A DNA stretch of 64,000 nucleotides from an uncultured Thermoplasmata archaeon (GCA_963719945.1 CAVRDX010000004.1:32001-96000), one strand, 5' to 3'. Positions 1 through 64,000 are shown, counted from the first letter of the stretch. Made by a program: numbers and translations. The notes: generated by a model from the letters alone, not told the origin.

Positions 1-286
1 AATGGAACTTCTCGATCCTGGCTTTTGACCTCTTCATAGCCTGAAGAAGGGGCTTAGAGAGTCTCCTCTGAGCTGCAGCCAGCTCCGATTCCGGAACCCG
101 GATCGCATTGCCTCGGAACCCTTCGAACTGTTCTGAGAACCTCAGGAGCGACTCGTCTCCATTCGCACGGACTTGATCTATTATGTCCATGGCGGATGAA
201 AGGGCTGGCGTGAGGTCCACATCCTCTCTCTCAAGGACCGATCGCAACTCCTTGGAGGTCATCTTAGATAACGTGTATTTCAACAT
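1..286 (-). CDS. hisD: Histidinol dehydrogenase, N-terminal part (runs off the window start)
   Basis: Manual translation from ATG 286 gives MLKYTLSKM...IIDQVRANGDESLLRFSEQFE...ARIEKFH, the HisD N-terminal pattern. It lies directly downstream of hisG. Not in the ORF track. Confidence 0.9.
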   Translation of the reverse strand, partial: MLKYTLSKMTSKELRSVLEREDVDLTPALSSAMDIIDQVRANGDESLLRFSEQFEGFRGNAIRVPESELAAAQRRLSKPLLQAMKRSKARIEKFH

Positions 287-287
287 G

Positions 288-1154
288 TCACAGTACCATC
301 CTGTCTATCGGCATCACAAGGATCCCCGTCGCTCCTATGCCCTTCAGCATCGCGATGACCCCATTGACCTCGTCCTCGTTCGCAACTGCGTGTATCGCCA
401 CGACATCGTCCCGACCTATGATGTTCATCACCGTCGGTCCGGAGACACCTGGCAGAAGCGTGTCGAGGCTGGCCAGCTTGTCCTTTGGGACATTGGCCAT
501 CAGGTATCGCTTCCTCGAAGCATTCATGACACTCTCTAGAGCGCTTGTGATCTCATCCATCCGGATCTTCTTCTCTTCTATGGATTTCGGGTTCGCAATG
601 AGGACGGCGACAGAGTCCAATACGACGCCTATCTCCTTCAGGTGATTCAACTTCAAGGTCGACCCTGTCTCGGTAAGATCCGTAATTATCTCCGCAAGGC
701 CTATCCTGGGTGCGACTTCCGTTGCCCCCGAGACCTCAGCGGTCTCGACCTTCTTCCCGATCCCTTGGAAGAATTCCTTGGTCAGGTTTGGGAAGGATGT
801 CGCCACCATGGACCCATCCTTGACATCTGACACTTTCTGGATGGATGATTCTTCAGGAACCGCAACCACCAATCGGCATTTCCCGAAATCGAGATCCATC
901 ATTCGTTCCACATTTCTCTTCGTCTCGAGAAGGATATCGAGTCCTGTGATACCGAGGTCTGCGGCCCCCATCTCGACGAATTCGGGAATATCCTGGGCAC
1001 GTGCCATAAGAACCTGATACCTACCCTTGCTGAACTCCGCCAGCAGTGTTCTGCTGCTCGAGTCTGGGACCGAGAAACCGATCCTGTTCATCAATCTGAC
1101 TGCGCTGCTGTTCAATCTCCCCTTGTTCGGGAGGGCAATCCTGAGTGCACTCAT
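288..1154 (-). CDS. hisG: ATP phosphoribosyltransferase (long form)
   Basis: LRIALPNKGRL, RAQDIPEFV, GATEVAP..GLA..I.DLTETGSTLK, and a C-terminal regulatory domain (LPGVSGPTV). Confidence 0.97.
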   Translation of the reverse strand: MSALRIALPNKGRLNSSAVRLMNRIGFSVPDSSSRTLLAEFSKGRYQVLMARAQDIPEFVEMGAADLGITGLDILLETKRNVERMMDLDFGKCRLVVAVPEESSIQKVSDVKDGSMVATSFPNLTKEFFQGIGKKVETAEVSGATEVAPRIGLAEIITDLTETGSTLKLNHLKEIGVVLDSVAVLIANPKSIEEKKIRMDEITSALESVMNASRKRYLMANVPKDKLASLDTLLPGVSGPTVMNIIGRDDVVAIHAVANEDEVNGVIAMLKGIGATGILVMPIDRMVL

Positions 1155-1468
1155 GCCAAATCCACCTCGGGTCCATGATTTTGTCGAGCGGAAAGATAGC
1201 TCAAGCTGGGCCTCATATTCATGTAAAAACCATTTCTTGAGCTCTGGCTGGGGCGTGTGTCATCACGCGTGAAGACTACCATACACGACTCTTGATGTGG
1301 CCATGTCCTTTCGCCTCTAGCAGATTCTCGAAGACTGCAACGATATTTATGTGTTCCGTCGAGAATTAGACTCTGGCTGCACATGAATGTACATAGAGAA
1401 TGGGGCAATCCATTGGTCTGGCGTCGGCTACCCTCAATATAGAGAGTATTCTAGATCAACACGGAAAA

Positions 1469-1636
1469 TCATGTCGGATAGAGCGCCCCGAACACCAAGA
1501 CTATAGCAGATACCGCTATACAGAGAGCTATCACGAGCCAAGGATGCACCTTGAGCGCCTTGTCATCCTCTGAATCGAAATACCTGATAAGACCGGCCGC
1601 GGAGTGAAATCCCTCGCCTTTCTTGTTCTTCGCCAT
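1469..1636 (-). CDS. secG: Preprotein translocase subunit Sec61-beta (archaeal SecG), 55 aa
   Basis: Manual translation MAKNKKGEGFHSAAGLIRYFDSEDDKALKVHPWLVIALCIAVSAIVLVFGALYPT shows the archaeal Sec61-beta AGLIRYF motif plus one TM helix. TATA-like TTATATA lies about 30 nt upstream. Below the ORF-track length cutoff. Confidence 0.93.
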   Translation of the reverse strand: MAKNKKGEGFHSAAGLIRYFDSEDDKALKVHPWLVIALCIAVSAIVLVFGALYPT

Positions 1637-1859
1637 AGGCCTCGTCAAGGCCTATTGAAGGGTTCACTATATAAGGGTTTACCGGCATTGGATGATGCAA
1701 TTCGAATGACTTTCGATGATTCTCGCCATAACGAAAAGCATTATATAACGTGCAAGATAATTGACACAGCCCCATCTGGCTTGATACTGTTCGGACCTGA
1801 TGATAGGGCGAGTGCGCATCTAGAAGTGCGATTGATGCCACGGGATCGGAGGTTGTAAT

Positions 1860-2228
1860 ATAGCTACCGTATTCCTCGTCGATGATGAGAAGTTCATCGT
1901 CGACCTGTACCGAGACATCCTTGAAGCGAACGGACACTCCGTCGTAGCCGTCGCTTCGGACGGCGAGGAGGCCGTCAGGAAATACAAGGAGATGGCGGAG
2001 AAACCTGTGGTCATAATCATGGATCAGAGGATGCCCATAAAAGATGGGGTCAGTGCGACGCAGGAGATTTTGAAGATGGACCCCGGTGCGACAATATTCT
2101 TCGGGAGCGCGGACCTTCATATAGAGAAGGAAGCTCTCGCAGCAGGGGCCAAAGGTTTCCTTCTCAAGCCTTTCAGGATAGAGGAGCTTCTGGAAGCAAT
2201 CGCAGAGGCGGAAAAAGGGAAGAAGTAG
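1860..2228 (+). CDS. Stand-alone CheY-like response regulator receiver
   Basis: The frame upstream of ATG 1992 encodes ATVFLVDDEKFIVDLYRDILEANGHSVVAVASDGEEA, followed by IIMDQRMP (phospho-Asp) and LLKPF. Likely start is ATA 1860 after RBS GGAGGT. Confidence 0.9.
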   Translation: MATVFLVDDEKFIVDLYRDILEANGHSVVAVASDGEEAVRKYKEMAEKPVVIIMDQRMPIKDGVSATQEILKMDPGATIFFGSADLHIEKEALAAGAKGFLLKPFRIEELLEAIAEAEKGKK

Positions 2229-2383
2229 TAGCGGAGCTTGCTTTATTTATTGCAGGCTTCGACCGAGGTGAATTGCATGAGAGCGAGTGAGAACGAGAGC
2301 GGGAGAATGGCCCTGACTGGGGGTCGCTTACTTTTAAGTACGACCTTCGGCTATGAGAACGCAACCTTGGAGAGGGATGCCTG

Positions 2384-3868
2384 ATGGCGGAACAGGAGAG
2401 CGATTTGAAGGCTCAGATGAGGAGCAAGCTCGAAGTCCTGAAGAGTAAGGGGCTGGACCCGTATCAGAAATACAGGTTCATTCGCACCCATGACAGCGAG
2501 AGTGTGAAGCGAGAGTTCAAGGATATTGGCGCGGAGAAGAGCCCTGCGGAGGTATCGACTGCAGGCAGGGTCATGGCAGTCCGCATCCATGGAAAGGCGG
2601 GCTTTGCTGACCTCGTAGACAGAGAAGGCAAGGTACAGCTCTATTTCAAACTGAATGACATAGGCCAAGACATCTGGGACCTGTTCACATCACTCGATCG
2701 CGGCGATATAGTCGGAGTCAAAGGTAATGTCTTCAGGACAAAGATGGGAGAGGTGACCGTTGCGGTCAGCACCCTTGAAGTCTTATCGAAGGCGCTGATA
2801 CCATTCCCGGAGAAATTCCACGGGCTACAGGATGTTCAGACAAGGTACAGGCAGAGGTACCTCGACCTCGCAATCAACGATGATGTAAGAAAGAGATTCA
2901 TAAACAGGAGCAAGCTGGTCGCCTACTTCAGGGAGTGGTTGAACAAGAGGGGGTTCCTCGAAGTCGAGACGCCGATACTGCAGCCCTTGTACGGAGGTGC
3001 TCTGGCGAGGCCTTTTGTGACACACCACAACTACCTGGACATGGACCTATACCTCAGGATTGCCCCTGAGCTCTATCACAAGAGATGCATAGTCGGCAAC
3101 CTGGAGAAGGTCTACGAGATCGGCAAGAACTTCAGGAACGAGGACATAGATGCTCAGCATTATCCGGAATACACTTCGATGGAGCTCTATCAGGCATATG
3201 CGGACTATGAGGATATAATGGACCTGACAGAGTCGCTCATCTGCGATACCGCGATGCACATAACTGGAAAGGACCAGATCCCATACGGAGACAAAGTGCT
3301 GGATTTCTCGAAACCGTGGCTTAGAATAACGATGCACGATGCAGTCAAGAAGCACACAGGAATCGACATATCATCATTCGGATCGGTCGAAGAGGCTCGA
3401 GAGGCTGCTGTGAAGATCGGCGTAAGGGATATAGCAGATTGTCAGGACATGGGCAAGATCGTCGCCGAGATATTCGACCAGAAGGCGCAGCCCCATCTGA
3501 TCAACCCGACCTTCGTGATAGATCATCCGGTGGAAGTATCCCCATTGGCAAAACGGAAGCGCGGGAACCCTGACCTCGTCGAGAGGTTCGAACTGTTCAT
3601 AAACGGATGGGAATTCGCCAACGCATTCTCAGAACTCAACGATCCTGAAGAGCAGGAACAGAGATTCAGGGAACAGGATAGGCTTCGCAAGGAAGGAGAC
3701 GAGGAGGCACATCCGATCGACCTCGATTACATCCGGGCTTTAGAATACGGCCTACCGCCGACAGGTGGACTTGGCATAGGCGTCGATCGACTCGCCATGA
3801 TATTGACGGATGCCCCCTCGATAAAGGAAGTCATACTGTTCCCGCACATGAAACCAGAGACCATGTAG
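2384..3868 (+). CDS. lysS: Lysine--tRNA ligase, class II
   Basis: OB-fold anticodon domain, RYRQRYLDL, YLRIAPELYHKR, FRNEDID, GLPPTGGLGIGVDRL, VILFP. Confidence 0.97.
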   Translation: MAEQESDLKAQMRSKLEVLKSKGLDPYQKYRFIRTHDSESVKREFKDIGAEKSPAEVSTAGRVMAVRIHGKAGFADLVDREGKVQLYFKLNDIGQDIWDLFTSLDRGDIVGVKGNVFRTKMGEVTVAVSTLEVLSKALIPFPEKFHGLQDVQTRYRQRYLDLAINDDVRKRFINRSKLVAYFREWLNKRGFLEVETPILQPLYGGALARPFVTHHNYLDMDLYLRIAPELYHKRCIVGNLEKVYEIGKNFRNEDIDAQHYPEYTSMELYQAYADYEDIMDLTESLICDTAMHITGKDQIPYGDKVLDFSKPWLRITMHDAVKKHTGIDISSFGSVEEAREAAVKIGVRDIADCQDMGKIVAEIFDQKAQPHLINPTFVIDHPVEVSPLAKRKRGNPDLVERFELFINGWEFANAFSELNDPEEQEQRFREQDRLRKEGDEEAHPIDLDYIRALEYGLPPTGGLGIGVDRLAMILTDAPSIKEVILFPHMKPETM

Positions 3869-3870
3869 AA

Positions 3871-4722
3871 GTGACGCGAATGGCTTTGCAGGGCACATTG
3901 ATAAGGCACATGGACAGGACAGAGCTGGACGAGCTGATCGACGCGCAGAACGAGATATTCGCAGACTACATCGTTCCCATGAAGTCGAGCAGGGAGTTCT
4001 GGATGGACTTCCTCAGGTCCGTCGGAGGAGACTCCGCGAATGTATTGGTCGCTGTCGACAAGGGCAGGATAATCGGATATGTCAACCCTGTGATCGACGG
4101 AGAGGAAGCTTGGGTCGGCGGAGTTGGAGTCGTTCCCGAGTTCAGGCGCAGAGGTCTTGGTCGAAAACTGATGATTGAAGCAGAGGTATTCTCCCGCAAG
4201 ATGGGAGCCAAGGAGATCAGCCTGGAAGTGATTCAGGGGAATGGAAAGGCGGAGGACCTCTACAAGTCGATGGAGTACCATGAAAGCAATGTCTTCGTAT
4301 GTGCTGACGGCAAACCCCAGCAGTCCTCTGGTTTTGGGATAGCACCCGAGAAGGCAACCCTTCAGGACATCGTGAGCATCCACGAGAAATCATATAGGAA
4401 TAGTTGCTGGCAGAGGCGCAAGATCCATGGCCTCATGATGATCGCCAGGAATTCTGAGTGCTACAAGGTCAAAGGTGGATTCGTGATGGTCCGAAGAGTA
4501 GAGAACAACGGATTCATACCTTACCTAGGCGTCGTCCCAGATAAGCGCGGCCAGGGGATAGGCACCGCACTCATGAGGTTCGCGCTCAACAGGCTCTTCG
4601 AGAGGGGCGTGTTCAAGACTGGGCTATACAACATCAATGACGAGCTGCCAGTGCAGCGATTGCTGGACAAGTTCGATTTCCATGTGACCCTGAAACAGAC
4701 AGAGATGCGCAAGCGCCTTTGA
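3871..4722 (+). CDS. Tandem GNAT-domain N-acetyltransferase
   Basis: Two acetyl-CoA motif A copies (GVVPEFRRRGLGRKL; GVVPDKRGQGIGTAL). Confidence 0.85.
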   Translation: MTRMALQGTLIRHMDRTELDELIDAQNEIFADYIVPMKSSREFWMDFLRSVGGDSANVLVAVDKGRIIGYVNPVIDGEEAWVGGVGVVPEFRRRGLGRKLMIEAEVFSRKMGAKEISLEVIQGNGKAEDLYKSMEYHESNVFVCADGKPQQSSGFGIAPEKATLQDIVSIHEKSYRNSCWQRRKIHGLMMIARNSECYKVKGGFVMVRRVENNGFIPYLGVVPDKRGQGIGTALMRFALNRLFERGVFKTGLYNINDELPVQRLLDKFDFHVTLKQTEMRKRL

Positions 4723-4810
4723 AGGATCACCCTGCTCGATCAGGGTCGGAAAAACGAAACACAAAAGGGTTTTGATAAAAACGAAGGGATGGTGAGGATG
4801 CTCGAGATCC

Positions 4811-5704
4811 TCACTGTTTGCACTGGGCGTACTTCTCGTCGGCCGCCCACTTCTTATTGACCCAGTCCTGAATCTTCTTGATGTCGTCCTCGGTCAAGTG
4901 TCTGAACCGTCCCTGTGGTTTCAGGTATTCGGTCACCGGAGTCATCTTCGGCTTCCTGTTTATGGTTACCTTGCCGTTCTCCGACTCGTAGAGCGTCCAC
5001 ATGCCCGTATCGACCGCGAGCTTGCACATCTCGATCGTCTTTGCCGTGTCGTGCCTCCATCCTGTGGGGCACGGGGTAAAGACCTGGATGTATCTGAATC
5101 CCTTGATCTTCTTGGCCTTCTCGAACTTGTTGATGAAGTCCTGGATATGACCTATCGATGCAGTCGCGACATAAGGCACATTGTGTGCCATCATTATCTG
5201 TGGCATGTCCTTCTTGAAGTTCTCCTTCCCGGACTTCACAGACCCGACAGGTGTCGTCGTCGTCCATGCTCCATAGGGTGTCGAACCGGACCTCTGGATA
5301 CCAGTGTTCATGTACGCTTCGTTATCGTACATCACATAGAGTATGTCCTCGTTCCTCTCGGCCGCACCGGACAACGCCTGCATTCCGATATCCGCAGTTC
5401 CGCCGTCACCGGCGATACCCATCACGAGGGTGTCGTCCATTCCGCGCGCTTTCAAGGCACGCTTTATGCCTGTAGCGCATGCCGCAGTGTTCTCGAATGC
5501 GACATGGTGGAACGGGACCTTCCATGCGATGTTCGGGTATGTGGCTCCGAATATGAGCAGGCAGCATGCGGGGTTGACCACTACGGTGTTCTTCCCGAGT
5601 ATCTTCATCAGATTCCTGACAGCCACTGCCCCTCCGCAACCGGCGCATGCGGTATGTCCCCGGGTGAACAGTTCTTCATCTGGAAGTTCCTTGAGTTTCA
5701 TCAC
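4811..5704 (-). CDS. porB: Pyruvate/2-ketoisovalerate:ferredoxin oxidoreductase beta subunit
   Basis: GHTACAGCG, TPP motif GDGGTADIG...YDNEAYMNTGIQRS, PCPTGW. Confidence 0.95.
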   Translation of the reverse strand: MMKLKELPDEELFTRGHTACAGCGGAVAVRNLMKILGKNTVVVNPACCLLIFGATYPNIAWKVPFHHVAFENTAACATGIKRALKARGMDDTLVMGIAGDGGTADIGMQALSGAAERNEDILYVMYDNEAYMNTGIQRSGSTPYGAWTTTTPVGSVKSGKENFKKDMPQIMMAHNVPYVATASIGHIQDFINKFEKAKKIKGFRYIQVFTPCPTGWRHDTAKTIEMCKLAVDTGMWTLYESENGKVTINRKPKMTPVTEYLKPQGRFRHLTEDDIKKIQDWVNKKWAADEKYAQCKQ

Positions 5705-6879
5705 TCCACCCCCCTTGTGTTGAGCCAGACGATCTCCTTCTTGACCACACCAGTCTTTGCGATCTCCAGCAGTTTATCGAATATCGAACGGATATCGGCC
5801 AGCGAGACATCGTTGCCCCCGAGGCCGCCTATGACGTTCATCGTGGGCACATCGAGACCATATGCAGCGTTTCTGAACTCTATGAAAGACGGCCCAGCGA
5901 CTCCGTACGAAACCGCACGGTCGAAGACCCCGACAGCTTTCACCTTCTCTGCGATCTTTCGCAACTGTGCCGCAGGGTATGGCCTCCAGAACCTGAGCTT
6001 GACCATGCCCACTTTCTTGCCTTCCGCCCTCATCGTATCCACGACCTCATGAGTCGTAGACCCAACAGTGCCCAGAGTGATCAGGACCACATCGGCGTCA
6101 TCACACATGTACGGGTCTATCATCCCGCCGTAATCCCTGCCGAACTCCTTGGCGAACGCCTTGTTGACCTCTTCGATCACCTTTGGCGCCTGGCGCATCG
6201 CATTGTCCATCTGCCACCGGCATTCCATCATATATTCCGGTGGAACGAATACTCCGACGGCTGTGGGATCATTTGGATCGAGTATCGGGCTTGGCGGAGT
6301 GTATTTCGGGAGGAACCTATCGGCATCCTCCTGGCACATAAGATCGACTGGCTCGACCGTATGCGATAGGATGAATGCATCCAGACAGACGGCCATCGGT
6401 AGCGCGACGCGCTTATCCTCGGCGATCCTGAATGCTTGCAGGATCATGTCCTGGACTTCCTGGTTGTGGTCGCAGAAGACCTGCAGCCAGCCAGAATCTC
6501 GCTCGGGCATGATATCGTTGTGCTCCACCCAGATGTTTATCGGGGCAGCGATCGCACGGTTGACGACTGACATCACGATAGGCAGTCTCAGTCCGCTTGC
6601 GATTGGCAGGATCTCGTGCATCAACGCCAATCCCTGGGAAGATGTCGCAGTGAATGTGCGCACACCAGTCGCGCTCGCAGAGACGCATGCACTCATGGCC
6701 GAATGTTCGCTCTCCACTTCGATGTATTCTGAGTCCAACTCACCGTTGTTGATGAACTCGGACAAGTGCTCGACTATGAACGTTTGAGGCGTGATCGGAT
6801 ATGCCGCCACCGTTCTGACTCTGCTCCTCATCGCACCGTATGCAGCTGCATAGTTACCAGTGACAATCTTGTGAACCAT
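5701..6879 (-). CDS. porA: Pyruvate/2-ketoisovalerate:ferredoxin oxidoreductase alpha subunit
   Basis: AAYPITPQT, VESEHSAMS, TATSSQGL.LMHE. Confidence 0.95.
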   Translation of the reverse strand: MVHKIVTGNYAAAYGAMRSRVRTVAAYPITPQTFIVEHLSEFINNGELDSEYIEVESEHSAMSACVSASATGVRTFTATSSQGLALMHEILPIASGLRLPIVMSVVNRAIAAPINIWVEHNDIMPERDSGWLQVFCDHNQEVQDMILQAFRIAEDKRVALPMAVCLDAFILSHTVEPVDLMCQEDADRFLPKYTPPSPILDPNDPTAVGVFVPPEYMMECRWQMDNAMRQAPKVIEEVNKAFAKEFGRDYGGMIDPYMCDDADVVLITLGTVGSTTHEVVDTMRAEGKKVGMVKLRFWRPYPAAQLRKIAEKVKAVGVFDRAVSYGVAGPSFIEFRNAAYGLDVPTMNVIGGLGGNDVSLADIRSIFDKLLEIAKTGVVKKEIVWLNTRGVE

Positions 6880-6885
6880 GCCTCT

Positions 6886-7770
6886 TCACCTCACCATCTT
6901 TATGGCTTCAACGGGGCACTCGTTAGCACATATCCCGCAGCCCTTGCAGTAATCCATGTCGAATTCCATCTTCTCACCCTTCCGGTATATGCACCCTTCA
7001 GGGCAGTAGAACCAGCAGAAGTTGCACATCGTGCACTTTTCAACATCATACTCTGGTCTGAAAACCTTCCAGCTTCCAGTCTTGTTCTCAGTGAACGAAC
7101 CTGGACCTACCATGCCAGCGTCGGTCTTCTTGATGATGCCGGCAGCGCCCAGAGGCAGTTCATTTACATCTGGGAGCCACTTCTTGGCGGCCTTCAGAGG
7201 TCTATGACCATGCGACTCGCCAACGACCGTGCGCTCATAGGCGACCCTGGCCGCCTTCGCGTTCTTCTCACCGATCTTCGGACCTAGCCTGTCACCGAAC
7301 ACCTGCATGATTCCCTTCTCGATGGATTCGATAGTGACAAGGCCTGTCGCTTTCGCCAAAGCACCCAGGATCGATGAGTTCGTTGCGGGCTGTTTCAAGA
7401 CTTCCAGCGCAACGGAGGTAGCATCGACAGTGGCCAGCTTTACATCGATTCCCACATCGACCTCTTCGGGTTTTCTGGCAGTGTTCACGATCACTATGCC
7501 GCCCTTCTTCAGACCGTCGACCACGTTGACCGAATCAATCAGAGATTCGTCCAACACGACGACGAAGTCAGGTTCGTGCACCTGTGTCTTCCTGTAGATC
7601 CGCGTTTTATCAATTCTCGTAAACGCGAGCACCGGGGCACCCCTTCTTTCAGCCCCGAAAAATGGGAAGGCGGTTGCATATCCGCTTTCCTGGTGAGCGG
7701 CGCTCGCGAGTGCTTGCGCAGCCATGACAGCGCCCTGTCCGCCACGGCCATGGAATCGTACCTCGTACAT
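6886..7770 (-). CDS. 2-oxoacid:ferredoxin oxidoreductase gamma-delta fusion subunit
   Basis: N-terminal [11 protein letters not shown]...[10 protein letters not shown] (gamma). C-terminal KTGSW...[12 protein letters not shown]...[13 protein letters not shown] (delta, 2x[4Fe-4S]). Start taken as ATG 7770. Confidence 0.92.
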
Positions 7771-8003
7771 CCTTGAGCCTCGCACCTGTTTGAATGATTG
7801 GACCTATTTTAAGGCTTTCTGAGCAACCCCTAATGGTTCCGAAAAGCGTCCCTGAACGGTGATCCATGGACAAAACACAGATGTCAGAGAATGCCATCGC
7901 TGAAACGTCGAAAATCGAGTTTATCGAGAAGCGCACCGGCGAAAACTGAATAAGTCGTTTGGAGCCCAAACCTTTTTTGAGCTAGGAGGGGATTTGCCCG
8001 CAG

Positions 8004-10226
8004 ATGGTGAAGAAGCAAGCGGATGGGATCACCCTTCGGGTCGCGAGAGCACACCACCAATCCGAAGTGGGCCTCGGAAGAGCTCGAATAGACACCTTGA
8101 CAAGGAAGGACCTCTCAGTCGATGTTGGAGAGATCATCGAGATCGTCGGCAAGAAGAGGACGGCGGCGAAGGTGTTCAGGGCAGCTCATGAAGACGAGGG
8201 CAAAGGGATCATCAGAATCGATGGCATGATACGCGGGAACGCAGCGGTATCCATAGGCGAGAACGTCGTCGTGCAGAAAGCCGATGCTCAGCCGGCCCAG
8301 AAGATAGTGGTCGCTCCCAAAATACCTCATGGAAAGCGCGTCAGATTCGGCCAAGGTGTCGAAGGATTGTTCAAGAAGGGGCTGCTCAACCGGGCCGTAA
8401 TCAAGGGTGACGAGATCATCATCCCCAATATCGCTCTGATGGGAGGTTTTCTCCCCTTCATGGTCGCATCGACGGCACCCAATGGGATAGTCCAAGTGAC
8501 TGAGCAGACGGAACTGTCTGTGAAGACCGAGCCGATTGAGATCACCGACCTCGCCCGCCCCTCTGTCACCTATGAGGACATAGGAGGGCTGGAGGGGGAA
8601 TTGGAGAGAATCCGGGAGATGATCGAGCTCCCGCTGAAACATCCAGAGGTATTCACAAGGCTTGGCATCGACCCGCCTAAAGGAGTTCTCCTCTATGGAC
8701 CGCCAGGCACTGGCAAGACATTGATTGCAAGAGCTGTGGCGAATGAGGCAGGGGCCAATTTCTTCTCGATACAGGGACCGGAGATAATGTCCAAATTCTA
8801 TGGTCAGAGCGAAGAGAAACTCAGAGAGATATTCGCTGAGGCGGAGAAGAACGCTCCATCCGTGATCTTCATCGATGAGCTGGATTCGATCGCCCCTAGG
8901 AGGGACGAAGTCCAAGGAGAGGTCGAGAGGAGAGTCGTCGCTCAGCTCCTGACCTTGATGGACGGGCTCACGAGCAGAGGTAATGTCATAGTGATTGCAG
9001 CAACAAACAGGGAGGATGCAATCGATCCTGCCCTGAGAAGACCTGGAAGATTCGATAGAGAGATCGAGATCGGAGTACCTTCCACGGCTGGACGTCAGGA
9101 GATAATGCAGATCCATACGAGGGGAATGCCCATCGATGAGACTGTCAATCTGGACCACATCGGAGAGATGACCCATGGCTTCGCAGGCGCGGATCTGGCC
9201 GCACTTGCTCGTGAAGCTGCCATGCGATGTCTGCGGAGATACCTGCCCGATATCGATCTTGGAAAGCCTATTCCCGCAGAGATACTCGAGAAGATGAAGG
9301 TGACGGGACAGGATTTCGCGGATGCCAAACGAGACATAGAGCCAAGCGCCATGCGCGAAGTGTTGATCGAGATACCGAACGTCACATGGGAGGATGTCGG
9401 AGGACTCGATGATGTGAAGAAGGAGCTGCACGAGGCCATCGAGCTGCCCATCGAAGATCCAGAGTCGTTCAAGAGACTGGGTATCAGACCGCCTAAAGGG
9501 GTGCTTCTGTTCGGCGCTCCAGGAACTGGAAAAACCCTGATTGCACGTGCGATCGCGAACATGTCCAACACGAATTTCATATCCATAAAAGGCCCAGAGG
9601 TCATGTCCAAATGGGTCGGTGAGAGCGAAAAGGCCGTTAGGATGATATTCAAGAAGGCGAAGCAGGTCTCACCGAGCATCGTCTTCTTCGACGAGATCGA
9701 TGCGATCGCTCCGAGGAGAGGAAGCCACAACGATTCGGGAGCCACGGAGAGAATCGTGAACCAACTGCTCACATCCATGGATGGGCTGGAGGATATGGAG
9801 AACGTCTTCGTCATAGGAGCGACCAACCGGCCAGACATGATCGACCCCGCACTCCTGAGGCCAGGCAGGTTCGACAAACTGCTCCTGATCCCGATACCGG
9901 ATGAGAAGGCTCGGAGAAAGATACTCGAGGTCCATACGAAGAACATGCCTCTCGAGGGCGTCGACCTGGCCCCAGTCGCGAAGCGGTTGGAGGGGTTCGT
10001 AGGCGCGGACATCGAGAATCTCTGCAGGGAGGCGGCACTCGTTGCGCTCCGGGAGGACAAGAAAGCGGACAAAGTCCGCTTAGAACACTTCGAGAAGGCG
10101 TTGACCACTGTCAGGGCGTCGACCAGCCCAGAGACGGTCAAGTTCTACGAGTCGCAGGCCCAGGAGATAAAGACCGCAATGTCTAAGAAGAGAAAAGATG
10201 ATAATGGGCTTGGCTACTACAGATAG
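8004..10226 (+). CDS. cdc48: CDC48/VAT AAA+ ATPase
   Basis: N-domain, two AAA modules ([16 protein letters not shown]; DELD, DEID; RPGRFD), and C-terminal HbYX motif GYYR. Confidence 0.97.
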
Positions 10227-10237
10227 CCGGAGATGGG

Positions 10238-10483
10238 ATGTCGATGCGCAAATTCATAACCGAGCTCAAGGGCAAAACGGTAATGACAAACGATGGCCAG
10301 ATACTCGGCATGATTGAGAACTTCATGATAGACACGAAGACTGGTGAGCTTCAGAATGTTCTCGTGATCCCTGCGGAAGAGATCGAACCGAGATTGTTCA
10401 AGACCGATGCCCAGGGAAGACTCGTGCTTCCGTTCAGCGAGATGAAAGCTGTCCGCGATGTCGTCGTGATGAACATCGCGTAA
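10238..10483 (+). CDS. PRC-barrel domain protein (CdpB-like)
   Basis: L.GKTVMTNDG..LG.IENFMID..TG.L...LV.P...LPFSEMKAVRDVVVM is the single PRC-barrel pattern. Confidence 0.85.
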   Translation: MSMRKFITELKGKTVMTNDGQILGMIENFMIDTKTGELQNVLVIPAEEIEPRLFKTDAQGRLVLPFSEMKAVRDVVVMNIA

Positions 10484-10544
10484 GCAATTTCTGACCGAAA
10501 GGGTTGGCTGAGGGAATCTTGAAGGTTCAGCGAGAGCGCTGAGA

Positions 10545-13130
10545 TCACTTCTTCAGAGCCTGCCTCTTCGCGCGCATGATACGTGATATAAGTTCGGATT
10601 TGGTTCCCCTGGAACTTATCCCGAACGCATCGCATATGGCCTCCAACTCGGTCTTCCGCTTCTTTCGGAGGTTCTTCTGTGTCAGCTCGGCCATGTCGAG
10701 AGAGGATACATCGATACCTCCGACGATTTCCAGCTGCGGAGGATGGACGGGATCCTCGGTCGCGACCGATCCGCTGACCGGCCTGGAGGGTGCCGACTCC
10801 GCTCTCTTAAGGTTCGAGGATGCGTCCCCGAACTTCGGAGCCAATCTCAGCGCTTCCTTCAGGGAGACCTGGGCTGCATCCATCTTGGACATGCGCATGA
10901 GCACGATGCCTTTGTTGTTGTATCCCTCAGGTGTCTCGGCCAATCTGATGGATTGCTCGAATGAGCTGAGCGCTTCCGAAAGCATGTCCAATGTCAACTG
11001 AGCGAAACCTTTGTTCGTCATCGCGACAGTGGATGGGGCTATGAGCAAGGATTCGTCGAAGCATGCGACAGCCTCCCTCATCCTGTCCCTCTTGTAGAGT
11101 ATGCAACCCCTGTTGTTCCAAGCAGCTGGATTGCTCTTCCTGTGCTTGATGGCCCGGTCGACCTCAAGGCTCGCCTTCTCGAACTCGCCTTTCTTCAATA
11201 TGACGACACCCAGATTGTTGCGAGCCTCCGATCTATCCAAAGGCAAAGCAGCGGCGCGTTCGAACGCCTCAGCAGCACCATCTAGATCGTCACATTCGAG
11301 TTTGGTAAGGCCGCGATAATTGAGCAGCATTGCGAGGTTCTCAGCTGCAAGGGCGTCATCTATTTCCTCTATCGCCTTTGCAGGGTCGCCACTGTGACGG
11401 GCTTCGATGGCAGCCAATGCGTAGCCTTGCCATCCCGTGGAAGAGCCCCGGAGCGCCTCGCTAAGCTTGTGGACCTTCTCCCATTCGCCCACCTCCATGA
11501 GCGCATTGTGCAAATTCATCAATGCAGGGACGTATGACCCGTCGACCGATACAGCGTGTTCGTACGATCTTATTGCGGCCTCGATCTTCCCCTGTCGGAA
11601 GAGGACGTTTCCAGCGGCGGTAAGCAGGCTTGGGTCCTCGCCCTCCAACCGGAGGGATTTACCCAGGAATTCGAACGCTTCCTCATACCTGCCGAGGAGC
11701 AGGAGGAGCTGGGCACGGTCGCCGTAGAGTTCCTCCGCAAGCTGCTCAACCTTGGGTTCCTGGACACGAACGACCACATCCTCGGCCATAACTGGTGTAG
11801 GTGTCTCCGGCACGACTTTGACAGGAATCTCTGAAGCTGTCGAGAAGATATCTTCAACGATCCTGGGCACTTCAACGAATTGCTCGGCAATCTTCTGCTT
11901 CACTTCCCCAAGTGCCTTCCTGGCATCGATATAGTCCGGGTCGAGCTGAAGGGACTGCTCGAATGCTGAATTGGCCTGTGTGACTTTGCCGAGCTTCTTG
12001 GAGACCATTCCCCGGAGATACCAACCCTTGGGGTACTCCGGCCTGAATCTCGTGACTTGCGTGAATGATTCGAGGGCTTCCTCGTATCGTCCTATCGTAT
12101 ACAGCAGGTTGCCTTTGTTGATCCACGCCTCGACATAATCATGTTTGAGCTCGAGCGCACGGTCGTATGATTCAAGAGCTTCGGTCTGCCTGTTGAGCGC
12201 GTGAAGGGTGGCTCCCTTATTGTTATGGACCTTCTCCAGGCGATAGTTGATCTTGAGCACCTTGTCGTATGTGACCAGTGCCTCCTGGTATCGTCCCAGT
12301 CTGTGCAGGGTGGATCCTTTGTTGATCAAGGCCTTCTGCATCATAGGGTTGTAGAACAGGGCCTTGTCGTAGCACATTATCTCTTCGGTGTATCTGGAAA
12401 GCGCGAAGAAACAGTTGCCGAGGGCGAACCAGGTCTCATCGCTCTCTGGCAGGAGTTCCAAAGCGTGCTTGTAACACTCGAGCGCCTGCTCGTGGTATCC
12501 CATCTCATCCAGAGTAACTCCCTTGAGTCGCCAGGGCACATCGTAGTTCTCATCAACCAGTATGGCGAGGTCGAACGCCTCAAGAGCGCGCATGAAATCC
12601 TTGCCCGCAAGTGCGTCGTATCCCGCCTTCATCGCATCCTCGAGCCTTTCTCCGGAGATGGCCGGGCGTTCGACCACGACCTCCTCGGGTATCGAGGATG
12701 TGATTTGCAGGACCTCCTTGTCCAGGTCGAATCTGCGGAGTATGGCAATGAGTTTCGTTCCGTCTGCGAAGCCGATGGAATGCTCACCCATGAGCTCGAC
12801 AGCCTCGCCAAGAATGGAAGCCGTCGTAAACACCAGGGCGGATGATGCCCCCGTCTTCTCCATGTAGGAAATCAAACTCTCAATATCGCCTCTTCCCAAC
12901 GGCTGCTCCCGTCTTGAGAAAAGGACAGCGTACCTGGTATCGTCGGATCGGTGGATGCAATCCGCGATCACGAAAGTCTCCCTGAGTCGGCTCCTGGACA
13001 TCTTTAGCTCCAGATATCCGAGGACCTTCTCCACCAAGTTGCTGAACTCCGGGTCAGGGAGGTTGAGGACCGCGCTGATGATCCTGTCATCTGAGCGTTC
13101 GTCAAGAATCTTATCCAGTTCGACCATCAC
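10545..13130 (-). CDS. TPR-repeat protein with N-terminal Mrr-like domain and C-terminal SAP motif
   Basis: Many 34-aa TPRs (AWINKGNLLY..GRYEEAL..F). N-terminus resembles Mrr_cat. C-terminal KTELEAICDAFGISSRGTKSELISRI matches SAP. Confidence 0.85.
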   Translation of the reverse strand: MMVELDKILDERSDDRIISAVLNLPDPEFSNLVEKVLGYLELKMSRSRLRETFVIADCIHRSDDTRYAVLFSRREQPLGRGDIESLISYMEKTGASSALVFTTASILGEAVELMGEHSIGFADGTKLIAILRRFDLDKEVLQITSSIPEEVVVERPAISGERLEDAMKAGYDALAGKDFMRALEAFDLAILVDENYDVPWRLKGVTLDEMGYHEQALECYKHALELLPESDETWFALGNCFFALSRYTEEIMCYDKALFYNPMMQKALINKGSTLHRLGRYQEALVTYDKVLKINYRLEKVHNNKGATLHALNRQTEALESYDRALELKHDYVEAWINKGNLLYTIGRYEEALESFTQVTRFRPEYPKGWYLRGMVSKKLGKVTQANSAFEQSLQLDPDYIDARKALGEVKQKIAEQFVEVPRIVEDIFSTASEIPVKVVPETPTPVMAEDVVVRVQEPKVEQLAEELYGDRAQLLLLLGRYEEAFEFLGKSLRLEGEDPSLLTAAGNVLFRQGKIEAAIRSYEHAVSVDGSYVPALMNLHNALMEVGEWEKVHKLSEALRGSSTGWQGYALAAIEARHSGDPAKAIEEIDDALAAENLAMLLNYRGLTKLECDDLDGAAEAFERAAALPLDRSEARNNLGVVILKKGEFEKASLEVDRAIKHRKSNPAAWNNRGCILYKRDRMREAVACFDESLLIAPSTVAMTNKGFAQLTLDMLSEALSSFEQSIRLAETPEGYNNKGIVLMRMSKMDAAQVSLKEALRLAPKFGDASSNLKRAESAPSRPVSGSVATEDPVHPPQLEIVGGIDVSSLDMAELTQKNLRKKRKTELEAICDAFGISSRGTKSELISRIMRAKRQALKK

Positions 13131-15004
13131 TCATCCCCTCCGCCGAGAGTTTTCAGCCACTTCGCAGCTTCCCTGTTGGTCGAATCCAGCCTTACGGCCT
13201 CCTCGAGACACTTGCGTGCTTCATCCTGCATTCCGATGGCATTCAGTGCGATGCCCTTTCTGCCGAGAGCGTATGAGTCGTCTTGGTCAAGTTCCAGGAA
13301 CCTGTCGTATGCCTCCACCGACCTGCGATGCTTCTCCTTCTCGAACAGGATGTCTGCCTTCAACAGCCATGAATCCTTATCGCGCGGCTCCAGCATGTTA
13401 TACTTGTCCAGGCATTGTATCGCAGCGCCCCAACGACCCATCTCGCGCATCGCTTTAGCCTTTCCTAACCATGCACGTGGATAGTTGCCATTGATCTGCA
13501 AGGCTCTTGAATAGCTCTCATCGGCACCGCTGACCTTGTTGTTCTTGAGCAGCGCGTCGCCCATCAACACCCATGCATCGATCTGCCTTGGATCGAGTGA
13601 TACGGACTTGCTGAAGTACTGAACAGCTGCCCCCCATTTGCCTTCCTTCTCAGCCAGGACGCCTCGCCAATACCACGCGCGGGGATCGTTTCTGTTGTTT
13701 TCGTAGAAAGCGTGTGCGACATGGTCTGCTCGGGCCAGGTCGTTTGTCTTTACAAGGGATTCGATCAGTGTCAATTGTGCATCCACGGAGCCGGGTTCTT
13801 CCTGAAGAATGTGCTCCGCCATCTGTATCGCCGAATCGTAGTTCCCCGATCTGAGCGCTTCCCGAGCAAGTTCGGCAGGATAGGATTCGACTTGGATCCT
13901 CTCTCCTTTCGGTTCCTCAGCGATGTGTATGAAATGCCTCGGAGGCGCTCCAACCGATGTCTCGGCGGATGCCTTCTTCAATTCGTTGATCAGGTCTGTC
14001 ACTTTCTGGTCCAGGTCAGGCGTTCTCGCCATCACCCTCTGACGCTCGGCCACTGAGGCATCCTCAGTCCTGCCCAGCTCGTGCAGAACAACAATGATGT
14101 GATCGTAAGCTTCTATGAATTTTGAGTCCAGAGAAAGCGACCTGTTGAAGCAATCGAGCGCCTCCTGGAGCTTGTTCATGTCCCTGAGAACCCTGCCTTT
14201 GAGGACCCACAATCTCGGTGTCTCCTCAAGCGCCAGGGCGTCATCTATCCGTGCCATGGCATCCATAGGGTTCCCGAGTTCGAGATGAGACTTGGCCAAG
14301 GATTCGACAATCTTCCTGTCGTTGGGGAAATGCTTGAGGGCGTTGGATAGATGCATCTCCGCGTCTGCCCAATCGCCAGCATCGACCGCGAGCATGCCCA
14401 TGTTATAGATCGCTATTGAGCTGAGGTCGTCGGTCTGGGTGACCCGAGCCATGTAATCCCTTGCTCTCGACCTGAGCAGCTTCTTCTTCGAGTCGGCCCA
14501 TTCTTTGGATGCCGTCCTCATCAATATTCCGTGAAATGCGTACCAGTAGACGAGACCCATGCGCAAGTACAAGTCGCTCATGCCCTCGTTGGGATAGAGT
14601 TGCTCCGCCTGCTCCACCTTCCGAATTATAGTAGCGATCGTCTGCGCAGCATCTTCTGTGATCAATATGAAAGGGTGGTCGAACTTGAGAGGGACGCCGA
14701 GGTGCGCCAGTATCGTATTGCATTGTTCGTAGAACCCTTTGAGCTCCTCCCGAGTCATGCCTTCGACACCGGTCTCAGAGACCATCTTCTGCAAATCGAT
14801 TGACGGGATGCATATCGCGTCTGAACAAGAGGTAGGGCCGAGAAGCATCGTGGCGGACCCTTCCGAGCGCATCCTCTGAAAAACGCTCCGGCCAATTAAT
14901 GACGGGTTCAGAAAGAACCGAGGGTCTTCGAAAGAAGCGTCGGCGCATGCATCACAGAGGAGCGGCCCCTCCTCGCACATGCAACCACATCTGAGACAAG
15001 CCAC
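13127..15004 (-). CDS. TPR-repeat protein with N-terminal Zn ribbon
   Basis: CLRC...CDAC at the N-terminus and two TPR blocks. Its stop overlaps the start of the downstream TPR gene. Confidence 0.85.
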   Translation of the reverse strand: MACLRCGCMCEEGPLLCDACADASFEDPRFFLNPSLIGRSVFQRMRSEGSATMLLGPTSCSDAICIPSIDLQKMVSETGVEGMTREELKGFYEQCNTILAHLGVPLKFDHPFILITEDAAQTIATIIRKVEQAEQLYPNEGMSDLYLRMGLVYWYAFHGILMRTASKEWADSKKKLLRSRARDYMARVTQTDDLSSIAIYNMGMLAVDAGDWADAEMHLSNALKHFPNDRKIVESLAKSHLELGNPMDAMARIDDALALEETPRLWVLKGRVLRDMNKLQEALDCFNRSLSLDSKFIEAYDHIIVVLHELGRTEDASVAERQRVMARTPDLDQKVTDLINELKKASAETSVGAPPRHFIHIAEEPKGERIQVESYPAELAREALRSGNYDSAIQMAEHILQEEPGSVDAQLTLIESLVKTNDLARADHVAHAFYENNRNDPRAWYWRGVLAEKEGKWGAAVQYFSKSVSLDPRQIDAWVLMGDALLKNNKVSGADESYSRALQINGNYPRAWLGKAKAMREMGRWGAAIQCLDKYNMLEPRDKDSWLLKADILFEKEKHRRSVEAYDRFLELDQDDSYALGRKGIALNAIGMQDEARKCLEEAVRLDSTNREAAKWLKTLGGGDE

Positions 15005-15072
15005 GCATTACCTCCTCATTATGCGATATGGGTCTAGTAATATAATCATAACGTTCTCGCTTTCATCTGCGT

Positions 15073-16638
15073 TCAGCACAATGGCCTAGACATATAATGC
15101 CCTTTCCTGTCGTATCCGAGCCCTCTATAATATCCTCTGGCACCGACTCCGCTCGTCACGAGCAGCTCGTCGTACCCACTTCCGGATGCAATTGTCTCGC
15201 ATTCTCGAAGTAGGCTCTCACCCAACCCTCTGTGCTGCCATCGATCTCCCGACTCCATACCGATGGGAACCATTTGACCATAGACATGGAGTTCTCTTAC
15301 TAGGGCGTGGTTACTATATCCGTCGGATGGAAATCTCAACCGGGCATAGCCGACCAGAGCGTCTATTGATGGCAGCTCGTACGAAATGAAGAATTCCCTA
15401 CCGCGTGACGCGGAATATTCGATCTTTTTGAGTACTGGGACTTCATCGCTGGTCGCCTGGCCTCTCATGTTCACGTGGCCAATCTCTCGACATCTGATAC
15501 ACCGACATCGCGAATCTTCTGAGGAGAGCCTCTCATGAACAAGTTCCCTGAGATGGCTCTTCTTTATCCCGGCCTCTATCAGCTGGACCGGTATGTCCCG
15601 TTGAATCCTCAGGATCCTCACCCATGGAGGGATTTGCCTCTTCACCTCGGAGAGCATCCTTGTGCCATCCTCAATCGAAAACGGTGAATATTCGCCCGAG
15701 GTCCAGAGATCATACAGGTCTGTCCCCTTGACGACAAGAGTCGGGTATATCTTCAGCATATCTGGCCTGAACCTATCATCCTCGAATAAACGCTTGAATG
15801 ATTCGATGTCCTTTTCGAAATTGCTCCCTGGAAGGCCAGGCATCATGTGATAGCATATCTTGAGACCAGCATCCCTAGCCCTCTCCGTGGCATCGACGAC
15901 CTCACGAACGCCATGCCCTCTTTTGACCCCGATCAACACATCATCATCGAGGATCTGTACTCCGAACTCGACCTTGGTCGCACCGAGACGCATGGACCTG
16001 TCCAACTGTTCCTTGTTGAACCAATCTGGTCGGGTCTCGACGGTGAGACCCACACATCTCGATTCGGCGGTCTCGTTCAACTCATGAGATGCCAGGATAT
16101 CGTCGGAATCACGGCCGTTCATGGCATCGAAACACCTTTTGACGAACCATTCCTGATACTCGGATGGTCGCGATGTGAAGGTGCCGCCCATGATTATGAG
16201 ATCGACTTTGTCCGTCCGGTGACCGATCGCCCTGAACTGCTTCAATCTGGCCTCGGTCTGTCTGAAAGGATCGAACTCGTTCATCGTTGCCCTGAGTGCA
16301 GCCGGCTCCCTGCCAGTGTAGGACTGAGGGCTGTTGTTTGAGACCCCGCCAGGACAGTACGAGCATCGTCCGTGCGGACAGTCGAAAGGACTGGTCATGA
16401 CAGCAACAGGGGCGACGCCGCTAAGCGTTCTGACGGGTTTATTTTTGAGAAGTGGCTCGACGAGGTCCCTCAACTCGTCAGGAACATGCTCCAGAATCTC
16501 GTGATTTGTTGGAACCCTCGAGAGGCCGTGAAGCTTGCAGAGCTCGGTCTTCAGCTTCATTATGCCCTTGCGGTCGCTGACCGCCCCTGATATTATCGCC
16601 TCGATGAACTCCTCGTAATAGTCCACGTCAAGCTTCAC
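15073..16638 (-). CDS. elp3: tRNA uridine(34) 5-carboxymethyl modification radical SAM/KAT enzyme Elp3
   Basis: RTLSGVAPVAVM, CPHGRCSYCPGG, ETRPD, LKIYPTLV, RELHVYG, QHRGLG. Confidence 0.96.
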   Translation of the reverse strand: MKLDVDYYEEFIEAIISGAVSDRKGIMKLKTELCKLHGLSRVPTNHEILEHVPDELRDLVEPLLKNKPVRTLSGVAPVAVMTSPFDCPHGRCSYCPGGVSNNSPQSYTGREPAALRATMNEFDPFRQTEARLKQFRAIGHRTDKVDLIIMGGTFTSRPSEYQEWFVKRCFDAMNGRDSDDILASHELNETAESRCVGLTVETRPDWFNKEQLDRSMRLGATKVEFGVQILDDDVLIGVKRGHGVREVVDATERARDAGLKICYHMMPGLPGSNFEKDIESFKRLFEDDRFRPDMLKIYPTLVVKGTDLYDLWTSGEYSPFSIEDGTRMLSEVKRQIPPWVRILRIQRDIPVQLIEAGIKKSHLRELVHERLSSEDSRCRCIRCREIGHVNMRGQATSDEVPVLKKIEYSASRGREFFISYELPSIDALVGYARLRFPSDGYSNHALVRELHVYGQMVPIGMESGDRWQHRGLGESLLRECETIASGSGYDELLVTSGVGARGYYRGLGYDRKGHYMSRPLC

Positions 16639-16684
16639 AACGGAGTCATCATATCTATTTATCGGACGATGAGTCGAATCGCCA

Positions 16685-16984
16685 TCAAAGGAACATCATA
16701 TCTTCATGGATGTCAGAGGGGTCGTCTCCGGTCTTGGGTCTCTTCCCCTTGGGAGCTATCTGCACATCCGACATCAGAAGCCTGATGTATGTCTTATCAG
16801 GAAGATGATCCAGTGATATGACGCCTTTGAGAACCAGAGACTTGAGATTGCGGTCCAGCGTGTCCGGACGCATGCGAAGCTCGTCTCGGACCTCCTCTAC
16901 GGTGACGGGATACCAATCCTGCAGTATCTTGACTATCTTCGTCTCGAACTGGTTCAATTTGACTATCATGAACTTCAGAGTCAC
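16685..16984 (-). CDS. Small winged-HTH protein
   Basis: IVKILQDWYPVTVEEVRDEL.M....LDRNLKSLVLKGVISLD is a wHTH pattern. Operonic with its neighbours. Confidence 0.7.
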   Translation of the reverse strand: MTLKFMIVKLNQFETKIVKILQDWYPVTVEEVRDELRMRPDTLDRNLKSLVLKGVISLDHLPDKTYIRLLMSDVQIAPKGKRPKTGDDPSDIHEDMMFL

Positions 16985-17268
16985 CCGAAGTAGACCGCGT
17001 TGCTGTCCTTATCCTTGACTTCCTCTTCCTTCTCGGCTTTGAGGACGTCTATGGATATGATCATGTGAGAGGGAATCAGTCTCATGAACTTCTCCTTGCT
17101 CTCACCAGAGGTCTTCTCCACCTCCATCACCAAAGCTGTATCGTGCGCGAGGGCGGCGTATCCCTTGAACACACCGGTAGTCTCCATCGGCTTCTCCCTG
17201 GATTCCAGACTCTTTATCCTGTACAATGATCCCTGAGTCAACACGATCGTTTCATCTTTTTTTGCCAT
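16981..17268 (-). CDS. Hypothetical beta-rich protein, possibly Sm-like fold
   Basis: Overlaps both neighbours. Pattern TGVFKGY..ALVMEV...RLIPSHMIISIDVL. Confidence 0.65.
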   Translation of the reverse strand: MAKKDETIVLTQGSLYRIKSLESREKPMETTGVFKGYAALAHDTALVMEVEKTSGESKEKFMRLIPSHMIISIDVLKAEKEEEVKDKDSNAVYFG

Positions 17269-17731
17269 GCTTGTCACCCTTCTTGGTCTGGAGCTCCTGT
17301 AGATGGTCTATCGTCTTGCGATAGTTCTCCATCGCGACCTGAACATGGGCTTCCGTGAAATTCCAAGCCTTGCTCAAGTTGCCATATCTTATGCGGTAGC
17401 CCTTCTTCTTCGATCCATCCAGCTGATCGACGTTAATCTCCTCTAGGAGGTCGAACCCTTTCAACTTGTTTATGTGACGGTATACCGTCGCCTTGGTCGT
17501 CCCCAACGCGACCGCCAAGTCCTCGACGACCCACGCTTTGTCCATACGACCGAGGAAGAACTCCATTATCAGACGATATGGGACACTATCCCTGATGTCC
17601 GTGACATCAGTCTTAGGGTCGTAGCCCTTCGGAAAATATCCTATCTGGTTCAGGAATAAGATGGCGACCTCGTCAATGTCGCTCAGCGGGGTCAGTGGGG
17701 TGTTGCTGACGACATTTAGCTCGAAGCTCAT
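17252..17731 (-). CDS. Winged-HTH transcriptional regulator
   Basis: WVVEDLAVALGTTKATVYRHINKLKGFDLLEE HTH. First gene of an apparent operon ending in elp3. Confidence 0.8.
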   Translation of the reverse strand: MSFELNVVSNTPLTPLSDIDEVAILFLNQIGYFPKGYDPKTDVTDIRDSVPYRLIMEFFLGRMDKAWVVEDLAVALGTTKATVYRHINKLKGFDLLEEINVDQLDGSKKKGYRIRYGNLSKAWNFTEAHVQVAMENYRKTIDHLQELQTKKGDKHGKKR

Positions 17732-17788
17732 GTCAGTATGAATCGCATGGATAATACTTAATCCATGTGCTATACCGATTAGTATCTC

Positions 17789-18853
17789 TCAGTGACCGCT
17801 ATCCTCTAATCTACCCCAAGTCAGCAAGCGCTCTGAAAGATTGGCAGGAGCTGAGCGATGATGTATGCTGGCTGGCCAAATCATGGATGATGTCACGACG
17901 ATTGCTCCAATCAACCCCAGGATAGATCCAGGGCCGATATTTGCGTGGCAGATCAGATATCCGACCCAGTGGAAATCTGCTAACAGCAGGCTGTCATCTA
18001 CTACCACTCGGTCCCCAGATATTCCATTAAGAATCCAAAGATATGCAGATGCCCCCATCAGTTGGAGGAGACCACCTATCGGCGATATTGCGGATACCAT
18101 GACGCCGGCAAGGAAGAGCAACATGCAAGCCGCAATTATCGCGTAACTGACACCTGAGAGATTTGTGATAGAGTATGCGTCTTGATCTGGCGAGCCGGTA
18201 AGATAATGCGAAGGGTAATCGAGGAAGATGGTCGTCGGCGAGATGGGATGGTCAACAACGACACTGCCCCAGGGAAGCATCAGTGACAAGAGAGAAATCA
18301 TCAGTCCGATTGTGCACAATAGATTTATCTTGGACCGCCAAAAATCCCGCGGACGGATAGTGAGTAGTCGGGCGGAGATATCAGAACGATGAACCTTGGA
18401 TGAGTAGCCAAGTGGTAGAAGCAATCCGATAATCGTGATAACTGCAGCCGAGAATGCCATCCATAGACCAGGCCCCGGCATCATTGTAGGCCATGTCAGT
18501 TCTGCAATGTCACGTCCTGGACCCGTTCTGGGAAAAAGAGATGTGTATTCGTATTCTGAAATGTGGATGAGAGCAATTGATGCCCCCATCAACAGAATGG
18601 GACCTGCCAAGGGTGTAATAAATGCCATTAAGACCGCGATTAAGAAGATCAGCATCGGCGCATCGACTGATATGGTTTTGTAATGATTGAATCCAAGAAA
18701 CGCATCCAGAGGAGTTTCTGTAGGCACCAATAGCTCGCCGAAGTCCGTAGATGTCGGGGCGTGCCAAGGGAGAAATAAAGCAATTATGCCAAGAATCAGC
18801 CCCACTAGACAGATGATGTTGGCATCCCATTTCCTCAATCTATCGAACACCAA
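17789..18853 (-). CDS. Hypothetical polytopic membrane protein with internal duplication
   Basis: About 8 hydrophobic segments in two homologous halves (FLPW/MLPW; ITPLAG/ISPIGG; PGPG/IGPG; ARLLTI/ERLLTW). Confidence 0.75.
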   Translation of the reverse strand: MVFDRLRKWDANIICLVGLILGIIALFLPWHAPTSTDFGELLVPTETPLDAFLGFNHYKTISVDAPMLIFLIAVLMAFITPLAGPILLMGASIALIHISEYEYTSLFPRTGPGRDIAELTWPTMMPGPGLWMAFSAAVITIIGLLLPLGYSSKVHRSDISARLLTIRPRDFWRSKINLLCTIGLMISLLSLMLPWGSVVVDHPISPTTIFLDYPSHYLTGSPDQDAYSITNLSGVSYAIIAACMLLFLAGVMVSAISPIGGLLQLMGASAYLWILNGISGDRVVVDDSLLLADFHWVGYLICHANIGPGSILGLIGAIVVTSSMIWPASIHHRSAPANLSERLLTWGRLEDSGH

Positions 18854-18884
18854 ACGCGATGAGCGAGAGAACGCTATAAAAATC

Positions 18885-19664
18885 CTATTCGGATGACAAT
18901 TCCTTAATCCGAGCCTTCTCGAACTCCGTCTCGAGTTCCGCTAGGACCTTCCCCCGTATCTCGATGAATTCGGAATCGGTGCGGTCCCTCGGACGAGGGA
19001 TGGTTATGGGAATGATCTTCTTCACGGTTCCAGGCCTTGCGGTCATGACCACGATCTTATCTGCGAGGAAGACTGCTTCGTCAACGGAGTGGGTCACGAA
19101 TAGCACCGTCTTCTTTTCAGCGAGCCATATTCTGAGCAGTTCCTTCTGCATCAGGTTCCTGGTCTGGGCGTCGAGCGAGCCGAATGGCTCGTCCATCAGA
19201 AGCACATCAGGATCGTTGGCCAGTGCGCGGGCTATCGCAACTCGTTGTTTCATGCCACCGGACAACTGCTTGGGGTGAGCGTCTTCGAAACCATTCAGAC
19301 CGACGAGCGCCAGAAGACGCGTGGATATCTCCTTCCTCTTCTCTTCCGGAACGCCCTTCACTTCCAGCCCGAACTCGATGTTCTTCCTGGCGCTCCTCCA
19401 GGGGAACAGAGCGAACTCCTGGAACACCATGCCGCGATTTGGCCCGGCGTTCCTGACTTCCTTGTTGTTTATCCGGACATTTCCTGAAGTCTTTGACTCG
19501 AGACCCGCCACGATCCTGAGGACGGTTGTCTTTCCACAACCTGATGGGCCCAGCAGGCACACGAACTCCCCTTCATCCACTTCGAGATTGAAATGGGAGA
19601 CCGCGATTACCCGGCTCTTGTCCTTTGTGAATTCCTTGGAGAGGTCCAATAGCGAGATGTTCAC
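18885..19664 (-). CDS. NitT/TauT/SsuB-family ABC transporter ATP-binding protein
   Basis: GPSGCGKTT, LSGGMKQR, LLMDEPF, FVTHSVDEA. GTG 19664 overlaps the permease stop. Confidence 0.93.
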   Translation of the reverse strand: MNISLLDLSKEFTKDKSRVIAVSHFNLEVDEGEFVCLLGPSGCGKTTVLRIVAGLESKTSGNVRINNKEVRNAGPNRGMVFQEFALFPWRSARKNIEFGLEVKGVPEEKRKEISTRLLALVGLNGFEDAHPKQLSGGMKQRVAIARALANDPDVLLMDEPFGSLDAQTRNLMQKELLRIWLAEKKTVLFVTHSVDEAVFLADKIVVMTARPGTVKKIIPITIPRPRDRTDSEFIEIRGKVLAELETEFEKARIKELSSE

Positions 19665-20485
19665 TTCATGCCCATCCATCTGTAAACCCTCCCTTCGATC
19701 TGTCCAGCGATGCCGGTCGTCAGAACGCTGAGTAAGCCTATGACCGCCATCCCGGCATACATGTATTCATATCTGCCAACGTTTGATGATGCATATATGT
19801 AATAGCCGACGCCCCCACCGACTGCACCCAGCATCTCAGCAGCAACGATACACATCCATCCGATACCAAGGCCGACCTTGATGCCCGTCATGAGATAGGG
19901 CAATGCGAATGGAAGGATGACCTTGGAGAATATGTCTATCCTTCTGGCTCCGAGTGTCTTCGCAGCATCGATCAGAACTGTATCTACACTCCTCACACCG
20001 AACACGACGTTGAGCAGAATCGGGAAGAATATGCCGAGGAAGACGATCCAAATCGGCCCCCATATTATCCCGAATACGAGCATGAACAATGGGATCCAGG
20101 CAAGCGGAGGAATGGGTCTGAATATCTCCACTATCGGCTTGCCGATGGCTTCGGCACCCTTCATCGCGCCCATCAGCAGACCTGCTGGAAGTGCAATCGC
20201 CAGGGCGAGCCCGAATCCAAGAACGATCCGTTTGAGACTGGAAATGATGTGGTCGTGCATGTAAAGATTAGTCGCAGGGTCCCGGGTCACGAAGGAATCG
20301 ATGAACGCTTCCGCGACCTCAGCAGGATAAGGTATGAATCCTGCATAGTGAGATCCCGTGTCATCGAGATACCATGCACAAGCATGCCAGACTAGGACAA
20401 ATACGCAGATTGACAGGAGCCCTAGGGCTATTGTCTTCCCGTTATCACGGAGTAGCTTCGCCATCTGCGACAGGATATTCTCCAT
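19661..20485 (-). CDS. NitT/TauT/SsuC-family ABC transporter permease
   Basis: RPIPPLAWIP, EAA-like LIDAAKTLGA, WMCIVAAEM. Confidence 0.92.
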   Translation of the reverse strand: MENILSQMAKLLRDNGKTIALGLLSICVFVLVWHACAWYLDDTGSHYAGFIPYPAEVAEAFIDSFVTRDPATNLYMHDHIISSLKRIVLGFGLALAIALPAGLLMGAMKGAEAIGKPIVEIFRPIPPLAWIPLFMLVFGIIWGPIWIVFLGIFFPILLNVVFGVRSVDTVLIDAAKTLGARRIDIFSKVILPFALPYLMTGIKVGLGIGWMCIVAAEMLGAVGGGVGYYIYASSNVGRYEYMYAGMAVIGLLSVLTTGIAGQIEGRVYRWMGMK

Positions 20486-20536
20486 ATGGCCCCCAGTTCT
20501 AGCGTGATGCAATGCACGGAGATAGAGATTTGGGGA

Positions 20537-21646
20537 TCAGGTCCTGATCTCCAGATCCAAACCCTCCTTCTGCAAAGTGATCTTCAGGAGCAGGAACTGT
20601 ATTGAAGATTCGCCGGGAGTGGCGACGGTCTTGTTGACCAGATCGGCGACGCTTGTTATCCCTGAACCTGTCCTGACCACCAGTCCGCTTCCCTCGCTGT
20701 TCGCCTGAGAGATTATTGTGACATCGACTCCAGCATTAAGGTGCTGAAGTAGTGCAGGTGGAGCACCGAGATAGCCAATATCTACATTGCCTGCTGCGAA
20801 TTGAGTCATTACCGCGCCACCGTTGGCAAATGGTGCACCAGTCGCGTTGACCACATCAACGCCATACTTCTCGAACATCGTCTGGTCACCCAATACGCGG
20901 GTATCCTGAGCAACGAATTGTGCGAGCTGATGCAGGTCCCCATTAAGGAATCCGAGTCTGATCGGCGAGTCTGGATTCAGTATGGTCGAACTTGGCTCGA
21001 TGTCGACCGCGCCTTCGAGCAAAGATTGGTCGACATATTCATTCACGAAGTCGTTCACGGACGAGTACCCCTGGTTCTCAAGAGCGGCATCAGTCGTCAT
21101 GTTGGTGTCTATGTACATCTGAGTGAACTCTTCGAGGGCTGATGTGAAAGTCGCCCCCATCGCGTAACCATATATCATATGATCCAACGCGGCTTTTACG
21201 ACCGATTCGTTCCTCAACGTGAAATCCATCGCAAGTGTGACTAGCAGAGTGTAATTCTCTCCCTCCGGATCCTGCAAGGCATCGACCATCCAGTCTGTCG
21301 CATCCATATGGGCTTTCAGGAACCGCTCTGACAGCTCAGTACCATCTGTCGATCCGAGGAAATCATTCGACACCGCAACGATACAACATGGATGATTGGG
21401 CATCATGTCTTCAGACAGGAGCAGTATCTCGCCCGCACCACCGACGACCGAATCGGAAACATATGGTTCCCAGGCGATGTATGCGTCGATCTGTCCAGAT
21501 ACCAATGCAGCATTCATATTGCTTGGAGCCAGGGTGATGTAGTAGACCGATCCTGATGCATTCTTGCTGAGGAGCAGCGTTGCTCCGATTATTCCGACCA
21601 CCACTATCGCCGCGACTGCTATGGCGATTATGATTTTCCTGTCCAT
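20537..21646 (-). CDS. NitT/TauT (SsuA/NMT1-like) substrate-binding protein, apparently circularly permuted
   Basis: N-terminal TM anchor. The IDAYIAWEP...HPCC block comes before the IRLGFL.GDLHQL...FANG...GYLG.PP...EGSGLVV block, the reverse of the usual order. Confidence 0.85.
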   Translation of the reverse strand: MDRKIIIAIAVAAIVVVGIIGATLLLSKNASGSVYYITLAPSNMNAALVSGQIDAYIAWEPYVSDSVVGGAGEILLLSEDMMPNHPCCIVAVSNDFLGSTDGTELSERFLKAHMDATDWMVDALQDPEGENYTLLVTLAMDFTLRNESVVKAALDHMIYGYAMGATFTSALEEFTQMYIDTNMTTDAALENQGYSSVNDFVNEYVDQSLLEGAVDIEPSSTILNPDSPIRLGFLNGDLHQLAQFVAQDTRVLGDQTMFEKYGVDVVNATGAPFANGGAVMTQFAAGNVDIGYLGAPPALLQHLNAGVDVTIISQANSEGSGLVVRTGSGITSVADLVNKTVATPGESSIQFLLLKITLQKEGLDLEIRT

Positions 21647-21694
21647 GGTATCGTCCTTATGATGGGATTGATGGCGAGATATTAAGCATTTCCC

Positions 21695-21751
21695 ACAATT
21701 GTACCATTATGATGATACAATTGTATAAATATTGACTCTGATATTATACAA
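21695..21751. promoter_or_regulatory. Palindromic operator(s) in the divergent promoter between the ABC operon and the HTH regulator
   Basis: ACAATTGTA-N12-TACAATTGT (21695-21724) plus TTGTATAA...TTATACAA (21721-21751), overlapping TATA-like ATAAATAT. Confidence 0.7.
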
Positions 21752-21763
21752 ATAGGACAACTC

Positions 21764-22285
21764 ATGGACAATTATAGGAGATTGCTGTCCTCATCCATGC
21801 AGTCGGACGAGGCGCTGAGGAAAGAATTGGCCGAGGTGCTGGAGTCCATCGGCCTGACCGTGCAGGAATTCTCAAGGAGAGCGGGAGTGTCGCCGAGCAC
21901 GATATACAAGATCATAAACGAGGATCGCGCACCAAGCCTGGATGTTCTCAGACGGATTTTGACCACTGTCAGGGAAGTCGAGGGTAGAAAGGCTGGTAAA
22001 TTCATCGCAGTCATAGCTGCGAGGCACGTCCTGGAAGAGGTCGTTGAACGGTCGGTCCAAATAGGCAGTGGGAGCGTGAGGGTGAGAGAATATCCCGCAT
22101 CGACTGTAGAAGATGCGATCGTCGCAGCCATAAGAGCGGAGAGAGATGGCGCGATAGCCGTCGTCTGTGCACCGATCGTAAGCTATACGATAGAGAAGGT
22201 CGTGGATATTCCGATAGCGACCATCATGCCGAGGGACAGCGTCACAGAGGCCATACGGCTTGCAGCGCGGAAGTCGAAGAACTAG
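21764..22285 (+). CDS. XRE/Cro-family HTH transcriptional regulator with C-terminal alpha/beta domain
   Basis: LTVQEFSRRAGVSPSTIYKII...PSLDVLRRI. Divergent from the ABC operon. Confidence 0.85.
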   Translation: MDNYRRLLSSSMQSDEALRKELAEVLESIGLTVQEFSRRAGVSPSTIYKIINEDRAPSLDVLRRILTTVREVEGRKAGKFIAVIAARHVLEEVVERSVQIGSGSVRVREYPASTVEDAIVAAIRAERDGAIAVVCAPIVSYTIEKVVDIPIATIMPRDSVTEAIRLAARKSKN

Positions 22286-23019
22286 AGGTGAATTATCTCC
22301 ACGTTCAGATCGAGATCCACCGTGACCAATTCACCGTTTCTGACCTCGTCGATCCGACCAGCATATCCCAGGTGCGTCTGCTGATAGAGTATCACTTTGT
22401 CAGAGCATCTTGAGACATTCATCGTGTAGTACCAGGAATCCTTCTCCCGCGAGTACCCCCTGTAGCCATATAGTCTCTTCCCGTCCGATACCAACAGCAT
22501 CAACCCGGTGAATTCATGACCTCTGATATCCTCTTTGACCAGGGTTTCGATAGCGGACCTCATGGATTTCTTCTCATCCAGGCGGTCGAGGAGAGTCATG
22601 AATACCCGCTCACTGTCCGTCTGGCCCAACGGATTCCTCGAAGTGTTCGGATGGAATTTCCTGACGGTGCCGTTATGGGCGAACACGATACCATCGGATA
22701 TGAACGGATGAGTGTTTGACAGAGATCGACTGCCTTCGGACCCCCTACGAGCATGAGCGATCAGAATGTTCGGGCCCTCCAGCCTCGCGACATCTTCGAG
22801 AGCTGCATCGAATGATGGGTCCAGATGCATAGGCCGCTCGCTCTTGCCCAATAGCCTCGAAGATCCGGTTGAGAATGTGGCAATCCCCCAGCCATCCCTA
22901 TGGCCGAGTTCTTCTTCCCCCCTATCGGGCACTTCTCCCAGCTCAGATACATGTTGAAGATCTTTCAGAGCTCCTATCGGGAACTTGTCTCTGAACACAC
23001 CACCAACCATTCTACACAT
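22282..23019 (-). CDS. Class II glutamine amidotransferase / Ntn hydrolase (YafJ/EgtC-like)
   Basis: N-terminal MCR, HRDGWG, IAHAR, NTHPF, FAHNG, GQTDSE. Confidence 0.9.
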   Translation of the reverse strand: MCRMVGGVFRDKFPIGALKDLQHVSELGEVPDRGEEELGHRDGWGIATFSTGSSRLLGKSERPMHLDPSFDAALEDVARLEGPNILIAHARRGSEGSRSLSNTHPFISDGIVFAHNGTVRKFHPNTSRNPLGQTDSERVFMTLLDRLDEKKSMRSAIETLVKEDIRGHEFTGLMLLVSDGKRLYGYRGYSREKDSWYYTMNVSRCSDKVILYQQTHLGYAGRIDEVRNGELVTVDLDLNVEIIHL

Positions 23020-23041
23020 TGAACCTACCTCGATAGATGAT

Positions 23042-23458
23042 TCAAACCACGCGGTGTTCGATTATCACTTCGCAGGACATTGAATTGGTCACGAGACATT
23101 TTCGCTTGGTCATCTCCAGAGCTTTCTCCAGGTTCGCCATCTTTGAACCCTCTTCGAAGGATATCTCTGGATACATCGTGATCCTGACAAACCTTTTGGA
23201 GCCTTCAACGGTCTGCAGATCGCCGACGGCCCTGCACTTGTAATCAAGCACCTTCAAGCCCAAACCTGCTGCAATAGATCTAAAGACTATCTGAAAGCAC
23301 ATGTTGGCTGCACCTATGAAGGCGTCCTCCGGCGTCATAGGGCCCTTCATCCCATTCAGCTCAATTGGAGGTGAGTACTCGACACTCATTCCGTTCTGAC
23401 AATGCATCGTTCCTGGAAAATCGCCTGTGAATTCCACAGTGGTCTCGAAATCCATCAT
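23042..23458 (-). CDS. OsmC/Ohr family protein
   Basis: TPEDAFIGAANMC ... KCLVTNS two-Cys pattern. Start trimmed to ATG 23458. Confidence 0.85.
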   Translation of the reverse strand: MMDFETTVEFTGDFPGTMHCQNGMSVEYSPPIELNGMKGPMTPEDAFIGAANMCFQIVFRSIAAGLGLKVLDYKCRAVGDLQTVEGSKRFVRITMYPEISFEEGSKMANLEKALEMTKRKCLVTNSMSCEVIIEHRVV

Positions 23459-23574
23459 TATCGGGTTCACTAGAGGATATTCTGGATTTATAATATCCCA
23501 TTGGAGCTTCCGCTCTTTCAGAGAAAAATAAAAAGAATGGGGGGAAGTTGGATTATCCTGAGTTTGATCAACCC

Positions 23575-23988
23575 TCATGCCAAGTGTTTCTTCAGCTGAG
23601 ACTCGAGCATCGGTCTTGGAAGAGCACCAACGGTCTTGTCGACCAGGACGCCGTTCTTGAAATAGAGCAAGGTGGGGATGCTCATTATCCTGAATTTGCT
23701 CGCCACATTGATGTTCTCATCAGTGTTCAGCTTCGTGAAGACCACTTTGCCCTTGTAGTCCCTCGCCATTGCATCGATCGTCGGGGAGAGAGATCTGCAC
23801 GGGCCGCACCATGGAGCCCAGCAATCAACGACGACATTCGGATACTTCTTTATCGTATCTTCGAAGTCCTCGTCCGTCACCACGACCGGTGCGCTAGGAA
23901 AGCCATTTCCACCGGATTGCGTGGAGCCAACTGCCTTAGTCAATTCTTCCATCTTCCTCTGTCGTATCTCTTCGAGTTCGGATGACAT
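23575..23988 (-). CDS. trxA: Thioredoxin
   Basis: WAPWCGPC, IMSIPTL. N-terminal ELEEIRQRKMEEL helix. Confidence 0.95.
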   Translation of the reverse strand: MSSELEEIRQRKMEELTKAVGSTQSGGNGFPSAPVVVTDEDFEDTIKKYPNVVVDCWAPWCGPCRSLSPTIDAMARDYKGKVVFTKLNTDENINVASKFRIMSIPTLLYFKNGVLVDKTVGALPRPMLESQLKKHLA

Positions 23989-24169
23989 GTATTTCACCGC
24001 ATTTGCACGCTTGTGCCATTTATCTACATTACCGATTGTGAATTGATTACTTAACCATTGCGACGTAGAAGCGTGTTTTATTGCTCAAGACGAAGTCTTG
24101 AGAGGAGAATACTGGACCAAGAGAAACTATTTAACCAGAATAGCACGATACGGTCGATAGGGATGCAGG

Positions 24170-24448
24170 ATGCTTTCAGAAGCTTCTGAGCTTATCGGAT
24201 TGCAGGTCTATACAAATCAGGGTATCTATCTAGGGAACATCTCGAACCTCGTAGTTGAGGTCGACGAAAACAAGGTTCAAGGGCTGTTCATTAGCAGCAC
24301 TAACCCGCTGTTGGTCGAGGGGTCCAAATCGGTGAATGTTCCGTTTAGATGGATCAATTCAGTCGGTGACATAGTCATTCTGAAGTACTTCCCAAAGAGG
24401 GTGGCACTGAAGAGAGGCTCCAAGAAGACTGAGAAGTCCAACAAGTAA
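24170..24448 (+). CDS. PRC-barrel domain protein (CdpB-like)
   Basis: LIGLQVYTNQGIYLG.I.NLVVE...VPFRWINSVGDIVIL. Confidence 0.88.
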   Translation: MLSEASELIGLQVYTNQGIYLGNISNLVVEVDENKVQGLFISSTNPLLVEGSKSVNVPFRWINSVGDIVILKYFPKRVALKRGSKKTEKSNK

Positions 24449-24497
24449 ATCGTTGTTTTCGCAAGGCATTTATCCTCTGCGAGCCCTCAACTCGTTT

Positions 24498-25007
24498 GTG
24501 TCAGAACCACGAGTAGACCCTACTTGCTACGTCGCGCCAGAATCGGTCATAATCGGTGACGTCGTCATAGAAAGAGGTTGCAGCATCTGGCCCTACGCTG
24601 TCATCCGAGCGGATCTATCCGAGGTCAGGATAGGGGAAGGGTCGAGTGTTCAAGAGCATTGTCAGATCCATGGTAATCCCGGCAAGCCGACCATCATTGG
24701 AAAGAATGTCTCGATCGGCCATGGAGCGATCGTACATGCAGCGAAGATAGGGGATTATGTGATCATCGGAATGAATTCATCCGTGCTCGACGGTGCTGAT
24801 GTCGGCAGCGGCTCGATAATAGGGGCCAATGCACTCGTAAAGGCAGGCATGAAAGTGCCTTCAGGCAGTCTGGTCGTAGGGGTTCCTGCCAAGATAGTCA
24901 AGGAAGGTGACGCCACGCTCATTGAAGCAGCCAAGAGAAACGCCGAGGAGTATCACAAGTTGAGGGACGCTCACAAACGCGGCGAGTTCGCCAGATACAA
25001 GCATTGA
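24498..25007 (+). CDS. Gamma-class carbonic anhydrase family protein
   Basis: Hexapeptide repeats; IRAD, QEHCQIH, IGHGAIVH metal-binding His residues. Confidence 0.9.
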   Translation: MSEPRVDPTCYVAPESVIIGDVVIERGCSIWPYAVIRADLSEVRIGEGSSVQEHCQIHGNPGKPTIIGKNVSIGHGAIVHAAKIGDYVIIGMNSSVLDGADVGSGSIIGANALVKAGMKVPSGSLVVGVPAKIVKEGDATLIEAAKRNAEEYHKLRDAHKRGEFARYKH

Positions 25008-25061
25008 GTTTTGAACACGAGCGGCGCATCTTTGATGATACCTGACGGCGATGATCGAGTC

Positions 25062-25610
25062 ATGGAGATGCGAACCTTGACCGTTTGGGATGCGATAACC
25101 ACCCGTAAAAGTATCAGGACTTTTGATGGCGCCGCGATAGAGAAAGATAAACTGGAGCGATGCCTGGAAGCTGCTAGACTGGCGCCATCGTGGGCTAACA
25201 AACAATGCTGGCAGTTCGTGCTGGTGACAGGCAAGGATGAAATCGCAAGCCTGGGCATAGTTCCCGCCCCCATCAAGAACACCCCCGCGCTCCTCATAGC
25301 CTGCGGCGACCCTGCAAAGAGCGGGGAACGCGAAGGGAAGCAATACTATCTGGTGGATGTGGCCATTGCGACCGAGCATTTCGTTCTGGAAGCGTGGGAG
25401 CAGGGGCTCGGCACATGTTGGGTAGGCGCATTCAAGGAAGACAAGGTCAGGAACGCCCTTGGCATACCGGAAGGCATCCGAATAGTGGCACTTGTGCCTG
25501 TAGGGTACCCGGCCGAAAAGGACAGTCTTATGGCCCGTGTGGCGAAGATAGTCATCGGAAGCTCCAATCGGAAAGAGCTGTCGGAGATGGTCCACTACCA
25601 GAAATGGTGA
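25062..25610 (+). CDS. Nitroreductase family protein
   Basis: RKSIR, APSWANKQ.W.F, GLGTCWVG, VGYP. Confidence 0.92.
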   Translation: MEMRTLTVWDAITTRKSIRTFDGAAIEKDKLERCLEAARLAPSWANKQCWQFVLVTGKDEIASLGIVPAPIKNTPALLIACGDPAKSGEREGKQYYLVDVAIATEHFVLEAWEQGLGTCWVGAFKEDKVRNALGIPEGIRIVALVPVGYPAEKDSLMARVAKIVIGSSNRKELSEMVHYQKW

Positions 25611-25611
25611 G

Positions 25612-26157
25612 TCAGCCGATGCTATCGATATCAACGCCACAGCACTCAGACAGTTCCTTGTGGAGCGCTAGAATGCGAGACGCCTGATCATGCAGATTCT
25701 TGCGCACCATCGAAGCGACCGATTCCTTGACAGTTATCCTCTTGGTCCCGTCTATGAGATTGTCGGCATGTGCCACAATCATCTCTTCGAGTGTCTTCGG
25801 GGAGTAATCCTTCTGGGGCAACCCCAATCGTCTAGCCTCGGCCCTGTCGATACCTGCCCCGACATGTCTTTCAATAATATGGATGAGCGGTGTAGGTAGC
25901 TTCAGCTTTCTACCAAGCTTCGCACCCTCGACCCCGTGGCCGATAGCGTGCGTGCGACATCTCCCGATGTCGTGAAGCATGCCTCCAGATTCGACCAGAC
26001 ATTCATCAGCATCGCACCTCCGCGCAATCTTGACTGCCAGGTTGGATACCGCGATGCAGTGCTCTACTACATCCTCGCTGCAACCGTTACCCCGAAGGAG
26101 GGAGATGCATTCATCCCTGCTTGGGAGGATTACGGGCCTTGACCTCTCTGCTGTCAA
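25612..26157 (-). CDS. HD(IG)-domain metal-dependent phosphohydrolase
   Basis: H...LHDIG...HGVEG...IERHVGAG...IVAHADNL. Confidence 0.9.
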   Translation of the reverse strand: MTAERSRPVILPSRDECISLLRGNGCSEDVVEHCIAVSNLAVKIARRCDADECLVESGGMLHDIGRCRTHAIGHGVEGAKLGRKLKLPTPLIHIIERHVGAGIDRAEARRLGLPQKDYSPKTLEEMIVAHADNLIDGTKRITVKESVASMVRKNLHDQASRILALHKELSECCGVDIDSIG

Positions 26158-26650
26158 TTACAGTCTTCCCCCTTGGATTGGGAACGATCTTCATCGGTCC
26201 ACCGAAGTCCTCGTTCAGGGCTTTGCCACCTGAGTGTCGATCAAGCAGGATTGCGAGTGCGGCGATCTCTGAGTGTGGCTGACTGCCCACAGATATGTTC
26301 CTGTGGGCAAGATCATAGACCTCTCGAGGAACCTTCTCCGCACCCACCACGATCAAGAGATCCTGGTCCTTGAGCGTGGGCAGGGCATCAGATAACCGCT
26401 CCCCATACATGGTCAGGTGGACTACGGTACCTTTCCATGACCTTATCGCCTTTCTCCAGTCCACACCGGTATTTATCGAGAAATCACCGCCGAACCTGCT
26501 CACCACGCTGCGCACGGACTTCTCCAGGTCATGATCCTCGGTAGAGACCCATATCTCGTCTGCGCCCAGGGCTCTCGCTGTAAGTGCAACATGCGTAGTC
26601 ACCCTCTGATCACGCTCGGGGCGATGGCCTAGCCTCAGGACGACAATCAT
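26111..26650 (-). CDS. trm56: tRNA (cytidine(56)-2'-O)-methyltransferase aTrm56
   Basis: VLRLGHRPERDQRVTTHVALTARALGA, VHLTMYG, VGAEKVP, QPHSEIAALA. Confidence 0.95.
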   Translation of the reverse strand: MIVVLRLGHRPERDQRVTTHVALTARALGADEIWVSTEDHDLEKSVRSVVSRFGGDFSINTGVDWRKAIRSWKGTVVHLTMYGERLSDALPTLKDQDLLIVVGAEKVPREVYDLAHRNISVGSQPHSEIAALAILLDRHSGGKALNEDFGGPMKIVPNPRGKTVIDSREVKARNPPKQG

Positions 26651-26682
26651 CCTGCCACCTCAACCTCAGATACAAATGGGAA

Positions 26683-27180
26683 TCATTCTTTCACGCGCTC
26701 AATCCTGTGACCGCGGTAGTCGAGCCTGGTGCTGCGTTTCACGAGACTCTTGAGCATCGTGAATGTCACACCTAAGATTTCGGCCACGTCCCCGGCGAAC
26801 TTGCCCTGGGGGCCCACGAGGTCGACGATCTGTTTCTCGATCTTCGCAAACTCTTTCTCTTCCATAACCGCGGCTGCCAAGACATCGCTTATCTCATACA
26901 CTGGCCAGGATGCGTTAATGTGAAAAGATGTATAGTAAGTGTGGTAGGCCTTCTCCGGCTGTTGGCTCTCGGAGGTCTGCCATCTCGTCTCAACGAGCTT
27001 CATCTTCTCAAAGAACTGCAAGGCGTCTTTTCCTGCAGGACCAAATTGTTTCTCGATATCTCGGATAGTATGCCATTCGAGGGTGACTAGTTTTAAGACC
27101 TCCCTCTTCACTTTTGTGTCTACCGCCCGGAACATCGGTACTAGTTCTGCCGGTTCGGTTATGACCTTAATCCTAGTCAT
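26683..27180 (-). CDS. Archaeal ArsR-like wHTH protein
   Basis: EPAELVP, LVETRW, PEKAYHTYY..F pattern of the conserved euryarchaeal ArsR-like family. Confidence 0.75.
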   Translation of the reverse strand: MTRIKVITEPAELVPMFRAVDTKVKREVLKLVTLEWHTIRDIEKQFGPAGKDALQFFEKMKLVETRWQTSESQQPEKAYHTYYTSFHINASWPVYEISDVLAAAVMEEKEFAKIEKQIVDLVGPQGKFAGDVAEILGVTFTMLKSLVKRSTRLDYRGHRIERVKE

Positions 27181-27368
27181 GGACGGCCCCTATCTGAGTG
27201 CAAGAATATAAGGCTAATTGGAGTCGAAACAGAGGTTGGGAGGTATAGCTGGCTCGACCCTAAAACGCCGGCAAGGCACAGATGTGTAGCGTAAATCGGC
27301 TGCTTTCGAGAATTGGAGTGAGGTTTAAGTATGGGGAGCAACTTCGCATCGATGAGAGGCGTGCTTCA

Positions 27369-27662
27369 ATGATGGCAAAAGACCTCAAAGATAAGGCGAA
27401 AGTCGACGAATTGACAGTCACCGTCGTCGAAAAGAGTGAGCCAAGAGAGTGGAAGTCGAACTGGAGTGGGACCGGAGGTAGGGTCTGCGATGCTGTCGGC
27501 CAGGACGAGAGCGGCGAAACGGTCAACCTCACGCTCTGGAATGATGACGTTGACAAGGTCGAGGTCAACTCTCGGATAAAGATCACCAATGGCTGGGCAT
27601 CCGCGTACAAGGACAAGCTGCAAGTGAGCGCTGGCAAGTACGGGAAGCTAGAAGTCCTCTGA
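27369..27662 (+). CDS. Single OB-fold ssDNA-binding protein (SSB/RPA-like)
   Basis: VTVVEKSEPRE...V.DA...DESG..V.LTLW...KI.NGW...Y...LQVSAGKYG. Start trimmed to ATG 27369. Confidence 0.88.
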   Translation: MMAKDLKDKAKVDELTVTVVEKSEPREWKSNWSGTGGRVCDAVGQDESGETVNLTLWNDDVDKVEVNSRIKITNGWASAYKDKLQVSAGKYGKLEVL

Positions 27663-27700
27663 TCGTACGAGACACGCACCCACCGAAGTCATTCTTTTCT

Positions 27701-28273
27701 TCATAAAGTGAGTGCGAGCGCGGTCATCAGTGTGCCGGGTACCACGACCATGAGGAAATCATCGTCGAGGTACTTCGTCTTCCATCGTTCAGACAGGATG
27801 GCTGAGACCGATCCTACGACGCACATGATCAGTATCAACTCCCATGTCCAGGAAGTCATTTTAGCAAGGATCGTCGCGCATATCATGCAGTAGATCGCTA
27901 TTGGCGGAAGTATCGACGCCATGGGTGCCCTGTAGCGCTTCCGGAGCTCGCCAGCGATGGGGTCTGTGACCGCCATGCCGACGATGCAGACAGTCCCCAC
28001 ATCCGATGGCATGAGCCATAGGGCCACCAGTATTCCCACGGACGCCCAGACGAAGGAGGCAACCTGATGGCGCTCATATGGACGCAAACCAGGGAACATC
28101 AGTCCGAAATAAAGGCGCACCGCCTCGATCACGACCACAATGAGCAATCCTACGAAGAGGATGACCCAATGATCGGCTCCAATGACAGGCAGTTCGTCCG
28201 GGAGGGCATAATACAAGGGTGTGAGCCCGATCATCAGATGAATTGCCCGTCTCAGGAGTCCCCAATCCGCCAT
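27701..28273 (-). CDS. CTP-dependent polyprenol/dolichol kinase-like membrane protein
   Basis: RRAIH, LRPYE, DPIAGE, DDDF motifs with multiple TM helices. Confidence 0.7.
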   Translation of the reverse strand: MADWGLLRRAIHLMIGLTPLYYALPDELPVIGADHWVILFVGLLIVVVIEAVRLYFGLMFPGLRPYERHQVASFVWASVGILVALWLMPSDVGTVCIVGMAVTDPIAGELRKRYRAPMASILPPIAIYCMICATILAKMTSWTWELILIMCVVGSVSAILSERWKTKYLDDDFLMVVVPGTLMTALALTL

Positions 28274-28326
28274 TTCATTGCCCCGCTGCAGAACCGTCAT
28301 CGAATGAGCAGGTCATAACTCTTGCT

Positions 28327-29772
28327 TCATTCACCGAAAGGTGTCCCTGACCATTTCGACTCGATCCCTCTGTAGAGGACCAACGAAGTTATGAACATCG
28401 ATGTCAGCACCAAGGAGAGACCCGCCAAGGCCACTGTCCAATCGTAGGCTATGCTGAATGAGAGTATGGCGAGGCACACGTCCGGCATGAATGACATTAT
28501 GCTGAATCTGGCCAGGATCTTGGTGTCGAAGAGGAATGTGTTCGTCTTGAGTCCTGTGAGGTATGCCAGGACCAGGACCATGTACAAGGATGTCACGAAC
28601 ATGACGATCAGAGCGAGCCAGAGATATCTGGTCTCATGGTTCAATATGGCGATGGCGACAACGAAGAAGGCAGAGATCCCCAATGTAAGGATGAGGAATA
28701 CTGCGACCCGCACGCGGATCAGTTGGGGGACGGTCACAGGGATCAGAGAGTAGTATTCCGCGAGGTCTATGTTGTTGAGCCAGCTATACATCAGCACCCC
28801 GATGAACCCTACCATCGCGGCGTAGAACACCGTGTTGAATCCTACGGGTATGGAAAGACCGTAGTTCACGAACCAGGCTGTGAACGAGAGGAAGAGCAAT
28901 GGAAGGATGAAAGAGAATGTCATTTTGGCGAGAGTCCCGCTCCTGCGGAGGTCCACGAACTCCTTGGCAGCGAGTGTACGAGAAAGCCCCTTGAAGAACG
29001 GAATGCGATTGTGATATCTGGACAGTGCCTCAGGATATGATTGGGATGACGTGGTCATCCTGACCTCGACCAGAGTGTACGATAGCACAGTCATGCCCAC
29101 CGTCGCGAGTATGGATGCTGTCGCGAATATCGCAGCTGAACCGATGTCCGCACCGAACGGCTGAACGTACGTCTGGAAGCCCAGGGAAGGGATCAACACC
29201 TCAAGAGGCAACAGTCTGAAGGCACCGTGAAGTGAGAATAGGAAAACTATCAGACCAGTGAAAGCGACGAACCATCTGATGCTTCTGATGTAGATGACTG
29301 ACGCCAGGAAACTCATCGAAAGGCCGAGCATGAAAGTCATCAAGATAGCCGAGAAGAAGAGGCCTATGCTCACGTACGAATATCCCATCACTGGAGACGC
29401 CATGAGCAGGCCGCATGTCGCAGGGATCAGCAGAAGGACGACATAGAAGAGAGCGTCACGGAGATATATCCCCAGGAAGGTCTTCTTGAAAGAGATGGGG
29501 AGAAGGAACGGCATGGCGATCAGGTAGTTGCTCCGACCATAACGCCTTTCGAGGTACTGACGCCCCATCATGCCGAATGTCCCGACGCTGAGACCATAGA
29601 TGAACGCTGAAAGGTGCGCGAGATCGATCATCTGTCTGAAGGAGACGGTCTCGAGCATCCTATCCAGGGTGAGCGCGACGACTGACGCGAGGAAGAATAC
29701 GAAGATGGGGAAGCTGAGGAACCTGTCCTGACCTGAATAGGACGTATGTGTCCGAAATTCCTCTTTGAGCAT
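28327..29772 (-). CDS. ABC-2 type exporter permease
   Basis: About 12 TM segments in two halves (MLKEEFR / AAKEFVDLRR). Downstream of an ABC ATPase. Confidence 0.8.
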   Translation of the reverse strand: MLKEEFRTHTSYSGQDRFLSFPIFVFFLASVVALTLDRMLETVSFRQMIDLAHLSAFIYGLSVGTFGMMGRQYLERRYGRSNYLIAMPFLLPISFKKTFLGIYLRDALFYVVLLLIPATCGLLMASPVMGYSYVSIGLFFSAILMTFMLGLSMSFLASVIYIRSIRWFVAFTGLIVFLFSLHGAFRLLPLEVLIPSLGFQTYVQPFGADIGSAAIFATASILATVGMTVLSYTLVEVRMTTSSQSYPEALSRYHNRIPFFKGLSRTLAAKEFVDLRRSGTLAKMTFSFILPLLFLSFTAWFVNYGLSIPVGFNTVFYAAMVGFIGVLMYSWLNNIDLAEYYSLIPVTVPQLIRVRVAVFLILTLGISAFFVVAIAILNHETRYLWLALIVMFVTSLYMVLVLAYLTGLKTNTFLFDTKILARFSIMSFMPDVCLAILSFSIAYDWTVALAGLSLVLTSMFITSLVLYRGIESKWSGTPFGE

Positions 29773-29777
29773 CAGTT

Positions 29778-30509
29778 TCAGGAGGGTCTTCGTAGAGTAT
29801 CCCCTCCGATCACACGCAAGAACAGGCGTTCGAGGTCATCATCCTCTTTGACCAGATCATCCTTCCTGCCCTGAACGGCGACCCTTCCGAGATTCACTAT
29901 AGCCAGCTTGTTGCACAATCTCTCGGCTATCTCGAGAATGTGAGAGCAGAGGAACACGGTACCCCCTTTCGACACATATTCTTCGAGATGTTCCCTGAGC
30001 AGCTTCTGATAGATCGGATCGAGGTTTATGAAGGGCTCATCGAGGAGGAGAAGTTCTGGCTCATGCATGAATGCCGATGCGAGCATGAGTTTCTGGCGCA
30101 TGCCCTTCGACATATCCTTGCATATCGTCCCCTTCTTGCTCTCCAGGTCGAAGAAGGAAAGCCATCTGTCGATGCGATCCTCGAGATTGTCGACTTTTCT
30201 GACCTTCCCCACGAAATATAGGTACTCATAGGCAGTCAGATAGGTAGGAGGACTTTCCACCTCAGGCACGATGCCGACCAGCTCCTTGGCTTTGATAGGG
30301 TTCTTGACCACATCCACTCCGAGCACATCGACCACACCAGATGTTGGCTCCAACTGACCAGTCAGTATACGGATCAAGGTGGTCTTGCCCGCGCCATTCG
30401 GTCCGAAGAAGCCGAAGACATCGCCCTTCTCGACAGTAAGCGAGACCTGATTTAGGGCCTTCATTCCGCCAAAATCCATCACCAGGTCTTTTGCTTCTAT
30501 TACAGCCAT
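29778..30509 (-). CDS. ABC exporter ATP-binding protein
   Basis: GPNGAGKTT, MSKGMRQK, LLLDEP, SHIL. Confidence 0.93.
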   Translation of the reverse strand: MAVIEAKDLVMDFGGMKALNQVSLTVEKGDVFGFFGPNGAGKTTLIRILTGQLEPTSGVVDVLGVDVVKNPIKAKELVGIVPEVESPPTYLTAYEYLYFVGKVRKVDNLEDRIDRWLSFFDLESKKGTICKDMSKGMRQKLMLASAFMHEPELLLLDEPFINLDPIYQKLLREHLEEYVSKGGTVFLCSHILEIAERLCNKLAIVNLGRVAVQGRKDDLVKEDDDLERLFLRVIGGDTLRRPS

Positions 30510-30638
30510 TGTGGCATGAGTTATCCATTAGAACTTATATCAAGTTTGGTCGAGCCGTTACCAACTCGGTGGTTTCCCCAGACGCTTTAAGGTACTCAAG
30601 TGTTATCATGTAGCACGACAAATCGTGTCTGATTATCG

Positions 30639-30971
30639 TTGGAAGGAATCCAAATGAAGGGAAAGGCAGGCAAATCTGTTTTGACGAGCAAGATCGAGGC
30701 CGAGATAGATTTGCTCCAGAGGCATGTTGCGATGCTGAAGGCGATCATGGACAACGAGCCTATCGGCATCATACGCCTGGCGGAGATGCTGGAGTATCCG
30801 CAGCACAAGGTCAGGTATTCTCTTAGGATCCTGGAGCAGGAAGGATTGATCGAACCTTCGCCGGACGGAGCGATCACGACCGACAAGATCCAGGACTTCC
30901 TAGACCATCTGAAGGACATCCTGGAGACGATGAGCTCCACTGTCAATGAGCTGCGGGTGTCTATCGAATAG
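30639..30971 (+). CDS. Conserved archaeal wHTH protein
   Basis: RH...LK....EPIGIIRLA.....P.HKVRYSLRILEQEGLIEPS..GA. Confidence 0.85.
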   Translation: MEGIQMKGKAGKSVLTSKIEAEIDLLQRHVAMLKAIMDNEPIGIIRLAEMLEYPQHKVRYSLRILEQEGLIEPSPDGAITTDKIQDFLDHLKDILETMSSTVNELRVSIE

Positions 30972-31074
30972 TCGATTTGAGCCCCGCCCCATGGTTCTGA
31001 ATGCGCCCGAGATGGCTCCAGTGGCAAAAGGCTTATTAAACTGGTCAGATTAACTGCGCCTGCGAGCCAAGCAT

Positions 31075-31150
31075 GCCGTCGTAGCTCAGTCGGTAGAGCG
31101 TCCGCCTGTTAAGCGGAAGGTCAACGGTTCGAACCCGTTCGACGGCGCCA
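31075..31150 (+). tRNA. tRNA-Asn(GTT), CCA encoded
   Basis: GCCGTCG/CGACGGC acceptor, TCCGC-CTGTTAA-GCGGA anticodon arm, GGTTCGAACCC T arm. TATA-like TTATTAAA upstream. Confidence 0.97.
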
Positions 31151-31169
31151 TATGTTTCTCATCGACCTC

Positions 31170-32141
31170 TCAGCAGGGGTTGGCACGTTCGACTACTGGC
31201 CGCGCTTTCTTGATCAACACGACCATGAATATCAGATAGCACGCACCCACGACCGACATGCCGGCCATCCCTTCCACCTCATGGATCGGGGCCAGTACGA
31301 TGAAGAACAGGACGAGCCCAAGCGCGAGGTTCGCCTTGTGCAAGGAATTCTGGCACCTGCCGAGCCTATGTTCGAGCAGCAGCAAAGCTGCAGCGTTCAC
31401 CATCAAAAGGGTCACGATGGTCACGATAGCTGGCAGGGCGGACAGAACCGCAGATGCGATTACGAAGTCCAGGGATATGAGAGTGAATCCAAATGCGATG
31501 AATCTCGACGGTTTCCACGTAGGCAACTCATGCCTGGCGCTCACCAGATCGATCGGCAACTCTCTCGCGATGAGCACGAAGACGATGGTTATGAGAATGG
31601 AGGCGATGTACTGCAGAGGCGGTGGGTAGTAGTCCTGGATAGATACGAACGCGACCGCAGCGAATGCGATATCTATGAGATATATCGCGCCAACCAGCTT
31701 GAATCGCCTCTGGACCAGAATCCTCTCTTGCCTTAGATGAGGATACCAGAGGTTGAAGATCAATATCGGCAGGCAGATGCTGATCATCGAATGAAAGATG
31801 CTCAGCCAGACCGCCCAGATCCAATTCACCTCGGCGAAACGGCCAAATTCGGAAAGCGTTCCAAGATCAGCCCAACCGGGGTCGAAGAAACTCTTGACCG
31901 CGATGCCTTCCTCGACTATGGCATACGCGAAACCGAGCATGATCGTAGTCGCCCAACCCTTCCTCCAGATCACAGTGAGTTCACGGATCAGCAGAACTCC
32001 TGCACCGTACATTCCGAAAAGGAGCAGGAATCCGAATGGGCTAAAGAACTCGAAAGGTGGAGAAGAGCCTGACAGGAGTTCAGCAGTGATTGGGGACAGG
32101 AGTGCGAGGAACCAGACAGCCCGCCCTTTATCGCTGAACAC
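31170..32141 (-). CDS. Hypothetical polytopic membrane protein
   Basis: LSPITAELLSGS, YGAGVLLIRE, EEG...KSFF.P, and about 10 TM segments. Confidence 0.8.
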   Translation of the reverse strand: MFSDKGRAVWFLALLSPITAELLSGSSPPFEFFSPFGFLLLFGMYGAGVLLIRELTVIWRKGWATTIMLGFAYAIVEEGIAVKSFFDPGWADLGTLSEFGRFAEVNWIWAVWLSIFHSMISICLPILIFNLWYPHLRQERILVQRRFKLVGAIYLIDIAFAAVAFVSIQDYYPPPLQYIASILITIVFVLIARELPIDLVSARHELPTWKPSRFIAFGFTLISLDFVIASAVLSALPAIVTIVTLLMVNAAALLLLEHRLGRCQNSLHKANLALGLVLFFIVLAPIHEVEGMAGMSVVGACYLIFMVVLIKKARPVVERANPC

Positions 32142-32262
32142 ACCCGCATATTGACAGAATGGATATTAATCTCTGCAGCAAAGGAGGGCGAGGACAAGAC
32201 TTATAACCAGCCCTCGTCAGTATACTGAATCCGAAGAACCCAAAGACACGGGACGGTTTGAT

Positions 32263-32820
32263 ATGGCTTGGATAAGGACAATAGACCCCCTAGAAGCGAC
32301 AGACAGGACGAAGGAAGTCTATGAGAGGATAGAGAAGGAGAGGGGACATCTAGCCAATATATTCAGAGCTGAGGGGATGGAGCCTGACATCCTTTCGCAC
32401 CAAGTCGCTATTTACGAGGGTCTGATGATGGGGCCCGGACCTCTTTTGAGGGAGGAGAGGGAGATGATCGCTGTCGTGGTCTCGGCGGCGAACAAGTGCG
32501 CATATGGTGCTGTGCACCATTCGGAAGCGCTTGAGTGCGTGGAGAAAAACCCGAGCGCTCTGAGAAGCCTTCTTGCAGAATACGCCTCGAAGCATGAGAC
32601 TCCTAGGAACAAGGCGCTCCTGGCATATGCCGCGAAGCTCACTCTCGATCCGAAGGATATCACAGCCGATGACATAAAGGACCTAAGGGATGCTGGACTG
32701 ACCGACCAGGAGATCCTCAGAGCGAACCTTATTGCGAGCTACTTCAACTTCTCGAACAGGATCTCTCTCGGACTGGGTGTCGAATTGGAGACCGGCAAGA
32801 CGAGGACCTACAGGTACTGA
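32263..32820 (+). CDS. AhpD/CMD-like peroxidase-related protein (second Cys missing)
   Basis: EREMIAVVVS.ANKCAYG.VHH, DLRDAGLTD.EI, YFNFSNR. Confidence 0.88.
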   Translation: MAWIRTIDPLEATDRTKEVYERIEKERGHLANIFRAEGMEPDILSHQVAIYEGLMMGPGPLLREEREMIAVVVSAANKCAYGAVHHSEALECVEKNPSALRSLLAEYASKHETPRNKALLAYAAKLTLDPKDITADDIKDLRDAGLTDQEILRANLIASYFNFSNRISLGLGVELETGKTRTYRY

Positions 32821-32902
32821 ATGTCGCGTGCCCGACCATGGCCGAGGGAGCGAACAGCACAGAAATCCTAATATGCAATCGGGCGTTTAGGAGCAATCGC
32901 AC

Positions 32903-32998
32903 GGGCCCGTAGCTTAGTCCGGCGGAGCGATTGGCTCATACGGGAATAAGATTCCCTGAGAGACCAGTTGGTCATCGGTTCAAATCCGATCGGGCCCA
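32903..32998 (+). tRNA. tRNA with CAT anticodon, probably tRNA-Ile2(CAU); 22-nt intron 32941-32962 at the canonical 37/38 site
   Basis: GGGCCCG/CGGGCCC-A acceptor (Ile-type; not the initiator AGCGGG type). ATTGG-CTCATA|intron|A-CCAGT. BHB motif with CTCA:TGAG helix and TAC, AGA bulges. Confidence 0.9.
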
Positions 32999-33097
32999 CT
33001 CAATCTAATACTATCATAAATGACAGCACTGGCCTCGTGTCATACGATGAGCCCTGAGCGATACCCTACACAGTGGACGACTGATGTCGACGAGAGC

Positions 33098-33217
33098 TCA
33101 CATTTCTCTCATAGGCTTGTTGCAGCACACCAGGACTCCGACGCCTTCCTTTGTGACCTTCACTTCCTGACCACAGATGTCGCAGTGATATGTCTTGCCA
33201 AGTTTTCCCTTCACCAC
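33098..33217 (-). CDS. Stand-alone desulforedoxin (FeS4 domain), 39 aa
   Basis: Manual translation MVKGKLGKTYHCDICGQEVKVTKEGVGVLVCCNKPMREM has CxxC...CC. RBS GGAGGTGA at 33223-33230. Not in the ORF track. Confidence 0.9.
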   Translation of the reverse strand: MVKGKLGKTYHCDICGQEVKVTKEGVGVLVCCNKPMREM

Positions 33218-33378
33218 ATTTCTCACCTCCAGATAATAGACTGAAGCAGCCTGGGTTTGAATAAACATTTCCCCATAGAAGGAGGACTGGTTTTGCAGGG
33301 ATGACTCTAAAAAGGAGCGTATATGAAAAGTATCGGGTTTGTGGATTTGATATCGAGCAGACAGACCAGTCTATAGCC

Positions 33379-33558
33379 TTAGAATCGGCGTGGTGGTCTG
33401 TGCTTCTGATAACATTCCTTGCAGTACACTGGTCGGCCCTCAGTTGGCTTAAAGGGGACCTGTGTGTCGGCACCACAGTCAGAACACTTCACGTTGTGCA
33501 TTTCGCGTGGGCGTGAATCGTATCCGCCGCGGTTCTGTCTGCGTGGTCTGTCGTCCAT
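33379..33558 (-). CDS. CxxC-x17-CxxC zinc-ribbon protein
   Basis: CSDC-GADTQVPFKPTEGRPVY-CKEC (exactly 17 residues). RBS GGAGGT before ATG 33558. Confidence 0.92.
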   Translation of the reverse strand: MDDRPRRQNRGGYDSRPREMHNVKCSDCGADTQVPFKPTEGRPVYCKECYQKHRPPRRF

Positions 33559-33977
33559 TTGGACTACCTCCATTATATGTTCCCGAACTGTGTGATCAGC
33601 CCGGTATAAACCCTCATGACCTTAACCACTATAATATATGATTTGCGCCAACCCAGATTTTGTGTTGATAGGTATTTGTCGTCGTTTCGAGTGTGATTCG
33701 ACGCCTAAACAGCGAATAATACGACGATTTGTGAACAAATTGGCCATACAGATATGGCAACCGATGATCTTCTTTGCTCGAGAGAAGAGTCGAAAGGCAC
33801 GGCCCCGGATGACCCATCGAGTTGGTTCGAGAAGAAGAGGGTAGTGGGCAAGGTCTGCTAGTCGAGGAGGGGTTTCATGACTCGGACATACACTACACGC
33901 AGCTGGATATAGGTGGCGAATAGAATGCTGGAAACAGTAGTCGCCCGCCATGATCGCTGGTTCTGACAAGAGTGGTT

Positions 33978-34946
33978 TCAGGTCTTCCGATAGTAAGGGT
34001 TGACCAGGTCTTCAAAGCAGGATAGAGCTGCCGCCGCTCCTCCGTGCACTGCCGCGACTATCTGCCGAATACCTCCAGACACATCTCCCGCCGCATAGAC
34101 AAAAGGTACGTTCGTCCTGAATGACTGGTCCACGATTATGAAGCCGCCTGGATCTTGGTTCAACCCGAGCTCGGATGCGAGCTGGCTGCTGGGGACTTCG
34201 CCGATTGCAACGAAGACGCCGTTGACCACTTTCTCTTGCGTGACCCCGGTCTTCAGATCCTTGAGCCTAACCCCGGTCACTCCGCTCTCCCCAAGTATCT
34301 CCTCGACCACAGTGTCGAACAGCACCTGGATCGTCCTTTCAGCAATGCTGTCCTGAAGATGTTTGTCCGCTCTGAACGACTCTCTACGGTGTATTATCGT
34401 CACCCTGCAATCAATCGAATGAAGGTAAAGGGCATCAGTCAACGCGGTGTTTCCTCCACCGATGACGACGACCTCCTTCGTCTTGTAAAAGAACCCGTCG
34501 CAAGTCGCGCAGTAGCTTACGCCTCTGCCAGCCAACTTGTTCTCACCGAGCGCGCCTAGCTTTCTGTGGGTGGCTCCAGTCGCCAGAATAAGGGCTCTGG
34601 AGATGTACTTAGAAGATGTAGTCGATAGCTCGAACCGTTCTCCACTGCGCACTCGTAGGACTTCCTCCCCTTCCCGTATGTCGACATACCTTCTCGCATG
34701 GTCGGCCATCGTATCCATCAGCTTCATGCCCTCGATCTCAGGAAACCCAGGATAGTTCTCGATCATCGGACTGGTGAGGACCTGACCTCCTGGAACCCCT
34801 TTCTCCAATATGATGCAGTTCAGGCCTGCTCGTTTGGCATATATTCCCGCAGCGAGTCCTGCTGGACCCGCGCCTATGATCAAGACATCGAATTCCTGAG
34901 GACTGATATCCGAGGAATCCGAGGATACGCCCTCGATTGTCATCAC
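33978..34946 (-). CDS. trxB: Thioredoxin reductase
   Basis: GAGPAG, IENYPG, GVSYCATCDG, GGGNTA, IHRR, AAGD. Confidence 0.95.
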   Translation of the reverse strand: MMTIEGVSSDSSDISPQEFDVLIIGAGPAGLAAGIYAKRAGLNCIILEKGVPGGQVLTSPMIENYPGFPEIEGMKLMDTMADHARRYVDIREGEEVLRVRSGERFELSTTSSKYISRALILATGATHRKLGALGENKLAGRGVSYCATCDGFFYKTKEVVVIGGGNTALTDALYLHSIDCRVTIIHRRESFRADKHLQDSIAERTIQVLFDTVVEEILGESGVTGVRLKDLKTGVTQEKVVNGVFVAIGEVPSSQLASELGLNQDPGGFIIVDQSFRTNVPFVYAAGDVSGGIRQIVAAVHGGAAAALSCFEDLVNPYYRKT

Positions 34947-35123
34947 GACGTGAATCGACTGGATGATAAATAACGATTGGGCTATCGGACATGGGCCCTA
35001 CGAAATCCATGGCCAATGACTGCGAAGCCAATACAATAAAATACTAACCTGGGCGTTTCTCTGAACTGTCGAGCTATTTCGGATTGTATAGCAGAATTCC
35101 GTCATAGAAGACGGCCACTAACG

Positions 35124-36422
35124 GTGTGCATGGATATGGATACGGGGACGATAACAGCATTCTTGGCAATCGGCTCCATCATATTCCTAGGATTCTTTGG
35201 GAATGTAGTCTTCACAAGATACAGGATACCAGATGTACTGATTCTCATAATCCTTGGCATGGTCATCGGCCCGGATGTATTCGGTGAACGGTTCAATCTG
35301 GTCAGCCATGATGCTCTCGCAGCCATCGACAATTTCAAAGAGCTGTTCCTTTCGGCAGCACTCGTGATAATCCTCTTCGATGGTGGGTTGAGCCTCGACA
35401 TGAGATCCGTCATTGAATCCTTGCGGCTATCCGCGTTCATGTCCATCGTGGCGTTCTTCCTCACATTCATTACCGTCGCCGTCGCACTCCACTTCCTGAT
35501 GAATATTGACATCCTCATCGCCTTGACCATGGGGGCCATAATCGGGGGTACGAGCGGGGCGATCGTGATACCCATTGTAAGCAAGATGAGGATAAGACCA
35601 CAGACAAAAGCCATGCTGATAATGGAGAGCATAACAACGGATGTGCTCGTCATAGTCGTCTCCCTCTCCTTGATCCGCGTGATATTGACAGAGGATCTGA
35701 ACTGGGTCTTGATAACCAGGGACCTTGCTTCGAAATTCTTGGTTGGAGGGGTCGTCGGTTTCGTGGCCGGGACACTATGGCTCTTCGTGCTGCAGAAACT
35801 CCAGAACCAGCCTCTATCATACATGATCACGGTCGCTGCCCTGTTCATCGTCGCAGGAATAGTCGAGCTGTCACCCATCAGCAGCTCTGGGGCGGTCGCC
35901 GCTCTCGCATTCGGATTAGCCATAGGGAACCGTCAGTTCATCAAGCGACGGTTGTCCAGCCTATCACTCACATTATCATCCAATGTGCAGATACAACAAT
36001 TCCATTCTGAGATCACTTTCTTCGTCAGGACTTTCTTCTTCGTCTATCTCGGGCTGTTATTCAGATTCAGTACATTCACCGAGATACACCTGGTCGCGGG
36101 TTTGCTGATGATAAGTGTCATAGTCCTCATCCGATGGATGGCCGCGATGTTCGCATGGAAGCTGGGGAACCTGAACATAGAGGATGCCGAAACTGTCTTC
36201 GCCAGCATGCCGAGAGGACTGGCGGCTGCGGTACTGGCCACGCTTCCAGCAGTTGTCCTGGCAGATTCGGCGATATGGGACCCTGAACTCGGTGTGCTGA
36301 TCTTGAACACCACACTCATCGTGATATTCGGAACCACACTCCTGACCACGATCTTCAGCGTCATGACTGAGAAGGGCATCGACAGTAGACAGAGGAAGGA
36401 GCTCAGGAAGAGACTGAGCTAG
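35124..36422 (+). CDS. Cation:proton antiporter (CPA1/NhaP-like)
   Basis: IILFDGGL, GTSGAIVIP, ESITTD, FFFVYLG, MPRGLAAAVLA. Confidence 0.9.
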   Translation: MCMDMDTGTITAFLAIGSIIFLGFFGNVVFTRYRIPDVLILIILGMVIGPDVFGERFNLVSHDALAAIDNFKELFLSAALVIILFDGGLSLDMRSVIESLRLSAFMSIVAFFLTFITVAVALHFLMNIDILIALTMGAIIGGTSGAIVIPIVSKMRIRPQTKAMLIMESITTDVLVIVVSLSLIRVILTEDLNWVLITRDLASKFLVGGVVGFVAGTLWLFVLQKLQNQPLSYMITVAALFIVAGIVELSPISSSGAVAALAFGLAIGNRQFIKRRLSSLSLTLSSNVQIQQFHSEITFFVRTFFFVYLGLLFRFSTFTEIHLVAGLLMISVIVLIRWMAAMFAWKLGNLNIEDAETVFASMPRGLAAAVLATLPAVVLADSAIWDPELGVLILNTTLIVIFGTTLLTTIFSVMTEKGIDSRQRKELRKRLS

Positions 36423-36435
36423 ATATGATCGCACC

Positions 36436-37608
36436 TCATATCCTCGCAACGACCTCTGCTGCGTACTTCCTCGTGTTAACATAACTGGTTGATCCCATCT
36501 GTCGCGCCACGTCCCAGGTCACAAGTCCATCGGATATCGTCATCTCAAGAGCGTTCTCTATCGACCTTGCGGCTTCGGTCAATCCGATGTGGTCCAGCAT
36601 CATCGCGCCGGAGAGGATGAGCGCGCTGGGATTCGCGATGTCCTTGCCTGCGTACTTCGGCGCCGTCCCGTGGACAGGTTCGAAAACCGCGATGCCGTTG
36701 CCGATGTTCGCGCCTGGCGCGAACCCGAGACCCCCGACTTGAGCAGCACATGCATCGGCGAGATAGTCACCGTTGAGGTTCGGGGCTGCCAACACGGAGT
36801 ACTCATCTGGCCGGGTCAGTATCTGCTGGAACATGTTGTCCGCTATCCGGTCGTTCAACAGGATCTTGCCATCGATATCTGCAGAATCTCTTTCTCTTCC
36901 TTCGAATATCGTCACGTCTGAGAATTCGTCCCTTGCGAGCTCGTATCCCCAGTCGCGGAAGGCTCCTTCGGTGTACTTCATTATGTTCCCCTTGTGAACG
37001 AGTGTGACCGACTTCCTTCGATGCCTGATCCCATACTCTATGGCTGCTCGGATCAGCCTCTTCGATGAGGATTCGGATATCGGTTTGAGCCCGAGGCCGG
37101 AGTCCTCAGAAATATCGACACCCAGATCAGATTTGAGGAACTGTCTCAATCTACCCAGTTCCTCTGAACCGCGCTTCCACTCCAGGCCTTTGTAGACGTC
37201 TTCAGTGTTCTCGCGGAATATGACCAGGTTCATCTTCTCAGGATTCTTGACAGGACTAGGAACCCCGCGGAAGTGACGAACCGGTCGGACAGATGAATAG
37301 AGATCCAACACCTGCCTGAGGGTGACGTTCAGGCTCCTTATCCCCCCGCCTACAGGAGTCGTCAATGGTCCTTTGATTGCGATGCCGACCTCCTTTATCC
37401 TGTCTATCGTCGAACGAGGCAGCCATTCGCCAGTAGCATCGAATGATTCCTGTCCGGCCATCAAGTGTTCCCATTTGACCCGGACCCGGTCGACGGTGGT
37501 CTTTTCGATGGCCGCTTCGATCACTGCCTGGGCGGCTATTGTGATATCGGGACCGATCCCGTCACCTGGGATGAACGGTACCAGCAGCTCTCGGTTTTCA
37601 AAAGACAT
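36436..37608 (-). CDS. icd: Isocitrate dehydrogenase (NADP+, prokaryotic type)
   Basis: [64 protein letters not shown]. Confidence 0.95.
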
Positions 37609-37614
37609 CCATCA

Positions 37615-38139
37615 TCACTCCGTCCTATCGGTTGCCAAAGAGAAACCATTGTGTTTCATTATGTGAGAAGTGAGACCGCCGTCGGATAGCAGAGTCTGCA
37701 TGACCTGCGGGATTCTAGAAGTGGACACTACCGTGCCTGTCGATTCCCGACGGACTTCGCCCTTCGATAGATCCACCTCTATCGTGTCACCGCTGCGCAT
37801 CCAACCTGTTTCACAAGTCATCAGAGGAAGGCCGATGTTGAACGCACTCCTGTAGAATATTCGAGCGAAAGACTCTGCCAGTATTACGGACACGCCAGCA
37901 GCCTTGAGAGCTCTAGGAGCCTGCTCTCGACTCGAACCACATCCGAAATTGCGACCTGCAACTATGATGTCGCCTTGCTCGACCCGATCTGCAAAATCTG
38001 GGTCGATGTCTTCCATCACATGCTCGGCCAGCTTCCGGATGTCATCTATCTTGAACTTGTACCTTCCTGAGATTATGTAGTCGGTGTTGATGTTGTCGTT
38101 AGGATCGAATCTATGAACCCGCCCGCGAAGAACTGTCAA
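37615..38139 (-). CDS. LeuD/HacB-type dehydratase small subunit (probably an aconitase subunit)
   Basis: [36 protein letters not shown]. Confidence 0.9.
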
Positions 38140-39396
38140 CTACATCACCTCTCGTGGATCAGTTATCATTCCCCTGATCGCGGTCGCCGCAGCTGTCTCT
38201 GGAGAAGAGAGGTAGATGCTGACGTCCCTGTTGTTGCCCATCCGTCCTTTGAAGTTCCGATTCGCGGTCGATAGGACTGTTTCGCCATCAGAGGGTATGC
38301 CAGCATGTGTGCCTACGCAAGGTCCACATCCCGGAGAGACTATGACTGCGCCTGATTTGACCAATTGATGAATTACGCCAGCTTCGATAGCTTTCAGCAA
38401 TATCAGTCTCGAGGCAGGAGCGACGATCAATCGCACTCCCTTCTTCACTGTCCTGTCCTTCAGAATCTTCGCGGCAGCCTCCAGGTCGTTTAATCGCCCA
38501 TTTGTACATGTCCCGATGAAGACCTGATGAACTGGAACATCTGCGAGCTCTGATACGGGGCACACATTATCCACACTGTGTGGCCTCGCAACCACAGGGA
38601 CGATGTCGTCCGCGGAGAAAACCATCTCCCCCTCGACTCGCGCATCCGGATCGCAAGACAAACCGTGTTCTGCAGGGATTCCATGTTCAGAGAACCATTT
38701 GGCGGTGGTAGAGTCGAACTCGAACGGACAGAACTTGGCCCCCATCTCGACGGCCATATTGGCGATGGTCATCCTGCCATCCATGTGCATGGAATCTATC
38801 GCGGAGCCTTTGAACTCAAGGGACTTGTACGTCGCACCATCCGCCGTGAGCTTTCCGATGATGGTCAGTATGAGATCCTTTGCCCCCGTCATCCGACAGA
38901 GTTCCCCATCCACTCGAAGCACCATCGTCTCAGGGACCTTGAACCAGAGTTTGCCTGTGTAAGCAGCGGCAGCGACATCAGCCGATCCGAGCCCAGTTGA
39001 GCAGGCGTTCAATGCACCATAGGTGCATGTGTGAGAATCCGCCCCGACCACGAGGTTTCCCGGGAGCACCTTCCCACGCTCCAGAACAATCTGGTGACAG
39101 ACTCCCTCCCCTATGTCATGCAGAGGGATCGAATGAGAATCCGCAAAGCTACGGATGGCTTTGTGTATCACAGAGACATCCGCTGATGGACATGGTGAAT
39201 TGTGATCTATCACCATGGCCATGCCATGCTTCGTCTTTGGAGAAACGAATCCCATCGAATCGAGCTCCCTCATCATCATCGACGATGTCCCGTCCTGGGA
39301 CATGCAGAAGTCGACGTCCGCGACCACTATATCCCCTGGGCGGCAGTCCGATCCAGAGTGCGATGATAGTACCTTTTCTGCAATGGTCTTTCCCAT
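38140..39396 (-). CDS. LeuC/HacA-type dehydratase large subunit (probably an aconitase subunit)
   Basis: DH, GVCHQ, GADSHTCTYG, IGTCTNGR, PGCGPC, NRNFKGRMG. Confidence 0.92.
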   Translation of the reverse strand: MGKTIAEKVLSSHSGSDCRPGDIVVADVDFCMSQDGTSSMMMRELDSMGFVSPKTKHGMAMVIDHNSPCPSADVSVIHKAIRSFADSHSIPLHDIGEGVCHQIVLERGKVLPGNLVVGADSHTCTYGALNACSTGLGSADVAAAAYTGKLWFKVPETMVLRVDGELCRMTGAKDLILTIIGKLTADGATYKSLEFKGSAIDSMHMDGRMTIANMAVEMGAKFCPFEFDSTTAKWFSEHGIPAEHGLSCDPDARVEGEMVFSADDIVPVVARPHSVDNVCPVSELADVPVHQVFIGTCTNGRLNDLEAAAKILKDRTVKKGVRLIVAPASRLILLKAIEAGVIHQLVKSGAVIVSPGCGPCVGTHAGIPSDGETVLSTANRNFKGRMGNNRDVSIYLSSPETAAATAIRGMITDPREVM

Positions 39397-39413
39397 GTAT
39401 CATCACACTCCTA

Positions 39414-40727
39414 TCAGTGTTTCCACTCGATGTTCGCATCGACCGCAGCAATTCGCTTCTCAATGTCGGCACCAGTATACTCCTTGGATGCGTCACCCTC
39501 CACGATGTTTCTGTAGATCGCGATCAGTTCGGAATCGGTAAGGTTGTCTTTCTTGCGTTCCCCTACCCGATTGACCTCGATCCGAATCCTTTCCACTACA
39601 TCTGCAGAAGCCTCCAGCTCGAGCAGTTTGAGCTTGTGTTTGATGGACGCACTGCCAGAGTGTTTGCCTATGACGATCTGCCTCGAGAGTCCGAGGATTG
39701 ATGGATCGAATGACTCGTAGAGGTGAGGGTCCTTCAGAATGCCATCGACGTGTATCCCGGACTTGTGGGTGAACATGTTTCCACCCACGATCGGATAGTT
39801 CAGCGGGATGCGGAGTCCGCTGGCGTGCTCGACGCCCTTGCAGAGAGGTACTATGTGTTCCACATTGTACTTCGCCAGGCCGTAGTGTGCTCTCAGATTC
39901 ATCACCAGCACCTCAAGTGGAACGTTTCCCGCCCGCTCACCCAGACCATTGATAGTTGTCGATATCCATATCCGACGACCATCGAAAGCAGAAGACGCTT
40001 CACATGCTGAGAGTGCATTCGCGACGGCAAGTCCGAAATCGTTGTGAGCGTGGAATTCCAGGTCGATATTCACGCGTGACATGAGAGAATGGACGAGCCT
40101 TGCGGAAGTCGAAGGTGTCAGAATGCCGATTGTATCGCATATTCTGAACCGATCGGCACCCGCTTCCAGTCCCGCCTTTGCAAATTCGATGAGATAACTC
40201 TCATCCGTCCTCGTAGCATCTCCAGCATTGAAACAGACGTATACTCCATGATCCTTCGCGAACTCGATGCAATCGACCAGACGAGAGAGCTGCTGCTCCC
40301 TTGTGATCTTGAGCTTAGTCGATAGAGAGATGTCGGAAGTATCCGTAGATATGGAGACAGCGTCGACATCATGGCTGATGGAATCGGAGATATCAGCCTT
40401 GACGAGCCTGTTCCAGCCCATTATCGATATGTTTCCCATCTTTGACCGGAGCTGTTTCGCACATTTCCTGTCGCTGTCATTGTAGGTCGCAAATGTCTCG
40501 ATCTGTTCGATCCCCATCTGCTCCAACCCACTGGCGATCATCAACTTGTCAGCACTGGTGAATGCGACTCCTGGCATCTGTTCTCCGTCGCGGCAAGTAG
40601 TGTCAACGATACGCACTTCTCCAAGACTAGGTCTCCCTGAGGCAACAGAATTCATTCCGACGTGCATTCCATCATTCCCACAGGAGCCATGGCTCGATCC
40701 AACGGTCGTTCTGTCTTTCGCGTTCAT
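39414..40727 (-). CDS. DRE-TIM acyltransferase, homocitrate synthase / Re-citrate synthase-like
   Basis: DTTCRDGEQ, HAHNDFG.A.AN, NGLGERAGN, HKSGIH.DG, GKHSG. No LeuA regulatory domain. RBS GAGGTGA before ATG 40727. Confidence 0.88.
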   Translation of the reverse strand: MNAKDRTTVGSSHGSCGNDGMHVGMNSVASGRPSLGEVRIVDTTCRDGEQMPGVAFTSADKLMIASGLEQMGIEQIETFATYNDSDRKCAKQLRSKMGNISIMGWNRLVKADISDSISHDVDAVSISTDTSDISLSTKLKITREQQLSRLVDCIEFAKDHGVYVCFNAGDATRTDESYLIEFAKAGLEAGADRFRICDTIGILTPSTSARLVHSLMSRVNIDLEFHAHNDFGLAVANALSACEASSAFDGRRIWISTTINGLGERAGNVPLEVLVMNLRAHYGLAKYNVEHIVPLCKGVEHASGLRIPLNYPIVGGNMFTHKSGIHVDGILKDPHLYESFDPSILGLSRQIVIGKHSGSASIKHKLKLLELEASADVVERIRIEVNRVGERKKDNLTDSELIAIYRNIVEGDASKEYTGADIEKRIAAVDANIEWKH

Positions 40728-40875
40728 ATAGATCACCTCGATTCGACAACGCAGGTCGACCACCCCACTATGTCAGCGGTTCCGTCCTGGATAAGGACCA
40801 AACAGCCTCAGGGGTGGCTGGTTGCGTCACAGGAAAGTGTTCGTTCCTGTGATTACCATTATGCCCATTAATTAT

Positions 40876-40898
40876 GCGATATATAGACTATATGTCGC
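40876..40898. promoter_or_regulatory. Near-perfect 23-bp palindrome over the TATA-like element of the synthase-aconitase-icd operon
   Basis: GCGATATATAG-A-CTATATGTCGC (one mismatch). Confidence 0.5.
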
Positions 40899-41051
40899 GA
40901 TTATGACTTTCATAAACGGCATTTGCCCTCTTTTACATCAATATAGTGTTCATATGAATTCAAACATTGCTCGAATTCGGATGCGGGCTTCCGCTATCGA
41001 CAAGAAAAAGGATGATCGAGTGCACGAACTGCAATCGCTCAGATTGACGGC

Positions 41052-42332
41052 TTATCGCCTGGAGAAGATCTCCTTGCCTGGGAATCTGGCCCTCGAACCA
41101 AGTTCCTCCTCTATCCTCAAGAGTCTGTTGTATTTCGCAGTCCTCTCGCCCCTTGAAGGGGCGCCGGTCTTGATCTGGCCAGCGTTTGTGGCGACGCTTA
41201 TGTCACTGATAGTGGTGTCCTCTGTCTCGCCGGATCTGTGCGAGACGACACAATTGTAATCTGATTTTGACGCGAACCTCATAGTCTCGAGTGTCTCTGT
41301 CAGAGTCCCAATCTGATTGACCTTTATCAGAATGGCGTTCGCAATTCCTTCAGCAACACCTTGTTCGAGTATCTTCTTGTTCGTGACGAACACATCGTCG
41401 CCGACAAGCTGGACTCTGCGTCCGAGCCGCTTCGTTATCGTCTTCCAGCCAATCCAATCATCTTCAGACATAGGATCTTCTATTGACACCACAGGGAAGG
41501 ATTTGCAGAGGTCTGCGTACAGATCGACCATCTCCTCCGGGGACAACTGCTCCATCGTGCTCTTCTTGAAAACGTACTTCGAGCCATCGTAGAATTCGCT
41601 GGCAGCCGGATCCATTGCAAGAAATACATTTCGCCCTGGCTTGAGGCCGACTGATTCTGCAGCTTCGACAATCAAGGACAGTGCCTGTTCATTGGAGCCC
41701 AGCTTCGGGGCGAACCCACCTTCGTCTCCGACCGCCGTGCTCAGCTGTTGCTTGCGGAGCAGGCTTTTGAGTGCGTGGAATATCTCGGTCCCCTGTCTAA
41801 GGGACTCTCTGAAGGTCTTGCCGAGCGGGACGACCATGAATTCCTGGAAATCGAGGTTGTTGTCCGCATGTGCCCCACCGTTCAGAATGTTCATCATGGG
41901 AACTGGCAGCGTCTTTGCTTTCACACCGCCGATGTAGCGATAGAGTGGGATTCCGGCATCCGCAGCTGCGGAATGAGCTGCAGCGAGAGATACGCCCAGA
42001 ATGGCATTTGCTCCGAGTTTGGATTTGTTCTCGGTTCCGTCAAGGGAGAGCAGCAGCCCGTCGATGCCCTCCTGGTCACACGGGTCCTTGCCTTTCAACT
42101 TGGGTGCGATCACCTTGTTCACATTATTGACCGCTTTCTGTACACCTTTGCCCATGAAACGCGCCTTGTCCCCGTCCCTCAGCTCGACGGCTTCGCGCAC
42201 ACCGGTCGAGGCGCCTGATGGCACAGCGGCCCGTCCGATCCTGTTACTGGAGAGAATCACGTCGACTTCGACCGTGGGATTGCCTCTGGAATCGAGTATC
42301 TCTCTGGCCTTTACAGACTTGATATTAGACAT
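41052..42332 (-). CDS. eno: Enolase
   Basis: [43 protein letters not shown]. Start trimmed to ATG 42332. Confidence 0.97.
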
Positions 42333-42507
42333 CGTTATCGTGAGGAGGTTAAGAGGTGTCCATGATAAAAACGATTGCAGGAGAGGGCAAATAGGCGATG
42401 CCAGGCACCCTGATTGGGTCAATCAACTCGAAAAACATGAATGGCCCGGGAGACAGGAGGCTTTTCTCCTCCCGGGAAATGGATTAATAAGAGGTTTCTT
42501 CGTCAAT

Positions 42508-43812
42508 CTAGGCCGAATCGTCGACGTATACCATCGAGAACTCGAACAGGAACTCGTCCCAGAGCGTATTGTCCACAAGGTCGAGATTGCTGGTCAGGTA
42601 GTTCTCATACAGCTTGTCCCACGAGCATGTGAAGTAGATCGACATGCCGTATGTGTTGAGGGCACCGCCGTAGTCGGAAGTGACCGAGCTCACATGAACG
42701 ATCGCCTCATCGAGCAGATCGAAGGTCGTATTACAGAGATCGGACAGTTCCGGGATCTTATCGGCCAGGAGCGTCACATACCAGCTGATGTCGATGAATG
42801 GGAACTGCTCGCCCATGAACTGGAGCTGTGGTGTCTGTGATTCCGAAGACTCGATGGCGCCTCTCAGATAGTAGTCGTCCGCGAGGTCATAGAGCGCTTT
42901 GGCCAACGGATCTATACCATTGATCACCAGGTCATTCATCTTCGACAGGTCGAACACTGACGCGCTGACATATGCGAAACCGGCGATGCCGCTTCCGGCG
43001 CAGATCTCGTAAGATGTGATATATGCGTCGACTGTCGCTATTGCGACCGCCTCTGCAGTCTTCTCATCGAGAGCCTGGATCGAGTTCAGCAATCCAGTGT
43101 AATCCCAGCCGAAGCCAGGCACTGTTGTGATCGATGCGACCATGTAATCCGCGATATTCCTGTTCTCGTATGCTACCTCGACCATTCCCATGAAGCATGC
43201 GTCGTATCCGATGATGTCAAGATGCACGCCAGATGCCGCGACAGCGTTGGCGACCTCGTCCATGGTCAACCGGTCTTTGTAACCAGCGTCAGATACGGAG
43301 GTATCGTCATAGCAGACGCCCCACCAGCCACCGCCGTGGTCCCAGAGGTCGAGCATGTAATGATCGGCAGGTGAATACGCGACGGCCGTCTCAAGGAAGT
43401 ATGTGAGAGTTGCGGGATCGCCCATGTTGAGCTCAATCGGGCATCCGCCAGCAATCGCTATGCAATCGCAGTCATTTATCCCTTCCTCGATGTTGACATG
43501 GTCGATGCCAGCTTCGATGAAGTACCAGTGTGTGTTCTCGAGAGCGTCGAATGTGTCCATCAAGACAATCACGTTGACATCTCCGATCGAGCCGACGGCT
43601 TCCATCTCAGCGAGATCGTTCAGCGCGTCTGGCTGGAGATTGTTGTCGCCATCCAAATAGACCATGATGGTCCAATCGGCCACATCATCTGATTTTTCAC
43701 CCATCAATTTGTTCAAATGGTCAGGTTGTGCCAGCCCAACCACGCTCGCCATTGACATGGCGGCTACCAGCATAATCATAGATACAGCTATTCCAGATAT
43801 TCTCTTTCCCAA
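42508..43812 (-). CDS. Secreted clostripain-family (C11) cysteine peptidase
   Basis: Signal peptide, WTIMVYLDGDNNL, NMGDP.TL, catalytic WDHGGGW and YDACFMG. Likely TTG start at 43812. Confidence 0.92.
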   Translation of the reverse strand: MGKRISGIAVSMIMLVAAMSMASVVGLAQPDHLNKLMGEKSDDVADWTIMVYLDGDNNLQPDALNDLAEMEAVGSIGDVNVIVLMDTFDALENTHWYFIEAGIDHVNIEEGINDCDCIAIAGGCPIELNMGDPATLTYFLETAVAYSPADHYMLDLWDHGGGWWGVCYDDTSVSDAGYKDRLTMDEVANAVAASGVHLDIIGYDACFMGMVEVAYENRNIADYMVASITTVPGFGWDYTGLLNSIQALDEKTAEAVAIATVDAYITSYEICAGSGIAGFAYVSASVFDLSKMNDLVINGIDPLAKALYDLADDYYLRGAIESSESQTPQLQFMGEQFPFIDISWYVTLLADKIPELSDLCNTTFDLLDEAIVHVSSVTSDYGGALNTYGMSIYFTCSWDKLYENYLTSNLDLVDNTLWDEFLFEFSMVYVDDSA

Positions 43813-44047
43813 GGTTTTCCCCCCTCGTTGGCCGCAAATCGAGAGTATCGCTAGATAGCCGTTTTGGTACAAGAATAGAACTATACTGACGAACCGAAGA
43901 GTATACATACGGATTAGAGACGCAAAGGTGATTCATCCGAAGGGGTGAATTTCACATGAGTGAAGCATTATCTAGAGCGAAAAAGGGGACATTCATCTAT
44001 CTCAGGCGGAAGGTTTTATACCTCGGATGCAGACTGAGTCAGAGTAG

Positions 44048-46792
44048 ATGAACGTCTTCCAGAAGCTGGATAGGAGGATATTGGATCTTCTCGCGGATCG
44101 AGGGATCCTCGAGCCTACTGAACCGCAGGCGAAAGCCATACCTCCGATCCTTGCGGGGGAGCACGTGTTGTTGGTCGCCCCTACAGGCATAGGCAAGACC
44201 GAGGCGGCGATGCTCCCCATACTGCACTTGCTCAGCAAGGGCAAGAGAGAGGGCATACGGTGCATCTACGTGACTCCCCTCAGGGCTCTGAACCGAGACC
44301 TATTGAAGCGCCTGGAAGAGATAGGCGATTCCGTAGAACTCAAGGTCGCTGTAAGGCACGGCGACACACCGCAATCTGAACGGACGGCGCAATCGAAGAA
44401 TCCTCCAGATATCCTGATAACCACACCTGAGACGCTCCAGATAATGTTCACTGGCCGCAACCTGCGAAGACATCTGAGCGGTGTGAAGCATGTCATAATC
44501 GATGAGATACACGAACTCGCGGAGGACGAGAGAGGAGCTCAACTTTCGGTTGCCCTGGAGAGGCTCACGAATCTCGCGGGGGAGTTCCAGCGCATCGGCC
44601 TTTCGGCGACTGTGGGCTCCGTGGAAGAGATATCAGCGTACCTTGCTGGAGAGGGGAGGACCGTCACCTCTCTCAGGATCTCGGCCATGAAGGATATGAG
44701 AATATCCGTCGAGAGTCCAGCCGTGGAGGACACCGACAAATCGTTGGCGGACCGGCTTCAGACTGACCAGAAACATGTGGCTTGCATGAAGAGGAGCAGA
44801 CAACTGGTCGAGGAGAACACGTCCACTCTCTTCTTCGTGAACACAAGAGACTACGCAGAGGCGCTAGGAGTCAGGTATCACCTTTGGGACGAGTCGTTCA
44901 GTGTGGGTGTTCATCACGGGTCCCTGTCCAAAGACATTCGAGTGCAGATGGAGGACGATTTCAAATCGCAGAAGCTCAAGGCATTGATATGCACCTCGTC
45001 GCTCGAACTCGGGATAGACGTTGGCTCGGCTGATTTCACACTCCAGTTCAACTCTCCGAGACAGGTCACGAGGTTGATCCAGAGAGTCGGGCGGTCTGGA
45101 CACCGACACGATGCTGTCTCATTTGGCAAGATCATAACGACGACGCCTTCGGAGACTGCCGAGAGCATGGTGATAGCAAGGAAGGCGATGGTGGAGGAAC
45201 TCGAAAGCTACCGGATAAGGCAGAATCCGCTCAGCGTCCTTGCCAATCAACTCGTCGCAATGACCATGACGGAGCCGAAGGTGGACAAGGAATGGGCTTA
45301 CGCGACCGTCCGAAGAGCCCACCCATTCAGGAACCTCATCAGAAAGGATTTTGACGAGGTGCTGCGACTGTTGGGAGAGCTGCACATCGTCTGGAATGAT
45401 GAAGACCAATTCCGCCGCAAGACCACAGGGATGAAGCATTTCTTCGACAACATCTCAATGATACCGGACGAACGCACCTACAAGATCAGAGACGTATCCT
45501 CGAGAGGTATCATCGGAACCCTCGATGAGAGTTTCGTGGCCAGTTACGCTGAACCATATGCCACATTCGTCGCGAGGGGAAGGACTTGGAGGGTGGTGGA
45601 GGTCGGTGAGGATGAAGTCATCGTGGAGCAGATCAACGAGATCGGAGCGACCCCGTCCTGGATAGGCGAAGAGATACCGGTCCCGTATGAGATCGCGCAA
45701 GAGGTCGGTGCCATGCGACGGCTCCTGCCTATGGACATATATCCAGCAGACGAGACGACCAAGAAGGAGATCACAGAATGGGTGTCTGGTCAGAATGGCC
45801 ATGCCGTCCCGACCGATAAATTGATCACGATCGAGCAGGGAGACGGCGTCATAGTCATAAACTGCTGCTTCGGCACCAGGGTCAATGAGACCATTGCGAA
45901 GCTGATCACAACCTTGCTCGCGGCGAGGTTCGGTGAGAGCATCGGGGTGAACACTGAGCCATATTCCATCTTGCTCGAGACGCCGAGGGGGCTGCGGGTC
46001 AGCGACGTGGTTCGAGTGATCAAGGAGACCGACGTATCGACCCTGCACCAGCTTATGAGGTTGATCGTCAGGAACTCTTCCGACCTGCGCTGGCAGTTCG
46101 TGCATGTAGCCAAGAAATTCGGCGCTGTTCGAAAGGACGCAGACTACAAGATGCTCAATGTCTCGAAGCTGGTCGATGTGTTCGAATACTCGCCGATCTT
46201 CGAGGAGGCGGTCGCCAAGACCCTGTGGGAGAACATGGACGTCGAAACCACGGCGACCGTGCTCAAGCGGATCCAAGAAGGGACGATAGAGCTAGTCATC
46301 GGCAAACTGTCTCCGATGGGGCTAGAAGCCATAGGCGAGAGAAGGCAGATAGTCCAGCCGCAGAGAGCGGACAAGACCGTGCTGATCGCACTGAGGGACC
46401 GATTGCAGGCCGAGGATATCGTGATGGTCTGCATGAATTGTAGGAGTCAGAGGAGGGGAAAGGTCGCAAACCTTCCGGAAAGGATCTCTTGCAGCAAATG
46501 CGGTGGGGTTGTCATAGCTGCGATCCAGCCATACGCGAAGAAGGACTTGGAAATACTCAAGAAAGGGATAGCGAGCGAAGAGGACAACAAGACACTGAAG
46601 AGGATATACAAGAACGCCAACTTGGTCACGGCTCATGGGAAGAAAGCTGTGATTGCCCTCGTAGGAAGGGGGGTGGGTGCGGACACCGCCGCGAGGATAC
46701 TCGCCCGGTATCACTTAGAGGAGTATGAATTCCTAAGAGATCTCCTGGCAGCGGAGATAAACTATGCCAGGACTAAGAGGTTCTGGGACTAG
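44048..46792 (+). CDS. lhr: Lhr-family DEAD/DEAH helicase with C-terminal Cys-rich motif
   Basis: APTGIGKT, DEIHE, LSAT, HHGSLS, LELGIDVG, QRVGRSGH; CMNC..CSKC. Confidence 0.92.
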   Translation: MNVFQKLDRRILDLLADRGILEPTEPQAKAIPPILAGEHVLLVAPTGIGKTEAAMLPILHLLSKGKREGIRCIYVTPLRALNRDLLKRLEEIGDSVELKVAVRHGDTPQSERTAQSKNPPDILITTPETLQIMFTGRNLRRHLSGVKHVIIDEIHELAEDERGAQLSVALERLTNLAGEFQRIGLSATVGSVEEISAYLAGEGRTVTSLRISAMKDMRISVESPAVEDTDKSLADRLQTDQKHVACMKRSRQLVEENTSTLFFVNTRDYAEALGVRYHLWDESFSVGVHHGSLSKDIRVQMEDDFKSQKLKALICTSSLELGIDVGSADFTLQFNSPRQVTRLIQRVGRSGHRHDAVSFGKIITTTPSETAESMVIARKAMVEELESYRIRQNPLSVLANQLVAMTMTEPKVDKEWAYATVRRAHPFRNLIRKDFDEVLRLLGELHIVWNDEDQFRRKTTGMKHFFDNISMIPDERTYKIRDVSSRGIIGTLDESFVASYAEPYATFVARGRTWRVVEVGEDEVIVEQINEIGATPSWIGEEIPVPYEIAQEVGAMRRLLPMDIYPADETTKKEITEWVSGQNGHAVPTDKLITIEQGDGVIVINCCFGTRVNETIAKLITTLLAARFGESIGVNTEPYSILLETPRGLRVSDVVRVIKETDVSTLHQLMRLIVRNSSDLRWQFVHVAKKFGAVRKDADYKMLNVSKLVDVFEYSPIFEEAVAKTLWENMDVETTATVLKRIQEGTIELVIGKLSPMGLEAIGERRQIVQPQRADKTVLIALRDRLQAEDIVMVCMNCRSQRRGKVANLPERISCSKCGGVVIAAIQPYAKKDLEILKKGIASEEDNKTLKRIYKNANLVTAHGKKAVIALVGRGVGADTAARILARYHLEEYEFLRDLLAAEINYARTKRFWD

Positions 46793-47411
46793 ACCGCGGC
46801 TTCTTGAAGCCAAGGCCGATCACATACACCTCTGAACTCGACTTCCTAGAAGCTTTTGGATGATGCACGCTCACTTCCTTAAACGAGCGTTTCACGGACG
46901 CGATATAATCCTTGCTCAAATCCCCGAAGAACATCTTCGCCACAAAATTGCCTTTCGGCTTAAGCACCGAGGAAGCGAACTTGAGAGCGTGCTCGCATAG
47001 TTCGATCGAACGGGCGTGGTCGTAGGAATAGTTGCCACTTATGTTCGGTGCCATGTCAGATATCACGACATCCGCACCATCTGGTATGAGTTCGAGAAGG
47101 CTAGCGACAATATCGGCATCCCGAATGTCCCCTCGTATGAATGTGACTCCGTCAATCGGTGCAAATCGGTCCAGATCCAGAGCGAACACTTTCGACCCTT
47201 CGCCTGCAATCTCGACCGCCACCTGAGACCACCCTCCAGGAGAAGCCCCGAGATCTACCACCGTGTCACCCAGGTGGATCATACCGAAGCGTTCGTTCAG
47301 CTGCTGAAGCTTGTAGGACGCTCTGCTCCTGTATTGCTCCTGCTTGGCCTTGCGGTAGTAATAATCCCTCTTCCGCTGGGCCCGCCATTGCTTCGTCACG
47401 ACACTCCCCAT
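46773..47411 (-). CDS. rlmE: 23S rRNA Um2552 2'-O-methyltransferase (FtsJ/RrmJ)
   Basis: YRSRASYKL, DLGASPGGWSQ, SDMAPNISG, ASRKSSSEVY. Confidence 0.95.
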   Translation of the reverse strand: MGSVVTKQWRAQRKRDYYYRKAKQEQYRSRASYKLQQLNERFGMIHLGDTVVDLGASPGGWSQVAVEIAGEGSKVFALDLDRFAPIDGVTFIRGDIRDADIVASLLELIPDGADVVISDMAPNISGNYSYDHARSIELCEHALKFASSVLKPKGNFVAKMFFGDLSKDYIASVKRSFKEVSVHHPKASRKSSSEVYVIGLGFKKPRSSPRTS

Positions 47412-47494
47412 TCCATCAATCGGATTTATTGATTCCCACAGAGAAGGCAAAAAGTATAGATGTGGTATGCAATCGCCAATCAGAGGCGAACCCA

Positions 47495-48517
47495 GTGCCA
47501 AAAGGAATGACCTATGCGCAGGCTGGAGTCGATATAGACAGGAAATCGAGCAGCATAACCGCCCTTGTCAAGCACCTCAAGTACAAGAGAAAGGGCGTCG
47601 GGAAGCCTCTCGACCTTCCGGGCCATTTTGCAGGATTGATCGACCTCGGAGACAGAGCGCTCACGCTGTGCACGGATGGGGTCGGCACCAAGCTGCTCAT
47701 CGCAGACGCATTGAAGAAATGGGATACCATCGGAATCGATTGCATCGCGATGAACGTCAACGATACCATCTGCGTTGGCGCTGAACCGATTGCATTCGTG
47801 GACTACATAGCGATCGACCGACCAGACGAACGGGTCACCTCCGACGTGGGTAAGGGGTTGGAGGAGGGCGCGCGCATGTCCAACATGACCATAGTGGGCG
47901 GCGAAATAGCGGTCCTTCCAGAACTCGTGAAGGGGTTCGACCTTGCGGGGACATGCCTCGGGATCGTAGACAAGAAACGCATCATAACTGGCGCGGGGAT
48001 AAGACCTGGCGACGCGTTGATCGGACTGCCGAGTTCAGGCGTTCATTCGAATGGATTGACACTTGCCAGGAAGATAATCGAGAAGAACGGGATCGGATAT
48101 CGACAGAGAGTCAAGGGACTCACCAGACCAATCGGTCTTGAGCTCCTGGAACCGACAACGATCTATGTCAAACAGGTCCTGAAGATCATCGAGAAGCACC
48201 AGGTCAAAGGAATGGCCAACATAACCGGTGGCGGATTGAGGAACCTTTTGAGGTTGAAGAGCGGAGTAGGGTTCGAGATAACGGATCCGATCACTCCGAA
48301 TCCTGTGTTCGGGGTGCTGCAGAAGCTGGGGGAGGTAACTGACAAGGAGATGTATCAGACCTTCAACATGGGCATGGGATTCTGTCTTGTGGTAAGGAGA
48401 AAGGAAGCAGATGATGTCCTAAAGACTGCAGGCAGAGGCGCCAAGATCATCGGTCGTGTGACCAAGGGCACTGGCGTAACGGTTCCGGGATTGGGGCTGG
48501 AATATACCGTATATTGA
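47495..48517 (+). CDS. purM: Phosphoribosylformylglycinamidine cyclo-ligase (AIR synthetase)
   Basis: TYAQAGVDID, TDGVGTK, SSGVHSNG, TFNMGMG. Start GTG 47495 or ATG 47507. Confidence 0.96.
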   Translation: MPKGMTYAQAGVDIDRKSSSITALVKHLKYKRKGVGKPLDLPGHFAGLIDLGDRALTLCTDGVGTKLLIADALKKWDTIGIDCIAMNVNDTICVGAEPIAFVDYIAIDRPDERVTSDVGKGLEEGARMSNMTIVGGEIAVLPELVKGFDLAGTCLGIVDKKRIITGAGIRPGDALIGLPSSGVHSNGLTLARKIIEKNGIGYRQRVKGLTRPIGLELLEPTTIYVKQVLKIIEKHQVKGMANITGGGLRNLLRLKSGVGFEITDPITPNPVFGVLQKLGEVTDKEMYQTFNMGMGFCLVVRRKEADDVLKTAGRGAKIIGRVTKGTGVTVPGLGLEYTVY

Positions 48518-48538
48518 ACTGATCCGCCAATTCGACCA

Positions 48539-49069
48539 TCATCTACCCATAAGCGATCCGATGACGACTCCGAGTGCGGTGCATGTCTCCAGAGACAGAC
48601 CCCGGCCTGTGATGTCCAAGTGCATGCGAGCCATGTTGAATACGTCTTTTGGCAACCCGTGAGGGCCCAGGCCGAATACAAGCAACGCTGATTTCCCAGA
48701 AGCGACCATCGACCTAACCTGAGCAGTCGTCACTGCATTTCCGGGCTTCGGCTTCCTTGTGGTCACGATCACTTCACCCATCTGTGGAGGAAAACCCTTC
48801 TTTGGGAAATCGAAGGATGAGAATCTGCCCTTCTCCGAGAGTTCCATCAGATATCCCCCGCCCTCCCCGATGGTAGTCGTGGTCGAGACCCATTTAGCTA
48901 TCTCGACCGGGGTTGACAGCTCCTTGTCATAAGGGAATCCGAATGTCGCGAGATTGCAGTCGAATGCAAGTGCCAGCGGTCCGGCCCTTGCCAAGACTCG
49001 CCTGTGCGCTTCATGGAACTTCACGGGATCGTATGAATTGAATAGGCCGATCGTGACTCGTCCAGGCAT
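48539..49069 (-). CDS. DUF531-like putative SPOUT methyltransferase
   Basis: NSYD....EAHRR.LARA, TTIGEGG.YL, GLGPHGLP, SLETCTA. Confidence 0.8.
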   Translation of the reverse strand: MPGRVTIGLFNSYDPVKFHEAHRRVLARAGPLALAFDCNLATFGFPYDKELSTPVEIAKWVSTTTTIGEGGGYLMELSEKGRFSSFDFPKKGFPPQMGEVIVTTRKPKPGNAVTTAQVRSMVASGKSALLVFGLGPHGLPKDVFNMARMHLDITGRGLSLETCTALGVVIGSLMGR

Positions 49070-49127
49070 TTGTCACACCTCCTCTTGCAGAAGCGGGGAG
49101 TGATATCGACGGCCGCCCGGACTACGG

Positions 49128-49295
49128 TTACTGGGACGCGTCCCTCGGTCTGCTGCAAATCGCATATTCGTCCCCATCGAAGAAAACATCCAGATCAGGA
49201 TTTTGGTCCTGCAGCTCCTTGATCTTCTCGAGCACCTCACGCAGGCTGAGCTCTGTGCCGTCTTTCTTTATCTTTATCAGAACCCTTTTCTGCAT
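49128..49295 (-). CDS. Small hypothetical protein, 55 aa
   Basis: MQKRVLIKI...EVLEKIKELQDQNPDLDVFFDGDEYAIC looks like a folded domain. TATA-like TTTATAT lies upstream. The track's longer version overlaps hdrA. Confidence 0.7.
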   Translation of the reverse strand: MQKRVLIKIKKDGTELSLREVLEKIKELQDQNPDLDVFFDGDEYAICSRPRDASQ

Positions 49296-49449
49296 AGTAC
49301 ACCTCTGCACCCTGCCAGGCGAGGAGTATAGATTCCTATGGGAAATCTCGATATAAATAGGTTTACTCAGGTAGATGTCACGCATGCGCAGGCCCACGTC
49401 TATGCACACTCGCCATTGTCGTGCGCATGCACATGTGTACGCATGAGGG

Positions 49450-51861
49450 CTATTCGGGGGCATGTTTGAACACGGGAACATATTGCTCTTTCGCCGCTTC
49501 AAAAGCCTTCTTCCGCGCGTCTTCGGGAAGTCGACCCAACTGCCTGATCTTCTTGTCAAAGGTGTCCACGAACTTCGGAAGGACCTTGTAGATCGGAAGC
49601 AGCATCGGGACGAATGTGAGGCGATCCTTGCCTATCCCCAGCTGATCCAATTCCGGGATGAGCGCTTTCAAGCGACGCTCCACAATCTCCGCCATCTCGC
49701 CCCCTTCCTCATCGGACAGCATGATACCGTCCGCCCCGTTTGCGAATGCCGACAGTATCTCCTTCCGCGCAACTCTGGCTGCAGAAGGCACCCTCATGAT
49801 CCTCATGGCGGTTGGATATTCCATGCGTGCAGTACCGGCTGTGTCTGCGGCGACATATGCCAGGACGTCGCCGAAGAAACCGATTATTCTCACATCGTCC
49901 GATGGTTCTGCCAAAAGCCCGCGGACTTCGGCATCCACCTGCGCGTCCGTGTAATGAGCGAGATCGAACACATGCGTAGGGCACTCGGATACACAGGCGC
50001 CACAACCGATGCATGCGATCTGATCTATCTGCGGCATGTCACCGACAGTTATCGCATGGACAGGACAGATTGTCTCGCATGCCCCACACTGAATGCACCT
50101 GCTCGCATCCACGATCTGAGCTTTGACCGGGTCGAGCAGCATCTTCCCGGTCCCGAGGAATTCGATCACATGGGCGGCGGCGCTCCTTCCATCCACGACA
50201 CTGTCTCGAACGTCCTTCGGCCCCAGAATCGTTCCAGCAGCGAAAATGCCTGACCTGTGCGATGATACAGGGTCGAGCTTTGGATGTTTCTCAGATACAA
50301 AACCGTCTTCCCCGAGAGGCACTTTGAGCGTGCGGGCGAGTGTATCTGTCCCTTCCGAGGGCATCATCGAGGTGCATAGGACGACCATGTCGAATTCGTT
50401 CTCTATGATCTCCCCGAGGGTGACATCCTCCGCTCTGACCATGATGCCGTTCTTGCCCTTCTGGATGTCGGATACACGACCGTGTACGTACTTGACATTG
50501 AATTCCTCCTGTGAGCGGACATAGAACTCCTCGAACCCGCGGCCAGCCGATCGGATGTCTATGTAATAGATGTAGACCTGCATGTATGGGAAGGTCTTCC
50601 TGAGGATCACAGCCTGCTTGATCGCATAGTTGCAGCATATCTTGCTGCAATATGGCATTCCGACCTTGCGCGTACGTGAGCCTGCACACAACACCAAGGC
50701 GACTTTCTTCACCCTGTTGCCGTCAGTCTTGCGTTTCAGGACCATCCCTGCTCCGCATTCGTTGATCATCAACCGCTCCATCTGGGTCGCGGTGATGACA
50801 TCGGGGATCGACGTGTCGTATTCTCCGAGCTTCCTGACATCGAAAAGGTCGAAGCCCGTCGCGATCACGATAGCACCTACCTGGAGGTCCTCGAACCGCT
50901 CCTTCTCATCCATATCTATCGCATGAGCGGAGCAGACCTTCTCGCATGCTCCGCACTCCTTGCAGCTGTCAAAATCGACCACGTAAGCAGCAGGCACCGC
51001 CTGAGGGAACGGTTTGTAGATCGCTTTGCGCTCATACAGCCCTTCCTCGAATTCGTTGGGGACCTTTGCCGGGCACACCTTCTCGCACTTCGCACACCCT
51101 ATGCATTTCTTGGGGTCTACTCCCCTTGGCGCCACCTTCACGCGCACGGAGTAGTTGCCTGGAGAGCCGGATACGGATATGACTTCTGATCTTGTGTACA
51201 GCGCGATATTCGGATTCGATGCAATGTCGACCATCCTCGGGCTGAGGATGCACGGGGCACAGTCGAGGGTAGGGAACGTCTTGCTGAGCTGGGCCATCCT
51301 CCCGCCGATGCTCGGGTTCCGTTCGATCAGATGGACTTGATATCCGGAGTTCGCCAGCTGGAGGGCGGATGATATCCCTGCGATCCCGCCGCCAATGACC
51401 AGCACCCCCTTTGAAAGTTCTATCTCTCTCGGATCGAGATTTTCGAGCTGGGCCGCGCGATACACACCTCCGCGCACAAGGTCCTTGGCCTTCTTTGTCG
51501 CCTCAGTCTTGTCCTTGTGCACCCATGAGCATTGTTCTCTCAGGTTGACCACTTCGAGGACGTACGGGTTCAGACCTGCGTCCTGGAGAGTCTTCCTGAA
51601 TGTCTTCTCATGCATCTTCGGAGAGCAGGATGCAACGACAACCTTCGTGAGATCGTGTTTCTTGATGTCTTCGGCAATCTGGTTCTGGCCTGGCTCAGAG
51701 CAGGTATAGATATTATCCCTGCTAACCACCACTTCGTCCAGGGTCCCAGCATAGTCCGTCACGGCCTTGCAGTCCACGATGCCACCTATATTCGTGCCGC
51801 AGTGACACACATAGACTCCTATCCGTTCCTTCTTGTCCTTCTTCCCCTTGTCTCCGGTCAT
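49450..51861 (-). CDS. hdrA: Heterodisulfide reductase subunit A fused to a degenerate MvhD domain
   Basis: VCHCGTNI, SCSP..H, REQCSWVH, GGGIAG, KTFPTLDC, ferredoxin inserts, CAGSR, YCSKICC. C-terminal AADTAGTARMEYP (MvhD-like). Confidence 0.93.
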   Translation of the reverse strand: MTGDKGKKDKKERIGVYVCHCGTNIGGIVDCKAVTDYAGTLDEVVVSRDNIYTCSEPGQNQIAEDIKKHDLTKVVVASCSPKMHEKTFRKTLQDAGLNPYVLEVVNLREQCSWVHKDKTEATKKAKDLVRGGVYRAAQLENLDPREIELSKGVLVIGGGIAGISSALQLANSGYQVHLIERNPSIGGRMAQLSKTFPTLDCAPCILSPRMVDIASNPNIALYTRSEVISVSGSPGNYSVRVKVAPRGVDPKKCIGCAKCEKVCPAKVPNEFEEGLYERKAIYKPFPQAVPAAYVVDFDSCKECGACEKVCSAHAIDMDEKERFEDLQVGAIVIATGFDLFDVRKLGEYDTSIPDVITATQMERLMINECGAGMVLKRKTDGNRVKKVALVLCAGSRTRKVGMPYCSKICCNYAIKQAVILRKTFPYMQVYIYYIDIRSAGRGFEEFYVRSQEEFNVKYVHGRVSDIQKGKNGIMVRAEDVTLGEIIENEFDMVVLCTSMMPSEGTDTLARTLKVPLGEDGFVSEKHPKLDPVSSHRSGIFAAGTILGPKDVRDSVVDGRSAAAHVIEFLGTGKMLLDPVKAQIVDASRCIQCGACETICPVHAITVGDMPQIDQIACIGCGACVSECPTHVFDLAHYTDAQVDAEVRGLLAEPSDDVRIIGFFGDVLAYVAADTAGTARMEYPTAMRIMRVPSAARVARKEILSAFANGADGIMLSDEEGGEMAEIVERRLKALIPELDQLGIGKDRLTFVPMLLPIYKVLPKFVDTFDKKIRQLGRLPEDARKKAFEAAKEQYVPVFKHAPE

Positions 51862-52179
51862 TTTGCACCTAAGAATCAATGCGTGGGTTATTGGCCTTTT
51901 GGTTGATTCTATAGAAGGGTGCCCGGTGGGAACCGACCATGCCGCCGCGATGCGATGAATCCGATCAGAAGGAGTCGATGGATGAATTCACAATAACTGG
52001 CCCCGAAACATTGACCGAGTAAGTATATATATGGCGACCAGGTTATTTAGCACATTCATAGTTCCGAATGCACTCCATGATGCACATTATGGGGAAACGT
52101 GCTATATTGGGATTAATGATACCCCCACTAGAATTGATTTCAAGAGCCCAATCCACTCGAAGCTCAGAGGAGAACGAGA

Positions 52180-54561
52180 ATGCAGAAAAAGGATGATACG
52201 GAAAAGAAACTCGTCTCATGCCCGAATTGTGGGCAGAAGACTTCCGTTTCCGAGGGCGGCTGCGAGCATTGTGCCGCCCCATTACCAGAGGATTCTCATT
52301 CGAGCGAGGGAGGCATCGATGAACTTAGGGCAGTTCCTGGAGTCGGCGAAGCAAAGGCCCATGTCCTTCTAAAAGCCGGTTACAAGAACGTCAAGGACCT
52401 GCAGAATGCAGACCAGAGCGAATTGGCCGGTGTCAGAGGAATCGGGGACAAATTGGCCGCGAAGATAATCAAAGGTGCTCAATCACTGGCGGGCCCTGAG
52501 GACAAAGAACTAGCCCATTGGCTGGCCGGAGAGGACGAAGGCCTATCCGCATGGATCTCGGGCGAGGAACATGAGGGGAAGGATGCAATGGTAGCGACCG
52601 AACCGGAAGCCTTCCAAGACGATTCGCTGGCGAAATGGCTCGCCGGTACTGAGGATAATCTCGATTCTTGGCTTGATGAGACCAAGATGAAGAGCGTCCC
52701 GGAACCGAAGAAGACCGTGTCCGAAGAGGTGATCGAGCACGGAGAGGAGATCACACAGCTCCGTGAAACATTGAGCCAGAAACTGAAACAGTTCGAGACC
52801 GACGGATTCAACCCGCAGGCAATCCTGGATGAATTAATCCGTACGAAGAGCGAAGTCGAGGCCGCGCGCGTCCACAGAAAGCATCTGGAAGAGGAGCTGG
52901 AGAACGTCAAACGCGGAAGCATCGCTGTCATCAAGTTCATCAAGAAACAACAGGGGTCGCCCGTGGATGCGGAGAACCTCGCAGACAAGCTCGCGTCCGA
53001 GATGGCCCAGAGGGAGGACCTCGAGCTGAAGGCCATGGAACTCGAGAAACAACTCACTGATCTCAGAGAAAAGACAGAGAAGGGTATCGCCGAGATGCCC
53101 GTGGATGCACAGTCTCTCAAGCGCCAGGAGATCGAGCTGTCGCAGAGGATGGCGCAGATCGAAGCCTATGAACTACAGCTCAAGGCCAAGGAGAACACGC
53201 TCCAGGAAGGCATAATATCCTATGGCAAAGGACCCTCGGACAGCGAGGAGCGCATCAGGGAATTGGAGGAGTATTCCGCCAAGGAGCGCGCACTCAACGA
53301 GCAGATACACGAATTGGAGGCGAAGCTCTCTCGGACAGAATTCGATATGAAGCATCTGGAAGAGAAGGCGAAGATATCAGAGAAGAAGGGATCCGCAATG
53401 GATCCAGAGCTGCTGAAGAGGTTGGAGCAGGCCCAGAGCCTCGAACGATCGTTCGCTCTGAGGGAACAAGAGCTGGAGAAGCTGAAGGAAGAGTTGAGGA
53501 TACGAGACGACGAGATGAAGAAACTCAAGGAACCTTTGGCCTACAAGGAGCAGGAGATGATCCGCCGAGAGGAGGACCTGATGTTCAGGGAGAGACTCCT
53601 CGAGGAGGAACTGAAGAGGGTCTCCCAGCAGAAGGCCGAACTCACGAACACTGACGAATTGACCATGAAGCAGCGCCTCGAAGAGTTGCAGGGGCAGATC
53701 ACCCAGAAGGAAGAGGAGATAAGGAACAAGGAGAAGTACTTCTCAGCGAAGGAGGACGAACTCCGTGCGAGGGAGCAGGGACTCATAACGGACGAGATCG
53801 AGAAGAGGGAGCAGGACAGGCTCATCGAACTCAAGCAGGAGAAGGTCAAGACGGGGACCTCCAGACTCGATGATTTGCTCCTTGGCGGTGCGCCGTTCGG
53901 GTCGAACATGCTGATCTATGGTCCGCCATTCACCGGCAAGGAAGTTCTCATGAATTCATTCATCGCGGAGGGGCTGAAGAAAGGCATCCCTGCGATATGG
54001 GTCATCACCGAGAAATCGCCCAAGGAGATCAGGAACGAGATGATGTTCGTGCTCTCAGGATACGAGGAATATGAGAGCAGAGGGCTCGTGAGATACGTGG
54101 ATACTTATTCCCGGAGCATGGGCGATGAGACCGAGGACCCATACACGGAATATGTCGAGGCACCCACGGATTATGAATCGATCCAGAAGGCGTTGGAGAC
54201 GGCGGCTAAGGCGTTCAAGAAGGATCATGAATACTACAGGATGGCTTTCAGATCGATCTCCACCCTCATAGCGTATCTGGACCCGAACACAGCATTCAGA
54301 TTCCTCAGTCCGGTCGCCGGCAGAAGGAAGAGGGACAAAGCGGTCTCGATGTACACTATAGAGAAGGGCGTCCACGGAGACCAGGAGATCCAGATGCTCG
54401 GATCGCTCATGGACGGCATGATCGAATTCAAACTCGAGAACCTTAACACTTTCCTATCGGTGAAGGGTATCTGCGAGGTTCAGTCTAGGGCTTTCATAAG
54501 ATACTCGTTCACCAAGTCCGGACTGAACATCGGATCGTTCTCACTGGACCACATAAGATGA
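52180..54561 (+). CDS. Zn-ribbon / HhH / coiled-coil / RAD55-KaiC-like ATPase-domain protein
   Basis: CPNC..CEHC; VPGVGEAKA and VRGIGDKLA HhH pair; long E/K-rich coiled coil; VKTG..RLDDLLLGG...YGPPFTGKE. Confidence 0.88.
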   Translation: MQKKDDTEKKLVSCPNCGQKTSVSEGGCEHCAAPLPEDSHSSEGGIDELRAVPGVGEAKAHVLLKAGYKNVKDLQNADQSELAGVRGIGDKLAAKIIKGAQSLAGPEDKELAHWLAGEDEGLSAWISGEEHEGKDAMVATEPEAFQDDSLAKWLAGTEDNLDSWLDETKMKSVPEPKKTVSEEVIEHGEEITQLRETLSQKLKQFETDGFNPQAILDELIRTKSEVEAARVHRKHLEEELENVKRGSIAVIKFIKKQQGSPVDAENLADKLASEMAQREDLELKAMELEKQLTDLREKTEKGIAEMPVDAQSLKRQEIELSQRMAQIEAYELQLKAKENTLQEGIISYGKGPSDSEERIRELEEYSAKERALNEQIHELEAKLSRTEFDMKHLEEKAKISEKKGSAMDPELLKRLEQAQSLERSFALREQELEKLKEELRIRDDEMKKLKEPLAYKEQEMIRREEDLMFRERLLEEELKRVSQQKAELTNTDELTMKQRLEELQGQITQKEEEIRNKEKYFSAKEDELRAREQGLITDEIEKREQDRLIELKQEKVKTGTSRLDDLLLGGAPFGSNMLIYGPPFTGKEVLMNSFIAEGLKKGIPAIWVITEKSPKEIRNEMMFVLSGYEEYESRGLVRYVDTYSRSMGDETEDPYTEYVEAPTDYESIQKALETAAKAFKKDHEYYRMAFRSISTLIAYLDPNTAFRFLSPVAGRRKRDKAVSMYTIEKGVHGDQEIQMLGSLMDGMIEFKLENLNTFLSVKGICEVQSRAFIRYSFTKSGLNIGSFSLDHIR

Positions 54562-54575
54562 TGGAATCTGGTCTA

Positions 54576-55013
54576 TCAGGCCACTTCCATGGAAGACTTA
54601 TGATCCTTTGCGCCCGGCATCCTGGCATCCCGTTTCATTGCGACCTGCGGTGGCGGCAACGGTGGTGGCAAGCCTATATCCCTCGCTACGGTGACGGATG
54701 CGGGCATGCAGTTCGCGAAGATCGCGTTCAGGATAGGGTTGAATACAGTCTGAGGGAGCTCCTTCTTGTTGGCCCATTGAGATGCGATGGTCTGCGCTTC
54801 CCCATCCCACACAACTTTGCCTTCGATCTTGATTATCCCTACACCGACGTAACTGACCGTGAAAGTGAATTCCACCATGGCGTCTTTCTCAGACATCGCC
54901 GATATGCTCGTCACAGAAGTATTGTGATCGACCCTGAGCTGAGGAACCCGTTCCCCCAATTTCGTGAATCTCTTCGCGTCGAGCGACACTAGTTCGAATG
55001 ATTTGATTGGCAT
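54576..55013 (-). CDS. Conserved archaeal hypothetical protein, SecB-like topology suspected
   Basis: RBS GGAGGAG. Four beta strands, two helices, then GLPPPLPPP. Confidence 0.75.
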   Translation of the reverse strand: MPIKSFELVSLDAKRFTKLGERVPQLRVDHNTSVTSISAMSEKDAMVEFTFTVSYVGVGIIKIEGKVVWDGEAQTIASQWANKKELPQTVFNPILNAIFANCMPASVTVARDIGLPPPLPPPQVAMKRDARMPGAKDHKSSMEVA

Positions 55014-55083
55014 TCTGGTTCTCCTCCGTCCCTCAACTCATAGAACATATCAGGACATGAATCTATTCCAATAAAGGGTCACA

Positions 55084-55106
55084 GATCGAGGTACAGCACC
55101 TCGATC
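55084..55106 (-). terminator. Hairpin downstream of tRNA-Phe
   Basis: GATCGAGGT-ACAGC-ACCTCGATC, a perfect 9-bp stem about 16 nt past the CCA. Confidence 0.4.
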
Positions 55107-55122
55107 ATCTTGGATATGGGAA

Positions 55123-55198
55123 TGGTGCCGTGGGCCGGACTCGAACCAGCGACTTCAAGATCTTCAGTCTTGCACTCTCCCAACTGAGTTACCACGGC
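55123..55198 (-). tRNA. tRNA-Phe(GAA), CCA encoded
   Basis: Reverse complement reads GCCGTGG...CAAGA-CTGAAGA-TCTTG...GGTTCGAGTCC...CCACGGC-ACCA. Confidence 0.97.
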
Positions 55199-55462
55199 TC
55201 AATGCTGGGAAAGGCAGTTAGGCGGAACTCGGTATTAAATCTTCGGTGATTCGCATCATGCGGAGCGCAAGAACGGATATCGACGGCTTCAATGAGGTTT
55301 TCGGGCGAGATTAATCAACGTCGACGGCTAGTGCGACCGACCGTATCCGCCCAACCTGGAGTGGAAAAATAAGGTGTATTCCAGACGATACCAGAAACGA
55401 AGGCTTTAAATATGTTCCAGACGCTGATTAGGTTGCTTCAGAAACCCCCTTTCGGTGGTAGG

Positions 55463-56455
55463 ATGGACTTGTCAGAAATTCAAGCTAGCTATTCTGGAAA
55501 CTCCGTTATTGACCGTATAAGGCGATCGCCGAGATGGAACAATGATGAGGGGGTTGCTTCGACAATCGGCACAATCATGTCGCTGCTTGTCTTCCTTACG
55601 TTCATGGGCATGTTTACCAACCAGTTCGTCCCTGTCTGGATGAGCGATAACGAAAGTACGCACATGGCAACTGTCATCCAGCAGATGATCACGCTCAAGT
55701 CCCAGATCGACGGGTTGGTCGCAGACTATTCGAACAGCCTTCTGGCCCCGACACCCATTTTCGTCCCGATAACTCTGCATGCTTCAGGCATACCGATATT
55801 CGCCGAACCTACTGCAGGAATATTACGATTCAGTCCTCAATCCACCAACGGTTACCCGTCGTTCAACGCGACATTCGCGGGAGATGAACAGACATTGAGC
55901 ACGGCTGATGACGGACACACTGGCGGATACGTCGACCTATATGCACCGAACAGGTACTTCATCGAGCAGCACCTGACCTATGATTGTGGTGCCCTGATAC
56001 TCAGCCAGCCGGATGGAGAATACATCATCGCGGGGCTTCAGTTCTCGGTCACGAATATCGTTACAGGCGCCGATACCAGCAGAGTTGTCAAATTGTCACA
56101 GGTCTCGATGCTGGGCCTGAACAAGACCATAGGCGGGACTGGCACGAAGGGGATATACGCGGATCTTCTCTATGCGAACACCAATGTATATGAAAGCACA
56201 GTAGGAGCTGACCTCACCCTCACTATAGTGAGCAAGCACGGAAACGCTTGGCTGACCTATTTCAACAAGGCGCTCAACAACTCGATGGCTGGCCTAACAT
56301 ACGGTGCAGACTTCGAAATGGGGCCTCTGACCCTGCATGACCAGATGGGTACTCAGTTCGATTACTACACATTGACAGTCACGATAAAGGATGTGAACGT
56401 CTTGGACCACACGCGCGCGACGGTCCAAGTGACACTGGGCGAGGTGGCCCCTTAG
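55463..56455 (+). CDS. Large archaeal type IV pilin-like protein (class III signal peptide)
   Basis: RRSPRWNNDEG|VASTIGTIMSLLVFLTFM...VPVW....E..H, then a beta-rich domain. First gene of the T4P operon. Confidence 0.8.
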   Translation: MDLSEIQASYSGNSVIDRIRRSPRWNNDEGVASTIGTIMSLLVFLTFMGMFTNQFVPVWMSDNESTHMATVIQQMITLKSQIDGLVADYSNSLLAPTPIFVPITLHASGIPIFAEPTAGILRFSPQSTNGYPSFNATFAGDEQTLSTADDGHTGGYVDLYAPNRYFIEQHLTYDCGALILSQPDGEYIIAGLQFSVTNIVTGADTSRVVKLSQVSMLGLNKTIGGTGTKGIYADLLYANTNVYESTVGADLTLTIVSKHGNAWLTYFNKALNNSMAGLTYGADFEMGPLTLHDQMGTQFDYYTLTVTIKDVNVLDHTRATVQVTLGEVAP

Positions 56456-56465
56456 AGGTGAGCTT

Positions 56466-58226
56466 TTGGCTGAAGCAGAGGCGAAGATTGAATATGACAT
56501 ACCCGTGAAAGCCCCCAAGCAGCCAATGGGTGCCCGCATCTGGCGCGGATACATCAACGCCGTAAGCAGACTCAAATCAGAGCCGATCAAAGTCAGATCT
56601 GCCAAGGGTGCTGCTGCTCGGAGGAAGCAGTGGAAGGACGGGAAGGGTTCACCATACACCGAGATCCCACCCATCACAGACCCAGATATCCAGGAGATGG
56701 CGTTCTATCCAGTGGTTGATCCGTTCAGCTATGTGAGAGTAACTTACAACGCAGTCACCAGTGATTACATATTGAGCGTGATCGAGCCAGTGCTCACCGA
56801 AGATGAAGAAGCGTTGATGAAGAAGATCAAGAACACCTTCGAGATGACCCTCGATTACGAGTGGGAGAAACTCGACCAGATGAACAAGAAGACCTATCTG
56901 CAGAGGAGTGTTGATAGCTACATCAGGTCGAGGGGGATCAGGCTCGAACCGATCTCGGAAGATAAGGTGAAGTACTTCATCACCAGGGATTTCGTCGGAT
57001 ATGGCCCCATAGATGCATTGATGAGCGACATCCATGTCGAGGACGTGTCTTGCGACGGCGTCGGCATCCCGCTGTTCCTCTTCCATAACAAATTCGAATC
57101 AATCAAAACCAATATCGTGTTCGAAGATGAGGACGACCTCAACTCATTCGTCATATCACTTGGCCAGAGATGTGGAAAGCAGCTCTCCGTCTCGAACCCA
57201 ATACTCGATGGTACGACACCGGAAGGGCACAGAGTCCAGGCAACTTATGCCAGAGAAGTGACCACGAGGGGTGCCTCATTCACAATCAGACGGTTCAAGG
57301 AGAAACCGTTCACGCCAGTCGAACTGATCAAGTACGGCACCGCGTCACCAGAGATAGTTGCGTATCTGTGGCTCAGTGTCGAACATGGAGAATCGGCCAT
57401 CATAGCCGGAGGCACAGCGAGTGGAAAGACGGCGACGCTCAACGCCATGTCGCTATTCATACCTCCTGGTGCCAAGGTCGTCACCATGGAGGATACTAGA
57501 GAGATCAACCTGCCTCATGAGAACTGGATACCTGGCACGACAAGATCTGGCTCCGGGGAGAGGGGACCTGACGGAAAGACCGCCGGGGAGATAGACATGT
57601 ACGACCTCGTCAGGGCGGCATTGAGACAGAGGCCGAACTACATCATCGTCGGAGAGGTGAGAGGAAAGGAAACCTACACCATGTTCCAGGCGATGGCGAC
57701 AGGTCACACGACCTTCTCGACCATGCACGCGGATTCCGTCAAAGGCATGGTCAACAGATTAGAGAACCCGCCGATCAACTGTCCCAGGATTCTGCTCACT
57801 GCCCTCAGGAATGTCATCATCCAGACACATGCAAGAGTCGGAATGGACATGGTCAGGAGAATCAAACAACTCATCGAGATCGTCGGTTTCGAACCAGAAA
57901 CGAACGAACTCATCAGCAACACGGTGTATGAGTGGGATCAGGCCACTGATAAGTTCATCTTCAAGGGTCACAGCTTCCTGTTCGACAAGATCATGGAGAT
58001 GAAGAACCTAACACATGAAGAGCTGCTGCAGGAATTCGAGCGGCGTGTTGATATCGTGAAATACATGGTGTCCAAGGACATGTCTAGCCATGTGGACATC
58101 TGGAACCTCATCAAATCATACTACAAGGATCCCAAGGCGGAGGCGGAAAGGGTTCGAAAGGACATGCGCCCAGCGGCCGCTCAGAGCGGTCTGAAGATGC
58201 CGACAGGAGGTGCTGAATCTGCCTGA
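56466..58226 (+). CDS. Type II/IV secretion (PilB/FlaI/VirB11-like) ATPase 1
   Basis: EDVSCDG, GGTASGKT, EDTRE, ALRQRP, VGEVRG, TGH, STMHA. Confidence 0.93.
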   Translation: MAEAEAKIEYDIPVKAPKQPMGARIWRGYINAVSRLKSEPIKVRSAKGAAARRKQWKDGKGSPYTEIPPITDPDIQEMAFYPVVDPFSYVRVTYNAVTSDYILSVIEPVLTEDEEALMKKIKNTFEMTLDYEWEKLDQMNKKTYLQRSVDSYIRSRGIRLEPISEDKVKYFITRDFVGYGPIDALMSDIHVEDVSCDGVGIPLFLFHNKFESIKTNIVFEDEDDLNSFVISLGQRCGKQLSVSNPILDGTTPEGHRVQATYAREVTTRGASFTIRRFKEKPFTPVELIKYGTASPEIVAYLWLSVEHGESAIIAGGTASGKTATLNAMSLFIPPGAKVVTMEDTREINLPHENWIPGTTRSGSGERGPDGKTAGEIDMYDLVRAALRQRPNYIIVGEVRGKETYTMFQAMATGHTTFSTMHADSVKGMVNRLENPPINCPRILLTALRNVIIQTHARVGMDMVRRIKQLIEIVGFEPETNELISNTVYEWDQATDKFIFKGHSFLFDKIMEMKNLTHEELLQEFERRVDIVKYMVSKDMSSHVDIWNLIKSYYKDPKAEAERVRKDMRPAAAQSGLKMPTGGAESA

Positions 58227-59253
58227 AATCTCCGATGTCTTCATGAGAGTCGAAACCAAGAAGGGAGAGTACCTCAAAACGAAACTGACCCAGAGAGGGG
58301 AGGATATCGGGCCTCATGGAGTCCGATTGACCAAGGGTGCCGTCCCCGACTATGTCAGTTTGACCAATTATCAGGATTTCTCCTGGCGCATAATGGGCAA
58401 GTTCGCGAGCGATCGGATGACACCCGCCAATAACCAGGTCCTCGAAGAATCGCTCACCAAGGCCCATATGAAGATACGGGCCGAAGAGTACTATGCATAT
58501 GTACTCATGAGCACAGTCGTCGCGTTCATCATAGGAGTGGTCATAGCAGTGGTCGTCGGAATCATCCTCTTCGGGGTGATGGGCGTGTCATTGACACTCA
58601 GGATCATGATATCAGGTGCGGCGATCGGCCTGTTACCCGTTATGGCGTTCTTCATGCTTATGGGATCGCCTGGCGGAAAGGCAAAGTCCAGGGGCAGGGA
58701 CATCGACAAGAAGATCGCAGCTGCGATGAGCTTCATCTCTGCTATGGCATCAGCAGATGTCAACATTGATATCATATTCAAGGAACTTTCGAGGCAGACG
58801 ATCTACGGTGAGATCGCAGCTGAATCCTCGTGGATTACGCGTGATACGGAACTTCTCGGATTGGATATCTTGAGCGCCATCAAGAAAGCGGCCAAGAGGT
58901 CCCCATCGGCCAAGTTCCAGGAATTCCTGCAGGGAGTCATCACGACCTCCACATCCGGTGGGCAGCTCAAGCCGTACTTCCTGCTCAAGGCAGATGAATA
59001 CCAGAAAGAGAACAAGCTCGCCATGAAGTCCCAGATGGAGACACTGGGAATGCTCGCCGAATCGTTCGTCACAGTCGTCGTTGCTTTCCCTCTATTCCTT
59101 GTTCTCATCTTAGCGATCATGGCAATCGTAGGCGGAGGAGACTCGAGCATGATGATCACCCTCCTGTACCTTATCGTCATTGGAATGATCCCGATCTCGC
59201 AATTCGGATTCATATTTGTCATTTGGAACATGTCACAGGAAGGTGCGATGTAG
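58210..59253 (+). CDS. Type II secretion F-family (TadC/PilC-like) membrane platform protein
   Basis: LTKAHMKIRAEEY, YGEI..E, LGLDILSAI...A.RSPS..F.EFLQG, LGMLAE. Confidence 0.88.
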   Translation: MLNLPEISDVFMRVETKKGEYLKTKLTQRGEDIGPHGVRLTKGAVPDYVSLTNYQDFSWRIMGKFASDRMTPANNQVLEESLTKAHMKIRAEEYYAYVLMSTVVAFIIGVVIAVVVGIILFGVMGVSLTLRIMISGAAIGLLPVMAFFMLMGSPGGKAKSRGRDIDKKIAAAMSFISAMASADVNIDIIFKELSRQTIYGEIAAESSWITRDTELLGLDILSAIKKAAKRSPSAKFQEFLQGVITTSTSGGQLKPYFLLKADEYQKENKLAMKSQMETLGMLAESFVTVVVAFPLFLVLILAIMAIVGGGDSSMMITLLYLIVIGMIPISQFGFIFVIWNMSQEGAM

Positions 59254-59254
59254 G

Positions 59255-60187
59255 ATGGCAGTGAAGAAGCTCAGCCAGGCAGAGCAGGAGAGGGCGATCA
59301 AGAAGATCCTGGCTACTGAGAAATCAGATAAGACCAAAACCATCCTGGTAGGCTCGATCGTCGCTGTGCTCATATGCGTGTTCGCAGCGATCATAGACAT
59401 GATAGGCAGCCTTTCGCTCCCATTCGACCCCATCGATTACATCATCTTTGGAATAATGGCATTCCTTGCCCCATACGGGTTCTACACATCAAGGAAGGAA
59501 AAGAACATCAGAGAGATCGAGACCAGACTGCCCGATTTCCTCAGAGATGTGGCGGAGGCAGGAAGATTCGGAATGACGTTGGCTGACTCGATTGTCGTCG
59601 CATCATCCGGCAGATACGGTCGACTGACCCCAGAGATCCAGAAGATGTCTGCACAGATAGAATGGGGGGTACCCGCATCTGAGGCCATCCGACTATTCTC
59701 GGAGAGGGTCAAGACGCCACTGGTCATAAGAATGACATCGATAATCAGGAAGGCCAACGACGCAGGTGGCAACGTCGCCGATGTCCTCACGATGGTTTCC
59801 CACGATGCCAAGGAATCCATCCTCACACAGGAGGAGCGGAATGTGACCATGTCGACCTATGTGATGGTCGTCTACATATCATTCTTCGTGTTCATCGCGA
59901 CCATATTGATCCTGGACCTGCAGTTCCTCCCTAAGATGGAGGAGGCGGGAACGACGGTGAACGATGCGGCTCAGGAGATGGGATTACAGGAGATTCCGGG
60001 AGTCAACATCAAGGTCGCCCTCATCGACGATATCTCATTCATATTCCTACTTGCGATAGTGGTGCATGCAGTTGGGGATGGGCTGCTAGCTGGTGTCATC
60101 CAGAAGGGGAGCATACCCATAGGAATGAGACACAGTTTCATCATGTTGCTTTCAGGATTCGTGTCCCTAAGGTTACTGTTTGCGTGA
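59255..60187 (+). CDS. Type II secretion F-family (TadB/C-like) membrane platform protein
   Basis: LPDFLRDVAE..RFGMTL, YGRLTPEI, AGGNVADVL. Confidence 0.9.
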   Translation: MAVKKLSQAEQERAIKKILATEKSDKTKTILVGSIVAVLICVFAAIIDMIGSLSLPFDPIDYIIFGIMAFLAPYGFYTSRKEKNIREIETRLPDFLRDVAEAGRFGMTLADSIVVASSGRYGRLTPEIQKMSAQIEWGVPASEAIRLFSERVKTPLVIRMTSIIRKANDAGGNVADVLTMVSHDAKESILTQEERNVTMSTYVMVVYISFFVFIATILILDLQFLPKMEEAGTTVNDAAQEMGLQEIPGVNIKVALIDDISFIFLLAIVVHAVGDGLLAGVIQKGSIPIGMRHSFIMLLSGFVSLRLLFA

Positions 60188-60192
60188 TTGAG

Positions 60193-61935
60193 ATGTCTGA
60201 AACAGAGCAGGCCAAGATTGAAATGGAACAACAGCCAAACGCGCCGGAAGCAGAGGCAACTCCGCCACCAGAGGAGGAGAAGGCGAAGAGCGGAGGCTTT
60301 CTGGCGGCGTACTATGGATTCCTGATGAAGATCAGGCCCAGGCCTATGAGGATCACAGTCATGAAGAACGAGATCCAGGTCGACACGAGTCAGATCACGG
60401 AGATACCAAAGCTGACCGAGTCGAATATAGATGAGGTCGAGATATCCCCGGTCAAGCAGAACTATTCATACGTCAGGATAAGGTACGACAACAAAGCCAA
60501 CGAATACACATATGAGGTAATCGAACCGAAGTTGCTGGGAGACGAGGCGGCTGTGGTCGCCCTCCTGAAAGAGACCCTCATAGCATCCGTCGAAAAGATG
60601 ACCGAGGAGGAACCTTCGGAGAAGGAGAAGTATCTGAGACGAATCATCGAGGAGCTGATGAACCTTCTCGGGATCTCACTGCACCCGATATCCAAAGAGA
60701 GGGTGATGTACTATCTTCTCAGAGATTTCCTCGGTTATGGTGTCATCGACGTGATGATGAATGAGCCCAATGTGGAGGATTGCTCGTGCGATGGGGTCAA
60801 CGTCCCGCTCTACATCTATCACAGGAAGTACGGTTCAATAAGGTCCAACCTCAGGTTCGAGAAGGAGGTGGAACTCGATGGTTTCGTGGTGTGGCTCGCC
60901 CAGAAGTGCGGCAAACACATCTCGGTCGCGAGTCCACTTCTGGACGCAACTATCCCGGACGGTTCTAGATTGCAGGCGACTCTGGGAAAGCATGTGACGA
61001 AGAGAGGTTCGTCATTCACCATCAGACGGTTCAAGGAGAACCCTTTCACCCCGCTTGACCTACTCAAGTTCAAGACGATGAGCACGGAGATGATGGCATA
61101 CCTCTGGATAGGCATAGAACACGGACAGTCGATGCTCGTGTGCGGAGGCACTGCGAGTGGAAAGACCACCACACTCAACGCAGTCCTCCTTTTCATACCC
61201 CCACAGATGAAGATCGTCTCGATCGAGGATACCAGGGAACTCAACCTTCCACATGAGAATTGGGTTCCGGGTCTGACCCGAGAAGGTTTCGGTGGGAAGA
61301 GCATGGTCACTGGGAAATCTTCCGGTGAGATCGACATGTTCGACTTGCTCACGGCCGCGATGAGGCAGAGACCTCAGTACCTGATGGTCGGTGAGGTCAG
61401 AGGTAAGGAAGCGTACGTCGTGTTCCAAGCCATGGCGACAGGTAAGACCTGCTATTCGACTTTCCACGCAGAGGATGTCCAGGCGATGGTGCACAGAATG
61501 GAAAACGACCCCATCAACCTGCCAAGGGCGCTGATCACAGCTCTCAACATCGTCATGCTGCAGGCTCAGGTCAAGGTCGGGACGAAGATGACCAGACGGG
61601 TCAAGTCATTGACGGAGATCGTCGGCATCGACCCTGAGACCGATGAGCTGATCACCAACTCAGTCTACACATGGAACCCAGCCGATGACACTTTCAACTA
61701 TAGCGGTCACAGCTACGTGTACGAGAAGGTCAGAATGGCCAGGAACTGGGCACCTCGAGAGATGGAAAGGGAGATCAAGAGGCGTGTCGACATTCTCGAG
61801 TACATGAAGAAGGTGAGCATCGACAACCACAGGAAGGTTGCCACAATCATATCTGCGTATTACAAGGATCCAGACAAGGTCATGAAGGAGGTCCGGGCGA
61901 AACTGGCAGAGACCGGACCACCTCAGCGAATCTGA
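60193..61935 (+). CDS. Type II/IV secretion ATPase 2 (paralog of 56466-58226)
   Basis: EDCSCDG, GGTASGKTT, EDTRE, MRQRP, VGEVRG, STFHA. Confidence 0.93.
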   Translation: MSETEQAKIEMEQQPNAPEAEATPPPEEEKAKSGGFLAAYYGFLMKIRPRPMRITVMKNEIQVDTSQITEIPKLTESNIDEVEISPVKQNYSYVRIRYDNKANEYTYEVIEPKLLGDEAAVVALLKETLIASVEKMTEEEPSEKEKYLRRIIEELMNLLGISLHPISKERVMYYLLRDFLGYGVIDVMMNEPNVEDCSCDGVNVPLYIYHRKYGSIRSNLRFEKEVELDGFVVWLAQKCGKHISVASPLLDATIPDGSRLQATLGKHVTKRGSSFTIRRFKENPFTPLDLLKFKTMSTEMMAYLWIGIEHGQSMLVCGGTASGKTTTLNAVLLFIPPQMKIVSIEDTRELNLPHENWVPGLTREGFGGKSMVTGKSSGEIDMFDLLTAAMRQRPQYLMVGEVRGKEAYVVFQAMATGKTCYSTFHAEDVQAMVHRMENDPINLPRALITALNIVMLQAQVKVGTKMTRRVKSLTEIVGIDPETDELITNSVYTWNPADDTFNYSGHSYVYEKVRMARNWAPREMEREIKRRVDILEYMKKVSIDNHRKVATIISAYYKDPDKVMKEVRAKLAETGPPQRI

Positions 61936-62085
61936 TCCAGATGGTCTCGTTTTCGGTAGACTTCATGTGATATGGCATGAGCGACAGCTCTTTGCGGCTC
62001 TATACAGAGCGCATCAAGTTGATTAGCCATTAAGAAAAATGAAAAGCCATCAAAGGGTTTTGTGGGTTTTGAGGAGAGGATCAGC

Positions 62086-64000
62086 CTACTGCTGATCCTC
62101 GCTGTTGTCGGATCCGTTGCCATTCTTATCCGAAGTCCCGGCTATGGGGGTCTTGATGATCTTCTTCGGGACCACTTTTCTGTCGATGGGCCTTCTGATG
62201 ACCATCTTCGGTGCGGCGACCTGGGAAGGACCCTGTTCCTGAGCCTTCTCGACCGGCGGGGCAAATTCGCGCGCAGACGATTCTGGCAACGCCTCGCCTG
62301 AGGACGGCGGGGTCGGCGGCTGTTCTCCCGGAGGCAGCTCCTTCTCGGCTCCGAAGACCGTTCCGCACTTGTGACATACGGTCGATTCCTTCGGGTTCAG
62401 TGTGCCACATACTGGGCATGGTATTGGCCCCTCCTTCCGCTTCTCCTCTTCCTTTGCGAGCCAATCTTCGAATGAGATATATGTCGGCTGAGTCACCCAC
62501 CACTCGTCGAACTTCTTGTCGCTGAACTTCTTGCCGAGTTCGGGCTTTGCCAACTCGCGGTACTTCGAGACCATCTCATCGTACTCGCCTCTCATCTTCT
62601 CGAGGTAGTCCTCCTCGCCGATTTCCTCGCCGACGAACTTCACACCGCAGTTGGAGCATTCGGTTGATTCTGCAGGCACCCATGCTCCGCATTCAGAGCA
62701 CTTCATCGTGCCTACTTCGAACTCGACTCCACACTTCGGACATCTCTTATTCGCAGCTGGGATGAAGGCACCGCATTCTCCGCACTCCACCAGTTTGCCG
62801 AGGCCACGGAAGTAGATATAGGCAGTGACTCCAAGAACGGAACCGACGATCACACCGATTATCGCGAGCCAGACCCACAACGCAATGCCGCGTCCCGCGA
62901 CTACGCCATCGACGGCAATCGTAGTCGCGAAGTCAGGCTGCTCCTCCTCTAACACTACTGGGACCAGCGTGTATTGACCGGTCTCGAGGTTAGCCAAGAG
63001 AGCCACTTGGAACGATGCCCTGCCTGAAGGGGATGTCGAAATCGCATCAGCGCGCGAGAGAACATCACCATCGGGACTCACGAGGTTCACGGACACGCCT
63101 GGCAGCCCAGATACAGCTATCTCGTCATTGATATTCTCTGGCTCAGTCGCACCGTAGTAGATATTCACGTGTACGAGAGCGCTTTCGCCCGCTTTGTACT
63201 CGCCCGTGTCCGAGTCCACTATCATTATTATGTGATATACGAGATCCACGATTTCGAAATCAATCGATGCTTCGTTGTTCGTCTCGTTCTTCTCATTCGA
63301 TTGGTTGTTGTCGTAGTCTACGAATACGAATATGGAATATGTCCCACTAACCGTCAGATTTATCGTATACTCCATTGAGACTTCTACCCACATCTGTGGG
63401 AGTATATGCTCCACCGAAATGCCAATCTCATATTCCAATGTCCCGAATACAATGGAGAATCTGATGCTGACATCGCCCGGGTTTGTCCCGCCAATGTTGT
63501 GGACGTTTGCCGTAATCGTGACCGTTCTCCCAAATTCGTGGGGATTCGAACCATCGTCCACTGAGATATCATCCGCATCGACTTTGAAGTCTGCACGGAC
63601 ATCAAGTACGGTAATCGTGGCAGTTTCGATGTTGTTTGTCAGATCCGTCTCAATCACTGTTTCAGATGGATTGGCTTCCATGGTGAAAGTGAACTCAGTG
63701 TCGTTCGTCACAAAGGGTGCGGAATATGCAAACTCAACCGCGAATTGAGATTCTTCATATAGAATCCCATACAGTGTCATGTTGAAAATTTCGCTCTCTG
63801 AATCGCTGTATTCCACGGTCAATGATACTACCGGGTTCGAGACAGGGGCCTCACCATTGTTGTACAGCACTGAACGAACATACAATATCTGACCACCAGG
63901 TACGCTTGACACGTCGGCAGGTGGGTCGCCGGCCATGAATCCTATCGCATCTAGCGATAGGTCAGCATAGCCCAAAACTCTGATCTCAACTGAGTCCTGG
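62086..64000 (-). CDS. Surface protein (CARDB-like repeats, TM helix, cytoplasmic zinc ribbons), 5'-truncated by the window end
   Basis: Frame stays open to 64000. NPSETVIETDLTNN and EKNETNNEA are CARDB-type ends. TM LWVWLAIIGVIVGSVLGVTAYIY is followed by three CxxC-x10-CxxC ribbons. Confidence 0.85.
   Translation of the reverse strand, partial: QDSVEIRVLGYADLSLDAIGFMAGDPPADVSSVPGGQILYVRSVLYNNGEAPVSNPVVSLTVEYSDSESEIFNMTLYGILYEESQFAVEFAYSAPFVTNDTEFTFTMEANPSETVIETDLTNNIETATITVLDVRADFKVDADDISVDDGSNPHEFGRTVTITANVHNIGGTNPGDVSIRFSIVFGTLEYEIGISVEHILPQMWVEVSMEYTINLTVSGTYSIFVFVDYDNNQSNEKNETNNEASIDFEIVDLVYHIIMIVDSDTGEYKAGESALVHVNIYYGATEPENINDEIAVSGLPGVSVNLVSPDGDVLSRADAISTSPSGRASFQVALLANLETGQYTLVPVVLEEEQPDFATTIAVDGVVAGRGIALWVWLAIIGVIVGSVLGVTAYIYFRGLGKLVECGECGAFIPAANKRCPKCGVEFEVGTMKCSECGAWVPAESTECSNCGVKFVGEEIGEEDYLEKMRGEYDEMVSKYRELAKPELGKKFSDKKFDEWWVTQPTYISFEDWLAKEEEKRKEGPIPCPVCGTLNPKESTVCHKCGTVFGAEKELPPGEQPPTPPSSGEALPESSAREFAPPVEKAQEQGPSQVAAPKMVIRRPIDRKVVPKKIIKTPIAGTSDKNGNGSDNSEDQQ

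Follow-up and report, generated by a model that had tools for sequence, protein, structure and literature searches.

Gene Organization of the Locus

The stretch of DNA analysed here, referred to below as the window, comprises 64,000 nt of one strand from an uncultured Thermoplasmata archaeon (GCA_963719945.1, CAVRDX010000004.1:32001-96000). It harbors two adjacent genes on the minus strand, which encode a 625-aa Zn-ribbon/TPR protein and an 860-aa Mrr-like/TPR/SAP protein that we named ZnTPR and MrrTPR, respectively. An initial annotation had called both open reading frames, at 13127-15004 (625 aa) and 10545-13130 (861 aa), and both were confirmed. ZnTPR (13127..15004) starts with GTG at 15004 and ends with TGA at 13127-13129. 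For MrrTPR the reading frame stands, but the GTG start that gave 861 aa does not: since most homologues carry the non-start codon CTG at this position (one has GTA, few have GTG) and the public database protein is 860 aa long, the gene almost certainly starts with the ATG at 13127-13125, running to the stop codon at 10545-10547 (10545..13127). Therefore, the genes overlap as TGATG and not as GTGA. Within the junction (13125..13141, minus strand) the sequence GGAGGGG (13135-13141) is followed by TGATG (13125-13129), in which stop and start share one base, and the translational coupling originally proposed for the pair is borne out. The C-TGA-TG junction is also present in most homologues. In all, 37 homologues of MrrTPR with 798-875 aa were compared.

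Upstream of ZnTPR on the same strand (15011..15051) lie an A/T-rich, TATA-like stretch (15038-15051) and the sequence GAGGAGG (15011-15017), both candidate elements recognized from the sequence only. After a gap of 68 nt follows the gene of the radical SAM and GNAT tRNA-modification enzyme Elp3 (15073..16638, minus strand; Pfam ELP3_N, Radical_SAM, Radical_SAM_C, and Acetyltransf_1). This conserved co-directional adjacency went unmentioned in the first reading. On the other side, genes for Cdc48 (8004-10226) and an 81-aa PRC-barrel protein (10238-10483, 44.1 bits) converge on the pair from the plus strand (8004..10483). The absence of a methylase or mobile context, as noted before, holds: neither a methylase nor an integrase, tRNA, or flanking or mobile repeats are found near the pair.

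The Mrr-Like Domain of MrrTPR

The N-terminus of MrrTPR (aa 2-136; 12723..13127, minus strand) adopts a predicted Mrr_cat-like fold of the diverse PD-(D/E)xK superfamily (PMC1189080). It matches Pfam Mrr_cat with 27.5-28.2 bits (27.5 bits when scanned alone; cut-off 21 bits) over aa 26-130 and profile positions 6-114 of 115; Mrr_cat is matched by 26 of 30 MrrTPR family members, and MrrTPR is the sole match of the genome. The AlphaFold2 model, like all models used here that of a single chain, has a pLDDT of 90.8 and the topology alpha-alpha-beta-beta-beta-alpha-beta-alpha-beta, which contains the alpha-beta-beta-beta-alpha-beta core of the superfamily. Its best Foldseek matches are the nuclease domains of MspJI, EcoT38I, AF1548, and AspBHI (E 1e-4 to 6e-4), so that the nuclease fold assigned in the initial annotation is upheld by profile and model alike.

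None of the MrrTPR homologues retains the catalytic (Q/E)xK triplet. The catalytic region reads VLFSRR, and S72 and R73 are invariant in all 37 close homologues; the loss of QxK, suspected earlier, is therefore fixed. In the hhalign alignment with E. coli Mrr, Q219-A-K221-R222 falls on L-F-S-R, which puts a serine in place of the lysine of QAK, whereas the other register (F-S-R) puts an arginine there. Neither register provides an E/Q or a K, and a hydrophobic residue stands at the E/Q position. The first acidic residue is retained, however: the GxD loop had been described as not recognizable, which we correct here, as D57 is kept as D or E across the home family and lost in the distant family f8. 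From the loss of the motif we infer that the fold is catalytically dead.

Together with D/E57, the residues E11, S13, D14, H60, and Y67, which do not vary among the 37 close homologues, draw attention to an alternative, in which the domain is still a nuclease with a relocated active site, e.g., at E11/D14 of the first helix, D/E57, and H60. Migration of the active site is known in the PD-(D/E)xK superfamily, and a non-canonical site made up of D/E57 with the invariant H60, Y67, E11, and D14 is conceivable in principle. Yet, these residues are not conserved family-wide: family f8 lacks the acidic residue 57, H60, and the ERSD motif, and both domain and pair persist there, which makes a relocated site very improbable. 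The domain is under strong constraint (dN/dS 0.054). As it is acidic (pI 5.0), binding of nucleic acid by it is doubtful, and judging from its composition it is more likely a binder of protein or ligand.

TPR Arrays and SAP Tail of MrrTPR

The remainder of MrrTPR, encoded like all parts of the pair on the minus strand, consists mainly of two TPR arrays. Array 1 (aa about 166-415; 11886..12635; TPR_1/TPR_2 matches) contains many invariant residues in the homologue alignment and is the best conserved part of the protein (mean majority fraction 0.83, dN/dS 0.050). An acidic middle linker (aa 416-468; 11727..11885; pI 4.1) with invariant alignment columns and a conserved block around E462, E467, Y469, G470, and D471 leads to array 2 (aa about 469-775; 10806..11726; Pfam TPR matches, dN/dS 0.067). 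The following proline/acid-rich linker (aa 776-818; 10677..10805) is unconstrained, with a dN/dS of 1.24, a majority fraction of 0.41, and varying length. Purifying selection on the folded domains of MrrTPR is strong, with a dN/dS of 0.05-0.07 by domain and 0.09 for the whole gene.

MrrTPR ends with a SAP domain and a basic tail (aa 819-861; 10548..10676; pI 11.1, dN/dS 0.064). The Pfam SAP score is 23.7 bits in the whole protein, just below the cut-off of 23.9 bits, and rises to 27.8 bits for the C-terminal piece by itself and to 28.4 bits in the scan of the genome. Moreover, 36 of the 37 homologues keep the motif and G842 and T843 are invariant, so that the SAP domain seen in the first reading is secure. 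With 14 K/R in 43 residues, this is the sole basic part of the protein, in contrast to the acidic nuclease fold. SAP is an order-specific addition, absent from the distant MrrTPR relatives in families f8, f10, and f11, and therefore DNA tethering would not be at the core of the module. Nucleic-acid binding may thus be peripheral to it, SAP missing in the distant members and the nuclease fold being acidic. Of the earlier description as a domesticated, non-cutting, nucleic-acid-binding TPR scaffold, the dead nuclease fold and the SAP domain are retained, while nucleic-acid binding by the acidic fold is what has become doubtful.

The Partner Protein ZnTPR

ZnTPR begins with a four-cysteine zinc ribbon (14939..15004), whose residues C3, C6, C17, and C20 are invariant in 19 sequences including short forms; Pfam support comes from weak DZR_2 matches on the short forms and zinc-ribbon/DZR matches on a giant relative. 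The head domain (aa 23-195; 14420..14938) is composed of a beta-hairpin and helices running into TPR-like repeats. It matches no Pfam family, is modelled by AlphaFold2 with a pLDDT of 86, and finds only TPR proteins by Foldseek (E >= 2e-3); G56, P57, G103, and R148 are invariant. The rest of the protein (aa 196-625; 13130..14419) is made up of TPR arrays with Pfam TPR matches. Giant TPR proteins of 2,300 aa in other classes are relatives of the head domain. In one such class, the gene next after the Zn-ribbon-TPR giant encodes a TPR protein with a Schlafen AlbA_2 head.

Distribution and Genomic Neighborhood

In its order, 47 of 49 genomes carry a single copy of the gene pair, as do all 12 high-quality ones. 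The ZnTPR orthologue adjoins MrrTPR in the same gene order in 14/14 loci of the order, within a fixed block HTH–orf98–Elp3–ZnTPR–MrrTPR that converges on PRC-barrel–Cdc48. Three other families of the class (f8, f10, and f11) contain a diverged pair, in which a short ZnTPR gene still overlaps the larger gene, and here the two are adjacent in 6/6 loci, giving 20/20 loci overall, and in these genomes, too, neither gene occurs without the other. Furthermore, strong profile matches for ZnTPR and MrrTPR occur in the same 9 of 400 genomes of a 401-genome phylum sample, at adjacent coordinates. Thus, the two genes are linked in relatives, as the reading of the initial annotation required.

Neither a restriction nor a defence system is found in this pattern, and both were rejected: the pair is core, single-copy, and syntenic, without methylase, mobile, or known defence signature. 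In a related alternative, the TPR arrays would recognize an invader and the nuclease-derived domain would signal or act, comparable to the inactive-REase/TPR modules of STAND NTPases. Such a conflict sensor could be suspected since Pfam NA-iREase1 (‘NACHT-associated inactive Restriction Endonuclease 1’, PF22722) is matched by 9 of 30 family members at E <= 0.01, the protein of the window itself giving no match, and since head swapping of the kind suggested by the Schlafen AlbA_2 head behind the giant is seen in conflict systems. But no effector and no NTPase accompanies the pair: among the best 25 of 38 Pfam families for each protein there is no STAND/NACHT P-loop NTPase, and the neighbors are Elp3 and PRC/Cdc48. 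PADLOC models yield only generic TPR and PrimPol-TPR matches plus a 17.5-bit mREase_IV match and no defence system. Mobile context is likewise lacking, and a core single-copy gene at a fixed position in 47/49 genomes with a dN/dS of about 0.05 (0.05-0.07 in the folded domains) hardly fits the invader sensing considered in the first reading, which we regard as having very little probability.

A link to the adjacent Elp3 is the most interesting of the alternatives. Elp3 lies directly upstream on the same strand in 20/20 pair-holding loci, with ZnTPR 27-74 nt downstream of it, despite deep divergence of these loci (identity as low as 20-25% for the Mrr-like N-terminal domain and about 55% for Elp3), and in the window no oligo-T run interrupts the gap. 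In eukaryotes, the C-terminal solenoid of Elp1 docks Elp3, and Kti11/Dph3 provides a metal site or serves as redox partner. By analogy, the pair could be an accessory scaffold of archaeal Elp3 and a functional counterpart of the eukaryotic Elongator helpers, in which the TPR proteins would dock Elp3 like the Elp1 solenoid, the task of the dead nuclease fold and of SAP would be to hold the tRNA, and the Cys4 knuckle would correspond to the metal site or redox partner Kti11/Dph3. The PRC-barrel neighbor is in line with this, since archaeal PRC-barrel genes are often located near tRNA and translation genes (10.1101/2023.03.28.534520). However, Elp3 is present in 5/5 same-class genomes tested that have no pair; none of them has ZnTPR, and one (G096) contains only an unlinked Mrr_cat-TPR gene. 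Besides, the giant relatives of the ZnTPR head do not adjoin Elp3, and ZnTPR is preceded by a TATA-like element as well as by a separate Shine-Dalgarno-like sequence. The Elp3 scaffold is therefore unlikely, albeit the least unlikely of the alternatives.

The pair might also recruit substrates, as an adaptor or platform, to the Cdc48 (VAT-like) unfoldase and the proteasome, with DNA-bound proteins as possible targets. The convergence on Cdc48 and the PRC-barrel gene reported earlier is kept in 20/20 loci; moreover, TPR domains commonly bind C-terminal peptides, and the Cdc48 of the window ends with ...GYYR. Nevertheless, convergent genes do not form one operon, the PRC-barrel and Cdc48 neighborhood is frequent in archaea without any TPR pair, and in one pairless genome HTH-Elp3 faces Cdc48, with Elp3 directly abutting it. 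The adaptor idea, which drew on convergent adjacency alone, is weakened accordingly and appears quite improbable. As HTH-Elp3 facing Cdc48 also occurs without the pair, the gene neighborhood is weak evidence for its client in general.

A Proposed Housekeeping TPR Platform

Taken together, these features suggest a housekeeping complex that has not been described before, and not a system of restriction or defence. With a probability of roughly one half, it is a lineage-specific, vertically inherited, and constitutively needed two-protein TPR platform. The labels given to the two proteins in public databases are just ‘tetratricopeptide repeat protein’ or ‘hypothetical’, and these purely generic names agree with the earlier statement that the architecture has no known description. 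ZnTPR and MrrTPR would be made in fixed proportion and would join via their TPR surfaces to a hetero-oligomer. The acidic, dead nuclease fold would then act as a non-catalytic binding or oligomerization module and not as a general binder of nucleic acid, and TPR array 1 might hold a conserved client peptide on its concave face, which is highly conserved. In this order, the SAP tail on its flexible leash could, as in Ku70, anchor the platform either on DNA or on structured RNA. Since the pair is fixed directly downstream of Elp3 and faces PRC-barrel/Cdc48, its client would most likely come from tRNA modification, from translation, or from protein quality control.

Comparison with Known Systems

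The Mrr_cat enzymes EcoKMrr, MspJI, AspBHI, EcoT38I, and AF1548 share fold and sequence family with MrrTPR. In contrast to Mrr-type type IV enzymes, (Q/E)xK is replaced in MrrTPR, there is no modified-DNA reader domain, and the Mrr domain heads a 700-aa TPR scaffold encoded by a core gene instead of a mobile restriction island. NA-iREase1 (PF22722) proteins are similar in that an inactivated REase fold forms a non-catalytic head beside repeat arrays, whereas MrrTPR has no NACHT/STAND NTPase and its genomic behavior is of the housekeeping type. An inert restriction-endonuclease-like fold in a structural role is also known from the N-terminal (jaw) domain of Rpb5 in eukaryotic RNA polymerases; the Foldseek match (E about 2e-3) is weaker than those to Mrr nucleases, and neither a sequence relationship nor a polymerase context exists. 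In Ku70, as in MrrTPR, a small basic SAP helix-extended-helix ends an unconstrained linker, and there the C-terminal SAP on its flexible linker is thought to raise DNA affinity (PMC11936186). The core proteins are unrelated, so the likeness is one of tethering logic only. The repair nuclease FAN1 (UBZ-SAP-TPR-VRR_nuc) unites the same three kinds of modules in a single chain, but in reversed order, MrrTPR being arranged as nuclease fold, TPR, and SAP. No VRR_nuc match is found in MrrTPR, whose PD-(D/E)xK clade is Mrr_cat, and homology is limited to the domain types. Furthermore, MrrTPR differs by its putatively inactive nuclease, far longer TPR arrays, and an obligate Zn-ribbon-TPR partner. As the SAP, TPR, and PD-(D/E)xK modules of FAN1 all contact DNA (PMC4201288), this enzyme is a precedent for the cooperation of these three modules on DNA.

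The nuclease-like domain is intact as a fold and lacks the catalytic triplet

The two genes make up a core, single-copy and strongly constrained module that carries a nuclease fold without the catalytic triplet. The larger gene (10545-13130, minus strand; 861 aa) and its partner (13127-15004, minus strand; 625 aa) overlap as open reading frames, and whole-protein Pfam scans gave many TPR matches in both products, whereas domain searches identified no enzymatic domain in either. The initial annotation described this domain layout correctly but placed the start of the larger protein at a GTG. To judge from the homologs, the real start is almost certainly the ATG one codon inside the frame, because the GTG position is a non-start CTG in most of them (one GTA, a few GTG) and the protein in the database record has 860 aa. 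With this start, the stop codon of the upstream gene and the ATG have one base in common (TGATG), and the sequence GGAGGGG lies 7 nt upstream.

When the first 166 residues of the larger protein were scanned alone, Mrr_cat was matched with 27.5 bits over 109 of 115 profile positions (Pfam cut-off 21 bits). The same profile is matched by 26 of 30 family members, and "NACHT-associated inactive restriction endonuclease 1" by 9 of the 30. The AlphaFold2 model of the domain, built with 30 family sequences as input (pLDDT 90.8, pTM 0.83), has the helix-helix-strand-strand-strand-helix-strand topology expected for the fold, and its best Foldseek matches in the PDB are MspJI, EcoT38I, AF1548, and AspBHI (E 1e-4 to 6e-4, probability 1.0), followed by the inert N-terminal domain of Rpb5. 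The prediction that the N-terminus would model as a PD-(D/E)xK fold was thus borne out. A profile of the domain found no match among PDB sequences, and canonical Mrr was absent among the 13 matches of a single-sequence phmmer search against 1.8 billion representatives. Two unrelated proteins, P0044 (582 aa) and P0046 (549 aa), match the Mrr-like domain 6-7 times each, exclusively in its final 30-55 residues, and their Pfam matches, CENP-C_C and BNR_2, explain nothing.

The 37 close homologs (798-875 aa; 52-90% identical over their full length and 44-92% within the first 165 residues) have in common the fixed motif F-x-I-A-(D/E)-C-x-H-R-P-D-G-K-K-Y-V-V-F-F-S-R-R, in which H60, Y67, S72, and R73 are invariant. 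Alignment with hhalign to E. coli Mrr (annotated K-12 record) puts Q219-A-K221-R222 on L-F-S-R, whereas the register proposed initially gives F-S-R. Neither register offers Glu or Gln, nor Lys, at the catalytic positions. The first acidic residue, D57, is D or E in the home family and replaced in the distant family f8. The domain is constrained rather than decaying: between this genome and a congener, its dN/dS is 0.054, while the two TPR arrays have values of 0.050 and 0.067, SAP has 0.064, and the linker (aa 776-818) has 1.24.

The SAP motif and the partner protein

The C-terminal SAP motif (aa 821-853) stays just below the cut-off of 23.9 bits in the whole-protein Pfam scan (23.7 bits), but reaches 27.8 bits when the last 81 residues are scanned alone and 28.4 bits in the genome-wide search, which confirms the assignment made initially. 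SAP is rare in prokaryotes, with no match above cut-off in any of 14 control genomes. The source genome has a second match above the cut-off (24.0 bits), encoded by an ORF of 83 aa on contig 2, at about 57650-58380 (L105:2151-2883, plus strand); the following 178-aa ORF has two further SAP-like helix motifs, and either a small multi-SAP protein or a frameshift within one gene may account for this arrangement. The Mrr-like domain is acidic (pI 5.0) compared to a pI of 11.1 for SAP plus tail, and is therefore read as a module for protein or ligand binding or for oligomerization. SAP is the sole obvious nucleic-acid binder. The dead fold is inferred to serve as a binding module and SAP as a leash to nucleic acid, with the larger protein and its partner joined in a complex.

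The partner begins with C-x2-C-x10-C-x2-C, and the four cysteines are invariant in 19 of 19 sequences. Its residues 23-195 match no Pfam family; the model of this head (pLDDT 86) has a small beta-hairpin followed by helices merging into TPR-like repeats, and Foldseek returned TPR proteins only (E >= 2e-3), so that no enzymatic function can be proposed for it.

Distribution of the pair

All named relatives are uncultured Thermoplasmata MAGs, e.g., isolates UBA10834, UBA9653, and RBG_13_57_23, and are labeled only "tetratricopeptide repeat protein". The N-terminal domain is present as a single copy in 47 of 49 genomes of the order and in all 12 of high quality. In a sample of 401 genomes of the phylum, strong profile matches (E < 1e-30) are restricted to the source genome and nine others, which belong to families f8, f10, and f11, and the partner profile is strong (E < 1e-44) in exactly the same nine, at adjoining coordinates. 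All 14 loci fetched from the order have the arrangement HTH(orf159)-orf98-(orf99)-Elp3-ZnTPR-MrrTPR facing PRC-barrel-Cdc48-PorG, and the linkage of the two genes, which had been proposed from the single locus, therefore holds in relatives. One diverged pair, QLH75025.1 and QLH75024.1, comes from a MAG labeled Methanomassiliicoccales archaeon. The diverged partners of f8, f10, and f11 have only 257-297 aa, enough for the zinc ribbon, the head, and roughly two TPRs, and abut or overlap the larger gene in five of six loci, the sixth having an uncertain start; SAP is not present in their larger proteins. At its ancient core, the module therefore pairs a Zn-ribbon head protein with a dead-Mrr-TPR protein, and the long TPR arrays of the partner as well as SAP are later additions in this order.

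Other classes of the phylum contain giant ORFs of about 2,300 aa whose N-termini are likewise matched by the partner head; thus, the Zn-ribbon-headed TPR protein represents a broader Thermoplasmatota family. Three giants of 2,290-2,304 aa (L106:5246-15925, L107:4956-11870, L108:4526-11398) combine a Zn ribbon, a partner-type head, and at least 50 TPRs. The giant of genome G004 (L106, contig 22), in which 53 TPR_1 stretches were counted, is followed by a TPR protein of 1,259 aa. This protein starts with a Schlafen AlbA_2 domain (Pfam SLFN_AlbA_2, 44.5 bits), which the Pfam match and an hhalign probability of 0.2 exclude as a diverged Mrr-like domain. With AlbA_2 in place of the Mrr-like head, the head of the second protein is thus swappable. 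Two other giants stand alone, and an Mrr_cat-TPR protein without partner occurs elsewhere in an f7 genome.

Genomic neighborhood and possible function

No methylase, integrase, tRNA, or flanking repeats were found around the pair. The larger protein has lost the catalytic motif, no second Mrr_cat match occurs in the genome, and a methylase is missing; a restriction-modification system is therefore rejected, and the match should not be annotated as a restriction system. A defense island is likewise ruled out, since the gene is core and syntenic and PADLOC returned nothing past generic TPR; a defense role is unlikely.

A PRC-barrel gene beside Cdc48 is a known and widespread archaeal neighborhood (10.1101/2023.03.28.534520). 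In the pair-less genome G061 of family f2 (L099:7432-11766), orf159-Elp3 faces Cdc48 in convergent orientation across only about 3 nt, and this block has neither the PRC-barrel gene nor the TPR pair. Thus, the backbone synteny does not depend on the pair, and the pair and the PRC-barrel gene either entered an older Elp3/Cdc48 block by insertion or have disappeared from it. Synteny with Cdc48 is thus no proof of function, and we regard Cdc48 as a very improbable client. The Cdc48 homolog itself (8004-10226, plus strand) ends in ...GLGYYR, which resembles the hydrophobic-Tyr-X tail that docks archaeal AAA unfoldases on the 20S proteasome.

At all loci with the pair, however, the partner gene comes 27-74 nt after Elp3 in the same orientation, which leaves room for an Elp3-related role, although a client link to Elp3 and tRNA is rather unlikely. 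Between Elp3 and the partner gene, the window has GAGGAGG and a TATA-like stretch rich in A/T, and it lacks an oligo-T run. Upstream of Elp3 (16685-17731, minus strand), orf159 has weak HTH_11/HTH_20 matches, orf98 belongs to no family, and orf99 weakly matches a winged helix. Throughout the class, orf159 retains an identity of 60-98%, and it adjoins Elp3 even in the pair-less genome. In an f7 genome (G096, L101:2223-7472), the genes downstream of Elp3 encode a double-zinc-ribbon protein of 455 aa and a coiled-coil protein of 1,289 aa that has RNase_Y_N-like repeats, another arrangement of zinc ribbon plus large scaffold at this site. A bolder and quite improbable idea is that the pair forms an archaeal Elongator-like accessory complex, in which the Cys4-headed TPR protein and the dead-nuclease/TPR/SAP protein would dock adjoining Elp3 and present tRNA to it. 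Outside eukaryotes, Elp3 is not known to have the Elp1 scaffold and Kti11-type helpers, and such a complex would be their prokaryotic counterpart.

If our reading of a core complex with a non-catalytic binding fold is right, a widespread uncultured branch of the Thermoplasmata has a core complex of two proteins, together about 1,500 residues long, that is unstudied so far and known to databases as "TPR repeat protein" only. A housekeeping protein would then have exapted a restriction-enzyme fold and retained it as a module without catalysis. The fixed site of the pair between Elp3 and PRC-barrel/Cdc48 leads to a concrete hypothesis that connects archaeal tRNA modification with cell-cycle proteins and with protein unfolding. 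While the module is a member of neither group, its closest analogs are FAN1, with its SAP-TPR-nuclease architecture, and the inactive restriction endonuclease heads of STAND proteins.
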